Shown here: one piece after another, positions 1 through 64,000 of the stretch
How positions within the stretch are numbered: position 1 is the first letter of the stretch
Layout of the letters: each line of letters starts with the position of its first letter
Assembly: GCA_039545335.1 (NCBI GenBank)
Contig: BCIN01000003.1
Coordinates: 558,001-622,000 of the forward strand
Length of the DNA: 64,000 bases
Origin: Kondoa subrosea
Taxonomy: Eukaryota
Direction: 5' to 3'
Position numbers and translations under genes: made by a program
The notes under the pieces: generated by a model
What the model was told of the DNA's origin: nothing
Seen by the model: the letters and a program-made list of their open reading frames with translations, nothing else
The model's database searches: none

Positions 1-135
1 ATACTTTATCCCTCTTGGAGATCCCATCAAACCACCAGGCGATCCAAAGGAGAAGAAAGATGGAGTTCCAGGTCGCGAAGCTGATCTCAACATCGGATGC
101 TGAAGCTGTGTTCGATGGATTGCTGCTGTCGACAT
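1..135 (-). CDS. 5' end of a hypothetical protein running off the left edge (MSTAAIHRTQLQHPMLRSASRPGTPSFF...)
   Basis: ATG (CAT at 133-135) with an open frame to the window edge and a TA-repeat/TATA-like stretch at ~148-156; no recognisable domain. Confidence 0.35.
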   Translation of the reverse strand, partial: MSTAAIHRTQLQHPMLRSASRPGTPSFFSFGSPGGLMGSPRGIKY

Positions 136-1542
136 GTTGGATTACGATATATATACACAAATGCAGGCCAGCTCTCTTTCTTAGAGCTACCTTGCGTTAT
201 GAATTTTGGCTAGAAAATTGTGTTGCACCGAAATGAGTAATAGGTTTTGCTTTCGCTCTATGCTGCCCTATCATACGTGCCGCCTGCATCAGACCTTGCC
301 AAATTGCAATGAGCGTGGCCGACTCACAAGAAAGGGACAAAGTCCGGGATTTATACTATGATGCTCGATATGACGAGCGATTTTCACTTGCTGGGTGACG
401 TCGTTTGCGTTCTTTTGTTCCGTGTAAAAGTAGCTTGAACGGGTCCCTGCTGCTAGACCGAGTGAACACACAGTGTTGTTATACGAAACAGGAGAACGGC
501 GATGACAAACAGCCTTTCGCAACGACTCGAAAGCCGAACATTGCCGGGTCACATAAATCTCTCGCAAAGGCATTGAATAGAAGCAAGGCTGCAGATAAGG
601 ATAGTCTACTGTGTTGTACCATCTCGCCCGCTGCTTCATGCCTTCGAGATCCAAATCAGCCACAGGTTCACTTCACTGGCCCGATTCCTTCGAAGCCTGA
701 GTTTGATGAAGGCCTCGTACTATAGTTGACTTCTTGTCTATCCGAAGGCCCTACGGGCTGGATCTAGCGAAAAAGAAGTCAATCGCCCGTACAGCGATTT
801 CCTAAGTTCCCTGAAAACGTACCGCAAATGACGCTTGTGGCGATACATAGAGGACTCCGGCATCTGCGTGAGTAATACACTCGGCATGAGATGCTGCTGC
901 TTCGCTCGGTAGTATGCGAAGTTTGAGAAGGATATTGAGTTTCAGCGGTCCGAACCGTTTGTACTCCGATGGATGGTCTGTACAACCCGGTAGTGCATCA
1001 AATGCTGGCTATGGTCCAGCCCGGAAGATGTACAAAGAGTGAGATTACTTGATTTCACATAAATGAAGAAGACTGTTCCGCTGTGCATTTGGCAATTCGA
1101 GGCATAACAGGTAGGTTTGAGAAGGGAGGAAGATTCGGCTGAGAAGAACGAGGGGAAAAAGACCGAAAGTCACACGAACTCATTACGAAGACATAGAGGC
1201 TCAGAGGCAGAGAATATTCTGGGCTGTACATACAAAATTCCGATCTCAGGGAGCAACAGGATCAGAATACGCCGATATCCACAAAATCACGACTGTAATG
1301 TGCTGGTATAAGAATAGAGAGCGCCAGCGATCGATCAGGAGCCAGAAGGGCAAAACACTGTGAGCAGAAGTCGATACGGAAAAATGTATGTTTTCGCTCG
1401 ACAGCTACTCGAGCCTACTTCGAACGTCACGACAACTGGTCTGTGTATAATCTGTAGAGAAGAGAACAAGTACATAGTGATAGCTGAAACTCAACAGACT
1501 GGGAGACAAATCAGCTTGAGGCCCAGAAATTAGAATTGACGG

Positions 1543-2888
1543 ATGAATCAACGAGAGGAGGATGCGGAACTGGCAGATATGGCCATGTCCGAGAGAGACA
1601 AGATGCAGAAAGGTCTGCCATATCGTGAGTCAGCTGTCACTGTATTGGATCAAGCTGAAGCTGAATGGCCATTTCAATAGTTGCGATGATAGATAGCGGC
1701 CTCGTCAAGGCGTAAGACTTGCGCTATTCGCTCCGCCTCGATCTTAATTGAGCTGCGTCAGTCGCTTGCGCATCCGGTCTCTTCTTCAAGGCGAGTTTTT
1801 GGCCAGGCATGCACTGAAGAATCTCGAGTTGATACCTTGTCAGCCTACAACAATCATCCTTGGCCGAAACCTGAAGATTACAATGAGCCAGCTGATTACT
1901 TTGGTCCGGACGAGCGAAGAGCGATACTTGCTGAAATCTTCAGATTGTCTCTGGAAGATGTCAAGAATCTGCCTCTGGAGATAGAGCCTCCGTTCTTCTG
2001 GTCTGTGCCGTACCTTCTTCTAGACGTCGAGCTGAATATTGGTAACCAGTGACTATGTATGTCCTTCTATCATCATCATTTCGATTAGCTAATTACAGAA
2101 TAGGGAGACAACATCATCTTTCAAGGACCATTCTATTCGAATTTCGGTCTACATATTCTCGATTGTGCAAAGGTTACTATTGGAGCAAGGTAATCGTCTG
2201 ACGCGTAATGCCTTCGCTGCGGCTGAACCTCAGTAAAAGAGTCTTGTGTGCTCCCTCAGTACACATATATGCCGCCACTCATTCAGGTATGCTTGACCTC
2301 ATCTTATGATCGTTCCCGGTCAACTTGCGGCAGTGGAGCTTGATGAACGAATGGCTGGATATGAGCGAGCCTATCCTGTTGAAATCGTGAGTATCCTGGC
2401 ACCTCCTCGGAACGGCCTAATCATGTCACATAGGGCGACGACTGCTGGATAGGTATTTCATTGACTTTCCAATCGAACGTTGCTTAAGTATTTAATAGGT
2501 GGTCAAGCCTGTTTGATCGGTCCTTGTAAAATCGGTAAGCTTCGTATGACACGACCTTGCGATTCAGTCATTGATGATCAAATCTGCAGGCAAAGGAGTA
2601 ACTGTAGCGGCCAATTCAGTAGTAAGAACAGATACAGACGTAACTGCGGAAGAAGAATTGACACTCTGCCCGCAGGTCCGAGGAGAGTTTCCTGATTACG
2701 TCGTGTGAGCCTTTTGATGCTCAAACTAGAGTATTGCTGAACATAAGATAGCATCGGTTCGCGCTACCGTCTGTCTCGACTGATGTCTCTCTTAAGTTGC
2801 GATTGGTGCAGGTGGAAGTCCAGCTCGGATACTCAAGCGTCTCTCGCCGCCAAGTGGAACAGTTGATGTCTCTGGCTACAGACCGTAG
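1543..2888 (+). CDS. Maltose/galactoside O-acetyltransferase (trimeric LpxA-like hexapeptide repeat), about 13 exons
   Basis: Manual splicing gives MSERDKMQKGLPY...IEPPFFCDYGDNIIFQGPFYSNFGLHILDCAKVTIGAR...HIYAATHS...YPVEIGDDCWIGG...IGKGVTVAANSV...VVIGGSPARILKRL, the standard Maa/LacA motifs. Confidence 0.9.
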
Positions 2889-3103
2889 CTTGATTCATCA
2901 GAGCGAGCGCTGCATGATCAGGCTGTAGCTCATTTGCTTCGAACGCTTGCCTATCTAATAAATTGAGCGTTGTGACGAGTAAACGAGCGCTAGTGCATGT
3001 ATTGCCATCCCTGTGACACATTTCCATAAAGCCGTCTGCACCATTTGTCAATTTCAAGATTTTTGCGATTGTATCCCTCTTCACGCTTCCACCACTTCTG
3101 GCC

Positions 3104-6100
3104 ATGACGAAGCGCACAAAGGCTATTGAGAACAAGCGCTTGATTGCTGCGGCAGGCTTTGACAGCGATGCCTCATTGACTGATCTGTCGAATCTCGAAA
3201 ACAACAATGAAACTGGTCAAGGCGATAAAAGCGGCTCTGATGCTAGCGATGACGAAGAAGACGACTCTGATGCATCTGATGATGATGAAGAAGAAGATCA
3301 GACTCACGAAAGCTCGGACGATGATTTCCTCGGTCCAGGCGAGAAACGCAATGCTCGCAAGAAAGGTGGAAAAGGCTCTGATGCTTCTGATTCGGAATCT
3401 GCTTATGAGACGGACTCGGAAAAGCCAAAGAAGATTCGCCGACGCCGCAAAATCCATTGGCCTGTTGAGCAACCTTTCAATGACCTGTCAGACGAGGTAA
3501 GTTACCTACTATCTATCTTCTTTCCCTTGCCGAAACTCTTCTCAAGCTCCTCATTATGATCTTCTCTTTCATTGAGCCTAAAACCAAATCTACCTTGCGC
3601 TTCAGTCAAACTTGCAAGCGTTTCAACAAGATCTCAAAAGGTTTGTTCTGCTGATGTCCTCAAGTATAACTTTGCTTAGGAAAAGATAGGAACCTTATGC
3701 CCGTTCTGAGTGGCTCATTCGACATTTCGGTTCAAACAACGCTTTGTATCACTTGATCCGAATTGGTTCTATCTGTGATGGGCCCACATTAGATTCACTT
3801 CTTGATGGATCTCGCGCACATGCTTCCAAATACTTGTTCCAATGTGCTATTCTTGCTCATGGCCGACGTGGACCTTACTTTCTACCCAAGTAGGTTTGCA
3901 GTCAACGAGATTTGCTTTAATTTGACGAGACATAGAACTTGGTGCAATCCAGAGACTATGCATTTTGCTGCTTATGCTGCTCTTACAAATAAAGCCTCTA
4001 CTTTGTATGGCTCCGAGATGAAGGCAGTCCGCAACAAATGCGACGATGAGGTAAACTCTATTCTAGTCAAAAAGACAGATCGAGCAATGAATTTTGTTGT
4101 TTCTCTAGATCATGCGTGTTTGGTGAGCTATTACTATTAGAGTGTCAGGACGAGATTTTTCTTAATGAAAGATGAAAACAGGCTTGGCTTCTAAAGAAAC
4201 TCGAGCGGAACTGCCACCTCGCTATAAACGTGACAGGCAGCCGTACTTTCGTGGACAGCCTAATCCTTGCGAATGGGTTGTACGCAATTGCAGTGCTGAC
4301 CAGAGAAATCAAGAACTGCTCAAATTTCAAAACGCTCCTCATCAATCATGGTTTTGCTGTGTTCATGCCAATGTAAGCTTTTTGCATATGCCGTAACAGT
4401 GCGCCAACCGAAGTCGCACAGGACCCGATTGCCGAAGTCATCCTCAAAGCCGATCAAAGAGATGCGACTGGGTTGCCGAAACTTGTCGAAAATGGATTCC
4501 GTATTACTCAGTCTTTTGCCGAAGCGACTTTCAAGTACATTGTCCGATCAACTGAATCTCATAATGACAAGTTGGAACTACTTGACCGCTTTACGGAATT
4601 GGCGCCGAATGTCTGCTTGATGACGTTCGACAAAGTCCTGGATCTGCTGAAGAGCAAACACAACCATCTGACGGACGATCAAATTGAGTTCCTGGAGCTG
4701 GTTATAGACACGTATCCTGCATACGAACGTTGTATCCGGTCAATTAGCTTTACTGTCTGCAACGGCTCTAGACACTGACTTTATACGCAGATTAGCCAGT
4801 GCTCAAGTATTGGAGCGTATCCATCTCTGGGTCTGTTCTCTGTGTTTCCGATGATTTCTGCTCATAAGAGCATGGTCGCAGAATTGCAACCACTTCGGTT
4901 TTTTCTACGCTTTACTGCTGCATCTACCACCTCTTATGGAAGGCAACCGTAAACATCTCGAAGAATCGGTTACCAACCTTGTGTTCTTTCTTTTGCAGGG
5001 CGAGTCAAATGTTAGAAAGCTCTTATTGGACAGAATCTTCTATACGAGGCAGAATCCTCCGAATGCATTTCAGAGCCGTACAATCGCTCGTGCTAGATCG
5101 ACTACAGTCGCAGAAGTCAAAACTGCTCTCGAAGCCATGGGAGTAAGCTAGTTTCTCGCTCGAATTAAAACAGCAGCATCCTGACATATTACTAACAGCT
5201 AACTTCATCGTCAGTGCTGTAGTTGGGCGCCGATGGTACAAGCCTGTGGTCCCGATTCCGGATCTTGTCACTTTGATTCGGGGAACCAAGAATTGCGAAG
5301 ATGGATTGCTGCGAGGTTGCATTGTTGCCCTGTGGAATAACCTTACTGTTGGGGGAAATCTCAGCATCGCTTCCAAGCTGACAGGTTCTGTCTCATTCTG
5401 ATAGGCACGTGTTCTCCTCGTACATCAATTGATGCCTGAGTTGCGGGAGAAGCTATCGAAGAAGATCCAGCTCGAGTTCGTCATCAAACCAGAGCTACTG
5501 AGTGTCCATCAAAGCTTCTTCTCGCCTCTTTGTCTGGATGATCAAAATGCTTCTTCCAAGACAAAATTCTATCCTGCTCCTAAGCAAGATTCCACATGGA
5601 GATCTGAGGTATCACAGAAGGCTGAGAGCCCTGTCGGAGGAACACGTGATGGAAGGCAAGTGCAAGCGCTGCTGGTAAGTCGCTCTTTTGAATCAATGGC
5701 TTCGCTGACCAATGCAGCAGACGCTGTATCCGGACGATGAGAAGCTCAAGCGTCTTTTATTGCTACAGTAAGACTTAAGTTCGATTGTTGCTCCTCCTCA
5801 TGCTTTGCTTTAAGTGTTTCTCTCAATCGCAATAAGCATCTCACAGATCTCGTCCTCGACACACTGAAGACTGTGGATCTACGTCTCTTCACCTGTCTTG
5901 CCCGAGCTCATGTCAAGCCTCGATCGTCACATTTCAACGCTATGCTCAAATCAACTGTCGATAGCGGTTTGCCTCATTCAAACCCAATCAAGAGCGATCT
6001 TAAAGCATGGAAGAAGGCTTTGGAATGTTTGACGGAGCAATACCCAGACGCACCAGAGCAAGCGAAAGGCGGAACATTTGTCAAGGTGCGATCTTTGAAT

Positions 6101-6227
6101 TGCTTTAATCGTGGTTTGACATCCTGCGCAGGAAGTTCAACAATGGATTCAGCCTATTACCAGTATGGTTGAAAAGCTACGCAACGCGGAACAGAAAGCT
6201 AGTCGCGCGCAAAGCCAAGAGTTGTAG
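3104..6227 (+). CDS. Uncharacterised fungal protein with acidic N-terminus and F-box-like segment
   Basis: Multi-exon; acidic low-complexity start, then PFNDLSDE...QTCKRFNKISK/EPYARSEWLIRHFGSNNALYHLIRIG, resembling an F-box plus the 'DPYxRxxW/F' motif I recall from uncharacterised fungal proteins. Confidence 0.55.
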
Positions 6228-6465
6228 ATCACTTCAGGGTCTAAAACGGTCTTTGCTGCATGGTTTCGGGGACAGGTAGAGCTGCATGCTCCATGATCCT
6301 TTGTTTCCCCTAGCCAAACAGTGCAATGACCAGACTGTTCGAATTTCCTGTTCGAATTTCTTCACTTTCGCTTTCTTGACCCAAAACCATAATCGAGCTG
6401 AAGTCTCGTATACCTTCACATTTGCATCAGAGCCACCTTAGCAAAGCATCAAGATACCCTGAGTT

Positions 6466-7712
6466 ATGGCACCTTGTGCATTATGTGATGCCCGAGCGAT
6501 TCTCAAAAGACCGAAAACTGGTCAATCAGTCTGCAAAAACTGCTTCTTCCGAGTCTTTGAAACCGAAATCCACAATACCATCAAAGACACGAATCTGTTT
6601 AGGCGAGGAGAGCGAGTAGGGATAGCTGCAAGCGGTGGCAAGGATTCAACTGTTCTGGCACATATAATGACTCTGCTCAATGAGAGATACGACTATGGCT
6701 TGGATTTATGCTTGTTGAGTATCGATGAAGGGATAGCAGGGTATAGGGATGCCAGTCTGGACACAGTCAAACGAAATGCGGAACAGTATAACTTATCCCT
6801 GAAGATTCTGTCTTACGATGAGTTGTATGGAGGCTGGACAATGGATAAGGTTGTCAAGGAGACAGGCAAGAAAGGCAATTGTTAGTACTTTCTCTGTTAC
6901 TTAGCTTTTTCTTCCAACTGATATTGGTACATCAAGGCACATATTGTGGTGTCTTCCGACGTCAAGCACTCGATAAAGGCGGTTACATACTACAAGTGGA
7001 ACATATTGTCACTGGACACAACGCAGATGATGTAGCTGAGACAGTCTTAATGAACGGTTAGTGATCTTACAAAGCGTTATTCGGTCAAGCTTATATCGAT
7101 GAAAGTTCTACGCGGCGATATAGCAAGAGTCGAACGATGTACAGCTATTACAACGGGAGGAGACTCCAATTCGAGTGATACTGTCAAGCGCAGCAAGCCG
7201 TTTAAATATGCCTACGAGAAAGAGATTGTCATGTTCGTGTATCGTTCTTCATATTCTCACCATATTCTGACTATTCGATTCTACAGGTATGCATATTTTA
7301 AGGTCATCTCTTACATTTGATGTTTTGTCGCAGTAGGCTGATCTGATCTACACCACAGAAACTCGATTACCATTCGACGGAATGTATATACTCACCAACA
7401 GCTTATCGTGGGCATGCAAGAGCTTTAGTGAAAGATCTAGAAGCAGCTCGACCTTCCGCAATTATCGATATTATCTATTCAGGCGAAGCTATGGCAGCCA
7501 TGGTCAAGAAAGATGTACGACGACCTACTTCGAGGCTATGTGAGCGCTGTGGAAGTATGAGCAGTCAAGCGTTGTGTCAAGCCTGCGCATTGATGGATAC
7601 GTTGAATCAAGGGATCGCAAAGCTCGATATAAGTCGACCAAGGAAGGAGAGTAAGGCAGCTGGACTTGTAACGGGTACGAGGCCTAGTGAGGTGATTGAA
7701 GGGACGGCGTAA
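6466..7712 (+). CDS. NCS6: Cytoplasmic tRNA 2-thiolation protein 1
   Basis: N-terminal CxxC pairs, PP-loop [47 protein letters not shown]-terminal CERCG...CQAC. Confidence 0.96.
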
Positions 7713-8099
7713 ATTGAGTTTGGCGGGTTGCAGGGTAAATTGTGAGTTCGCCATTAAAGTATTTCAACTTATCTCAATTTGGGCTTTCCGGTAGTTACAT
7801 ACTCCCAGATCAACTATATCGAGGTGCGATGTTCCGCGCACAAGTTTGCTAACTGGTCCAAAGGTGAGTTTTGTGTTTTCCAATGAGATCTTTAGTTAAT
7901 CGCGACACAAGGCCTATTGGAGTCAAGAGCAAAAATTGCGATACAGTAGCACGCGGAAAGACGAGTCTGCTGGGCCGGGTTTTTCATGACAAAGCAATGA
8001 CTTTCGTGGTTGTCTTCTTGTCTTTAAACCATTTCCATTGCTTGCAATCTTAATGCAGGATCATGGCGTTAGAAGCGCTATCTCTTGCTCTCGACAGCC

Positions 8100-9639
8100 A
8101 TGTCGTCGCTAATTGGATGCTTCGCTGGGTATCCTGAACTGATTGAACAAAATGCCGAGGCCCTTGACTTCCATGCCTGTGCGAACAGCTGCCTAACGCG
8201 GCGCCTCGCGATTGCTGCTTTAAACTCTGCTCATTGCTACTGCGGTTCTCTGCTACCTTACGCAGGAGTGAGTCGTGACGCTCTGCCAGAGTCTTTTCCT
8301 ATCTTATCTAGTCTATCTCTATAAAGCATTTGCCCGCTTCAGCATGTGCTCTCCCTTGTCCTGCTAATTCTACCAATCGATGTGGCTCAATCCTCACCGC
8401 TTTCAGCTATATCTATGCAAATTACACAGAGCCCATTCTTCAACAGCCTTTGCCCATCGAGCGTATGAAACAGGAAAATGAATGGAAGCTCGCTACGATA
8501 GCTAGTTTGGTATGTGATACGTGAACGCGGAAGCTCTTGTTAATGCTAAGTGCAGAGCTCTCTTATGGTCGCATTGCTTCTTGGCTTGCTACTCTACATT
8601 CTGCTCAAAAAGTCAAAGAAGGCCAAAAGATTGATCAAGAACTGGACATCTACAACTCGTCCACTCGAATTGCCATCTGCTACAACAGCAGATTGGGAAA
8701 ACAAGGTGGTCTTTGATGTCAATGCCAAGTCCGCCTTGGTGAGCACCAAATCTTTGCTATCGACGAGCTCAGTGCTCTGGTCTAGAAGAGGATCAGTACC
8801 AACTCAGTATGGTGAGAATGGGGAAGAGTTGGTATCGGTACAAAAGAGGAAGACAGAATTCGGTATTGGAGATGAGATTCTGCCCTACAACATCCATCCA
8901 GATTTCAGTCGTGAAGATCTTCCAGCAAGTGATCCTGGTCATGGTCAATTGGACTCGTTCGGCAGTGCCTCGCTCAAACGAAGTATGAGTTGGTCTGGCA
9001 ATCATGTTCATTTTCAGCCTTCCACCTCTTCCAGCTTCTCTCCCTCTCCTTCTATCGATTCAGGTCATCTGAAGAGACCCTTCTACCCAAGGTCAAGTTC
9101 AGCTGCAAACGTTATCGTACCGGAATCTGCTTATGTTGCTTCTGGTCGACAACGACACAAACGTAGTGGATCAGCTCCTGGTGAGCTATCTTTCACCTCG
9201 ACTCCTCCTCCAATCATGGAGTATTCGGATGACTACTCATTTCCCTCTGGCCATCAGGGGAAGGTAGCGAAAACCGTCGCACAAGGCTATGAGACAAAAG
9301 AGAGAAGATCATCAAGCAATAAGTTGGGGCATGAGGCAGGCGCACAAGCTGATATTTCGCGAGTCGGGAAAAGCAATGAAAATCTTTCAAATGCAGCAAG
9401 TAAAGACGACCCTTCACATCTCGCGAGCGTTGGTGAACCTCTTTCTCACCCTCGTCTACCTCTTCAAGACCAAGATTCACCTCCGCACCTTCTTCTCTGC
9501 ACGTTCCGGAGCGACGTGGCTCGATAACCCCGAAAATCCAGGTCAGACAGGAAGTAAATCCCATTCACGACCTAGTCATCCCGAAGAGAATGAGCTCAGC
9601 TGGAGATACGCTTACGAGCTCTACAAGTCGATCGCTTGA
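8100..9639 (+). CDS. WSC-domain single-pass membrane protein (cell-wall sensor-like); start and end uncertain
   Basis: IGCF...CANSC...AHCYCG...C..PC..N.TNRCG cysteine pattern of a WSC domain, hydrophobic TM (LMVALLLGLLLYILL) followed by KKSKK and a Ser-rich tail. Confidence 0.7.
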
Positions 9640-10188
9640 TCATGTACCTTCTATCGCTTCGATGCCTCGAATGGATTTATTCGTCAGTCTTCAACGTTGA
9701 AATATCGTGTTTGGACGAGCTGATTGATTACAGGCAACAGTGCGTAAACCCAGACAATCGAAGGACTCCTAGTCTATCAGAACAGTCTGCAGTATGAAAG
9801 TATGAAAGGCTCTTTCAAAATGCCTTGTTGAGGCAAATCTTGTAGATCAGGGATCGGTATACCTGCATGCAATTGTTAGCGTAATCAATGTCAATCTAAG
9901 ATACCTCTAGCTGTGTTCGCCGAAGTCAGATCTCTCGCCCGAGCCGCCGCGTCATTCGAAATAGTCAGCTTGTTTTGCCCTTCTTCTGTGCTTCTCTTGC
10001 TCCCGTGCCAACTCATCTTGCTCACTGCTACTTTGACACAACTTTGCGCGACACATACTACTGTCTTGACTGCTCAACCTCTTTGTGAAAGCAGCAGATC
10101 GATTTCTTCTACTTGCAGTACATCTGCGCCTCTACCTTCAGATTATACATCTCAACCAAATCTGGCAGCTCGTCGAATAGCTCGCTCA

Positions 10189-11929
10189 ATGGCTGTCGCA
10201 GAATCGCAGTGGACTTTCCCTTCTACTTGGAAAGCATCTCTATCGCACTGGTGGTCTCACAATGTCAATGCCGGTGCAGAAGCAGAAGAAGCTCTAGTCC
10301 GTCGTGGTCTTGGTTCTTCCATTCCACTAGTCAGCGAAGCAGAAGCGGACGAACAGAAAACAGGCAAGAGAGGTGTCTTTCACAAGGTACAACTGAAAGG
10401 CAAAGATCCGCGTTATTACCTGAATGCACTGGAAGTAGGCAGCTATAGCAAGAGTTCAACTGAAAACGTTACTCTGGTCTGTCATGGTTACGGAAACGCT
10501 CTTGGTTTCTTCTGGCAAAACTATGGCGCTTTCTCTTCCGTACCTAATTCAAGACTCTACTATCTAGATTGGTTAGGCATGGGTCGATCAGGTCGACCTT
10601 CTTTCCCTTCGATCAAACAGAAAGGCGATTCGCAAGAAGCGGTACAAGCGAGAGTCAGTGAAGCAGAAGAATTCTTTCTTTCGTCGCTGGAAGAGTTCCG
10701 TGAGAGGGTAGGAGCTGAAAAAGTCACTCTTGTTGGCCACTCCATAGGTGGCTATCTTGGAGCCGCCTATGCGCTCAAATATCCTGAAAGGGTTAAGAAG
10801 CTCATCCGTATGTTTTGTCGCGTTTCCCGAGCTATAACTTAGCTGACAATATATTTTATAGTCATCTCTGTATGTCCGTCTCTAGTAGAGTCTGTCTCAC
10901 CTGACGTAAACTTAGCCCGTTGGAGTGCCGAAGAGTCCCTATCGTTCTTCCTCTGCGCAGACCGAACATGATGCGAAAGCCAAGCGAGAAGGATCAAATT
11001 CAAGTGAAGATGATGCTCCAGCAGAATTGGGCGCTGCTGCAGCTTCACCCGAAACTCTTCAGAAGGCTCCCAATACATGGTGGGTAAGTACATTTCATGG
11101 ATACATGCCACCATCTGTCTGACTCTGCAGTAGACCAAACTTTGGGAAGCCAATGTCAGCCCGTTCTCAATCATTCGAGCTTCGACTTTCCTTGGACCAT
11201 CTTTGATATCGCGATGTAAGCTCTGCCTTGAAGCACCCAATAAGCAATAAAGCTCATACCGAAATCAGATGCTGCGAGACGATTCTCTACTTTCCCAACT
11301 GATACGCAGCAAGAACTCTTCCAATACCTCTACACAATATCGAAAGATCGCGGATCTGGAGAATATTGCCTTGCACATCTTCTGGCACCAGGGGCTTACG
11401 CGAGATGGCCTCTGATAGATAGAATGGATGGTCTGAAGATTCCAGGTAAGTCTTGCACTCCCTGCTTCCTGGGAGACTATTTGATCACTAATCTCTACAA
11501 TCAGTGACTTTCATTTATGGAGAGTGAGTCCAATTCAAGCTGTCTTGTGTCTCAATACTTACGCAAATGTGAAGTCATGATTGGATGGAGTTAGTCGTTC
11601 TATTCATCTTTCTGATGTGTACTAATCAGACGGTACAGCGAAAAAGGCGGATATGATGTAGTTCGAAGACTGAAGGCGAAGCCAATTACTGAAGATACCA
11701 AAATTCAGAAGGCTCAGTCAAGAGTCATCATCAATGAGCATAGCGGACACTGGGTTCGTTTTTCCGATCCGTAAACTGTTTTGGAAACTTGCGCTGATTG
11801 TCCAATTAGGTACATCTCGAGAATCCCAAAGGCTTCGATGCTATCATTAAGAGAGGTGAGCAAAGCTGAGCTTCTCGCTGAGCCCGCTGACATGTATCTC
11901 TAGAAATGCAAGAGGCTGCCGATTTGTAG
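10189..11929 (+). CDS. Alpha/beta hydrolase of the ABHD4/ABHD5 / Cld1-Ict1 family
   Basis: CHGYG oxyanion motif, DWLGMGRSGRP, nucleophile GHSIGG, YGDHDWMD, GHWVHLENP (Hx4E variant); many micro-exons; N-terminus may extend upstream. Confidence 0.88.
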
Positions 11930-12100
11930 ATCCACGCATTATTACACGGACACTACACTGTGTACATAATATTGTAGAGGGCATTGCTAGTAGACAGCAT
12001 GAGATCATCAATGATGTATTAGATTCTTGAAAGCTTTACCTGCCTTCCTTGTCTGCCTCCAGCGACGCATTTTCTCCCACGGGATCTCGCGCACAGTCGT

Positions 12101-13963
12101 ATGGTTCAGTCTCCGAGTCGTCTTACAAGATTCTCTAGGCGCGTCACAGCAACCTGTCTTGCATTGCAACTTGATCTTTATACGGAATTCCGAACAGAGA
12201 TCCTGCCAGCTGGCCAGATAAGCCTGTTGTTATTCTCTCCGGTGGTAACTCGGGCGTAGGTGCGCTAATCCTGTCAACTATGATCCGCCTTGAATTGTGC
12301 TATAAGGATTCGGCATCGCAACACGATTGATCGAGCAACTCTCGCAATCTGTAGCTACGGATCTACAGACTGCTGTTCCTTCTATAGCGTCTTCTTCTAA
12401 AGACAAACGCTCTTCCTTCGTGAGTTTCTTCGGACAGCAATTGCAGCAAATGCTGAAGTCGCCCGCAATCAGAACACTCCAAATGGTCTAACTTTGGTCA
12501 TAGCCAGCCGAAACGCTGTGAAAGCACACAAAGCATGTACTGCTTTACTTCGAGCAGCAGGCAAGAAACGACCTCAAGGTGGATTGGAAACCTACATCTG
12601 GAAAGAGAAACGCAAACGCAGAGTTATGAGCAACACATCTGCAGACGGTGCTACTTTGGATGTATCTACGCTGGCGAAGCAAAGTCTCACTGAAGCGGAA
12701 TACGAACGACATTGGTTGGAAGGTCTTCGAGTAGAATTCGTTCCTCTGGATTTGAGTAGCGTCGATAGCACTTTAGCTTGTGCAGAAGAAATCAAGCGTC
12801 GCTATCCTTATATTACTCATCTTATGCTGAACGCTGGCAGCGGACCTTTCACGGGCCTCGACTATATTGCGTGTACAAAGCATCTGCTTACCGATTTCTT
12901 CGGTGCTTTGACGAGACCAATGTATGCTATCCAAAGTGTCGGTCTGATGACGGAGGATGGACTAGGGTGAGACATTTCCGAAGATGTGGAAAGTCTAAAG
13001 CTGATTTGTTAATAGCTGGACCTTTCAGACCAACATTTTCGGCCACTATTTACTGGTCAATAGCTATCCCAAGTCATTGGCTTGCTGATCGCTGAGCTCT
13101 GTGCACAGGCTCAAGAAGTACTTCCACTTCTGTACAAATCGCATCACTCAGAACCACGAATAAGCTGGACAGGATCCCTTGACGGTTTACCAGAAACTTA
13201 CGACAGCAAAGACTACCAAGGCATAGAAGCTGAATTTGGTTACCATGCTGTCAAATATCAGTCGAGTCTTTGCGCATGGGGATTCAATCGGTTTCTGGAG
13301 AAATACGAGCAAGAAAATCCGGTCGAGACCAAAGGCAAGCATGCCCGGTCTTTTCTTGTGCATCCAGGGGTGACAGCAGTATGTCCTGATTGCCCTATCT
13401 CCACAATTAAGCTTAGCTCGTAAACAGGGAAACATGTTTGTTGAAATAATTGGAGTCTATTTGGACTATTTGATGAAACTGCTCTTTTACTTTGTAGGCT
13501 TCTCGATTCTTAAGTAGTAAGAAGCTTATTCAAGAGGGGTATAGGTGCGATTACTCGGATCACCACATCACGTAGTTTCAGCACGCAAAGCAGCTATAGC
13601 TTTCACCTATGTGGCTCTAGCTCCTTTCAGTCTGCTTGCATTACACTTGGCAGAAGCGGAAGATGTGCCGACTCTTAAAAGCGAGCACAAAGACGCGGAT
13701 CTTATCACTTGGGCTCCATTACGGTATGCTGAGAAGCCCTTCGATACCACTAAAGATTAAAATATGATCGTCACAGATTTGGCGCTCGTTGCACGAGGTT
13801 AGGAAAAGAACATTGTGGAATAGATGTTATTGAAAGTCCTGTCAACGGTTCGGAAAACGACTTGTGGATAAACGAGAAACTCGCAGAGGAATGCATACAG
13901 CAATGTGAAGACTTGCGAATCGGCTTCATGAGGGTTAAGAAGGGCGGCAACATTATTGAATGA
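12101..13963 (+). CDS. ERG27: 3-keto-steroid reductase (SDR); start approximate
   Basis: VVILSGGNSGVGFGIA Rossmann motif, LVIASRN, LDLSSV, LMLNAG, DGLGWTFQTNIFGHY, YHAVK (YxxxK), VHPGV. Confidence 0.85.
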
Positions 13964-14047
13964 GTGATACAACAGGTCATCTAAAAGTATACCTCTATTC
14001 TGTACAATACGCTATCTGACATCTAATGGATTGCATGCATGCATTGT

Positions 14048-17033
14048 TTATGCTGGTACCAGGCGCAAACGCGGGAAATCGCTCAGCTCGATGTAGTCTA
14101 CCTTGGTGCGCGTTTCCGTCCCGATTGGTATCAGTTTTTTGTCCAGCGCAGCAGGAATTTGCACAGAGGCGTCCAGACCGAGTGACGGTATGTAACAGTC
14201 GTATATTATTGTTGAGTCGTAGTAGATCAACCCTCTGCACCCAGTAACGATTGCTGTCAAATCACCAAAGATGGAGTTCAGGGCGTCAGTGCGATCATTT
14301 AGCCATTTTTGGTAGTTGTGTTTGACTACATAAAGCGACCAAAAGAGTTCTGCTCGTTTGCCTAATCGTTTGAGATTCACTTGTTTTGCTGGAAACGTCT
14401 GCGTAAGGAGGTTCTGCATGTCTGACCTAGAATGAGGTGGTTTGGATTTCAACATAGCCGACTTGATCTGCCAATGCGCCAGCAGATCCGCGTAACGCCG
14501 CAATGGACTTGTAACGCGAGTATAGCCAAATTCGTCGGAAAAGCCCAGATTCCAGTGTTGACTCGGATCAGCAGATATACTGCTGGCAGCGAATTGCACG
14601 CTGTTCCTGATATTGTAGTAATCCATAACGCTGACCTGACCAGTCCGAGGATTGCGGGTAGCCAACAGAGATTGTAGCGCTTGCAAATCTCCCTTAGGCG
14701 CCTCTTGCTTTAAAAAGGGAACACTTAGATTGTGCTTTACAGCATATTCTGCTGCAGCGCGGTTTCCTTGTATCATTAATTCAGACACCAGCGTTTGCGC
14801 AGGAGACGATGTATCAAATGATTCCAAATTGCTGCCTGAGTCCGGTATGAAGAGATCCACATGCGGCGTCCCAGAATGGAGTACTGGCTTGGGCAGCTGG
14901 TTAGGAGTCGCGCGAACGCCAGAGGTGCGAAGATGTACCGACGAGCTGTTGAGTGCCCAAAAGACTGTATCGGTATGCTGCACTTTGTGAGCACGAAGGG
15001 TATGCGCCAATCGGGAAAGAATGGATAGGTTCTGATGATCAATAGAGTCGAGCTCTGCAAGCTGACGAGATGGTGGGTCCTGAACATGAACTTCTTCAGA
15101 ACGAGTTGACAGGATTGATTTAGGTTTTGATGAGGAGTGAAAGTTGAGCAGCTTATCCACTGCCGAATAGGTAGTCCGCTTCACATTGCGAATAATACTG
15201 GCAGTGACGTTGGTCTCTACGATTGCGCCATCTTCCGCTATACGAGAGCTGAATGTCATAACACGCTGTGGCCCGTCGATTGCTCCTAAGCTGAGATGAT
15301 TCTCCTGTACGAACGAAGCTGGCATAAGGGGTAGATTGCATTCTGGAAAGTAAAGAGATTCTTTCTTTGCAGCTGCTGCGAGAGCGATTGGATGTTCAGC
15401 AGATAGGATAGAAGTTGGATCTGCTACGAAAGCATGAATCCACCACGTTGATTGTCCATTGACTGGGGAGGCCTCTTCGATTGATAGACCGTCATCCAAT
15501 TCCACCGCGCCGGGATCATCGATTGTGTACACTGGAAGATTTCCTCTATCGATTCGTATCGAATCAAGTCCATCCACTATGCTCGCAGCAGGCCAACTGT
15601 TGATCTGACCGATCTTCGCAAGTTCTGTAGTTTCGATTATAGCCAGATTCTCCCATGGCGCGTACAGTCCGATGTCTTTCATTAATTGCAGCACATGTCG
15701 ATCCACAGATTCTGTCTCAAGTGCGTCTGCCGACCGAATTCCCTTGACAATTGCGGCAATAGCGATAGTATATATTGGGAATTGGAGGGCTCGAGCCACT
15801 CGAATGCCTTTCTTCAGAAACCGGATGACTACTTGATCGGTCTCAGACCATATAGGTAAATTCGATAATTCGAGTTGCTTCGGTTCGGATTCCAAAGACA
15901 CAGAGGGTAATTGCTGGCGAATAGCGAGAATTTGTTTAGCTTTGTCAGTGAACGCTTGAAACTCTGCCGATTCACTCTGAACCCATTCGTTGACCTTCTT
16001 GATATCTTGGACATCGTTAAAAGACCGAAGAGTGAAAGTACCGGTTATCTTCAGATCAGTTGGATCAGCAATGAAGTGGACATGATCGTCAATCAGGCGC
16101 TGGTGAATTGCTCTCTTCAATGCATCATTCTCGAGCTGTGAAGTAGGTCCAACTCGCTGTTTCAGAATATCGGAATACAGCTGATCGGTAGAAAGAATAC
16201 AGGACCTGTCTGGATCTTGATCTCGATATTTATGATATATTTGACTAGAAAGTATCAGAGATGGATGATGCAATTGGCGAAGATAGAGTGATTCTTCGGC
16301 TCTTAATTTCTTCAAGACCATTCTTCTCGCTTTCAATTCCTCAGGTCTGAGCTTCTCCGACAATTTTGAATCGCCCGAAACAGCAATCGGTTCATCTTCG
16401 CTCTCGGACGGCTGATGCTGAGCCTGAAAACCTTGACCCATTCCAGATTTTCCAGCCTGTTGTGCTAGATAATTCTCGACATCAATTGCTGCAGCAGCCA
16501 TCTCTGGATCGACAAAATTCTTTTGAATGTATTGAACTTGCCGTTGCTGGTTCGGCGTGACAAAACCAGAGCCGATGCAAAGAAGAACAACATCGAAGGG
16601 GCCAATGCCAACGACTACGCCGGTGGTCGGTATGCCTAGCCTGAGGACAAGAGTTGTCAGTAGATACTCCTGAGGAGATGGACCATACTTACGAGCGGGT
16701 CTCGATTAAATCCCCTACTGCAATCTGACCATCTGTTGTTGCCCATGTTTTGCTGATATCGGAAACAGGCAGAGAGGCGATAGAGGAATCGAGGCGTATC
16801 GTCGAGGTAGAGAACGAGCGGCCTGAAGACAGAGAATCGCTAGACTGCCTTGCTGTCGTACTTGTCTTTCGTAACGAACGCAGCGAGAAATTACAAAGAT
16901 TCACATCGGAGGATGACGTGAAGCTATTCAGAGAGTGTGCGTGCTTCGTACGACTTGCTACCGGTGATTTGCCCAGACATAAACATTTTTGCTTGACCTT
17001 GAGTAAACCATTGCGACCACGGCAGAAGAGCAT
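14048..17033 (-). CDS. Mitochondrial RNB-domain exoribonuclease II (Dss1/Cyt-4-like)
   Basis: VYTIDDPGAVELDDGLS catalytic motif, ADPT, LVSELMI, YTRVTSPLRRYADLLAHWQIK; Arg/Ser/Lys-rich N-terminus like a targeting peptide. Confidence 0.88.
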
Positions 17034-17167
17034 CCGCTAGGCAGATTGTGTGAGAAAGCCTACTGAAGCATCTGCTACGTCGCTCACCTATAGCTTTAGT
17101 ATAGCACAGCACCCAAGATCTCAATTCCTGCAAACACTGGTATTGGCCTTGATTTGACGAGCGAATT

Positions 17168-18301
17168 ATGGCCAAGCGCAAGAGAACCTCTGTTGTAGTG
17201 GATGGGGAACAGGACGATAGCCAACCAGATGCCTTGATCGGTACTACAATCCACTTTGGTCAAACTGTTGAAGACGAAGATGCACCTCGAGGTGGAACAT
17301 CGCAAGTCTTGCCTGTTGAGGAATTACCCGATGGCTGGGATGGCGAATTTGACAATGGAATGCAGTATCTCTATCATGTTAGGTGAGTTGAGCACCTTCA
17401 TACATGCCAATCAAGTCAGTGTCTGATTACTGATGTGCCAGACAGCAAGCATCGACGAGCCCTGCCGTAGTGCGTGTGGACAATCCTTATGCTACTTCAT
17501 CGTCTGCAGCAACTGCTGCCGGATCTTCATTTTCTGGCCAGCTGTCGTCGATAGACTATCAGAAACCAGCTGAAGAAACCAAATCTGCTTTCGTTGAGCA
17601 GTTCAAGGCTTTAAGACAGTCAATCAGGAACGGAGACGCGCCTCCAGTCCTCGATTCCTGGTACTATCCTATTCCAGGCAATGATGAAGCTCAATGGAAG
17701 AATTACATTTACGGCAAGAAGCCCAAAGGGATCTCTCAGGCTACATTGGACGCTTCCGAGAATTCCACAACACAAGAAGCAGAACTGCGCTGCAAGCCAA
17801 AAGAACCTTCACCAGAGTTACTCAACACTATACCTACAGTGAGTTCTGCTCTCGTACCTAATTCTCACCTCTTGCTAATCTCTCTGATTCTTTTATTAGA
17901 ACCTTCATATTACCGTTCTCATGTATCTCACGCAATGGCTAGCAGAGCGATTCAATCCACCTTCAACATCTTTTGTACCAAGACGAGCAGTCAAAACACA
18001 TCCTTCTTCTTCTTTAGCATCTTCCTCTTCTGTCAAACCTCGCCTGATACTACCTGATCTAGACTCTCAATGGATCTTCAGTCTTCTTTCAGCCATAGAC
18101 ACTGTTCTGACTTCAGATGACATATCCAACGTTAGGGATTTGGGCAAGACTTGTTTGCAAGCGATAAAATTATTGCCCGATCTGCATAAGGGTGTCAAAG
18201 GAGCGGAACAGCAGTTGGAAGATCAACTAAACGGATTATGGATGATCGTCGGTGTGGTTTCCGAGATATTTGGGCAGAAGGATCTCTGGAGTGAGCTATA
18301 G
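17168..18301 (+). CDS. Gemin2/SIP1 (Brr1-like) SMN-complex protein
   Basis: GMQYLYHVR..., C-terminal QWIFSLLSAIDTVLTSDDISNVRDLGKTC and WMIVGVVSEIFGQKDL, typical of Gemin2. Confidence 0.8.
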
Positions 18302-18377
18302 CAGTGGCCATGCGGCGAGAGTAGTAGCTGTGCAAAGCAGCGCAAAATGTAGAATACACTCCATACAGTCATTAGAG

Positions 18378-19562
18378 AAAGTCAAAACTACTTGTAGCAA
18401 GCGGGAAAGCCAATGATGCTCGAAATGAAGGTTGTTTATTGCAACACAGAGGATTAATCACACACGATAAAAGTTTCTATAATGAAAGCCAACACAACAA
18501 CAAAATACTTTAATGCGAAAAGAGCATGATGCTTCCAAAATGTTTAAGTGAGATCAATGACCGTGTCCACCTCCACCACTGCTCGACTCCTTCTCGTTTA
18601 ATAACGCAACCTCTGTTGTAACAAATCAGAATTTCGTTCAATCAGAAAACAGTCAAGAAGAAAAACGCACGATCGACGAATGACCAACTGTCCGCTTCTT
18701 TGTTGTGCACAGCGGTGAGTCTTTGAATTTCCGCAGCGAAATCTTCGAAGACAGTCTAAAATAGGGAGAGGAGTCAGCAAGACAGCTTTGCATTACAGTA
18801 CTTCGACTCACGTTCTTCTTGCCCTTTTCTCTGCGACCGAGGTTAGCCAACCATGGAATAGCGTTGAGGATAGTGTAGATCTGAGGATGAAGTCAGCTCT
18901 GTTTCAGGCAAGAACGGAAAGACAACTCACCAAAGCGCAAATAACAACGACACCGAACGAGTAGATCCAGATTCTCACGACGGTGACAATATCAGTCCAG
19001 CCTCCACGTGGTGCAGTAAGTTCATTGCGTTGTGGTGTGCCAGCGAGCCATCCGAACAAGGTGAAGATGGAAGCGAGAATATCGACACCAAGAATGGCAC
19101 CTGCCGATGAGGAGTTAATATAGTACTAAAAGCGCTCTCAAGATGACGTACCAGTCAATTGCCAAGATGGTAATGTTCCTCCACCACGAGTAACAAAGAT
19201 CAACCAGTTCTCAGTAAGGGCGACTTCCAAGAACAAGATCGATTGGACGTTGCCGAAGTTCTGGACAACACCGTGACCGCCCTGTTTCTCGACGCGTTAG
19301 CACACAACGAGAACTAATCAAGAGAATCAACGTACGAAGATGATACCTTTGGCGTAACCTTGCTCATCGCCGACGAAGAGAGTACCACGCAAGATCCAGG
19401 TTCCCATAGCGAGCAAAACACCCATGATAGAGGAGATAATCCAGACTTAAGGAAGAAGACTCATTAGCGGTGCTCGATGGAAGGCCGAAAACAGAGACTC
19501 ACTCTTAGGTTGTTGCCATTCGACAGGTTGTTTGGCGACGGGAGCGTTATCGTAAGCCTATT
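18378..19562 (-). repeat. Left arm of ~1.2-kb inverted repeat (PMA1 3' exons, introns and 3'UTR)
   Basis: Reverse complement aligns colinearly with 31245-32428. Confidence 0.95.
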
Positions 19563-22500
19563 AAGTCGAGTGAGCAGAGGTGCCATTGTAAGCTCTGCAA
19601 CTGTTGAGCTTACAATGGCAATTGTTGCCACATCGGCGAAGATAGCCAAGAAGACAATCAAGTCGACTCGGATAACTTCGTTGAGGATGAGGATCGACAA
19701 GGTCAAGTAGATTTCCAAGTGCAAGCACAGAGCGATACGGTATTCGATGTAAGCTAGAGAGGAGGATTGAGCAAGAGTCGATTTCAAAAACAGATAGAGC
19801 TCACCCTTCATTCTGTGGAAAATTTCACGAGATACTTTGATGGAAGTAATGATGGTAGATAGACCTTCGTCAAGGAAGACGACATCGGCAGCAGCACGAG
19901 CAGCGTCAGTGGCACCCTAAACAGAACAAATCAGTGAAAACTAAATCCCCAAGATAAAGAAGCTCACTTCGACGGCAATACCGCAATCAGCTCGCTTGAG
20001 TGAAGGAGCATCGTTGGTACCATCACCAGTCATGGCGACTAAGTGATGACGGTCTTGCAAGAGTTCGACGACTTGGTACTTGTGTTCAGGGTAAACTTCA
20101 CCGAAACCATCGGCAGCTTCAACGAAATCGTGAATGGTGGAACCAGACATGCCGTCGCCTCCGGAAATGAGCTTCTGCGAATCGTAGACTTTGGTACCGA
20201 CACCGAGTTGCTTGCAAGTTTCGATAGCGATGGCTACAGCGTCACCGGTTAACATCTTGACCTTGATTCCCAAAACACCGGCTTCACGGATGGTGGAAGC
20301 AGTGTCCCCACGAGGAGGGTCGAACATAGGCAAGAGACCAAGAAGCTTCCATTTGCCATCTTCGTTTAGAGCAACACCCAAAGATCTGAAACCTCGCTTG
20401 GCGAAAGTCATAGTGCGAGCACGGTAAGAGTCGGCTTCTTCCTTTGGAGGTTGGCAAAGCTTGAGAATAGCGTTTGGTGCACCCTTGGCAGCGATGTATT
20501 GTTTACCGTTCTTTGTGACTTCAGCAGTGATACGCTTGGAGACAGGGTCGAAAGGAGTGAACTTTTGAGTTGTCCAGCCTTCACGGAGATGATCTTGAGC
20601 TCGTGGGTACTTGGCAAGAGTTTGGATAGTGACTTTGTCGATAGGATCAAGAGATTTGACAGAGTGGGATGAAGCCAATGCAGCAACCGCCATCATCCAT
20701 TCCATCTCAACACCTTCACACACATATGGTTCGTCAATAGAAAGCTTGTTTGCTGTGAGTGTTCCTGTCTTGTCTGAGCAAAGAATGTCGACACCGGCCA
20801 AAGCTTCAATGGCGGTAAGCTTTTGAACAATAGCTTGTCTTTTTGCAAGGTAAGCAGCTCCGACGGCGAGAGTGGTAGTAGTGACGCAAGGAAGACCGAC
20901 TGGTACACCGATGATCAAGAAGATAAGAGAGTAGACGAGCAAGTTGTTATCTTTAGGTCTGGTAATGCCAACTGATCTGAAGAAACCACCGATCCAGACG
21001 ATGAGGAGCCATACAACGACGAAGACCAGAAGAGCTGTTCCGATTTGAGTCATGACAATTTGGAAATGACCCTTTCGGTTTTCGCCAGAAACGAGAGCTG
21101 CAGTTTTACCGACGAAAGTAGATTTTGCGGTTTCGGTGACCAACATGTAACATTCACCTCGCTTGCAACCGGTAGTGAAGAAGAGGACATCGCCAACGTG
21201 CTTGTCAACAGCGAGAGATTCACCTGAAAGTACGTATTGAGATTAGATTGCGCAAGAGTCAAAGGTATGAGAACTCACCAGTGATACCAGATTGATCAGC
21301 TGACACAATTGGTGGCCCTCTGTCAACTCCTTCTTCATCGTGATCTTCCTTTTCGTTGTCTGCCATGGCGGCCTTTCGGCGAGCGTTTTCAATACCTTGC
21401 AAGATGCGACGAGCAGCAGATCCATCCTTGTCTTCGTAGTCGGCAAGGACTTTGCCATCAGCTGGAATAGTTTGACCGTCCTGAAGAGAGGAAAAATTAG
21501 AATAGGTACGGATGAACCTTGAAAGCAAAGAAACTAACAGAGACGATGACAATATCACCTGGCACAATTTCTCGTGCTTCCATTTCATGCTCTTGACCAT
21601 TTCTGATGACTGTTGCTCTGAGCGCGATACCAGACTTGAGTTGTTCTACGATATCTCCAGCAGCCTTTTCTTGATACCAACCGACGAAGGCGTTCTATGA
21701 CTCGGCATAAAAGGCTGTACGAGTATGCAGTGCACGGACAGCGCTTACAAGGAATAGAATACCAATAATCACACCGAAATCTGAGGTGGACAAGAAAAGA
21801 ATAAGCAAGAAGATCTCGACATTTCTATTTTTAGAGGACTGACCAATCCAATCTTCCAAACCTGCAGCCAGTACTACTGCAATTTCCATGACGTATAGAA
21901 TAGGACCCTGCAGAGTTGAGAAACAGGAGGTCAGAAAAGCAGCATTCGAAAGAGCAAGAAAACATACAGTGAAGAAGGAAAGGAACTTGACAAACATGTT
22001 TTCCCTCTTTGATTCGAGCTCGTTCCAGCCTGCAAGAGCTCTCCTCTTTTTGACTTCTTCTTCCGAAAGACCCCTTCTCATGTCAGTATCGAGCCTTTGT
22101 ATAATGGAGTAAGCATGTTTCATGTTAAACAAACAAACAAAATGCACTCACCATGATTCCGGAGTCTTGAAGGCAGATGAGGCAGCGACAACGTTGCCAT
22201 CCTTGTCGATGGTAACTTTGTTTTTCTTCCAAGGCATGTACCAGACTCTTTTGTATTCAGTCTTGTTTCCACCTTCTTCTTCATCGCCACCACCTGAGCG
22301 GCGAGCGTTGGCAGAATCTTGAATGTATTGAAGAAGGTTGGAGTATTCTTGGTTGCCAGCATCGGGAGCAGACTCATGTTTGCCGTAATCTCCGTTGTGA
22401 GCGGTGCCAGCTCGGGTCTCGTCTGATGAAGGATGTGAGCGATCAGAAGAGGAAGAATGGACTGGTGCTGCTTTTTCTTCAAATTCAGGTAAACGCGGTG

Positions 22501-22636
22501 CAGCTTGACGAGTGGCAACTTGAGGTTGAGCCACTATGTGTTGAGGCGTTCCATGGATATTCTGGTGAGCAACGTTGCCTTGGGAGACGAATTCGTCACC
22601 AACGACGTTGTTGTGAGGTTGATAGCCTTGAGACAT
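18554..22636 (-). CDS. PMA1: Plasma-membrane H+-ATPase (P3A), full-length copy
   Basis: [25 protein letters not shown] phosphorylation site, [34 protein letters not shown]; spliced C-terminus ...[22 protein letters not shown]. Confidence 0.97.
19581..19620. repeat. Perfect 15-bp inverted repeat with 10-nt spacer spanning a PMA1 5' splice site
   Basis: tgccattgtaagctc-tgcaactgtt-gagcttacaatggca; arms are exact reverse complements. Confidence 0.95.
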
Positions 22637-23875
22637 TATTTGAGATAAGGTGCGGAGAAGCGAGAAATATTAGTGTCTGTAGGAGATATAAATCAGGCTG
22701 CCGTCGATGGGCAAGGGCAGCAGTGAGACGAACAAAGTAGGATGTATTAGTATACTTAGTAGCCCGAAGACCGATTAGCTGTACTTGATGTTTCGAAGTC
22801 AAGCGGGAAGAAAAGGAGACACAAGGTTCAAGAGGGACGAAAGAGACGTGAGGGCAAGAGCCTCGTTAGACACTTGCAGCTATGTAGACTGTGCGGTGTC
22901 TGAGGGCGGCCGAGGGTCTTGCTGGTGAGAGTGAGAAAGGTGGTGGAAGAGAGAAGACGAAATCAAGGCTAGGAAAGGAAGTACTTCCGGCTAAGCCGTC
23001 TTTGTTGATTTTCGAACTTCGCTCAGAAAAAAACAACACAAGCTTCCTGAGAAGATACAAAGCTCTTCAATCTGACCAGCCAAGTAGACGCTTTGCAGTC
23101 TGCTTTGCAATATCCGCAGATCATCACATCCACAGCAAAGCGCTGTAATTTTGTCCCCAAAGACTTTAATAGACTCATTTTCGGCATCTCGAAAATTCTT
23201 ATCCATTTCCAGTGCTACTCCATCTACTGCATCGTACTTGTAATTCTCTCATCCCTCTTTACATGTAATGATTCTGCCCATCTTATCTTTGCGTGCTATA
23301 ATTCCGGCCGAAGGCTCAGGACGTGGCAGAGACTTTTTCCACATAATCTCGGTCTACATTGTTTCTCGACCTGTAGTCACGGATAAATTCCTGACTACTG
23401 ATACGATAAGGTGGGCAAGCGTTTCTTCCGTGCTACATGAAATTTTCTTTCTAGCCATCTCCTTTTCCGTGCTCGCTTCTAGCCATCTTCTGCCATGGCA
23501 GTGGACTGTGAGTCATCAACATTTTGACACCGGCCGTGACATCTTCCTTCTCATCTCCTGTCTCTGAAACCTGAAGATGATAACTCGATACGCTGACTTC
23601 GGCAGAAACATAATACAGGAGCTCCTTCAGATCCTTCGGCGATCGATCATAATATGAGATAGGTCAAAGCTGGGCGTCTTAGGTAGACTTGGCTTGCCAG
23701 ATCAAGGAAAGGTAAAAGAGATGCACGCGACGCGTCTTGTTTAATGTAATTTTATGCGAGAGTACAATATCTCTATAGCCTTCGTTGATTGCTGTAAACG
23801 CAATAGTACTTCTCTGTCTGTTTGACTCGCTTGACATCGACTACAATGTTGATTTGCACATCCTCACTTTCAACC

Positions 23876-25067
23876 ATGACTCAAATTAAGAAAGTAGGCG
23901 TACTAGGCGCAACAGGCATGCTTCCGTTCTAAAGATGCCACGCAGGCACTCATTCTTGCAAACAGGCACTGTCGGACAGCGCTTTATAGTGCTATTGGCT
24001 GCACATCCATATTTTAAATTGTCTGTTCTTGGCGCATCACCTCGCTCAGCAGGTAAAGCCTACGGATCCAGCGTCAACTGGAAACAGACTGTACCGATAC
24101 CTGAAGCTGCTCAAGGCTTGATTATCAAAGAATGCAAGGCTGAAGAGTTCAAAGATTGCGATGTTGTCTTTTCTGGCTTGGATCACGACGTAGCGGGTCC
24201 AATAGGTCAGTCTCGAGTCTACATTTTTGTACTCTTCTGTACTCAAGTGTTGTACATCTGACAGAGGACGAATTCAGGAAAGCGGAGCTGGCAGTCTTTA
24301 GCAATGCGAAAAACTTTCGTCGAGATCCTTTGGTCCCTCTTATCGTTCCTCTGGTCAACACAGATCATTTCTCTATCTTACCTCATCAGCAATCTCAACT
24401 TTCCTTGAAGAAAGGTTTCATCATTACAAACGCAAATTGTTCCACTACTGGACTGGTTGTACCGCTCAAAGCACTAGAAGATGCTTTCGGTCCTCTAGAT
24501 ACAATCATCTGCACTACTTTGCAAGCTGTATCAGGTGCTGGCTATCCTGGTGTTTCAGTCATCGATATCATGGATAACGTAGTTCCTTACATTGGAGGAG
24601 AAGAAGAGAAGATTGAATGGGAAACCTCAAAGATCTTAGGCGGGCTATCTTCAGATTCTACCTCTTTCGATCTCAGACAATCTGAACCAATCAAAGTTTC
24701 TGCGACATGTACAAGAGTACCAGTGCTGGATGGTCATACTGGAGTTGTTTCTGTCAAATTCAAGAAACAACCTGCACCTTCTATAGAAGAAATCAACAAA
24801 GTGTTTAGAAATTATACTTGCGAAGCTCAGAAATTGGGTTGTCCTTCAGCACCGAAACAAGCTATCGTAGTACATGAGCAACCAGATAGACCGCAACCGA
24901 GGTTGGACAGGTATTATCAGGATGGAGCGGGAGTGAGCGTGGGAAGAGTGAGAGCTTGTCCGGTCATGGATATCAAGTTTGTCTTGCTTTCTAACAATGT
25001 CTCGATTGGCGCGGCTACATCAAGTATCATCAACGCGGAGTATGCGGTTGCAAAGGGGATTGTTTAG
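23876..25067 (+). CDS. HOM2: Aspartate-semialdehyde dehydrogenase
   Basis: VGVLGATGTVGQRF, SNAKNFR, NANCSTTG (catalytic Cys), QAVSGAG, CTRVPVLDGH, PDRPQPRLDR. Confidence 0.96.
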
Positions 25068-25369
25068 AGCGGGCAAAAAAAACCTTCAGTAAATGAAAAT
25101 GGCCAGCTTGCATTAGAACATAAATCATCTTGATTGAGTCGATCGAAGAGACAATGTACCCAATGTAATCTGGGGGACAGCGATAGTCAAGCAATTCAAT
25201 CGAATCTAGTAAATCCACAGCATGGGGCAGGAAACAACATTAGGCCGTCCCTGCTACTACTCCCTCGCTTTGGACAAATAGTTCCTTGGAGGTGACACTG
25301 GTCGCAAAGATGCTGACGCAATTGCAGTACCACGCTCGTCTTCAGTTTGAAATTCAGCTGCCGAAGGTG

Positions 25370-26238
25370 TTAGACCGTGCAAAGGATCCCCATCAACAGA
25401 GGCGTACCAATGACTTCACCGTCCTCAACAAGACAGGCCGTTCTCTTCCATCCTTCCTGAAGGACGATGGCAAATGCATTATCAATCCGATTTGGTGCCA
25501 AGTTGGCCAAAGCCTCTCCGCACTTGACAAGAGCTTCCGCGCGACGACTTACAGGAAGACCGACCGACCAACGACTGACCATTCTACAGTGTAGTGCCTG
25601 TACAGCGTGAGAGCTGTATTTGGTGATTAAGTCTTCTGCCGCGACATTATTGAAATGCTTCGTAGCGTCGGCAATCTTCCCTATAATCCTTTGTTCGAAG
25701 ATGTTGGGAGCAGCGTATCTTCTGTGAGCCCATAGAATGTGCAACATGATTCCTGTCCATTCGCACCAGATCTTATGAACAGCTTGAATGTCTGCAGAGT
25801 GCTTGGGCTGCTCTTGGACGTAGGCCAGAATGAAGTTGATGTTCTCAACCTTGGCGTGAACATGAGTCCAGGCTAGCTCAAGGCTCTCTTTGAATTTATC
25901 TTTCGGCCAGTCAGTATGGTTGATCAGATGCTGAACCAGATCGAAGCAGGTCACTATCTATAAGTGAGCAGCAGTATATGACTGCAGATACGAGAGCAGG
26001 CTTACTATAGGGGTGATTGTTCGGACCTTGTAAACCGTCAATTTCCGCAGTATTATGCACCGGTTTGTTGGCATGATCGTAGATCATGGGAGCGTCGCCC
26101 AAGGGGTGTAGACCCGTTGGTTGAACATGGTGAAGACCTCGTGGCGCATATTCACTGACCAAAGATACTAGTTCAGAGATCAGCCCGATCAAAAGATAAA
26201 ACGATCCACGGACAGTGCGTCGAAGGAGTATTCGCCAT
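25370..26238 (-). CDS. Orphan hypothetical protein (~250 aa, 3 exons)
   Basis: Spliced MANTPSTH/LSLVSEYAPRG...SKPAL/IVTCFDLVQHLINH...; GT-AG introns with branch points; upstream TATA box. Confidence 0.55.
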
Positions 26239-26333
26239 GTTATGAAGACAGATGACAAAGAAGCACAAATTGTATGATTCGAGCCAAATGAATGCGGGAG
26301 CGAGTAAAGAGAGAGGAAGATAGATACCGACTC

Positions 26334-26340
26334 TTTTATA
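26334..26340 (-). promoter_or_regulatory. Canonical TATA box (TATAAAA) about 95 nt upstream of the orphan gene ATG
   Basis: + strand ttttata = TATAAAA on -, followed by a CT-rich leader. Confidence 0.5.
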
Positions 26341-27355
26341 GACAATCTGGCAAGAAGACAAACTCGGATAACATTGGGTACCTAGTTCAGAGATGATCTT
26401 CCAGAAGACAACTTCCTCAAGCTTGATCAAAGATGTAAATTTTTCCACAAAAGCGAATGAAGCCAAAAGTTCGCGTTCCAGTGCTAAGCGCAATGACCGA
26501 GTCTGATTGAAAAAGAAAAGAGATAGGACTTGGTCGATATGCGAGAAGATTTGTTCTCGTCGAGCTTCTTGTACAACTGCATTGTACCTTTATTACAGAG
26601 ATGGAAGCTTCCTGTCCAGAAATAGACTGATCAGGAAGAGAGAAGGGGCAAGCCTAAGTCGAGATTTATAGCACGGAAGGTAGAGCTAAAAGAGGATCTC
26701 CAGCTTATCTTTCGATCCAGCTCATTCGGAAGATCAGCTGGACAGACGCAGGACTCCAAGGTTTCTGGGTATTGTAGAGGTCTTCGGACTTTGGAGCAGC
26801 AAAGGATGTCTCATCATATAGGCGGCTTCAATTCTCCTTTGCTTTCCAAGTTGAACCGCACGTTTCTGCGAAATCGATTCAGCGATGTCTCAGTGACTCG
26901 AAGTCGAATTACCTCTGGTAATTTGACCACAGCTCCGTTACGGCAGCGGTATTCTCGTTGTGCTTGTTGATCTCCTGCAGCAAAAGGTCAGCTCGCTTCG
27001 AATTGGCAGAAGATTACTCACCTCGAGGGATCGCGTCAATTCGACCATGGCTTCATTGAGCTTCTCCTATTCCGGTCTTCAGCAAAGGCCGGACCATACG
27101 AATGCGCGTTACGAACTACATTGCCTATCATTCTCGATAGCAACACGACCTTCACATTGAAGCCAAATCAGCGATATGCCCAGTGCATCCCTCTCGGACT
27201 CACCTGCTGCTCCTCATAAGGATTATCCATCCGCTACGAGCCACTGTACAGCTTGATCTTGGTGGTCCTTCCCTTAGCTCCGCGATAAACAAATGGCAAT
27301 TGCGCGATTGCTGCATGCATGATATTTTTCCTGGTTCTCTCAAACCAGACTCAAG

Positions 27356-30300
27356 ATGCCGCTGCTTAAGGGAAACGATGCAGTCTGTAAGCAGCATCGA
27401 GCTAGTACAGGGCCGGAGCTCACAGACTATCAGTGCGACATGCCACAGAGCAATCTTCTGCACTCTTTGTGTTTGATGGATTCTCATCTCAAGTTGGCTC
27501 GCTACCCAAATCTACAAGTCATTTCAAGATCGAAACTCGATCTGGTTCATCCGCAGCTGTTCTTGGCTACATTCGATCTTTGGGCGGAAAATCATCTGCC
27601 GATGTCAAGCCAATCACTATTCTCTGCACGCCTACTTCTCTCATCGAGTTGACCGCTGTCTTATCAGCTGCTCTGCCTAATGCATCTGCAAGGCCACCTC
27701 TAGTCATTCAAGTTGCTTGCTGTGAACCTGCAATCGAAAGCAAGAGAGAAGATGAATTGCCTTCTCTGCAGCGTTTGCCTGCTGTTGCTTCTCTATTAGC
27801 AGCCTTGCCTTGCTCAAAAGTTTCAGGCAAAAACAACTTTACTCCAACGGTGATTCTGTCCGGTGGATCTGGTGAAGGTGTTCAAGAGATTGCAGATGGT
27901 CTAAAAGCGGTTGAGCATCTGGTCGCCAAAGGATCGGACGTCATTCATGCTTGGGAAGCTGTTGTAGCAGGACAAGAGTTGTCATCGTCTTTGGCTTCAG
28001 CCGAATCATCTGGAATGGAAGTTGAATACTCAAGCAATGAGGAAAGGAAGCCTCTATCTGAAAGCGATGTCAAGTCCATCTTGAACACCGACTTTTTCAG
28101 CTACCACGGACCAGCAAATCCAAACAAGGCCATCGTTTTACCTTCTTCCCTTCACTCAGCAAACGCTTTAGCTGCTTTATCCGCTGCTACCTCTACTGGT
28201 CTAATCATTGCTCGAGTATTACGACCCTGGTCTTCTGAACAACTTAACGCCGCTATTCCAGCCTCAGCCAAAGAAGTTCATGTACTTGAAGGTTCTTTCA
28301 ACGGCAAAGCCTTCTACTTTGACGTCCTAACTGCTATCCAAGAAGGCACCACTCCTCGCCGAGTCAAGCTCCTCACTTTACCAGCTGATGAAGTTTGGAC
28401 TGTGGCCGATTGGAACCAACGTTTCGCTCGATGGGATTCTGGTGAAGCTAAACCTGCTCCTCCTGCTCCCCTTTTATCGAGCAACAGCAAGTTGGCCGTC
28501 TTTTGGTCACCTGATGAAGGCAAAACAGCTGGTTTGGCTGATCGATTAGCTGCTCAATTCACCAATCAAGGTGGAGTTGAGACAAGGTTGTTGAATGAAT
28601 ACGACAACTTCTCTGGCAAAGAAGGTGGCTTGCAAAGGTCTACTCTGTTGCTGTCGCCTGCCGATGCAGAGAAGAAAGGTGTTCAGCATTCACTCAGTGC
28701 TTTGGTGGAAACCTCTTCTCCTGGTTTGCTCTTCCTTTCTGGACCGCCTTCCATTCTTGCTGCATACAGTCCTTTGGTTACCATTGATATCAACACTCAA
28801 GTCATTTTCTCCAATTCTTCTTGGACTCCAGAAGAATATGGCGAAAAACTCAATGCTGCGGATAAATCCACTTTGATCGCTCGATCTGGTGAAGGCAAGC
28901 TTTGGACTCTGGATGTCGCTTCAGTTGTTTCCGCTTCTGGTCTACTGGCAAGTGATGCACTGGTCGAAGAAGCTGCTTTCTTCCTTCTCTACTACAACTC
29001 TTTGCCAGCTGAAGAAGCTACTTCAACCATTGCCAAATTATTGACTCTTTCCCCTGCTGGCGGAGAATGGTCAGAAGAAGCTTTCAAAGGTTTGGTAGAA
29101 CATACGAGAAACGCTTTGAAACAAATAAAGATGGTTCCCTACGAAGGTGAAGGTCAACCAGCAGCTGCAGCAGAAGTAGACACTGCTTCGCCCGAATCAA
29201 TCAATATCTTGCCTACTCATATCCTTGGCAATGCTATCGGTCCAAACAAGAAAAAGTCTTTCCCTGATGCTGAGCCTACTGCACCACCTGCTTGGCATAT
29301 CGCTGCTAAACAACTTCTCTTCTCTGAAGCTTACGCAACTCAAGTAGATGCCACTCGTCCAGATTTGCCGGAAGAGAACTTCGTCCTCACTGTCACCGAG
29401 AACCGTCGTCTAACTCCATTAGATTACGATCGCAATGTCTTCCACCTTGAACTTTCTACCAAAGGAACAGGACTGAAATACGCTGTTGGTGAAGCTCTTG
29501 GTGTTCATGGTTTCAATGATGAGACCGAAGTAAAAGAGTTCATCGAATGGTACGGTTTGGATCCCGATGCAGTGGTCACTTTGCCCGACAGAGAACATCC
29601 TCATCTCAAATCGGAAGCAAGAACCGTTTTCCAAATCTTCCAGCAGAATTTGGATATCTTTGGTAAACCTGGCAAAGCTTTCTACGAGGCTTTGTCGAAA
29701 GTAGCGACCAACAGAGAAGAGTCAAGACATTTGAGATTCATTGGTTCAGCTGAAGGAAGTGCCACATTCAAAAAATGGTCCGATGTTGACACCGTCACCT
29801 ATGTCGATGTTCTAAAAGCTTTCCCAAGCACAAAAGCCAAACTTGGTTTGAGTGGTCTGTTGAGAGAAGTACCGATGATCAAACCTCGCCATTACTCTAT
29901 TGCAAGCAGTCAGAACTTTGTTGGCGATAGTGTGCATTTATTGGTGGTTACCGTTGACTGGATGACTCCTTCAGGTAAGGCTTGCGCTTGCTTTGGGACT
30001 TATATGTCAAGCGGCTAACGGCATTACAGAGGTCACACGATTCGGTCAATGTACTCGCTATTTAGCAAAACTAAATATTGGCGACAAAGTTATGGTTTCC
30101 GTCAAACCTTCCGTTATGAAGCTTCCACCTCGCGATACTCAGCCAGTCATTATGGCTGGTCTTGGTACAGGGTACGTCTTCCTTCTTTAATCAGTCTAAG
30201 CACACTGCTAACTTTGATCGCAGGGCTGCACCTTTCCGTGCTTTCATCCAAGAAAGAGAATGGCAGCGGAACCAGGGCAAAGAGATCGGTCCTTTGCTTT

Positions 30301-30898
30301 ACTATTTCGGATCTCGATATTCGGGAAAAGAGTACTTGTATGGGTGGGTCTCAAATATCAAATAGCCGAGAATCTTGCTCACTTTTGGTGCAGAGAGGAA
30401 ATCGAAGCCTGGTTGCAAGATGGTATTCTCACACATGCTGGTCTTGCTTTCTCGCGAGACACAAACAAGAAGGTGTTACATTTCTCATCGACTGTAAATC
30501 GGCGTTCATCATGAATTATGCAGGTCTATATCCAGAATAAGATGCAAGAGGACGGTAAGCTCCTCGCAGACATGATGGACGATGGTGCTTTCTACCTTTG
30601 CGGTCGTAAGTTCCGTTCTGCAGTCTACACTAATCTAGCTGATCTTGCACGCAAAGCAACATGGCCAGTTCCGGGGAGGTCTCCCTCAAAAAGTGCTGCG
30701 CGTCCGTTCTGACCTTTGTGTGCCCTAACAGATGTCTACAACGCATTACACGATTCACTCAAAAAGCATCGCGGCAAATCGGATGAAGAGGCTAAGGATG
30801 CTATTGAGCAATGGAAGGAGGACGAGCGCTACATCTTAGAGGGTATGTTTAACCCGCTACAAGTGTCACACATTCTAATGCGTTATACAGTATATTAG
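27356..30898 (+). CDS. MET10: Sulfite reductase (NADPH) flavoprotein alpha subunit
   Basis: PFOR-like N-terminal region (FSYHGP, RVLRPWS), ENRRLTPLDYDRNVFH, KPRHYSIASS, MAGLGTGAAPFRAF, YFGSR, AFSRD, FYLCG, C-terminal EVY*. Confidence 0.94.
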
Positions 30899-31244
30899 GC
30901 GAATTGTACTTGTTTTCGGTTGATAGACATGTGGTACTTTATTATGCGTACATTGAATGCTCACTGTGGCGCCTGTATCTCTCCGTGAGTTACCAGCTCT
31001 GTGTCGTTCGAGCTGTCCTTCTTTGTTTGCTCCGATAAGGTCATCATCCGGCCGAGACTTCAGTCTAGGCGCATAGCCATGATGAATGCAAGGCTAGCCG
31101 GTATTGTAGAAGATTTGCCTTGTTTTGTTGATTCTTGTTCTTCATTCAAATTGTCCGCTTGACTTGATTCTCTTCTTGGCTATCTCCATTGAACACAAGC
31201 TTCTCCCCTTTCTTCCCCTCCATCGACTTCTAGTGGCCAATCGG

Positions 31245-32428
31245 ATAGACCTGCGATAACGCTCCTGTCGCCAACAATCTGTCGAATGGCAACAACCTAA
31301 GTGAGTCTCTGTTTTCGGCCTTTCGTCGAGCATTGCTGATGAGTCTTCTCCTTCAAGTTTGGATTATTTCCTCTATCATGGGTGTTCTGCTCGCTATGGG
31401 AACCTGGATCTTGCGTGGTACTCTCTTCGTCGGCGATGAGCAAGGTTATGCCAAAGGTATCATCTTCGTACGTCGATTCTCTGCAAAGAGCTCGCTTTGT
31501 GCTAATGTGTCGAGTATAGGGTGGTCACGGTGTTGTCCAAAACTTCGGCAACGTTCAATCGATCTTGTTCTTGGAAGTCGCCCTCACTGAGAACTGGTTG
31601 ATCTTCGTTACTCGTGGTGGAGGAACATTACCATCTTGGCAATTGACTGGTACGTCACCTTAAGCGCGTTTTTAGTATCAAAGTAACCCCTCAGCTGCAG
31701 GTGCCATTCTTGGTGTCGATATTCTCGCTTCTATCTTCACCTTGTTCGGATGGCTCGCTGGCACACCACAACGCAATGAAATTACTGCACCACGGGGAGG
31801 CTGGACTGACATTGTCACCGTCGTGAGAATCTGGATCTACTCGTTCGGTGTTGTTGTCATTTGCGCTTTGGTGAGTTTCCTTTCCGTTTTTTCTTTCCAT
31901 TCATCAAGGCTGACTTCATCCTCAGATCTACACTATTCTCAACGCTATTGCATGGTTGGCTAATCTCGGTCGCAGAGAAAAGGGCAAGAAGAACACCGTC
32001 TTCGAAGACTGTACGTTTTTGATGCTCAGATGTGCTGTTTCTATCCTGATTAATATTATCTTTGATAGTCGCTGCGGAGATTCAACGTCTCACTGCTGTG
32101 CACAACAAAGAAGCGGACAGTTGGTCATTCGTCGATCGTGCGGTTTTCTTCTCCACTGTTTTCCGATTGACCGAAATTCTGATTTGCTACAACAGAGGTT
32201 GCGTTATTAAACGAGAAGGAGTCGAGCAGCGGTGAAGGTGGACACGGTCATTGATCTCACTTAAACGTGTTGGGAGCATTAAGCTCTTTTCGCATTAAAG
32301 TATTTTGTTGTTATGTTGGCTTTCATTATAGAAACTTTTATCGTGTGTAATTAATCCTCTGTGTTGCAATAAACAACCTTCATTTCGAGCATCATTGGTT
32401 TTGCCACTTATTCAAAATAGCTTTGACT
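31245..32428 (+). repeat. Right arm of inverted repeat: duplicated PMA1 3' end including 3'UTR with AATAAA
   Basis: Colinear inverted match to 18378-19562, exons highly similar, introns more diverged. Confidence 0.95.
31249..32254 (+). other. Headless PMA1 3' module (last transmembrane helices plus C-terminal tail); intact reading frame, no 5' half in cis
   Basis: Spliced [20 protein letters not shown]...[14 protein letters not shown]...[11 protein letters not shown]...GEGGHGH*; all GT-AG sites retained; upstream DNA is the MET10 3' region, not ATPase sequence. Confidence 0.85.
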
Positions 32429-32841
32429 ATCTTTGAAGCAGGGGTTAGCGTTGAGCATCACATGAACTAAAGAATTGGATCAAACATAGTGGATCTGGAT
32501 TTCGCGATGAATTCCGAGCAAGTGAATAGAACGGATGCATGCGACCACGGCAAGCACAGGGAATGATGACACCGCATCCCATTCAATGAGATGTTCGACA
32601 GAAAGAAGGAAAGCATGAGGAAAAGAAAAAGATACTTGTATATGAGAATGCAAACTTCCATGCTAAATAGAACATCTCTAAAGGCGTTTACTTCCTGTTC
32701 CAGGGGCTGTACCAAACCCTTTCCAAAAATCGTTCTAGCTCAGCCAGGATCTTTCACAAATAAGAAGAGGAGATGAAGGGAAAATGTAGCAAATTCGTCG
32801 TTTTCATGATTTCGTTTGCTCCGGAAACGCCGCAATGGTCT

Positions 32842-34296
32842 TTACATCACGATACTAGGCAGGTTCACCGAGGCTGACACTGTTTGAACATGTCAGTATT
32901 GTGAAAAAGAGAAGAGGACCAAGACCAATCAAACTTACAACTCTTGTGGGGCAAAACGGAAGCTCCGTTGATGTAAAGTTCATCCTTGATGCTCACATCA
33001 TCTCCCAAGACGGAAATGTTATCCACGCGAGCCCATCTTCCAACAGTGGAGTTCCAACCAATGATTGAGCTTTTGATCCAGGCATGATCCTTGACTCTCG
33101 CTCCTTCCATGATGACACATCTTTGCAAACGTACACCTTTACCGACCACACATCTAGGTCCAACAACCACGTTGGGTCCGATAACAGCTGTTGGATCAAT
33201 TGTAGCAGTTGGATCAATCATAACGTTGCCTTGATGAATATAGGGGTTTTGAGAAGCTGGAGTTAGGAGCTTGGAGTTTTGGGAAGTGAGGTAAGATAGA
33301 TAGAGGCAAGTGCCAGCCAAGAAATCTTTAGGTTGACCAACATCCATCCAGAAGCCTTCGAGGTCCATGGCATGAAGTTGCTTGTCTGCAGCTAATTCAG
33401 GGAAAGTTTCCTTCTCGATTGAAGTAGGTTTGGCCTCAATGCGATTGAGGACGGAAGGGTTGAAGATGTAGATACCGGCGTTGATGCGGTTGCCAACGAA
33501 TTCGACTGGCTTTTCGACGAATCGGTCGATCATAGTCTTGCCTGGATATTGCACAACCACACCGTATTTCGATGGTTCGTCTACTTTGGTGACCTGTGCA
33601 TTGGTTGTAGAAGAATTATCAGCGATTGGCTGAATGTCTCCTTGCCTCAACGCACCATGATAGTGCCCTCATTACCATGGTTGATATGGAAATCACGGAG
33701 AGCTTCAAAGGGATAGGCGCAAATGACATCGGAGTTGAGAACGAAGAAAGGTGAGTCGTCTTTAGCTAAAACTTCTTTTGCCAAAGCCAGAGGTCCAGCT
33801 GTGACAGACAACGTCTCGAAATGAGCAGAAACTCAAACTCCGTCTCGTTGCCTCGCACCTGTCCCTAACGGTTCGCTTTCGACCGAGAAAGTAATCTTGA
33901 TTCCATACTTCTCTTCCAGCTTGCCTAGAAGGGCGACCATGACCTCTGGTCTATAGTTGACTGCCAATACAACATCCTTGACGCCGGCCTTGACTAGAGC
34001 TTCTATTTGATGCCTTTGACCGATCAAAGTATGAGAAGCTTGAAATAGATCAGATATAGCAGTCCCTACAGGATCATAGGTTTGCTGTGAGGCGTACGAC
34101 AACGTGTTTAGCCGAGTATCGACACAGATAGCCTACCACTCACTTTGCGAATTCTACTAGAGGCTTGGGCAGCGTGAGGGTGAGAGGACGAAGACGGGTA
34201 CCGAAACCTATCAAATGTTCGCGCCAGTAAGCTTTCTGTTGTTGACAGCTGTTGATAGCACAACTACTGACCTCCGACGAGAATCAAAGCCTTCAT
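32842..34296 (-). CDS. PSA1: Mannose-1-phosphate guanylyltransferase (GDP-mannose pyrophosphorylase)
   Basis: [63 protein letters not shown], hexapeptide C-terminus. Confidence 0.97.
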
Positions 34297-34726
34297 GTTG
34301 ATAAGTTATAGGAGAAAAAAGAGGATAGAAGCGAAAGCGCGAAGCGTGGGTTTGGGTTTAAGAAAAGTTGAACTAAAGCAAACAATGGACAATCAAGGTC
34401 AGTACAAGTCTTTATAAGCGATTATTAGCCGTCCAGTATGATGATGGAAGGGCAGAGAGGCGCGCTAGAGCGTGGTTGAGCCTCGAAAATCCGCATGGTC
34501 CAGTCGCGTCTATGGACGGAACAGCTCTCTTTCGAACAGCGGTATAGCCAGGTGTAGAAGACTGCTGAGCTACTCACATTGAAAGCTGAAGAGCAGAAGA
34601 TATTGATCAGAGGTGGTGTCAGAACAACGTTTGCTGCGAAGTTGAGCTTCGTACTGCCTCGCCCTCTTTGCCTCATGCGACCGAGATCGCAGTGTAGCGA
34701 GCTTCAGGCTTGATCTTGTGCAAGCA

Positions 34727-35597
34727 ATGGCCAAGAAGAAACAGCAGAGCGAGACGGAGCCAAATCCAAATGCTGTCCCAAACAAGTGAGGGTCTCCCTT
34801 TCCTTTACTTTCTATGATATCTATGCCGTACTCTTTTCTGATTTCGCTACCCATTCATTCTCAGGGACGTGATTCAACGTCTGGCTTTTCTACATCAAGC
34901 TTCAGCTTACCTGTCTACCGTCTTACCTGCTCAAGACGAGTCTCAATCAACTCGAGCTTCTTCCCCTCCTGTCCCTTCTACTTCCACTACAGAAAAGAGT
35001 AAGAACTCTTGGAAACCTATGTCAAATCAAGCGAGTCAAAAGAAAGTCGGTAATGTAGTATCGAGACAAATGGTCGGTACCATGCGTGAAGTAGCCAAAA
35101 AAGCAGTAATGAGAATGTACGTCGCTATTGTCTTATTCCATCTCATGGACCGGATTGACAGACATTTGATGCACACAGTGATCCTTCTATCAAACGAACT
35201 TTATGTCAAGTTTGTGGAAGTCATCTCATTCCTGGAGTGAATTGTCAAGTCAGAGTCAAACGTAAGCGCTCTGTAATCGTATCGGGATTCGTCTCATTGC
35301 AAATGTTCGTCGCTTACAGCATCCAAATCTCATGCACATCGATTGCGATACACTTGTCTGACATGCAAAACTCCTCGGTCTATCCCTGCTCCTCCTATCA
35401 TTCCCGAAAAACCAGAAGCAGAAGAATCAAAGAAACTATCCAAGTCTGCTCGACGAAGAATGAAAATGGCTAAAAGACAACCTGAATTCTTCGAACGAAA
35501 AGAACATCAAGTTTTTGCGGGTTCGAAAGCTGTCATGCCTGACCCTGAAGTAGAAGAGCAAGTAGTAGAGACTGCAGAGCAGATGGATGTAGAATAA
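34727..35597 (+). CDS. RPR2: RNase P subunit Rpr2/Rpp21 family
   Basis: QRLAFLHQAS, MREVAKKAVMR, DPSIKRTLCQVC...LIPG, CLTC zinc ribbon. Confidence 0.88.
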
Positions 35598-35686
35598 GAT
35601 ACAATTCAATTTATGCTTATGCGAAATGTAAAAAAGAGATCATAATAATGGTATACACATGCATAGATTCCCCATGTTGTCTCACT

Positions 35687-37365
35687 TTAATCACTGTCCG
35701 TGTCAGGTGCCGGCTTGACCATACGCTTGAGCTTGACTTTCCTTCTTAATACTGATAGGTCTTTCGTCTCATCATCCGCATCGCTTTGAAAATCATCTGG
35801 ACCCGTTCGAAAACTGATATCTTGTGCTTGTGGCTTCTTTTGACCAACCACAGTCTTCTTCGTAACCTTCTTCGATCTAACCAGACTACCAGTTGCCGCC
35901 TTTGGCTTCTTAACCGCTTTTTGCTCGCGAACAGCTTTCGGAATCAACTTCGGCTTGGGATCTACGTCCATTGATTGCTCCTTCTTGACAATTCTAGCAA
36001 GGGCTGGACTTTCAGGCTCGCTTTCCGTACAACTTTCTTCTTCTTTTTTCGCATCAAGCAGAGTAGAAAGCTTCTGCTGTGTGATCTTCTGTAAAGGTTT
36101 TCTTCGAGGTACCCATTTCAGAGAAGGCACAATTTCTTCCTCGCTTTCAGTGACACTGTCCTCTTCCTCAACATGAGTCGACTTGAACTGTGCAACGGAT
36201 TTAGCTTGAAGAGTTTGAGGTGAAGGCAGACGCTTCGTTGGAAGAGGAAGGAAAGACGTTTCTTCTTCACTTTCCGTTTCGCTTCCTTCCGCTAGATCTT
36301 CAGGTAAATCTTCAAATCCTCCATTCAACGCAATACGTTCTGCTTCTGCTTCTCGACTGAGCTTGTATTTGGGAAGACTGAGGGTTTCGAGGTAGATCTA
36401 ACAACATAATGTCAGTCATGCGCTCTACATGATCAAAAACAAACTCACAGAATGCATCTCGAGCAATTCTTTTCGAGAATGCAAAGTACATCGCATTCCA
36501 GCTGGACTGTGCTTCTTGGGTAAATCTTCACCGTCTTTCGAATAGATCCCAGCTATCGAATAGATATCGGGCTTGAAGGAATTGACGTCTAGATCCATTT
36601 TCCGGAAGAGAATCTAGCAAGCTGTTTAGCTGATTATCATAGGAGATGGTATAATACCGCTCACATCATGTACTTTGGCGACCTCCGCTAAATCATAGCT
36701 GTTCTCGATGTAGATGCATCTGTTGAAGGTCTTGAGTATTCGCTTGAAGTCTGTCCCAAGCCAATACTCACATGACTCGAGCCTAATAGAAGAGGTCATC
36801 GGATGTACAGAAGAATCAGCGGCCGATATACTCACAGGTTTGCCATTTTCAGTCGAAACTTTGGCTGCAGTAACGCTAGGGTAGCTGGAAGTCAGAACGG
36901 TGATGCTGATCATTCAATTACTGACGCACCTCGTATCACGAAGCTTCCCAGTAGGACTCAAGATAGCCTCGACAATGGCATTCCATTTCTTGTCAACACG
37001 ATGAGCATAAGAATAGATAAGCATTTTGCCCGAAAGGATGTTTGTGAGGTTCGCAATCATCTCCAAGTTTTGATGAGCAGTAGCAAAGAGTTCAGCACAT
37101 TTCAAAGCTTTGGCTTGTCTATTCAGTGGGTTGGTCTTCGCATCAAGATTAGCCAAGTCTGTTTTGAGTGTCGCAAGCAGTTCTCCGCTGTACGCTTGAG
37201 CTTCTTCCCTTCGCTCTGATATACAGTCAGCATTCAATAGGGCAATGATAACGCTAACTTACCTGGTCTTATTGTCACTTGGCTCCGACTTCGTCGGTGG
37301 ACAAAGATCCAACGCGTTTCCTTCGCAAGAAATCAGACATGGCTCTCACAGACGCATTGAACATA
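35687..37365 (-). CDS. Hypothetical multi-exon protein with acidic/Lys-rich C-terminus; possible degenerate 3'-5' exonuclease-like segment; start approximate
   Basis: Consecutive minus-strand ORFs joined by GT-AG introns; TESE repeats in the last exon. Confidence 0.5.
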
Positions 37366-37733
37366 CAACCATACGTCCGCCGATGCGAGTATGCAACTTC
37401 TGCTGTGAAGGTGGAAATCGCGCCAGAAAGTGGGAGAAGGATTGTCCTTCTTTGCAGACGAAAGGATAAGAAGGATCCATAGTAGGTGCTTCCCAGTCTG
37501 CTCGAAAGAGGTCTACATCCGCGTTGCGTCACGGTACAAGACAATGATGGTTGATTGTTTTTTGTTCTCGTGCAGCGAAGCCACTCGCTGCAGGTTGCTG
37601 GATACAAGGCTACCAGCGTACAAGGTCATCGTTGTGGTCCCCATCACTCTGTCAGTCAAACAGACTTCTGGTTATACCTTTCTGCAAGACCTCGGATTGA
37701 TCCTGGATTTCTGTCTCGCAAGACTTTGGCGGA

Positions 37734-39228
37734 ATGCCACAGCTGCCAGTTGAGCTGACGGATGCGATATTAGAGGAGTATGGGCTGCAGGAGGGCATTT
37801 GGGCTGGATTGGCTGCAGTTTCCAGTATGTTGTGTCAGCACACGGAGCGCCTCTTACTCAGCAATACACAGAGATCTTCAGCGAGCTGGCAACACCTAGA
37901 CTCTACGGCAAGATAAGTGAAGAAGAGCTCGCCAAACCTCTCTTGCTGGAAACGCTGCAGACCAAATCTTTCCTCTGTCAATACATTAAAGAGGTTACCT
38001 GGAGAATTCGCGTTCGTCAGACGCCATTAAAATCCTCAGTTGAAGAGAAGATCGATTACCATTCGCCAAGTGAAGTTGCGAAACTCAATTGCAACGCTTT
38101 ATCTATTCTGGCATTTTGCAGCAAACTCCAGGCACTTCGTATTGCGATACAACCTATCCATATATTTGAATCTCACCTCTCAGGTGAAGATGCCTTTCGA
38201 ATCAATCGCGATTGCATCATGGCTTGTCTCGACACTTCCATACTACCATTCCAAGATTCGCTCGTCCGTCTTATTTTCCTGCCGCCTGAAGAAGAAACGC
38301 AGCTATATATCAATAGTTGGCCGTTCATCAAGTGGGTCTTGGCCGGAAAGAATTTACGTGAACTGTCCTTAATAGATGAGATGGATTTCGACCGGAACAG
38401 TTTCTATTCTTGTGTTTGGACTAGACTGGAGTCTTTGGCGATCTTCTTGGAAGCGACTCTGAGAGCACCGAAGTTTTGGCTATGCAAGTAGCGCAAATGC
38501 CATCACTTTGTTCTCTGCGTATTGACGCTGGCATGTACGGCGATTCGATCGACTACATCTTAGATTCCATAGTCCGGTATCGCATGCCAACAATCACAAA
38601 GGTGATACTGGACAACACTTCGATGCCGGATGAATATGACGAAGTGCCTCCGCTTTCATCCCGCTTTCCCGCTTGTCAGTCCCTCACTATCAATTTGTGC
38701 GGTATCACTGGACATTCTCTCATCCTGGCGCGTAATCTGAATGCCCTCTTCCCACCTTCGCAAATTTGCGCTCACCTTGCATCCGTCGAGCTGGTCTTGC
38801 AAGACCAATATGCACGAACCCTCTCTGACGATGGCTCCAGCGTGCTTGGTTGTCTCTTGGATCGACAGAGAATACCACGACTGTAACACTTAAAGGTTCA
38901 ATGCCGTCTTGAAAGTCTGGAGTTGACAACCCAAGATATGGGCCTTGACTCAACCCTTGGGCCGCGGGAAATGCGACAACAACTTCTCTCTCGCATATTG
39001 GAAGATTTTGATCACATGCGTGTTAATGGGCTGAATGTAGAGCTGAAGTTCAATCTTTCGAAACCTGGAAGTGATGATGTAGGAATTCAAGCTTTACGAA
39101 TGGTGGAAGGAGGTATATTAGTAGAGCAGTGGGTTTCGAAAGTCGAAACCGAGCAATTGGAGCTATCGAGGGAATTGAAGGTTTCAAAATTCGTTGAAGT
39201 GAACGGCAGCTATGAGGAAGAATTGTGA
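37734..39228 (+). CDS. F-box-like / RNI-type leucine-rich repeat protein
   Basis: N-terminal MPQLPVELTDAILEE, downstream LxxLxL repeats (LQALRI, LRELSL, LESLAI, LCSLRI). Confidence 0.65.
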
Positions 39229-39229
39229 A

Positions 39230-41868
39230 GTAGATGGTTTTAGTCATTCTCAAAAGCGATCGTATATCAATCGTCAAAAGTATAGCATTCAGAACAGAAG
39301 TATTAGCAATACGCATTACTACAATGACATTATACAGCACAGAGGAGAGATCAGACAATGCAAAGAAGCCGAGCCGAAGCAAAGCAATCTTCTGCCAGTC
39401 ATCATGTGTATGTGAGCGGAACAGGCCAGAGCGATCCGACTGTATTGAAAGTGAATCCACGATCAGAAGTGAGCAGACGATAGTGAAGAGCAAAGCTTAC
39501 GCATGATGTGACAAAGTTTCCCATCGCTCGCAAGAACAGGATCGCTGAAATAGCACCCGTGTTTCCCATGCGCATTTGTGTGCTCCCACTTTGTCAAAAC
39601 CAAGAGAATCGTCCAAGTCTTATAACCCTCCCTGCATAGCTATGGCACGACGTGTGACAGCTAAACTTCGACGACTGTCTGGTCAAGCGATACCGAGCAA
39701 ACGTACGCGATAGTTGACCACAATATGTGTGTGCAGATCTTTGAGCCGCCTGGAATGACTTCGCAATGCTGATTTTGTCTGAAGCTTGAGCGAATCTTTG
39801 ATGACAAAGTAGAGAGTCAGAATGATGATAGCGCATCGGCCTTTACAGCGATTCCGCTCGGAAGATATCAAGGATGCCCCGGATCCTCTTCTCGAAAAAG
39901 CAACAAACAGCATAAGCCATTTATCTGCTGTATGTAGAGAATCGAGCGATCTTGACCTGCCGCATTTCGTTTGAAAGCAATAACAGCATAGAAGTGTAAA
40001 ATGAGAGGTAAACAGTTGCGCCAGCTCTTCAAGGAAGATAGTGTTCTGGGGGTTTTGCTACCGCATAGACCCGAGGCCTGCTATCTTTGGATTTAACCAA
40101 AATCCACTCGTAGCGTTCCCAATAGCGGCAGCTACGGTCCCGCAATAAATGGTCTAATACAGAAGGAGTATTGAGGATGGCACAGCCAACGCAGCTGCAT
40201 CAAGCCGCGCAACAAGATAGACCGACTGTGCAATGGTTAATTATGTTGGAGCAGTCATGTCAATATGTACTCACGATCTCAAAGCAACAAGGCTCGAAAG
40301 AGCTCTGCTGCTCACCTCAAGCATCATTTTGCAACTTTGACGCTTTGCAAAAGGTATGTCGACATGCATGAAATGCGTGCTCTCCCCTTTCCTTGGCCGA
40401 GGCTTCTAATTCATCGACAGGATGAATCTTGAAGAAGCCCGTGTGGCAGGATTTGACCAGGGTCTATGCTGACGAAGCAGGAGCAACTCAGCGTACCCAT
40501 AGCCAGGATCGTGAAGCATGCCGATAGTCAAGCTGCAGATCGGCATAACCAAAAGCGACAGAAGAAGGAATATTAGGATGCTGCCCGACGTTTAGTCGTT
40601 TCTCGCAAAAGAATGGCTAAGAAGAGGACTCGGTCTATATAACTCCCGAAATAGCAGAGATTCCGTCATGCTGTGTGTAGAGAGTGTAGAGTCTTGCGTG
40701 CCTGCAAGGACTGGATATAGCAGAAGATTGGATCCCCTGTTACTCAGAAGTAAGCTCAGGCTGAGGAATTGAAGCGATGTAAAGACACACCAATACCGAA
40801 GCGACTGCTAACAGCTCGCTAGATGTGATCGTAGTTGAAAAAGGAACATGTGAAGCAAAATTTCAGAACGGATCCACAACCAGGTGGATGACCTGGCGTG
40901 TGGAGATGCCATTCTGAAGTTGAAAGTTGAGGTGTCGGCCCTTGACGTACTGGATACTGAAGTGATGCACTCGCGAGCCAGAAGTTGCTATGGCGAGTAT
41001 CTTGTATCGACAGTCATGGTATATGTGAAGTGAGTTTATGTTCGCATGTCGGAAAAGCTGGATATGGCATACGCCGTCGCAGCCCTCATAATGCTGCTGA
41101 GACTGAAGGGAGTAGCGCGTCGTAGAAGTAGTAAAGCGAAAGAACTTAGCGTAAAACTTGCTGCGGTCTTTGTGCAGATAGCGTTTGATGTTGCGGATTA
41201 CCAACGACGATGTATAACCTTCGAAGTCGAAGGAGATAAATCAATAGTAGGTCGGAGCCTCCCAAGTACCTGTGGTACTGGATGACTTGCTGGTCTTGAC
41301 GTTGGATTTGGGGTCGGACTCGATGATAAAGTCGGGAATATAATAATAAAGTGGGGCGAACATGCAATGGAAGAAGCAACAAGGCTGCAACCAATGTACG
41401 CAAGCTGGCTGGGACTGAGAACGGATGTGATTGAGAAAAGTCTTGCGAAGGGATGTCATTACTGTAGCTTACTTCTGCAGGTTTTCGGTTTTGACTGCAT
41501 ACATCATGAGCCATGCTAAAGATGTATAAATTCGAAGAGTTACTCGGGCTATGCAGTAGCATAGGCTGATTGGTTGAGAATTAGATAGAGGTTGGCGCAG
41601 AGGAATGATGTGAGGGTAGCGCAGCTCAACGTAAATTTGACGTAGAGCTGACTCAGAAGAGTATCGCAGCTATAGAGAGATATCATAAGGCGCTTTGACC
41701 GCAATGGACTAAGCTCACAGAGCTAAGTGAAGAGACTGTTGCGAATGCGGTAAGACACAGAGAGAGAGTTGACGCAAACAGGACTTACTTACCCTATGCT
41801 AACAGCACAGGGAACCAGAGGGAAGAGAGCGCAAGTCGTTGAAGCAGAAAGAGAGGAAAAAGATTTCA
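39230..41868 (-). other. Probable intron-rich lineage-specific membrane-protein gene(s) or relic; exon structure unresolved
   Basis: Repeated minus-strand GTAAG/GTGAG donors and several hydrophobic segments (ILIFLLLSLLVMPICSLTIG; GAISAILFLRAMG; LGFFALSDLSSVLYNVIVV). Confidence 0.3.
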
Positions 41869-42607
41869 TCGTGGCTTTTTGGCGTTCCATATACGTAAAT
41901 TGCAATTTGATGAGCTAAGCACATGAATCAGCGCGATTCTTCAATATAGATTTCGTGCATAGTACGCACACCTGCTCGGATCTTCAGCCTGTATTGTCGA
42001 GCGCTTTCAGCAGGAGGATCGCTCTGCTGCGGTGACTTTCCGTAGCGATTTCAAGCAGTCTATGAAGTTGTGAGAAGCTGTCACATCAATTGAAAAGCGT
42101 TCCGATGCTAGAATATGTCTCCAGAAGGAAGAATAGAGTAGAGCAATAGCTTTACTATTGAGTTGGGCCAGGAAGAAGACAAACAGGCATCTCTCTTCGA
42201 TTGTAGGTCATGCTGCTATTGTGCAGACATATCAAGTCACGTGCTTGCTCCTAAGGCGCGAAAGAGCTAGATTTCGATAGTAATACGGGCATTTGCACAG
42301 ACAAAAATAAAGCAAAGATATAGCAAAGATTAACAGCGCTATAGTATGGAATTCCAGAGTCATGCATGGCATCCATATAGACAGGACAGATAGAAACTAA
42401 AGCATGAAGCGTTCGAAGCATCACATTCATGCTCAATAGCAACCGAAGCGCTTCTATTGTGGTATTGCAGCAAACGATATACAAGACAAGGTACGTCGCA
42501 GCAAGCTCTTGGTATACGCCGACTGCTTAGACACACTTCGCGGTTCGCAACAAGAATATTTTCGGTTTATCGCAAACGGCCTTGGAGGCAGACTCGAGAC
42601 TCGCAAG

Positions 42608-44492
42608 ATGCCGCCGAAGCCTGCTGCGTCTGCTCCGAAAGCTTCTGGAAGTAAAGCACCAGCCAAGAAGTCATCCACAGCTGACAAACCTCCGTTTGTT
42701 TCTTGAGTCAAATTATGTGATACACCAAATGTGCTCATCCTGCTTGCTGCAGTGCGGCTACGAGTGCAAAGAAGCTTACACCTAAAGAAAGAGAAATCTA
42801 TGACATTGGTAAAGCGCAATCTGATGCGGTGAGCTATGTAGCAGCCCAGATCATCTTACTCGAGCTAAAGCTCTGCTAACAGGTCATCACGCAAGAAGTT
42901 CTGTTGGATGCCTTACATCTGAACGCTATGGATCAGGAGATTGTAGATGCGGTTTCAGCCTTAACGAAGAAGGTAGATTGCAGATCCGATCAATGCGACT
43001 TCCTCGCTTAGCATTGGATGTGGAATTGACAGCGCCTGTTTGTCACTATGATGACTCGAGATCAGTCACTCTTGTGGAAGGTCCAGACTCCCGTCGAAGC
43101 CAAATCGTCTGCTTTCCTTTTCTATTCATCATTCGCTTTCATCTTACTTTGTAGCTCAACAGCAATGCTGGTGTCTCAGACGAGACTGGTTCTGTCCTTG
43201 ATCTGATCAAACAAGCTGGTGATCGTGGTATCTGGGTAAAGACGGTAAAAGCCAAATCTGGTTTGCATCAGACAGTCATCAACAAATGTATTTCTCAATT
43301 GGAAGGCATGAAGAAAATCAAGAATGTCAAATCTGTCAAGGTACACTCAGTCGCTTTTGATACTTTCTACGTATAGCTTGACATCGTATTTTGTCCGACA
43401 GTTTCCCACCCGCAAGATCTACATGCTTGAAGGTCTCACTCCTTCAATTGAACTTACTGGCGGTCCTTGGTACACTGATAATGATCTTGATACTGTCTTC
43501 ATCGAAAACATTTCCAAGCTTTGTTATCGTTTCGTGGTCTCGCTCGTCAGTTTTCCTATTGCCCGAATTAGGCTCAATTGAATTTGTGGTGAGTTTATTG
43601 ACAGTCTGGTGGCGATGCTCAAGTCGATCGCTTCTTTCCTATTGGTCACACTCCGTATCTTCCAACAGCTCATGATGTAGCTAAAGAGATTCAGAAATCC
43701 AAAATCACTCCCGTCGAACTCTCTCCAGAGCATATCGAAGTCATCTTGCGCTTATTGGTCTTTGATGGTGATCTACAACAAATCAGAATCAAAAGGCAAG
43801 ATGGGGATTACGATTCTGATGTAGAAGAAGAAAGTACTACTACCGCTAATGGAAAGAAAAGGAAACGAGGTACTGGATCAGGTGGAAAGAAGGGTAAAAG
43901 AGTCAAAATGGAGAACGGAGAAGATTCAGATGCGATTGATAACGAATCGGAAGAAGAAGATGAAGACTATCAAGAACAGCAGCAAGGTGAAGATGAAGAA
44001 GATGACTTGCCTCCCCCTTTAGGCGAAGATGGTTCAGCTATCAAGAACTTCAAGAAAAGACCTGGTCCGCCCGGAAGAGCGAAACATTATTTTGTTTATC
44101 GAGCTCTACCAAGACCGATTTGGCAGAACCCTTTGCGAATTGGGATTACAGATACGCCTTGTGGTGTTTGTCCTGTTCGAAGCGAATGTGATAACAAGGA
44201 GAAGCCTTCTATGCCTGAACGATCTTTGGCTGATGTGGATTCTCTTGTCGGTGTCGGTGTCACTGTTCAGAAGAAACGAACGAAAGCGGACGAAGATGAC
44301 GAAGCTCTCATTCGAATGAAACCACCTAATGGGATGTTCGAACCACCAAAAGTATGGATGGGAGGTGGAACAAGAGGAAAGCAACGAGTTGGAGCTGTCA
44401 ACCCAAGAGATTGCGAGTGGGTGATTTCTCAAGGAAGTTTAGCATCTGCTCACTTCATTTGCAGGTACTACACTAAGTGGCTCACGTATTGA
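42608..44492 (+). CDS. RPC34: RNA polymerase III subunit C34/RPC6
   Basis: LIKQAGDRGIWVKTVK, LEGMKKIKNVKSVKFPTRKIYML, PSIELTGGPWY, C-terminal PCGVCPV...C...PRDCEYYTKWL. Confidence 0.92.
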
Positions 44493-44585
44493 TATGCCAA
44501 ACGAGAGAGATTTGTAACACATTCTTAGCATGCTTTCATCATTTGCATTGCATTATATCTTCACTACGCAACCAAAACTATAGCA

Positions 44586-46446
44586 TTATTCACGACGCTG
44601 CGCATCCATGATTCCCATGTCGTCCAAATGAGACCGATTTGTGTCTACCTTTTTCCCCTTGAATTCGCTTGCATCAGGATTGGGCGAAGGTGTGCGACCA
44701 AACATTGAATGATTATATTGAGATTGTGCCAAATCTTGCACGTTATCAGCCGTACGAGTAGAAAGCGGTTGACCACTGGCAGCCCAGAAGCTAGAGATAG
44801 TCGTTTCCTCTTGCGGATGAAGATGGCTTTGCGATGTATAAAAAGGCGAGAGATCTTTAGGCGTAGTATGTAAAGAGTTGACTGTCGCTTGAGGAGTCTC
44901 TACAGGCACAAGAAACGGATTCGAAGGTCGATATTGATGCTGCGCTGTAGGCACGTATTGTTGAGGCCTAGAAAGAGGTTAATATCAGTCAAAAAGAGAT
45001 TGGAGAAACTTACATCTGAAAGTCCCAGCCAGTTGGAATGTGCATATCACTTATAGACTTTTCCTTTCCCGATCTCTTCTGGCTTTCACTTGAACTATCA
45101 GATCTCTGTGAGATTGACCGCCCAAGATGTTGCAGGTCTTGAGCTGAGTTGACGACGCCATCATCATCTCTATGCCCACGCACGCTTGATTCTGTTATAG
45201 CGTGCGATTCTGCATCAGTATGATCACCAGACTTCGCTCGAGAACCATTTCGCTGTAGAGTGAGCCATGGCTGAATGTCTCGATCAAAGGCCGGATTGTC
45301 TGATTGCAGGAAAGTTTGCCCTTGATAAGTAGTGTTCTCCTGTTGCTCCTGTTGCTCCTGCTGCATACCTAAAGAAACTGAGCGCTTGCGTTGGGAGGAC
45401 TCGCCCTTGTACAGTTCATCGACGAACGCTTCAACGCTTGCGTCCAGTTCGAATGAAGCGTACAGAGCATCCAGATCACGAAGAACTAGTCTGCCTGACT
45501 CTTGCCGCGGTAATGTAGCTAGCTTGTAGACAGGCGAGCGATCTTTACGCGAGTTTGTAAGGAAATCAGTGAGAGGAAGACCACCGTTATACTTAAAAGC
45601 TTCGTGATCTGGTGCATAGCTTGGAGCGAATTGTGTGTCTTGCACAGATGAGGTCGAATTTGCTTGTGCTGGATATGCCCACACCGGTTCTTGCATGTGT
45701 TGCTGATGAATAGCCTTCTCCTGCAATCCAAGTGATACTTCTGACATAGCTGGAGTCGAAAGAAGCTCATTTGGATCCAGGAAAGAGGGTGGTAAAGTGA
45801 ATGAGGAATCGCGATGATTTTGAGGAGAAGAAGATCTTAGGGCAGATTTAAGTGGTCGAGGTTCTCTACTGGACGTGTCCTCTATGCGATCATGTGGTTC
45901 ATCATATGAATACGATCTCAAAGATGGTCGAAGTCGCTTGCGACGTTTCGCTAGAATAGGCGAGGAAATCCTATCTTCCGGCTCATCCATCTTTGGCAAA
46001 GCGGTCGGAATAGGGAAGAAGATAGGTTGGGCCATATGAGTTACTTGCTGAGGCTGATCATATGAAGCCGGATGCGCATGCTGAAGATCCAGCTGAGGCG
46101 GAGCAGGAATACGAGGAGCGGTCGGAGCTTCAGGCATTCTTGGCATGGCTGGTAATGGACCTGGGGGCATGGGAGGTAGAGGAGGCATAGAAGGAGCTAA
46201 AGGTTGTAATGGAAGATGACTAGGCATTGGTGGTATACCGCTTGCGGGCAGAACTGGAGCAACATTTGATGGTTTAGGCGCTTCACCAGGTTTTTTCGGC
46301 TCTTCTGCTTTGACTTCACTTCGGGGCAATTGAGATGGAATCCAGCTAGCCTGAGGCATGATCTGGGGATTCACAGGCTCGAGATAGCGAGGATCAGGCT
46401 GATTAGTCAGATCAGATGAATCCTTCCTGGGTAAATTTGGAGACAT
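44586..46446 (-). CDS. Pro/Ser/Gln-rich low-complexity hypothetical protein (2 exons)
   Basis: 478-aa ORF plus downstream exon; no recognisable domain. Confidence 0.65.
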
Positions 46447-46573
46447 ACCAGATTACCACACCCACAGCTTTGTGCTACACCCATTGCGATCGTATCGGCT
46501 GAAGAGCATATCCATTTCGAATGAATCATCAAGCCTTCGCCCTTTGCACTGCTTTTCATCGCCTCGGGCGTTC

Positions 46574-47706
46574 TCAATACAGCGTCTCCAATAATTCCAG
46601 CCGGATATCCTGATGATTCAACACTGCCCTAAGTTCCTCCCGCTGTACTTGATCACCATAGGAATCGCTCATTTGGATCGATTTCAATTTAGGTAAATAA
46701 CTTTTGATAGTAAAGAAGGAAGATGGGATTGGTTCTCTTTTGACTGTCTGTCTTTTCGTCAAGGCTAGACAAGTCAACTGTTTTCGACTAGGAAGAAGAT
46801 CTTGTTCCACAAGGGAATCGAATTCGAAAACTGCAGATTTGGTTTGAGCTACTCTGAAAGTCGTAAGAGAGGTTAACCGAGATAGTCTAGAGAGATGTCG
46901 CCGGTAATCAGCGAAGACCAAGAGAGTTGCGCCGGTGATGAGTTCATATTTCGGGAAACGGGAATTGTCGAAAATATCATGCCCGCCCAAGACCGCATCG
47001 ATTTGGAGCTATGTTTTGTCTTCGTCAAGTGAGCTCCCAGGATGCAGATACAAGATCGACTTACATCTTCATACAGAGGAAACAGTGACAACAGATCTAC
47101 AAAAGAAGGTTTCCACAGTGACGCAGATTGTGCCAGGTGAAGTTTCTTCAGCTTGCGATCAAGTGGAATGAAGCGTTCTGGTAAAGGTGTTGCTTCAGCG
47201 ACTCTTCCAGATGAAGTTTGAGTTATCGAGACATCTGTACAAGCTGGCAAAGCATGCACTAGATTCCGGAGCCTAGATATCCGAGAATCGACGCTATAGT
47301 CTACCAGTAGCTTCTCCACCTTGAGCAGGGACTTGTTCGATCGAATCTTGGGCGCTAAGCGTAGGGAAGAGTTTGTAACTCGCAGCGTTCGTACATTTGG
47401 AAGAAGCTTGAAGAGAGCGACTAGAACTTCTCTATCTTGTATTTCAGAGTCATTGACTGGAGCATCGACACCTATTTCCAGAAACGAAACAAATTCTCCA
47501 ACATGACTGGATTGTAGTGAAGCTAGGAAGACATCGATACGCTTTCGATTCCATTGTCTGAAGCTGACATGACGGAAGAGTTCTATTTGAGCTGGTGTAG
47601 TCCACGCAGAACAGACGAGCGAGAAAGATGACAGATCTGCATGATCGAATGAGGGTTCGTCCTGGAAGATGGATTGCAAGAGCTCAAATGGCAGAGCTGG
47701 TATCAT
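46574..47706 (-). CDS. F-box domain protein with LRR-like repeats
   Basis: MIPALPFELLQSIF...DLSSFSLVCSAWTTPAQIELFRHV, classic fungal F-box. Confidence 0.8.
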
Positions 47707-48362
47707 ATAGTGCTCTGATATAAGCGGTAATCCAGACAGGTATCTATACACACATTGCTGTCATCAGCAAAGGGAAGGTCTTCTCAAGACAGCGAATTGC
47801 CGATTGATCTTCTGCCCGAATACTCAGACTGTACAGTTTCTTATCGCTTTCTTTCATGCCTCTTCACTCTGCTGCTGCTGAGCGGCAATGTTTCATTGTT
47901 TGATGACCGATTTGTGCGGTCTCCGAATTGACGAGTTTCGGAAGCCTGCCTGTTTCCTTGCTGTGTTTTATCTTTAATCTCTCTTGTATGCATCAGATAC
48001 CGTTCTGTCGCCTTTGCCTGACGTTTTCTCGCGGCAGGTTGTACCTATACGCGAGCTGTGAGTATCAATGCGCGCCTCTTGTACCAGCGCACCAAAAGGG
48101 TGATGGCAGCTCAGTAGCAGAACGCATGGTTCTGAGGACCATGGAATGCTGGCCCGTCGAGGTGTCATAGCGTTGTATGGAGCGAGGCAGATCAGATTGA
48201 ATCGGCTTGAAAGAGCTTCGGAAGCGAAGAAATGGGTCTTACAGTGATATACATGTCTTAGGAGCCTCGGAGTACTCTGGGCATAGACTGCATTGACCTC
48301 CGAAATTTCCGTGTCTTGACTCAGAAATCGATAACGCCCTTTTCCCACAACGACCTTTGTTC

Positions 48363-48479
48363 ATGTTCAGTAAGTCAAGACCTGCACTGTAAACATCCTA
48401 AGGCTAATCCAGTGCAGCTGGTACGACCGCAGGCGACTATCTCTCATATTCCGTTCTTCGCGCTACAAAATCTCCTTAA
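48363..48479 (+). promoter_or_regulatory. Intron-split uORF encoding a divergent arginine attenuator peptide (MFTGTTAGDYLSYSVLRATKSP*)
   Basis: Exon 48363-48369, GTAAGT...GCTAAT...CAG intron 48370-48417, exon 48418-48479; TxxDYLSxxxxRA matches fungal AAP; ends 59 nt upstream of the CPA1 ATG. Confidence 0.8.
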
Positions 48480-48538
48480 ACCATCTACAAAAAGCCCTAA
48501 AAAGCTCTTCTTCACATTTTTAAACCTCGACGGTCACT

Positions 48539-50100
48539 ATGATTGCTCGACTTCCACCATCTGCTGCAAGGCTGGCCCGGAATTTGCGGTCTTTCGCAAC
48601 CGTTCAAAGCGGTTTTCCCACTTCGCAGAGCGGCGCGCAACTAGTCGACACCGACGGTCAACCAGCTGCTTTGCACTTGAAGTCAGGTCAAGTCTTCAAG
48701 GGGCGTTCGTTTGGTGCGCCTCAATCAGCCTTTGGCGAAACGGTCTTCTCCACTTCCATCACTTCTTACACAGAATCAATGACCGATCCTTCTTATCTGA
48801 AACAACTTCTTGTCTTCACTACTCCAATGATCGGAAATTATGGTGTTCCAGCCAATCATCTTTCAGACGAGGCAGCCGCAAATGGTCCGCCAGTCTTTCT
48901 CGAAAGCGACGGCATCAAGTGTGCGGGCGTCATTGTTGGTGATGTGGCCGAGAAGTTCTCTCATTATCAAGCGGTTGAGAGTATATCGCAATGGTGCAAG
49001 CGAAATGGTATTCCTGGGATTACTGGCGTGGACACAAGAGCAATCACCACTCTTCTTCGTCAGCAAGGTACTACACTTGGTAAACTCGCTATTGGTGAAA
49101 AAGAAGCCGATGTACCTGTTGAACAAGATGGCTACTACGATCCAAGCGTAGAAAACCTCATTGCTCAAGTTTCTACTCCTGAGCCATACACTTTGAATCC
49201 TCAAGGCGATGTCAAGATTGCTGTTCTCGACTTTGGTTCCAAAGCCAACATTCTTCGTTCTTTGGTCAAAAGAAATGCGGCCATCACTGTCTTCCCATGG
49301 AACTACGACTTCAACTCAGTTCGAGATCAGTTTGATGGTCTTTTCCTGACAAACGGTCCTGGTGATCCAAAGCACGCTATGCCAGCTGCTTTGAAGCTTC
49401 GCAAAACTTTAGAAGAATGGAGGAAACCTATCTTTGGCATTTGCATGGGCAACCAAGTTCTGGGTTTGGCTGCCGGTTTGGATGCGTACAGAATGGCCTT
49501 TGGAAACCGAGGTCACAATCAACCGGTTCTGGCGCTTGCTTCCTCCGGTTCTATTGTTGCCGGACGAGTTTACATTACTTCCCAGAATCGTAGGCGTGTT
49601 TGACAGCGAAAAAGTTTTTCACTGACTGTTATCTGTAGATCAATATGCTCTGAAGCTAGTAGACCCCTTCCCTGAAGGATGGGAGCCTTGGTTCATCAAT
49701 GCAAATGTAGGTCTCTTGCAGCTGATGTACAGCTTGTACTCAATGGTTGTCGGACCGTACAGGACTCAAGCATTGAGGGCATTAAAAGCACAAAGGAGAG
49801 CGGCAAGTTCGTCTGGGCTGCTCAATTCCACCCTGAGTGAGTTCACTCGATGTACGCGGGGATGCTTGCTAACGTGAAGGCTTCTTCAGATCTGCTGGAG
49901 GACCTCTTGACACGATGTAAGTGATTGTTGCCGCTCGGCAATTCAGACTTCATGCTCATCCCTCTCATAGGACTCTCTTTGACGATTTCGTTGGTGTATG
50001 CCGGGCAATGAGCCAGAACAACACGAGCAATCCTTCTGCAATCTTTCACTCTCCTGTTCACAAGGTCGTCAGAGGCAAGACCATCGCTGTAGAAGCATGA
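48539..50100 (+). CDS. CPA1: Carbamoyl-phosphate synthase arginine-specific small subunit (arg-2 orthologue)
   Basis: Mitochondrial presequence, GETVFSTS, TDPSY, PMIGNYG, NGPGDP, FGICMG, GNRGHNQP, TSQNHQY, QFHPE. Confidence 0.96.
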
Positions 50101-50619
50101 ATTCGCAGATGCGATCGTCTGCCATACTTTCTTCCCACTATGTATCGATCTTTCAAGGGAAGCAGAATTCGTTGGCTTCGCTCTCTCACTCAAATCTGCT
50201 TCAATCGAGTCCATCTTTTGTCTGCTTTATTTCGTCGACACCTCGTCCGACTTCTCCCTATACTCGACATGTAAACCACTCAAGCGGAACGAGAGTGAAG
50301 TGGGATTGCTCGGTTCTGTTTTCCGAAGCTCTCTAGCGTACCTGTAACATTAGACATCTTGCAATAGATAGCGTATAGCGCTCTTGCTCACATCTCTCGT
50401 TGCCGAACCTCTCAGCGCTTTCGATTGCTAGCTTTGCCGTTTGAAACAGCACACCTGTTCAAAGTCCTACATCAACACTTGAGAGCTCTAGATACACTGA
50501 ACTGGTAGCTAAAAGTCTACACTACACACCTCTGGACTCGCTAGCCCATCAGACGCATTCAAATTCCGAGCATCTGCTGTTTTCGAGCGGAAAGCTAGAA
50601 CTCGGTCGTGGACATTGCT

Positions 50620-56355
<5,736 letters not shown>

Positions 56356-56685
56356 TCTGGCATGTACAATCACTCTAGGGAACATCCTTGTAGCATTATT
56401 GTAGTCTCGTATTTGCATAAATGAATTTCATTAAGCATGATATACAGTTGTGAGACCCTTTTCGTCGCGCTGAAACGAAGCTGGCAAGTATGAAACCAAA
56501 TGCTGTTTGGACAAATGCGAAATGCGAATGAGTGGTCAAATTCGGATGAGCTGAAGTGGATGATGTCTCTTCAGCTGTGTTCCATTGGCATCAAGGGAGG
56601 GAAAAAGAGAGAGTTGGACCTTAGTAGTCCTTTTCGAAGATCGGATGTAGATTGCTGATTAGCCGTACTTCGCAAAGATGAAGAT

Positions 56686-57702
56686 TTAGCGACGTCCAAA
56701 AGCGGGATGGCCTTCTCTAGCTTTCCTACTCTTCGAGATCAATCGAAAAGTATTGGCATATCTTGATCTAGCCTTGAGGTTCTTATCGAATTCCTCTTTG
56801 AAATCCTTATATCGACCGTTCTCCCTCAAATTCACCACAAGCGGATCAAAGCGATTCAATGGATGAACGCGCTGATTGAAATGACCATGTTTCCGAAGTC
56901 GTTTTTGTCGATCAACAGCTAAATAACAAGGCGAGGAAAAAGAAGGTAAAGCTTGGGCCGTTCGAATACAAGGTGATGATCTTGGACAACGACGATCTCG
57001 ATCGAAACCATTCAACAAGGGAGTCCATTTGTCTTCGTGTAAATTTTGAAAATGATTGATACCGCCTAACAAACGATGATGAATGAGGTCTCTGAAGTAA
57101 ACGAAGCAGAGAGCCGAACTTTCAAGCTCAAGAATGAGTCGTGTATCACCATCGAGTAGGCGCATAAGATACGGGTGATGTTTGCGCTACCAATTGTTGA
57201 AACCAATATTAGTGCGCATCTAATGAGCAACTCACTCGCTTTTCGATCGAGAGATGGAATTCATAAGAAATCAATACTAGGCCACTGACTAGGAACTTCG
57301 CTTTCGAGCCATGGAAATCATTCGCATCTGTACAGGTTTTGGTTAAGGCTTAGGTCAATCATTAAAATGATTGAAGCTCGCGTACATTCACTGATATAGC
57401 TTAACCATTCCATTCGAGCCACTCCGCGATCGCCTAGGGTGTTTTCTTGCTCGAGCGCATCACATAGTTTCTGATACAGATCAGCTCGGCGCAAGAGCGG
57501 GAAGGCTGAATATGCCACGAGATCGGAAATAGTATATGAAGGCTCTTTGAGATAATGGCGAAAGCTGAATGCAGCGATGCCATTGAGAATGATCAATAGA
57601 AGAAGGAGTAGACAGCAGAACAGACATCCAATTGAGAGGCTCCCAGCTATAAGGTAGGACTTCTCGCACCTTACCCAGCAATGTAAGACAGCAAGAAAGC
57701 AA
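56686..57702 (-). CDS. Hypothetical multi-exon protein; start approximate
   Basis: Minus-strand ORFs linked by ~50-nt GT-AG introns; no recognisable motif. Confidence 0.45.
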
Positions 57703-58103
57703 TTAGAGGTAGACAGGCTCGCACCAGATCTAGGAAATCGAACAAGATAGCGGTGCGCCCTTGCAGCTGCTCTGTACATGGATCAGAGGGCATATCCAAG
57801 CTATTACACTGTCCAGCAGCGAGAAAGTCCAGTGGCTGCTTAAGGTCGAACCTTGCTTCGGTTGCTTCGACGACTTCGGCTTGATCTCGTGTCGACTCCT
57901 TCCATTCCTTTACTACTGCGTCTGGTCACGCTTTCTCGCTCATTCTACTGCTACACACAACTATTGGCTGGATCTGCGCGCTTTCCCCTTTGCAAGCCTC
58001 AAAAATCAACACAGCCTTAGCATAGCTTGAGAGCCTGCCGATAGATCTATTCTTGCTCTCTCCCTCTTCTACTTCTTGTCTCTTGTACAAGTCATCAAAC
58101 GTA

Positions 58104-59935
58104 ATGGTGGCATCTATAGCATGGCGAGCTGGTCTCGCATTAATATCAATATCTTTGTCTTCCGTCCAAGCGGCTTCTCCAACGCTTGATCTATCCAATG
58201 GTCCAGCCATCAAAGCAGCAGCAGGTCAAGCGTGAGTCACTGTTCCGTGAATTCCGAATCGTTACAAGCGCTTACATGGAATGGCAAACACCAGTCTTAG
58301 TAATCTTTTGAAATACTACTCGCCAAACCAAGGAGGCAATTTCGACACTGTTCAAACGCCCTGGCATGAATCAGGAATGATATGGTCTACCTTCTATGAT
58401 TACACTACTTGGGGCGGAGATCCTCAATTCAACAATTTGGTTACTTCTGCTTTGGCAAATCTGTCCTATGGTCCTACCCAAGATTTCTTGAATGGCGCGC
58501 AGAGCGAAGAAAGTGGTTTACTAGGCAAATGGAATGGTTCGTTGCTATGTCTCAAATAGAGAGAATCGTTCGGTCTTGATGGAGATTGTCAACAGACGAT
58601 ATTCTTTGGCCAGCGCAGGCAATCATCGCAGGAGGAGAAATCTATGGTCCTACTTCACAAATGCCCGGCGCCAGCGGTAATTGGATCGTTACACCTCAGA
58701 AGTGAGATTCTCGAGACCTCGACGATTAGACTTTGAATTCATTTGTGATCTAGAACGCTCGACGAGGTGTACGCTCCTGGTCAAATGGACGATCAATGCG
58801 GAGGAGGTATCTACTGGTCCCGCAATCGCAATGGGCAGAAGAATGACTACAAGAGTGTTATCGTCAGTCGAGACCTTGTTCGACTTCTGTTCATGTGTTG
58901 ACCGTGTGACAATAGACACACTTGGAATATATTCAAGTAGCAGCACGAACCTATCTAGCGAACCAGAACGAAACGCTGATCGATAATGCTGTCTCGCTTC
59001 TTGCTTGGTTGTTCAATAATGGATTGGGTTCCCTTTCGGAAGGCTTGATTTACGATGGTGTTAGTGCATCGAATTGTTTGAGTATCACAGGGAGTCAATG
59101 GGTAAGTGCTCCAAATCCAATAAGTGCCAAGCTTGATTTCTTGGCTGTCAGTCATACAATTATGGGTCAGTATGGGGTTTCACGATTGCGATGGCTCTAA
59201 AGACCGTAACAGAGAATTGATTGGCGCTTTGGCATGGATGCACAAAGCTACCGGGAACTCGACTTACCTCGATATGGCTTCACCTTTCGTAGCTACTTCT
59301 TTATCCAAATTTGCACCTAATGGAGTCATCGAAGAACTATGTGAGCCTGCTGGAACATGTAATCGAGATCAACAGGGTTTCAAGGTATGCTCTGACAATG
59401 ATACATTCGGTCATCCAAGGCTGATGCATGCGAGCAGGCTATATACGTCCGAAACCTCGCTTACTTGGTCAGAGAAACAACGAATCAGAACGATATAAAT
59501 TCGATCAAGTCTGTGATCGGAACAACTGTAGCTGCAATGGTACAAAACAGTTGTGATACATCCTGGAACTGCGGAGGTCAGTCTAAATAAGCGTGATCAT
59601 CGACAACGCTGATATTCTGTACGCAAGGCAACTGGACCACAGACAAAGGTCCAGTGGAATATGTTCGATCGCAACATGTTTCAGCAGCTCTTCTCGTTGC
59701 TTCGCTGGGCATGTTTCAAGATTCGACAGGCTCAGGTCTCAATCCAGCAAACATCAATGCACCTCAAGTACAGAGCACTTTCAATACTACAACAGGCGCT
59801 TCTTCGAGCAGATGCACGACGACTGGAAGTGTTACTAGTTGTCCTTTGGGCGATTCGGGCGCGAGTCAATTATCGAGGTGGAACGGTGGTGTAGTGCTTG
59901 GGTTGCTTCTTACTCTGCTGGCAGTGTATATGTAA
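58104..59935 (+). CDS. Glycoside hydrolase family 76 (Dcw1/Dfg5-like), secreted and probably GPI-anchored
   Basis: Signal peptide, PWHESGMIW, intron-split WNDDILW catalytic motif, CGGGIYW, YDGV, CNRDQQGFK, hydrophobic C-terminal GPI signal. Confidence 0.92.
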
Positions 59936-60086
59936 AGAGTTGACTTAATGGACAATTGTTATACTATAAGACGTAACGACAGCAGCGGCTCGCAAAAGCA
60001 CTAGAACTGCTAAAAGTCAAGAATCAGATTGGGAAGCATGTATTTACAGACAGTTCTAATCTAGCCATGTACAAGTTGAAGATTGC

Positions 60087-62335
60087 CTACTTTCGTGCTC
60101 CGAAGGTCTCGTGAGGATGGATCACTTGTAGGAGGATCATAGGTGGTCGGTCAATGTAACGAAACCAACTGTGCCCGAAACTTAGAGCGTCGACACCTAG
60201 ATGAAAATGTAAGACTTCTCTGATGGCAGAAAGTTGATTTGGTGCCAGCCATTCCGCTGAGGAATACTTGCGAGAATGTCTGTTGGCATTCAGCAGGCTT
60301 TCCATGTGGGAGATGTCAGGGAGCAAGCTTTCTAACGAGCCAAAAGTCTTCTGAAAAGCAGCGTGGAATTCCGCCTTTTCATGAAACAGCTTCTCCACTT
60401 CTTTCTCGATACGTCTACTTCTGCTGTTAATGGCTAGCTCTGCCATCTTCTGTTTTTGAGTCAGCTCGAATTTGAGCCTCGCATAATCTGCGTATATCTG
60501 TGATGCTTTGGGCTGATCGGGACAATGAAGCCAATTTGTCGTGAATTCTTCATAAACTGCTGATAAATGTAGAGATAAGAAAGCCCTGGTGCCTGCGTTG
60601 CCTACGAAATAGATTGCAGGATGAGGGTGCTCAGCAGATCCTGACAGGACGGATCGGTTTTAGCTATGCTCCGGTAACAGACAGAGAACTAACGATGAGC
60701 AAGGATTCGAGCCTGCGGCTTGTATCTCACTTGAAGTCCTGATGAATTGACATCGTCAGCGGTTGCGGTGCTAGCCAGGAAGAACACGGTGGCTTCGTGC
60801 AAGAAAGGCTTGACAATGCTTGCTTGTTCTTGTGGCTCGAGCTGCTGGAGCTCCTGGAATTTGAGAACTTTGGCAGTGCGATTGCTTATTCGTAGATCCT
60901 GACACATGCCGAAAATCTTGTTGTAGATCGGTGTTGTTCGATTTACATCTTTCCATTGGTCCTCTGGCTTGTACTCGGTTTTGGGATTGACGTGCTTCAT
61001 TACCAGGGGTGGGAAAAATTGGCCAGACAGACGGCCCAGAGCAAGGAAAATCCACATATTCAACTGGTCGATCTGCGTCGATCCTTGGAGGTGAAGTCGC
61101 AATTGGAGATCGTCGAGAGGAGGACGAAATCTAGCGATCCGCGTCAGCATGGCCAACAGTAGGTGTATAGTCTGACCTATGGCTGAAAGAGTTCACATTG
61201 CCACCATCGGCCACAATGTAGGCTGACAAGGTTGAAATAGGGCGAATCTTAGCTAGCAAAGTACCCAGTTGATCCAGACTGGTAATATCTTGCTGATGAA
61301 GGTGAAACCGATCAGGGAATTGTGCGGATATGATGTCCTTCATCAAGTTTTCACAGTTGTGCCAGCCGTATTGCTGCGGGTTTGGGTGCTTCTGATTCGG
61401 TTCCGAATATGCATCAGGGACCCAGTATTTGCTGAAGAGAAATCTGGTGAATAACATTTCTTGACCAGGCACAATATTGCCAGTATTCGCATAGGCCAAG
61501 AAGGAAGGCCAGTGGCTCTTAGTGGTGTCAGGAATAATACCTCCGAACACATCTTTCTCTGTACCGCCGAAAGGATATTTGTGAATCAAGTAGACAGTTG
61601 CGCCAGCATTGAGTAGAAGGGAAGAGGCGTAAAGTGCAAAGAAACCCCCACCAACGACGACGAAGTGCTTTCCGTGGAGCTGTACAGTCGGCTCCAGAAT
61701 CATATTGAGTGGCACATCTGGCAGCACAGGAAGATTCTTGGATGCGATAGAGCGGGGAAGCAGAAAGCGGTTGCCTGGTCTCCCTCCTACAGCTGCGTCA
61801 CGTTGGCTCTGAGCAATGTGACAGTCTCCGGCAAGTTGCTGAGATGTCAAGACTGGGAAGGGATATCGTTCTGCTTGAACGAAGCGACCTGGAAAGTGCT
61901 TCGATACATGCTTGACTTCTTCTGCGTGCAACTCGGAATGTATGGCTTGAACCTTGTCCCACTGCTCATGTCCTTGGCTGGGAAGGTCCTGTGGTATGAG
62001 CATTAGCAACTTGATTTCTAGAAAAGAATGACAAAGGGAAATCCAAGCCTTACCGAATTATTAGAATGCTCAAAAGCAGCATGAGAGGGGTATCTGCTGT
62101 TCCTATACGTGGCAGGGGCAGATGATACAGGTGGGGCTGCATCCCACCGTTCGTCAGTGACATTTGTCGTCTGTTATTTATCAAATGCAAACATTAGTTT
62201 GGCCATAATACCTGGGTCTAAGCTCACCGGCTTCCATTGACCGTCATGGATGTTGTGATATGAGAAATGGCCCGCTGCATCTCTGGCAACGGTATAACCA
62301 TTGACGGAACGGTATTCGATGGTTGACTGGCTCAT
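60087..62335 (-). CDS. Hypothetical protein with FAD/NAD(P)-binding Rossmann-like motif
   Basis: HFVVVGGGFFALYASSLLLNAGATVYLIHKYPFGG (beta-alpha-beta dinucleotide fold) and IVADG motif; multi-exon. Confidence 0.55.
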
Positions 62336-62736
62336 GATTTTCGAGCAAGAGATGGATTAGGAATAGGCAATGCGATTGAAGATCTGGAGTCAGAGCGAAT
62401 GAGAAAGAAGAGGGACGAGCCAGAAAGAACCAGGTTTTGTTTGACAGCTCAGCCACTCTGATCGTTTCAGGATGGGTCCTTCGGCTGTCTAAGGGAGATA
62501 TTGATTCAAGAGTAGTTGACAAAGCAGTAGAAGTAGAGAAGAAGAATAGACAAAAGGCATATTAAAGATTCGAAGTGCTAGCGAGGAAATATAGAATGAA
62601 AGGCTTCATGCAAGCATTGCATTGCTTGTCGCAAAATTCGCAGAGCAGACGACCATGTCTAGCGAGTTCACGGCACGACAGAAGACGCTGATTACCTCGT
62701 TGCTGCGAGTCGAAATAATTGCTTTCGCCTGCAGCC

Positions 62737-63210
62737 ATGTCACTCCTTCGCCAAAGTCTACTCAAGAGCTCTTCTATACGTACAACATGTCTACAGACTA
62801 GATTCGCATCGCATGGAGCAGCCTACAATGAGGTTCGCCATGCTTTCGTTTGACTGCATTCGGGTTCATCTGATCTCAATGTATTTCCAGCCGACCGGCA
62901 ATCTCTTCAGCGAGAAGGTCTGTCTCACTTTACAGCTGCTGGACTATATATGCTTAGGTTGCATGCGGATCGACAGCCTCTAGGGAAAGGGGAGAAACGG
63001 AAAATGGAAGATTGGGAGATGCCTTACTACATTGGCATGTTCGGCGGAATGGGTCTAGCTGCAGTCTTGCTCTTCTATAAGCCAGATACATCGTATGTTC
63101 TTTCACTTCGCTGCGTTGCATGAGCTCAGCATGACGGATAAATGTATAGAATCCAAACTTGGGCTAGGGCGGAGGCGATGAAGAGGTCGAAAGAAGCTGG
63201 TACGGCGTGA
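62737..63210 (+). CDS. NDUFB11: NADH:ubiquinone oxidoreductase ESSS subunit (4 exons; absent from ORF track)
   Basis: Spliced MSLLRQSLL...YNEPTGNLFSEKPLGKGEKRKMEDWEMPYYIGMFGGMGLAAVLLFYKPDTSIQTWARAEAMKR. Confidence 0.9.
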
Positions 63211-63431
63211 TACAGACATGTTGAGCAGAGCGAGAGTGGGAAGTGTACAGTTTATTCAATTTCAAGGGTCAATACTATGTTTGTGTCTGTCAAACATAGC
63301 CTGTTTCGTCTACCTCACGTCGCGCCCACTACAAAGAGACTTCAGCTAGGTCTCTACTTTCTTCTTGCTGCTCTGACGCCGAGTTATCGCGCTGTATTTC
63401 GAAACTCGGCGCTTGTTGTCTGCTAGCCATC

Positions 63432-64000
63432 ATGTCGCAGTCAGATCTCAGCGAAAGCAGCGGTCCTTCCCCTCCTGCCAGTCCTGCTCTGCCTTCCTCA
63501 GCAGCAGCAGCAAGAGGCAAGATGCTAGTGTATAGCCGGAAATCACTTCTCTCGCTTGCTGAGTCGCCTTTGGTTGGCCCTCCATCAGACATGCGCGAGC
63601 TCAAGGAGTGGTATGGGTGCGTCTGAGTATCATGCCTGTTGTCAATTAGCTTAGCGTCATTGACTCAATGCACAGCGAATATGAAACTCCAGCACATGCT
63701 TTACATTCATCTCCTCCCAACGCTCGCAGAGAGCCTTCAAACCGCCGTGTATGTCTCACTGTAGAGTTTCACTGATCTCTCTGCTCATTCAAAGGCCGAG
63801 CAGATACCCAGACAATTAGATGGAGAGAACGAATCTTATGGATCTATGGGCGATTTCAAATTACCAGCTTCAGGTGGAAATATGTCACGTCGGAACAGAC
63901 CTCACTTAGATCCTAGTACTTCTTCCCACACCAACACAACTTCCTCTTCTTCCACAAATGTTGAACCTCGTCCTATCAATGGTGCATTGGGAAATGATAA
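63432..64000 (+). CDS. 5' part of a low-complexity protein with an N-terminal eIF4E-binding-like motif; runs off right edge
   Basis: YSRKSLL fits YxxxxLphi, followed by SPLVGPP...LKEWYG; GT-AG introns. Confidence 0.55.

Follow-up and report, generated by a model that had tools for sequence, protein, structure and literature searches.

The 3' end of PMA1, the gene of the plasma-membrane H+-ATPase, is repeated in inverted orientation about 12 kb away within the window (the whole 64-kb stretch of DNA analysed here). The pattern of divergence argues strongly that six exons of this second, partial copy are under purifying selection equal in strength to that on PMA1 itself. As the best explanation for this one genome we tentatively propose, at close to an even chance, that the copy is an inversion-linked partial duplicate whose six exons are now expressed as a small separate gene. 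Its sequence makes a new small gene for a membrane protein the likelier reading, ahead of a DNA flip-flop switch.

An inverted partial copy of PMA1

The repeat search of the window returned five collinear inverted-repeat blocks with complementarity of 84-97% (Table 1), which pairwise alignment merges into a single arm of ~1185 nt. By its length and identity, such a repeat cannot be of chance origin. The initial annotation had described an inverted recurrence of the PMA1 3' end with no 5' half beside it, and both points were borne out, the limits being refined to those of Table 1. In a tblastn search of the whole 64 kb with the full-length relative P0002, PMA1-like coding sequence was confined to 18657-22633 (full gene) and 31158-32154 (right arm). 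Residues 3-1072 of P0002 matched across 22633-18657; the PMA1 start codon is near 22636, the stop is at 18554-18556, and the exons carry the Pfam domains Cation_ATPase_N, E1-E2_ATPase and Hydrolase.

Between the arms lie the PMA1 promoter and 5' four-fifths (minus strand), an aspartate-semialdehyde dehydrogenase (plus), an unknown gene (minus) and a MET10-like sulfite reductase flavoprotein gene (plus). The right arm sits between the 3' ends of this last gene and of a PSA1-like gene. The geometry is as first described: a crossover anywhere 3' of e1' would leave PMA1 in frame in either orientation.

Seven exons were modelled per arm, and in the right copy six are intact while e1' is frameshifted. 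Splice sites, intron lengths (51-58 nt) and AATAAA are all preserved there. The earlier statement that every splice site had been kept stands for the AG...GT flanks of the six exons, but the introns did not all stay in place: intron 5 is displaced by 16 nt from its left-copy position (18811-18756), leaving the spliced coding sequence the same. In the shifted 16 nt, both of the two polarisable sites are derived in the left copy. The region of the relative P0001 equivalent to e3'-e7' aligns to residues 795-917 of the solved yeast Pma1 (7vh5). The 3'UTR differs between copies at 9.6% of sites, and that of the relative L001 matches each copy at 86 of 108 positions.

Table 1. Coordinates of the PMA1 locus, the inverted-repeat arms and the features of the right copy.
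Feature	Position	Strand	Evidence or content
Full-length PMA1	18554..22636	-	tblastn, Pfam; P-type plasma-membrane H+-ATPase, ~1080 residues, many short introns
Inter-arm segment, ~11.7 kb	19561..31244	.	four genes or gene parts
Repeat block 1	18376-18739 / 32069-32432	inverted	repeat search
Repeat block 2	18812-18897 / 31909-31994	inverted	repeat search
Repeat block 3	18910-19283 / 31518-31891	inverted	repeat search
Repeat block 4	19321-19503 / 31300-31482	inverted	repeat search
Repeat block 5	19490-19532 / 31273-31315	inverted	repeat search
Left arm	18376..19560	-	PMA1 exons e1-e7, introns, 178 nt past stop; repeat search, pairwise alignment, exon models
Left-arm exons e1-e4	19557-19503, 19445-19336, 19281-19152, 19100-18931	-	exon models
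Left-arm exons e5-e7	18880-18812, 18755-18671, 18612-18554	-	exon models
Right arm	31245..32432	+	partial inverted copy, ~92% identical to left arm
Decayed inner boundary	31095..31299	+	M5/M6 exon remnant, rewritten intron, frameshifted e1'
Putative first coding exon of stand-alone ORF	31339..31467	+	ATG 31339 in former intron 1
Right exon e2'	31358-31467	+	intact, AG...GT flanks
Right exon e3'	31520-31649	+	intact, AG...GT flanks
Right exon e4'	31701-31870	+	intact, AG...GT flanks
Right exon e5'	31926-32010	+	intact, AG...GT flanks
Right exon e6'	32069-32137	+	intact, AG...GT flanks
Right exon e7', stop included	32196-32254	+	intact
e3'-e7' with four short introns	31520..32254	+	splice sites intact; encode M8-M10 and C-terminal regulatory tail
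Right-copy intron 5	32011..32068	+	16 nt downstream of left-copy position
Copied 3'UTR	32255..32432	+	AATAAA at 32368-32373

Selection on the copied exons

An earlier manual count of 22 synonymous and 3 non-synonymous differences was reproduced by the Nei-Gojobori method, which over 206 codons gives 21.0 synonymous and 4.0 non-synonymous steps, with three amino-acid differences (L/I, P/A, G/E), pS of 0.146, pN of 0.008 and omega of 0.052. The arms differ by 8% overall and by 13-15% at neutral sites, the non-coding divergence within the arm being 0.133 (59/445 sites). If the right copy were neutral, ~33 non-synonymous changes and 1.8 stops would be expected at the observed ts/tv of 1.27, whereas at most 4 and 0 are present (Poisson P = 2.6e-10), and the model of a neutral right copy facing a constrained left one gives P = 2.2e-5. 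The copy is thus not decaying neutrally, in agreement with the initial annotation. It is not accelerated either: among the 10 polarisable of the 25 differences, 3 changes are derived on the right and 7 on the left. The exon at the inner boundary, e2', is constrained as strongly as the distal ones. The P to A change falls on a proline conserved in all five relatives examined and could reflect an early relaxation of constraint.

Gene conversion was considered as a cause of the low omega and rejected. The longest identical run between the arms is 61 nt, not longer than in shuffled comparisons (P = 0.065), and no conversion tract was seen; by general population-genetic reasoning, conversion with a neutral partner leads to omega near 0.5-1. 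The two copies differ by 4.0% in coding sequence (25/618 sites), while the nearest outgroup transcripts (L001-L003) are 21.5-23% away from them, which makes the duplication lineage-specific.

To judge from the mutations it carries, the constraint on the copy has a sharp inner edge and the truncated end is old. Weak homology reaches inward to ~31100, with a 27/28 island at ~31160-31187 that is the remnant of the M5/M6 exon, and the rewritten intron beside it holds a 22-nt pyrimidine tract (31200-31221) and a CCAAT motif. Exon e1' (31249-31299) lost 1 nt and then 2 nt, giving two frameshifts, and has 3 non-synonymous and 2 synonymous changes, with conserved residues affected; its non-synonymous divergence (~3 in ~39 sites) is about the per-lineage neutral divergence of 0.073. 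Disabling or non-synonymous events number 5 per 51 nt in e1' versus 4 per 621 nt in e2'-e7' (Fisher P = 2e-4), the latter with zero indels. Over the boundary we counted 30 substitutions of mixed types (8/30 C>T) and ~28 gap events, a spectrum that does not point to one break-associated cluster. A recent loss of the 5' half from a complete paralogue, offered earlier as the simpler account, is disfavoured, since the truncated end has decayed for about the whole age of the duplicate and the adjoining 621 nt hardly at all.

A putative small membrane-protein gene

An ATG at 31339 is open and in frame into e2', where the left copy is closed by TAA. The ORF that starts there has 213 codons without internal stop and four hydrophobic segments. 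Its context is poor (C at -3) and it lies only ~440 nt past the MET10 stop; a further ATG in the same frame, at 31378, is flanked by A at -3 and G at +4. Only three of the seven other tracts precede a same-strand ORF, so the CT tract cannot be relied on here to mark a promoter.

From the purifying selection on e2'-e7' we infer that the fragment is expressed as protein. Most simply this would be a small gene of its own, in which translation from 31339 or 31378 would yield a protein of 200-213 residues with PMA1 helices M7-M10 and the cytosolic regulatory tail, predicted as an even-numbered helix bundle with both termini cytosolic. As a guess, it might associate with or modulate the Pma1 hexamer. 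In a protein database without the host's own proteins no stand-alone homologue was found, two of the seven candidates passing and both being full-length PMA1, and a literature search found no precedent for a retained C-terminal membrane module of a P-type ATPase.

Parent-like constraint is what use inside a full-length pump predicts, which speaks against a stand-alone gene. New truncated genes frequently evolve faster.

Assembly support

Contigs were built independently from two runs (X1 and X2) of a single sample, which is probably the one that the assembly came from. They run from each arm end into its unique flank, and their depth is that of a single copy (~55x in X1, 141x in X2). Some cover MET10 and, with no mismatch, the first ~170 nt of the right copy (31245-31417), private frameshifts included; others join the PSA1 side to 32369-32432, its last 64 nt. 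At this depth the right copy is not a collapsed haplotype, a possibility that the initial annotation had raised. The contigs break inside the arms, every break and chimeric contig lying on a shared run of at least 31 nt, as graph assembly predicts, and among them no alternative arm junction was found. Over 20265-22837 (the 5' two-thirds of PMA1) they are fragmented into 300-450-nt pieces of elevated depth, and variant letters occur at 20844, 20985 and 21002. These breaks and variants are a hint that the genome has more PMA1-like sequence at another site, from which the right copy could in truth derive.

Probable origin by inversion

The right arm would be a by-product of an event that inverted the ~11.7-kb inter-arm segment. 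With staggered breaks, the stretch between two offset nicks would be copied to both ends of the inverted segment, leaving one complete gene and one fragment. The inner end of the fragment would then be free to decay, while its six exons, introns, stop and 3'UTR would be held by purifying selection. By analogy with known inversions, this is probably how the copy arose. The layout fits the footprint of staggered breaks. This origin, which the initial annotation had not weighed, accounts for the anatomy with no need of a switching system.

Alternative explanations

The arm differences may instead have arisen in working full-length genes, the right copy being a young pseudogene that has not yet decayed; we consider this unlikely, though it is the most probable of the alternatives. 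The fragment would stem from a complete inverted paralogue that was afterwards truncated, or would have been donated recently by a diverged paralogue or allele at another site. Such a relic explains the omega of 0.05, the intact splice sites and the shifted intron without any new function, the change at the conserved proline suits it, and the fragmented, variant contigs over the PMA1 5' part are expected from an extra PMA1-like copy. It is hard to reconcile with an old truncated end, where two frameshifts and 3 non-synonymous changes within 51 nt of e1', ~28 gap events in the upstream remnant and a mixed, not singly clustered, spectrum adjoin 621 indel-free coding nt with 4 non-synonymous steps at most. 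Apart from the gene and the right arm, tblastn found no PMA1-like sequence in the window. That the right copy is an assembly or haplotype artefact and no separate locus is highly improbable: all runs found are of a single sample, probably the one assembled, but contigs enter the arm from both flanks at single-copy depth, those from MET10 free of mismatches. Only slightly less improbable is a read-through from MET10, in which the right-copy exons would act as alternative 3' exons and fuse the flavoprotein to four membrane helices. The MET10 stop (30896-30898) is on the same strand just 460 nt upstream of e2', and the last MET10 donor (after 30842) shares phase 1 with the e2' acceptor, so that the two would join in frame. 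Such a match is expected by chance one time in three, the fusion requires a 515-nt intron where those measured here have 50-58 nt, and it would lose the terminal V-Y micro-exon; a C-terminal aromatic residue is important in the MET10-type flavoprotein family.

The initial annotation proposed a flip-flop, in which the inner segment is turned round again and again by recombination of one arm with the other and the two 3' modules, both selected, alternate as the end of PMA1. The geometry permits it, the right copy is as constrained as the parent gene, and intron 1 and e2' form the least diverged part, with the longest identical run; a crossover hot spot limited to this part would fit uniform constraint without homogenising the rest. 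The mechanism was nevertheless not supported, and we give it a slim chance. Known flip/flop repeats are homogenised, unlike arms diverged by 13-15% at neutral sites without a conversion tract; crossovers spread along the arm would not predict an e2' constrained like the distal exons; the two full-length proteins would differ at only three residues; and the contigs, which break inside the arms, lack the alternative junction. Mismatch of ~9% makes mitotic recombination between inverted repeats about 100 to 1000 times rarer in yeast, so passive flipping would be too infrequent (at a rate well below 1/Ne) for mutations to be cleared from the idle copy. Trans-splicing, also considered earlier, would join the e1 donor of the PMA1 pre-mRNA to the e2' acceptor on a separate transcript from the right arm, and seems the least probable of all. 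The e2' acceptor and downstream splice signals are intact while e1', dispensable for this route, has decayed, and the constraint fits it as well as a stand-alone gene. Its product, however, would differ from PMA1 at only three residues, and nuclear trans-splicing that swaps exons in this way is not known to be established in fungi.

Comparison with known systems

In Drosophila mod(mdg4), cDNAs show trans-splicing to a large array of alternative 3' modules with different domains. The right copy resembles it in having opposite-strand 3' exons whose acceptors are intact and which lack a 5' half in cis, and differs in being one module, nearly identical to the cis one and known from DNA sequence. 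The 24-kb flip/flop region of Saccharomyces chromosome XIV is reported to have repeats 97.6% identical and in concerted evolution (Salzberg et al. 2022, PLoS Genet, PMC9731477). As in that region and in the MAT flip/flop of Ogataea and Komagataella, gene-bearing inverted repeats bracket an invertible segment of 12-24 kb. In these systems the repeats are of 2-4 kb, almost identical and continually homogenised, both orientations are observed, and the repeats hold whole genes or the switch puts genes under repression. The arms here are of 1.2 kb, with 13-15% neutral divergence and a single known orientation, and consist of part of an essential gene, PMA1.

Human SRGAP2C is a retained partial duplicate that acts by binding its oligomeric parent protein. 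A conserved partial gene duplication has been described as retained in Triticeae (PMC6092874). Like both, the right copy is truncated and appears kept by selection; unlike them, it comes from a P-type ATPase, of which it would be the C-terminal membrane module.

The closest parallel to the proposed origin is in Drosophila, where inverted duplicates are reported at 17 of 29 inversions, up to ~1.9 kb long and with mean identity of ~88% (Ranz et al. 2007, PLoS Biol, PMC1885836). As in the cases outlined there, unique genic sequence lies inverted at both segment ends, the arm size is within the reported range and the 92% identity is near the mean, of the two copies one belongs to a whole gene and one is a fragment, and no transposon or pre-existing repeat is required. 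Those cases are inversions, whereas here the inversion is proposed from the layout of one genome. In contrast to what is described for them, decay here is limited to the inner 200 nt, and 206 codons are strongly constrained.

The inverted duplicate and its genomic context

The gene to which the left arm belongs is a full-length P-type IIIA plasma-membrane H+-ATPase (PMA1), in which the Pfam domains PF00690, PF00122 and PF00702 all exceed their cut-offs. By tblastn it aligns with residues 3-1072 of P0002, a 1083-residue full-length relative, at 67-91% identity. The closest relatives are environmental transcripts (89-93% identity over one exon), and the nearest named PMA1 exons come from the basidiomycete yeasts Malassezia yamatoensis (75%) and Cryptotrichosporon argae (73%). 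The host is an intron-rich fungus. PMA1 is extended by ~165 residues at its N-terminus, ahead of the conserved core; this Q-, H- and S-rich stretch is common to P0002 and to a second full-length relative, P0003.

The inverted-repeat search returned five collinear blocks forming a single arm of ~1185 nt with ~92% identity. Each arm holds the last seven PMA1 exons (e1-e7 on the left, e1'-e7' on the right), so the PMA1 3' end does recur inverted, as described in the initial annotation. Beyond the main arm, and missed in that annotation, weak homology extends inward to ~31100. No other PMA1-like coding sequence was found in the 64-kb window by tblastn with a full-length relative. The right arm begins only ~350 nt after the MET10 stop, which makes a PMA1 5' half in cis impossible; the earlier statement that the copy has none is thus confirmed. 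One sample, probably the one from which the assembly was made, provided two DNA runs with independently built contigs (~19 Mb in total per run). In these, all four arm ends are joined to unique flanks at single-copy depth, which speaks against the haplotype mis-assembly that the initial annotation had asked to exclude by read depth.

Features of the locus, in window coordinates
Feature	Position	Strand	Remarks
SIP1/Gemin2-like gene	ends ~18301	+	outer left neighbour
Left arm	18376-19560	-	3' end of PMA1
3'UTR, left copy	18376-18553	-
Full-length PMA1	18554 to ~22636	-	Cation_ATPase_N, E1-E2_ATPase and Hydrolase domains
Intron 5, left copy	18756-18811	-
Segment with short contigs	20265-22837		PMA1 5' two-thirds plus ~200 nt upstream of the start
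N-terminal extension of PMA1	22148-22636	-
Aspartate-semialdehyde dehydrogenase (ASD)		+	between the arms
Unannotated gene	25370-26381	-	between the arms, between ASD and MET10; ORFs of 195 and 156 residues; no Pfam match
MET10-like flavoprotein	stop 30896-30898	+
Last intron of MET10	30843-30890	+	phase 1
Pyrimidine tract	31200-31221		22 nt
Right arm	31245-32432	+	inverted copy of the PMA1 3' end
Exon e1'	31249-31299	+	decayed
First ATG of the right-copy ORF	31339	+
Second in-frame ATG	31378	+
Intron 5, right copy	32011-32068	+
Chimeric contigs	32095-32398		304 nt
3'UTR, right copy	32255-32432	+
AATAAA	32368-32373	+
PSA1-like GDP-mannose pyrophosphorylase	stop at 32865	-	convergent with the right arm

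At the end of the MET10-like gene, the last intron is followed by a coding micro-exon of only 8 nt (to 30898), which contributes the final two residues and the stop codon. A MET10 exon used as query gave 4 hits in relatives, the best at 91% and the next at 50%.

Constraint on the right copy

The six exons e2'-e7' are intact in the right copy, with AG...GT at every boundary. Over their 206 codons we found 21 synonymous and 4 non-synonymous steps, corresponding to 3 residue differences, at an L/I, a P/A and a G/E site (pS 0.146, pN 0.008, omega 0.052), with neither indels nor stops. The non-coding positions of the arm diverge at 59 of 445 (0.133), near the synonymous value. Had the right copy been neutral since the split, ~45 substitutions would be expected, ~33 of them non-synonymous, with ~1.8 stops (computed with the observed ts/tv of 1.27 over its 618 coding nt), against at most 4 non-synonymous changes and no stop seen (P = 2.6e-10). 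Even the weakest null, with the right copy neutral and the left fully constrained, expects 58% of changes to be non-synonymous, and 4 of 25 are observed (P = 2.2e-5). Exon e2', at the inner edge, has no non-synonymous change where ~6 are estimated under neutrality, a constraint equal to that of the distal exons. A neutral gene fragment, for which omega near 1 (or ~0.5 against a constrained parent) would be expected, is therefore rejected for e2'-e7', and the initial suggestion that the copy is not decaying neutrally is strengthened (P = 2e-5 to 3e-10 against neutral models). The constraint is as strong as that on the parent PMA1. One of the residue differences, P to A, strikes a proline conserved in all 5 relatives.

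Both copies are equidistant from the nearest outgroup sequences, three intron-free transcript contigs (L001-L003), at 131-140 of 609 sites. Ten differences could be polarised; the right copy has the derived state at 3 of them and the left at 7, with no rate acceleration in the right copy. The other 15 of the 25 are ambiguous in polarity because synonymous sites of the outgroup are saturated; lineage-specific omega for the right copy alone is thus not significant (1 non-synonymous change of 3, P = 0.14).

The initial annotation had all splice sites kept in the copy. The boundaries do all read AG...GT, yet intron 5 is displaced by 16 nt between the two copies: in the message, left e5 ends and left e6 starts 16 nt earlier than their right counterparts, and the spliced residues are identical. 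The start of left intron 5 still resembles the 16 nt that moved. Since the two polarisable sites there are both left-derived, the shift probably arose in the working gene. It is a rare and datable instance in which an intron has slid by a base count not divisible by three.

Decay at the truncated end

Pseudogene features are confined to e1' and the remnant upstream of it. Exon e1', 51 nt long, is frameshifted twice, by a 1-nt and then a 2-nt deletion, and carries 3 non-synonymous changes, of which two hit conserved stretches, YDNAP and PVEW. Upstream of e1', the remnant differs by 30 substitutions of mixed type and ~28 gap events. The contrast across the boundary is sharp, with 5 events in the 51 nt of e1' against 4 in the adjoining 621 nt (Fisher P = 2e-4), and it indicates that the truncated end has been decaying over roughly the entire life of the duplicate, the six neighbouring exons being spared. 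A single cluster of mutations associated with the break was considered as the cause of this decay and rejected, given the mixed spectrum and the numerous separate indels.

A putative stand-alone gene

The right copy contains an ORF of 213 codons with no internal stop. Its first ATG lies inside the former intron 1, in frame with e2', where the left copy has a TAA; all 5 introns are GT...AG, and the stop is followed by a poly(A) signal, AATAAA. This ATG has a poor context and the second in-frame ATG a strong one. The 3'UTR, which includes the AATAAA, is conserved between species: each copy agrees with that of L001 at 86 of 108 positions, exceeding the silent-site expectation. Since the right copy has kept its frame together with its splice signals and stop, the conserved 3'UTR and AATAAA, we predict from the sequence that it is translated. 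The simplest route would be a separate gene with translation from the first ATG. The outer boundary of the arm falls ~20-40 nt past the likely poly(A) site.

Upstream of the ORF, the 22-nt pyrimidine tract is the longest of 8 in the window, and a CCAAT is also found. Together they are suggestive of a putative promoter. Among the 7 other tracts, 3 precede an ORF on the same strand, so such tracts are not reliably linked to promoters here.

The right copy encodes only the equivalent of residues ~879-1073 of P0002, together with a decayed trace of 844-879; its ORF has four hydrophobic segments and no Pfam match. When the equivalent region of a relative is aligned to the yeast Pma1 structure 7vh5 (918 residues), it covers residues 795-917, and the putative product would thus comprise the last helices and the regulatory tail of Pma1. 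It presumably starts just before membrane helix M7 (we take the helix numbering as usually given), which would make an even-numbered helix bundle with both termini cytosolic. Lacking M1-M6 and the catalytic domains (A, P and N), it cannot act as a pump alone. That it joins or modulates the Pma1 hexamer is a guess.

No stand-alone homologue or matching short protein was found in the protein database with the putative first exon as query: 2 of the 7 candidates matched, P0002 and P0003, both full-length. Three 190-residue Fusarium proteins resembling the PMA1 C-terminus (P0015, P0021, P0035) were considered as a separate family and discarded. They are near-identical to the C-termini of two full-length Fusarium PMA1 proteins, P0047 and P0069, and begin at the first Met of the PMA1 last exon, being gene-call fragments. 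Their names, "hypothetical" or "MARVEL domain" protein, are a naming artefact.

Alternative explanations

The initial annotation proposed a flip-flop, in which a crossover between the arms inverts the ~11.7-kb inner segment and makes the right copy an alternate PMA1 3' end. This mechanism is not supported. Such arms should be nearly identical, and here they are not homogenised, with ~8% of positions different overall and 13.3% non-coding and 14.6% synonymous divergence; no identical run exceeds 61 nt (shuffle P = 0.065). The constraint on e2' at the inner edge, equal to that of the distal exons, also argues against it, and the two PMA1 isoforms would differ by just 3 residues. A version with crossovers limited to the short, least-diverged stretch of intron 1 and e2' escapes these objections, and so does trans-splicing of the PMA1 5' exons to the e2' acceptor, of the mod(mdg4) type. 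Either joining route would explain a constraint indistinguishable from that of PMA1 and starting exactly at e2', and constraint of parental strength follows more naturally from use in a full-length pump than from a stand-alone gene. Still, we consider it improbable that either route attaches the right copy to the PMA1 5' half as a working alternative 3' module. Contigs of both runs end inside the arms at shared runs of at least 31 nt; they showed no joint, no change of strand and no alternative junction. The 304-nt chimeric contigs were examined as possible recombinants and rejected, since left and right letters switch exactly at shared runs of 31-42 nt; with intermediate depth (67 against 55 in one run, 188 against 141 in the other), they are read as artefacts of graph assembly.

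Exchange between the copies does not account for the constraint either. By our reasoning, conversion with a neutral partner would erase synonymous differences both ways and deleterious ones one way, leaving omega near 0.5-1; the observed value is 0.05, and no conversion tract is seen, the longest identical run being that of 61 nt. Indirect selection through rare conversion or flipping requires an exchange rate above ~1/Ne, and the 13-15% neutral divergence implies a per-site exchange just a few times the mutation rate. The right copy could also be the relic of an unseen source paralogue, in which case it would be an ordinary young pseudogene. In both runs, the segment covering the PMA1 5' two-thirds is broken into contigs of 300-450 nt, flanked by contigs of 8-250 kb, with raised depth (up to 80 against 55, and 228 against 141) and alternative letters at positions 20844, 20985 and 21002. 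The pattern suggests that the genome has a further PMA1-like sequence outside the window, and a paralogue matching the right arm almost exactly would strengthen the relic reading.

Proposed origin by inversion and comparison with known systems

The best reading, drawn from one genome, is that the right copy would be a partial duplicate born from an inversion and retained as a coding unit. Otherwise unique sequence is duplicated in inverted orientation at both ends of the segment, one copy completing a gene, as produced by staggered breaks; the repeat search found no further repeat families within 15000-36000. The fragment would have stayed in place next to PSA1, its neighbour before the inversion, and the complete gene would have been carried along in the inverted segment. 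Ancestrally, the order is predicted to have been Gemin2, MET10 (-), the unannotated gene (+), ASD (-), PMA1 (+), PSA1 (-). Retained truncated duplicates are a known kind; such retention for PMA1 would apparently be without precedent, and our search of the main texts of the literature found no report of a truncated partial PMA1 duplication.

If expressed, the right copy would be a naturally separate protein made of a P-type ATPase's autoinhibitory tail and M7-M10 "support" module, with which the part of this module in hexamer assembly, tail-mediated regulation and lipid contacts could be probed outside the pump. It would also illustrate cleanly how an inversion by-product can be recruited as a gene instead of decaying. 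If the module were swapped onto PMA1 by inversion or trans-splicing, this would be an unprecedented route to vary an essential housekeeping gene.

The flip/flop regions covered by Salzberg et al. 2022 (PMC9731477) have homogenised repeats, unlike the Kondoa arms. In Ranz et al. 2007 (PMC1885836), inverted duplications are described at 17 of 29 Drosophila inversions, consisting of unique, mostly genic sequence up to ~1.9 kb long with a mean identity of ~88%, and the anatomy of the arms described here is the classic footprint of such staggered-break inversions.

Follow-up and report, generated by a model that had tools for sequence, protein, structure and literature searches.

The stretch of Kondoa subrosea DNA analyzed here, a window of 64,000 nt, carries on its minus strand the intact coding region of PMA1, a plasma-membrane H+-ATPase, which runs from 22636 to 18554, is divided by 15 introns of 50-63 nt and contains no internal stop. 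The encoded protein shares 985/1079 residues with P0003 and 1001/1083 with P0002, two transcript-derived proteins, corresponding to 91-92% identity, and the next best database proteins are basidiomycete PMA1s at approximately 76-77%. Together with a third transcript, L001, P0002 and P0003 are the closest relatives; the genomic relatives are at most 72% identical and are devoid of the intron that is the subject of this work.

This intron, number 9 of the 15, occupies positions 19613..19558 on the minus strand. It is 56 nt long and of phase 0, begins with GTAAGC and ends with TAG, and its final 23 nt comprise a branch-site-like CTCAC and the acceptor. The boundaries are defined by gene walks against proteins, which place the intron at 19613..19558, by the protein of a relative, whose alignment extends to 19614 and is picked up again at 19557, and by a net skip of 56 nt in at least three RNA contigs of relatives from a phyllosphere metatranscriptome. 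Note that the RNA contigs originate from relatives and constitute a small share; X1, X3, X4 and X9, four out of nine runs, were compared with the region, and the junctions among the rows listed were those of the relatives. X1 and X2 consist of DNA contigs that may stem from the source sample. Both P0002 and P0003 run uninterrupted across the junction. If the intron is retained, the reading frame is shifted and a stop is encountered 49 codons on, at 19466..19464.

The junction of exon and donor at the start of this intron is one half of a perfect inverted repeat, formed by 19581-19595 and 19606-19620, that had been pointed out in an earlier note on this DNA as a 15-bp hairpin with a 10-nt loop at 19581..19620. 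We find this description to be accurate, with 15/15 positions complementary and a spacer of 10 nt. In the RNA, transcribed from the minus strand, the 5' arm (19606..19620) combines the final 7 nt of the exon with the initial 8 intronic nucleotides, in which the GTAAGC donor is contained. The loop (19596..19605) takes up positions 9-18 of the intron, and the 3' arm (19581..19595, intron positions 19-33) is the exact reverse complement of the junction. All 15 pairs are of the Watson-Crick type, with zero G-U pairs and zero mismatches.

The stem spans donor positions -7 to +8, which includes the stretch from -3 to +6, and according to the predicted fold it is thermodynamically stable. For the sense RNA of 40 nt the fold has an energy of -23.9 kcal/mol and a z-score of -6.9, and for a context of 121 nt the z-score is -4.6. 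In the predicted ensemble the mean probability for the donor to be unpaired is 0.00, so that the earlier suggestion that the whole U1 site can be base-paired is upheld by RNA folding. The hairpin was also present, with 0 differences, in a DNA contig of run X1 that was assembled independently, covers 19386-20282 and has a depth of 46, as appropriate for a single-copy region; this run may be the source sample of the window itself, and the DNA of the hairpin was seen in this one sample only. As the X1 contig is identical at single-copy depth, the hairpin is not the artefact of one assembler.

The donor hairpin is a statistically unusual, single-copy structure. The 64 kb contain two perfect hairpins of at least 10 bp with loops of 3-40 nt, one with 10 bp and the PMA1 donor hairpin with 15 bp, and the analytic expectation for a perfect hairpin of at least 15 bp is 0.0023 per window. 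When windows were resampled from a Markov model, 20 out of 150 contained any 12-bp stem. In sliding 44-nt folds on both strands (n = 31,980, mean -6.3 kcal/mol, sd 3.1 kcal/mol) the hairpin ranked first, with -27.0 kcal/mol on the plus and -24.4 kcal/mol on the minus strand; the runner-up at -23.7 kcal/mol is unrelated, an imperfect GC-rich stem at 48633-48676.

The earlier note had considered that such palindromes might be common background, but within the window they are not. In the other 14 introns of PMA1 the best perfect pairing that the donor region (-8..+10) can form with the remaining intron sequence is 3-5 bp, and in shuffles of PMA1 donor stems (n = 600) the mean was 4.2 and the maximum 8. 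For 13 of these donors the fold of the surrounding sequence ranges from -2.1 to -9.6 kcal/mol, and the mean probability to be unpaired is 0.30-0.80. The fourteenth, at the start of an intron that the gene walk against proteins places at 19804..19754 on the minus strand, has a predicted accessibility of 0.03 that is due to a weak fold of -10.3 kcal/mol. For 181 donor-like hexamers, taken from both strands of the window, the distribution of best stems matched that of shuffles with the exception of two loci, the PMA1 hairpin and a stem at 27387, which are also the only ones to exceed 8 bp. The latter, on the plus strand and 10/11 complementary, is within chance for 181 sites, given that 3 of 1810 shuffles reach 10, and was rejected; it is situated in the probable first intron of a neighbouring sulfite-reductase-like gene. 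A fold of -19.4 to -21.7 kcal/mol at approximately 36729-36776 was likewise discarded as a donor-covering stem, as it falls in a probable exon.

The 3' part of PMA1, with its introns and 3' UTR, is repeated elsewhere in the window in inverted orientation. The left arm of the inverted repeat, of high identity, comprises 18376..19561 on the minus strand, and the right arm at 31245..32432 on the plus strand is what remains of a truncated PMA paralogue, with an overall identity of 91%. Exons of the right copy match PMA1 in 640/672 positions (95%), introns in 225/267 (84%, with intron 13 omitted) and the 3' UTR in 161/178, and the codon differences amount to 22 synonymous versus 8 non-synonymous ones. 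The exon and intron identities and the codon differences are in keeping with both copies having been under purifying selection during the greater part of the time since they diverged, and from its sequence the right copy appears to be what is left of a paralogue that was once functional, and not a fresh fragment duplication. It is now cut off, approximately 260 nt past the point (30898) at which the last open frame of the neighbouring gene ends.

The high-identity tract ends at about 19561, at a distance of 20 nt from the hairpin. It is followed by a patch of 76 nt (19562..19637, minus strand) that cannot be aligned to the right copy, consists of 24 exon and 52 intron nucleotides and contains the hairpin; no other large patch at this end of the repeat defies alignment. 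Homology resumes in an island of 27 nt (19638..19664, minus strand), of which 25/27 are identical to 31161-31187. On the plus strand, at 31161..31244, this counterpart in the right copy is adjoined by a non-alignable patch of its own (31188-31244, 57 nt), and no hairpin is found there. In the 60 nt upstream of the island 26/60 positions match in register, as many as 15 of 5000 shuffles attain, and the contig that represents the right copy in X1 aligns as far as 19664, a loose end. The distance of about 20 nt between the hairpin and the end of homology that had been put forward in the note therefore holds for the high-identity tract, but not for homology as such, which resumes at 19638-19664. 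The related claim that the intron separates unique from duplicated exons does not hold cleanly in view of the island and of the weak homology beyond the hairpin, while the statement that the right arm has no matching palindrome was confirmed for the edge of that copy.

The two patches show no detectable similarity to each other, as their global alignment score was reached by 1631 and their local score by 579 of 2000 shuffles; alignments made by hand through shared 5-7-mers were considered, but not relied on. A search for a templated source of the patches returned matches of 9-12 nt within the window at chance level (approximately 35 9-mers expected), and for the rest of the patch around the hairpin neither microhomology nor a templated source was found in the window. 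The right copy holds no recognisable remnant of the hairpin arms. Run X1 contains a second version, approximately 92% identical, of 20144-20709 and 22030-22330 that is absent from the window, and 19562-20143 is single-copy in X1. This suggests a broken second PMA gene, the pieces of which flank exactly the region of the hairpin intron. A second non-alignable patch is intron 13, which is offset by 16 nt between the two copies and unrelated in sequence, although the same protein results from both. It coincides with a perfect 12-nt palindrome at 31998-32009, a coincidence of patch and palindrome that is suggestive with regard to the origin of the hairpin, but not proof.

Which process, then, would place an exact reverse complement of a splice junction into the intron that it belongs to? 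The answer to which we give about even credence is that the hairpin is the young scar of a template switch during DNA copying, a quasi-palindrome event, and not a selected riboregulator. A polymerase would briefly have copied the opposite or the nascent strand in a short-range template switch, and would thereby have written a 15-nt reverse complement of the junction between exon end and 5' splice site into the middle of the intron. The block would have come to lie in the only unconstrained stretch, between the donor and the block of branch site and acceptor. The setting may plausibly have been error-prone repair synthesis tied to recombination of PMA1 with the inverted paralogue that is now truncated, and a pre-mRNA stem of -24 kcal/mol that hides the entire U1 binding site would have arisen as a by-product. 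What is observed here is the structure itself, its uniqueness within the window, the gene model and the placement with respect to the homology tracts; which arm was copied, by what mechanism, whether recombination was involved and how splicing is affected are inferred.

A template switch is expected to leave a perfect reverse-complement copy near its source, and such a copy is found here, with 15/15 pairs and a 10-nt spacer. The 15 uninterrupted Watson-Crick pairs, without wobble, are what DNA copying should produce. The intronic arm must be the copy, since the other arm consists of conserved coding sequence and the splice donor. The residues encoded by the exon end are contiguous and conserved at the junction in 17/17 loci of relatives as well as in P0002 and P0003, and the remainder of this arm is the donor itself, so that the junction would be the older of the two arms and copying would have proceeded from there into the intron. 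The 3' arm fills exactly the free middle of the intron, and the overall length of 56 nt, typical of the 50-63 nt in this gene, fits a replacement of sequence better than an insertion. A link to recombination is plausible, as the tract shared with the paralogue ends 20 nt away and the paralogue is scrambled at the same place. On the other hand the closeness to the end of the tract is a single coincidence, and a strong stem over the donor should be costly in an essential and highly expressed gene. That the hairpin has persisted would call for a very recent origin, for tolerance or for some use.

A template-switch scar had been among the origins proposed in the note, and it is the one best supported. 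The proposed tie to the very event that produced the inverted duplication, however, needs to be revised, as the second copy is a diverged paralogue remnant and the hairpin is located inside a non-alignable patch between homologous flanks instead of at an outer border.

With respect to known systems, the hairpin belongs both to the template-switch hairpins and to the stems that mask splice sites. A single template-switch event is enough to generate a perfect stem, as described in PMC8794818 and PMC5453318, and for yeast gene conversion a mutation rate of approximately 1000 times that of replication is given in bioRxiv 10.1101/2023.08.09.552703, including the perfection of quasi-palindromes. Short-range template-switch and quasi-palindrome mutations, as characterized by Loytynoja and Goldman (2017, PMC5453318), by Monttinen and Loytynoja (2022, PMC8794818) and in bioRxiv 10.1101/2023.08.09.552703, resemble the PMA1 case in that a perfect reverse-complement repeat lies a few bases from its source, in pairing that is entirely Watson-Crick, in the non-coding location and in the position beside a recombination tract. 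Unlike the known cases, in which the states before and after the switch are compared with a sister or ancestor, the PMA1 case is read from one sequence, and it differs from known products in that the source is an exon/donor junction and the product masks a splice site. If the hairpin is a scar, it represents a natural case, and a clean one, in which a single template switch has led to a perfect RNA hairpin beside a paralogue recombination tract, and a useful gauge of how much burial of a splice site the fungal spliceosome tolerates in vivo in an essential gene.

Regardless of its origin, the stem should, on the basis of the predicted fold, hinder the binding of U1 and lower the efficiency with which the intron is spliced. 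A reduction is to be expected because the donor is buried thermodynamically and because stems designed for this purpose do disrupt splicing: 13-bp stems engineered to sequester the 5' splice site had this effect in budding yeast (PMC12637734; see also PMC10726166), and under selection mutants that destabilised them arose fast (PMC12637734). Other precedents for the sequestration of splice sites are the artificial budding-yeast hairpins of Goguel, Wang and Rosbash (1993), as cited in PMC10726166 and PMC12637734, the stem-loop at a retroviral 5' splice site (PMC2794156) and the structure of SMN2 exon 7 (PMC1802598). As in these systems, the PMA1 stem includes the whole U1 target, and its predicted stability is equal to or greater than that of the designed inhibitory stems; it differs in that it is natural, perfect, 15 bp long and located in an essential fungal gene, within an intron of 56 nt that is constitutive. 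Even so, the stem may be one that is tolerated, that arose very recently or that serves regulation.

The latter option would make the hairpin a selected RNA switch that throttles or gates the removal of the intron, possibly in response to a helicase, to temperature or to the speed of transcription, and in this way tunes the output of the proton pump. We regard such a switch as unlikely, but it is not without support. The predicted stem over positions -7 to +8, in which the donor is never unpaired, stands apart from the other 14 donor contexts of PMA1 that reach only -2.1 to -10.3 kcal/mol, and PMA1 is intact and conserved, so that a strongly harmful structure might have been purged. In yeast, moreover, base pairing at splice sites is reported to shift gene output over orders of magnitude (PMC12637734). 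Against a switch, perfect Watson-Crick pairing without wobble resembles copying more than selection, and nothing comparable is present in the other introns of PMA1. In its specific form, a naturally selected gate on PMA1 through which a retained intron would yield a frameshifted, decay-prone message, we find the proposal rather doubtful; it would not exclude that the palindrome was at the same time a fragile point at which the paralogue broke. If selected, the hairpin would be a rare natural case of constitutive splicing gated by structure in a fungus.

It is likewise rather improbable that the hairpin is the scar of a recent birth or relocation of the intron itself, in an event that drew on the exon junction at this site, copied in inverted form. 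This idea draws on a metagenome scan that yielded 17 loci of relatives: none of them (0/17) showed an intron at the codon boundary of the hairpin intron, all of them continuing through the junction without interruption, and two of the 17 carry one that is located 10 nt further downstream. In addition, the donor hexamer read in reverse complement equals the opening 6 nt of the exon that follows, and the displacement of intron 13 by 16 nt, with unrelated sequence in the two copies, indicates that intron positions are mobile here. However, according to an automatic intron walk that was noisy for distant loci, the intron-bearing relatives share none of the other C-terminal intron positions of PMA1 either, and for this reason the 17 loci cannot date the hairpin intron. 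The 6-nt match between donor and exon is post hoc, both the length and the signals of the intron are ordinary, and the right copy retains the last 4 nt of the intron at the edge of the tract, a weak piece of evidence.

A third possibility, to which we attach little probability, reverses the order of events: a fragile palindrome would have predated the split of the paralogues and have broken or scrambled the second copy, or have blocked the extension of a gene-conversion tract. The end of the tract, the 5' truncation of the right copy and the right patch all coincide with the position of the hairpin. The right copy, however, is free of recognisable arm remnants, and arms of 15 bp with a 10-nt spacer are short for the fragility of a cruciform or hairpin.

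That the complementarity arose by chance is very improbable. With very many windows surveyed, events expected at 0.002 per window must turn up somewhere, and the number of 10-bp stems in the present window does match the chance level; but the expectation for a stem of this length is just 0.0023 per window, and the hairpin coincides with both a real donor and a homology boundary.

An origin as a protein-binding or site-specific recombination site in the DNA, or as a mobile intron of the introner-like or symmetrical stwintron-like kind, is extremely improbable, in spite of the 15-10-15 geometry and of symmetrical proliferating introns that are described for some fungi (PMC8469720), as further copies of the arms in the 64 kb are no more frequent than chance and the repeat is not terminal, with its outer ends 7 nt into the exon and 23 nt short of the acceptor. 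A single other match to an arm, with 2 mismatches, was located at 4366-4380, and 40 of 100 shuffles gave at least 3 matches. The recombinase-like site that had been suggested in the note hence receives no support: within the window there is no partner site beyond chance, and an Rfam covariance-model search of 19300-19900 returned 0 matches at E values up to 1, nor did any other family match. A target-site duplication was not discernible by eye in the flanks of the hairpin. With symmetrical stwintrons and introner-like elements, as presented in PMC8469720 and PMC9860276, the PMA1 intron shares an internal inverted symmetry within a fungal intron. The elements portrayed there are multi-copy, with terminal inverted repeats of 45-55 nt that lie wholly within the intron, whereas the repeats of the PMA1 intron are not of this terminal, intron-internal type: it is the single one of its kind in the window, and its arms are 15 nt long, one reaching into the exon and the other positioned in mid-intron.

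The second PMA copy, on the plus strand at 31245-32432, is 95% identical in its exons and 84% in its introns to the corresponding 3' part of PMA1 at 18376-19561, and the codon differences between the two comprise 22 synonymous and 8 non-synonymous changes. Two deletions, of -1 and -2, lie in the first exon of this right copy, and between them they bring back the reading frame after about 10 codons. Judged by its sequence, the right copy looks like a PMA paralogue that was once functional and was truncated recently. The stretch upstream of its homology island, at 31100-31160, is rich in T. Its in-register alignment to PMA1 shows 34 differences, of which about 10, by a hand count, are a C in PMA1 and a T here; C-to-T hypermutation of this decayed part may be the cause.

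X1, a DNA sequencing run possibly from the source sample, also holds another version of the 5' part of PMA1, one that is absent from the window. It is about 92% identical to PMA1 at 20144-20709 and 22030-22330 and stops at 20144, beyond which the sequence is unrelated, while 19562-20143 appears to be single-copy in this run. Another broken piece of the paralogue may lie elsewhere in the genome.

The two copies also differ in the position of intron 13. In PMA1 this intron occupies 18756-18811 on the minus strand (56 nt, phase 0) and directly follows an AAC codon; in the right copy, within 31990-32075, an intron of about 58 nt is found in phase 1, 16 nt beyond the PMA1 position. The intron sequences cannot be aligned, and despite the shift both copies yield the same protein after splicing. 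Within the 16 nt of exon that are shifted lies a perfect 12-nt palindrome (31998-32009), and the beginning of the PMA1 intron resembles this exon piece. Intron 13 has thus apparently been relocated between the paralogues.

Two of the 17 metagenome relatives' loci compared at the hairpin-bearing donor junction of PMA1 intron 9 (19613..19558), L008 and L011, have no intron at the site itself but carry one in phase 1, placed 10 nt further downstream.

A further pairing, within chance level given the number of sites examined, occurs in the sulfite-reductase-like gene (plus strand, long open frame 27406-30018): at its probable first intron, in the region 27360-27420, the exon end and donor are complementary to the branch-site region at 10 of 11 bases.

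Follow-up and report, generated by a model that had tools for sequence, protein, structure and literature searches.

How can two copies of one coding sequence carry an intron at positions only 16 nt apart and still encode the same protein? Movement of an intron over a few bases is constantly invoked when gene structures are compared and is almost never documented, and most near-miss intron pairs are too old for replacement to be separated from sliding. The question is raised here by a full-length fungal gene for the plasma-membrane H+-ATPase PMA1 and by an inverted copy of its 3′ end, both located in the 64-kb stretch of DNA that was analysed (hereafter, the window).

A full-length PMA1 gene and an inverted copy of its 3′ end

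The full-length gene, which contains many short introns, was located by tblastn and Pfam searches at positions 18554–22636 on the reverse strand. The tblastn alignment of P0002 begins at 22636, and the TGA stop codon occupies 18556–18554. A 433-aa exon carries the Pfam domains E1-E2_ATPase and Hydrolase and is 96–97% identical to P0001 and P0002, while its best named matches (76–77%) are to Cystobasidium, Malassezia and smut-like yeasts, which points to a basidiomycete source. The presence of P-type ATPase domains together with high full-length identity to PMA1 proteins identifies this left gene as PMA1. An ordinary intron of this gene measures 50–58 nt, and comparison with P0001 and P0002 also reveals an exon of only 33 nt (11 residues).

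Repeat finding across the whole 64-kb window returned four inverted pairs only and no direct families. In blastn, the four pairs merge into one alignment of 1203 columns at 88.5% identity, which joins 19561–18376 (reverse strand) in the left gene to 31245–32432 (forward strand) on the right. The right copy is 1.19 kb long and lies ~12–13 kb from the left PMA1 gene in the opposite orientation. By blastn and alignment it comprises a partial exon, five whole exons, six introns and a stop codon at 32252–32254, followed by a 3′UTR of ~180 nt, and the AATAAA signal is common to both copies. The first-pass annotation had spoken of two near-identical PMA1 copies. However, the right element is a 3′ fragment that extends over no more than the final four membrane helices and the tail of PMA1 (which, from Pma1 topology, we take to be helices 7–10 and the regulatory tail), and it is therefore not a PMA1 gene.

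Immediately upstream of the fragment, a decayed stub of the preceding PMA1 exon (the membrane helix 6 region) and its intron is recognizable by blastn at 31125–31244 on the forward strand, with the donor site lost. It matches the left PMA1 gene at 67% over 198 columns (E = 8e-16). Aligned globally, its 120 nt agree with the left gene at 86 positions and mismatch at 28, and a further 31 columns are taken up by 14 gap runs. In the alignment, the first partial exon of the right copy (31255–31300, forward strand) has one 1-nt and one 2-nt deletion, which together restore the frame and reduce 10 residues to 9. A 4-codon upstream ORF (ATG GCA ACA ACC TAA) in the same interval stops exactly at the donor. 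The frame of the fragment is shut upstream by a TAG at 31246–31248, and its first in-frame ATG is found in exon 2 (SSIMGV). No upstream coding exon was found in the frames read by eye; both a fusion with the flavoprotein gene described below and an upstream start exon were rejected, each frame running into a stop. Origin as a retrocopy was likewise rejected, as all six introns are retained and the 3′ boundary has no poly(A). A search for tail-only proteins elsewhere yielded 277 matches to the last 197 aa of P0002, which turned out to be ordinary PMA1 last-exon ORFs or partial contigs and are thus uninformative about an independent tail gene.

The unrelated gene upstream of the right fragment encodes a flavoprotein of the sulfite-reductase/CPR type (27406–30898, forward strand; Pfam FAD_binding_1, E = 1e-55). 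Its end at 30898, read by eye with a predicted last splice, lies 347 nt ahead of the fragment. The same by-eye reading gives this gene an apparent 8-nt terminal coding exon (..G / TA TAT TAG, within 30840–30898, forward strand), preceded by a short GTATGT...ACAG intron. Between the inverted repeats at 18376–19561 and 31245–32432 lies a segment of 11.7 kb, which contains PMA1 apart from its 3′ quarter, along with the genes for a semialdehyde dehydrogenase and for the flavoprotein. If the two repeats recombined, the PMA1 body would be coupled with the other tail; given a neutral divergence of 10–26%, we judge this too rare to matter. Flip-flop inversion or frequent conversion between the repeats was considered as a cause of the fragment's conservation and was rejected by the same reasoning, because repeats whose introns and UTR have diverged to this extent would exchange far too rarely to police a detached copy.

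Two intron positions separated by 16 nt

In the left gene, a 56-nt phase-0 intron (intron A; 18756–18811, reverse strand; GTGAGT...CTGAC...TTTTAG) lies between KKN and TVFEDF. In the right fragment, a 58-nt phase-1 intron (intron B; 32011–32068, forward strand; GTACGT...CTGAT...GATAG) splits the Phe codon after TVFED. With slashes marking the splice sites, the left copy reads AAG AAG AAC / GTGAGT...TTTTAG / ACT GTC TTC GAA GAT TTC GCT and the right copy reads AAG AAG AAC ACC GTC TTC GAA GAC T / GTACGT...GATAG / TC GCT. The 16 nt between the two sites are found 3′ of intron A on the left (ACT GTC TTC GAA GAT T; 18740–18755, reverse strand) and 5′ of intron B on the right (ACC GTC TTC GAA GAC T; 31995–32010, forward strand). 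These two pieces are identical at 14 of 16 positions and bring the blocks to 72 nt (intron A) and 74 nt (intron B) in total. Each copy is uninterrupted at the intron site of the other, and a 22-residue stretch of the spliced protein around the two sites, which are 16 nt apart, is the same in both.

Branch motifs are present 17–18 nt ahead of the acceptor in both introns (CTGAC in A, CTGAT in B), and the donor hexamers GTGAGT and GTACGT are those of neighbouring introns in the same gene. The boundaries proposed for A and B are the only ones that restore the conserved protein, because the mRNAs of relatives read through the site: L001, L002, L003 and L004 all encode KKNTVFEDF or KKETLFEDF without interruption. 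On direct reading, everything that the first-pass annotation had stated about the position, length, phase and 16-nt displacement of the two introns is correct, as is the identity of KKNTVFEDF across the site in both copies. Thus, the occurrence of two intron positions 16 nt apart with a conserved protein is confirmed.

In the right copy, the V-F-E-D codons form a perfect 12-nt palindrome, GTCTTCGAAGAC (31998–32009, forward strand), which is imperfect by one base in the left copy (18741–18752, reverse strand) and in the mRNAs of relatives. The intron sites flank this palindrome, one falling 3 nt before it and the other 1 nt after it. The palindrome prompted the idea that the whole block had been inverted; this was rejected, since intron A does not resemble the reverse complement of intron B (P = 0.54) and an inversion would break the frame.

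Selection on the right fragment

The coding sequences of the two copies were compared using Nei-Gojobori counts over the interval that begins with exon 2 and ends at the stop codon. Over these 206 codons there are 21 synonymous and 4 non-synonymous differences, with three amino-acid differences, corresponding to a dS of 0.162, a dN of 0.0085 and a dN/dS of 0.052 (left versus right). If the right copy were neutral and only the left one constrained, four or fewer non-synonymous differences would arise with P = 2e-11. The 41 codons downstream of intron B conserve their frame when taken alone (P = 0.017), and because they do, the frame under selection is the one that depends on the proposed splice of intron B. 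Indels give a similar picture, with none in 619 nt of exon compared to 14 gap runs in the 120-nt stub directly upstream. The alignment therefore carries the mark of selection on both copies.

These results indicate that the right fragment is under strong purifying selection and has very probably been spliced and translated. The earlier suggestion that the right copy had been expressed is borne out to this extent, given a dN/dS of 0.05 and a conserved frame behind intron B, and both splice patterns have very probably been used. Conserved exons beside a decayed stub speak against both an artefact of assembly or haplotypes and a recent truncation of the gene; they suggest that the tail fragment has functioned independently ever since it was duplicated. 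It may represent a new gene for a small membrane protein of ~206 codons, counted from the first in-frame ATG.

At 31932–31940 (forward strand), the right copy has Ala where all relatives, near and distant, have Pro (NAIPW / RIPY / KVPY motif). This NAIPW to NAIAW replacement is the only clearly right-derived amino-acid change.

Introns A and B are not related

An intron with relocated ends would be the same intron in both copies, and the neighbouring introns provide controls for this comparison. The whole exons are 96–97% identical between left and right (106/110, 125/130, 164/170 and 58/60), introns 1–4 and 6 are 88, 74, 78, 76 and 90% identical, respectively, and the 3′UTR is 90% identical. 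The five control intron pairs have local alignment scores of 39–86, which none of 500 dinucleotide shuffles reached. For introns A and B, the local score is 10, below the mean of 13.0 for shuffled sequences (P = 0.99), and their global alignment is no better than that of shuffled sequences either (P = 0.45). Because all neighbouring introns can still be aligned, this absence of homology is informative. The first-pass annotation had offered intron sliding as one of its readings, and this reading fares badly in its strict form: A and B are not one intron with moved ends, since they are unrelated while the five neighbouring pairs align, and the 16-nt distance is not a multiple of three.

A resemblance had also been reported between the start of the left intron and the end of the right exon with its donor. 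This 13-column match, TCGAAG(T)ACTGTA, is real and is the highest-scoring local one, although marginal when it is allowed to fall anywhere in the block (P = 0.039). Restricting the comparison to the corresponding 25 nt gives P = 0.0017, with an anchoring that was chosen after the match had been seen; in this post hoc test, similarity to the right exon end and its donor extends over the first 18 nt of intron A. For the proposal that the old end of the exon became intronic and was re-created downstream, there is thus one 13-column match that is significant only in the post hoc anchored test, whereas the rest of intron A shows no homology to support it.

Several other possible traces of origin were sought. 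No trace of the 16-mer is present at the 3′ end of intron B (P = 0.71), and neither intron resembles its own flanking exons (P = 0.25–0.99). The proto-splice site AG/GY is absent at both positions, which read AAC/ACT and ACT/TCG. For intron gain by tandem duplication, which calls for a proto-splice site and similarity to the intron's own exon, there is only the short 5′ match. TRF detects no tandem array and no 16-mer copies in intron A, and the 64-kb window contains neither further copies of intron A or B nor a donor sequence for either of them. RNA structure bridging the splice sites was not found in the left (z = +1.53) or right (z = −0.67) copy. At the reciprocal donor position there is no GT in either copy; a GTAATG does occur 15 nt into intron A, without a matching acceptor. 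A target-site-duplication model, with a shared core and a 16-nt repeat on each side, was rejected: no relationship exists between the cores, and the 16-mer has no counterpart at the 3′ end of intron B.

Relatives and the direction of change

A metagenome scan yielded L001–L005 as uninterrupted mRNAs of relatives; among its matches, close relatives occur as spliced mRNA only, with no genomic DNA. To catch unspliced gene calls on genomic contigs of relatives, the left ORF extending from exon 5 into intron A was used as a protein query; it returned 1 candidate, and none scored. L001–L005 and P0121 represent at least four lineages of PMA1 mRNA that are distinct but closely related, with 80–93% identity in the tail, and that come from a few environmental transcript sets. 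They may be separate species or paralogues within one species, which bears on the idea of a third paralogue. Among distant relatives, the intron position before the two sites is also occupied in the genomic contig L006 (59% identical), which runs through both sites without a break. The fungal genomic ORFs P0122 and P0124, from contigs of 45.7 kb and 73 kb, respectively, are also uninterrupted there. Because these three sequences have neither intron, neither position is both old and widely fixed.

Differences between the two copies were polarised with three outgroup mRNAs, which are only 78–79.5% identical in nucleotides, so that the polarisation is noisy. Of 23 sites, 9 were assigned as left-derived, 5 as right-derived and 9 as ambiguous; overall, the right copy is not the faster-evolving one. 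Six of the 25 exon differences fall within 45 nt after site A. This clustering has P = 0.0035 in a fixed-window binomial test and is not significant when all windows are scanned (permutation P = 0.30). Within these 45 nt, the left codons GAT, AGA and ACC differ from two or three of the three outgroups, which match the right copy, and GAG is the sole right-derived state; the AGA/CGT codon (left/right) differs at two bases. The pattern hints that a patch around the intron of the left gene is foreign or newly made in origin.

Discussion

The two introns form a near intron pair, being 16 nt apart between exons that are 96–97% identical, with one intron in each copy. We tentatively favour intron turnover at this pair, with replacement in the full-length left gene rather than sliding. 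According to this reading, a 1.3-kb piece of the PMA1 3′ end would have been duplicated and inverted ~12 kb away, after which the first ~120 nt of the duplicate decayed and the remainder was kept by purifying selection. At some time following the duplication, one copy, more likely the left gene, would have swapped its intron. The left gene would have lost the older phase-1 intron, which the right fragment retains, and acquired an unrelated 56-nt phase-0 intron 16 nt upstream, so that the 16 coding bases that once preceded the intron now follow it. One event of recombination or repair may have replaced roughly 70–120 nt of the left gene in this way, drawing on another, hypothetical PMA-type gene, on cDNA, or on fill-in during break repair.

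PMA1 is normally essential, and in a single essential gene no series of viable steps leads to a 16-nt shift. A single event would best explain a change in the left gene because of this essentiality and because every half-way state is frame-shifted. For the same reason, stepwise intronisation followed by re-creation of the 16 bases was rejected, all its intermediates being frame-shifted and lethal for the sole copy of an essential pump. Replacement of the left intron in one step, whose donor is hypothetical, needs only one event and agrees with the hints from the substitution cluster and the 5′ match; it is on these grounds that we infer both which copy changed and that it did so at once. A more detailed version of this reading appears unlikely as a whole. 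It holds that the relocation in the left PMA1 gene has been caught near the event, with the first 18 nt of the new phase-0 intron consisting of the intronised old exon end and old donor, with a fresh 16-nt copy behind, and with the ancestral state preserved in a selected tail-only paralogue, a new gene of helices 7–10 plus regulatory tail.

The unrelatedness of A and B would be explained directly if a 16-nt micro-exon had lain between both introns in the ancestor, with subsequent loss of the downstream intron from the left copy and of the upstream one from the right copy. This reciprocal loss, which the first-pass annotation had already named beside sliding, we regard as possible but somewhat doubtful. 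Both introns are of ordinary length for the gene (50–58 nt), and very short exons are tolerated, as illustrated by the 33-nt exon of the left PMA1. However, two independent and precise losses of adjacent introns would be needed within a dS of 0.16, each ending within the 16-nt exon and yet sparing introns 69 nt away. Microhomology that could favour precise genomic deletion is absent from the ends of either intron, and the 13-column match (P = 0.0017 to 0.039) and the left-derived cluster would be left to chance. In the Drosophila survey by Lehmann (2010, PMC2891723), moreover, the coexistence of introns so close together is judged very unlikely. The change might instead have taken place in the right fragment, which would then have exchanged an ancestral phase-0 intron for the phase-1 intron. 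As the fragment is probably not essential, non-functional intermediates would be tolerable there, and the right copy is indeed altered at the conserved proline (NAIPW to NAIAW). We nevertheless consider this quite unlikely: near the site, the synonymous states of the right copy fit the outgroups better than those of the left, the 3′ end of intron B bears no trace of the 16-mer (P = 0.71), and the right copy is not faster overall (5 right-derived versus 9 left-derived sites).

The absence of both introns from distant fungi is what would be seen if the ancestor was intronless at this site and an intron was then gained separately by each copy beside the 12-nt palindrome, which is perfect, lies between the two sites and could be a hotspot for breaks. 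Parallel gains within 15 nt are described for fungi with introner-like elements (Collemare 2015, PMC4457414). But two rare gains would be required within a dS of 0.16, no second copy of either intron is found in the 64-kb window, and the AG/GY proto-splice site is missing at both positions; we therefore hold two independent gains to be improbable. Still lower in probability is an explanation by artefact or a dead copy, in which the right element would be an assembly chimera, or a pseudogene with an 'intron' that was never spliced. Such an origin would fit a fragment that lacks an evident upstream coding exon and whose frame is closed by the TAG at 31246–31248. It is very hard to reconcile with a dN/dS of 0.05 and with 206 codons free of indels and stops adjoining a heavily decayed stub, and the stub and the unique flanks on both sides oppose a haplotype or chimera. 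Finally, the same intron may have had both splice sites moved by 16 nt. The nearly equal block lengths (72 versus 74 nt) and the 13-column match near the 5′ end recommend this strict sliding, but it is largely refuted by the unrelatedness of A and B beside five neighbouring pairs that align, and we consider it barely credible. In addition, the 16 coding bases reappear on the other side as a copy (14/16) and have not been re-coded, 16 is not a multiple of three, and cryptic splice sites are absent from the reciprocal positions.

Comparison with known systems

Classical intron sliding, a notion associated with Stoltzfus (1997) and Rogozin (2000), is reported to keep the intron while its flanks are re-coded, mostly over 1 nt or multiples of three. 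The PMA1 pair resembles it in having nearby, non-identical intron positions in homologous genes. It differs in that the intron sequence has been replaced and the 16 coding bases have been kept as a copy on the other side.

Near intron pairs, defined as positions <32 nt apart in homologous coding sequence, have been surveyed in Drosophila (Lehmann 2010, PMC2891723). This survey attributes 31 pairs to sliding (9) or tandem duplication (5) or leaves them unexplained (17); one pair in its table is 16 nt apart, and most pairs show no similarity between their introns. Like the Drosophila pairs, the PMA1 pair has one intron per gene and a conserved protein. In contrast to the pairs described there, it compares a gene with its own partial paralogue in one genome, at a dS of 0.16 and with neighbouring introns that can still be aligned, and it belongs to a fungus with introns of 50–58 nt. 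That survey treats similarity between the introns as sufficient for sliding and an AG/GY proto-splice site as the criterion for tandem duplication; the PMA1 pair has neither.

Among fungi, a survey of 28,256 introns in four Cryptococcus species reports no clear sliding and only five intronisations (Roy 2009, PMC2740785). These species are, like the source of the PMA1 pair, basidiomycetes with dense short introns, and against that survey the PMA1 case would be exceptional either in its kind or in its rate. Cases in Dothideomycetes that looked like sliding within 15 nt have been reinterpreted as parallel gain of introner-like elements (Collemare 2015, PMC4457414). The PMA1 pair may likewise have a new intron near a position occupied elsewhere, which mimics sliding; however, introner-like elements are described there as multi-copy and long, whereas introns A and B are single within the 64-kb window. 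Stwintrons are reported to provide a fungal route for an intron shift through nested introns that leaves the protein unchanged (PMC5587772). That shift covers a single nucleotide, and in contrast to it, the PMA1 pair shows nothing nested.

Near intron pairs are therefore already known as a class. What is unusual here is the youth of the pair, its internal controls, and a selected tail-only paralogue that keeps the alternative state. Because the five flanking intron pairs act as built-in controls at a dS of 0.16, sequence alone suffices to distinguish replacement from sliding. Also unexpected is a tail-only fragment of a proton pump that is kept under strong purifying selection beside its own decayed stub.
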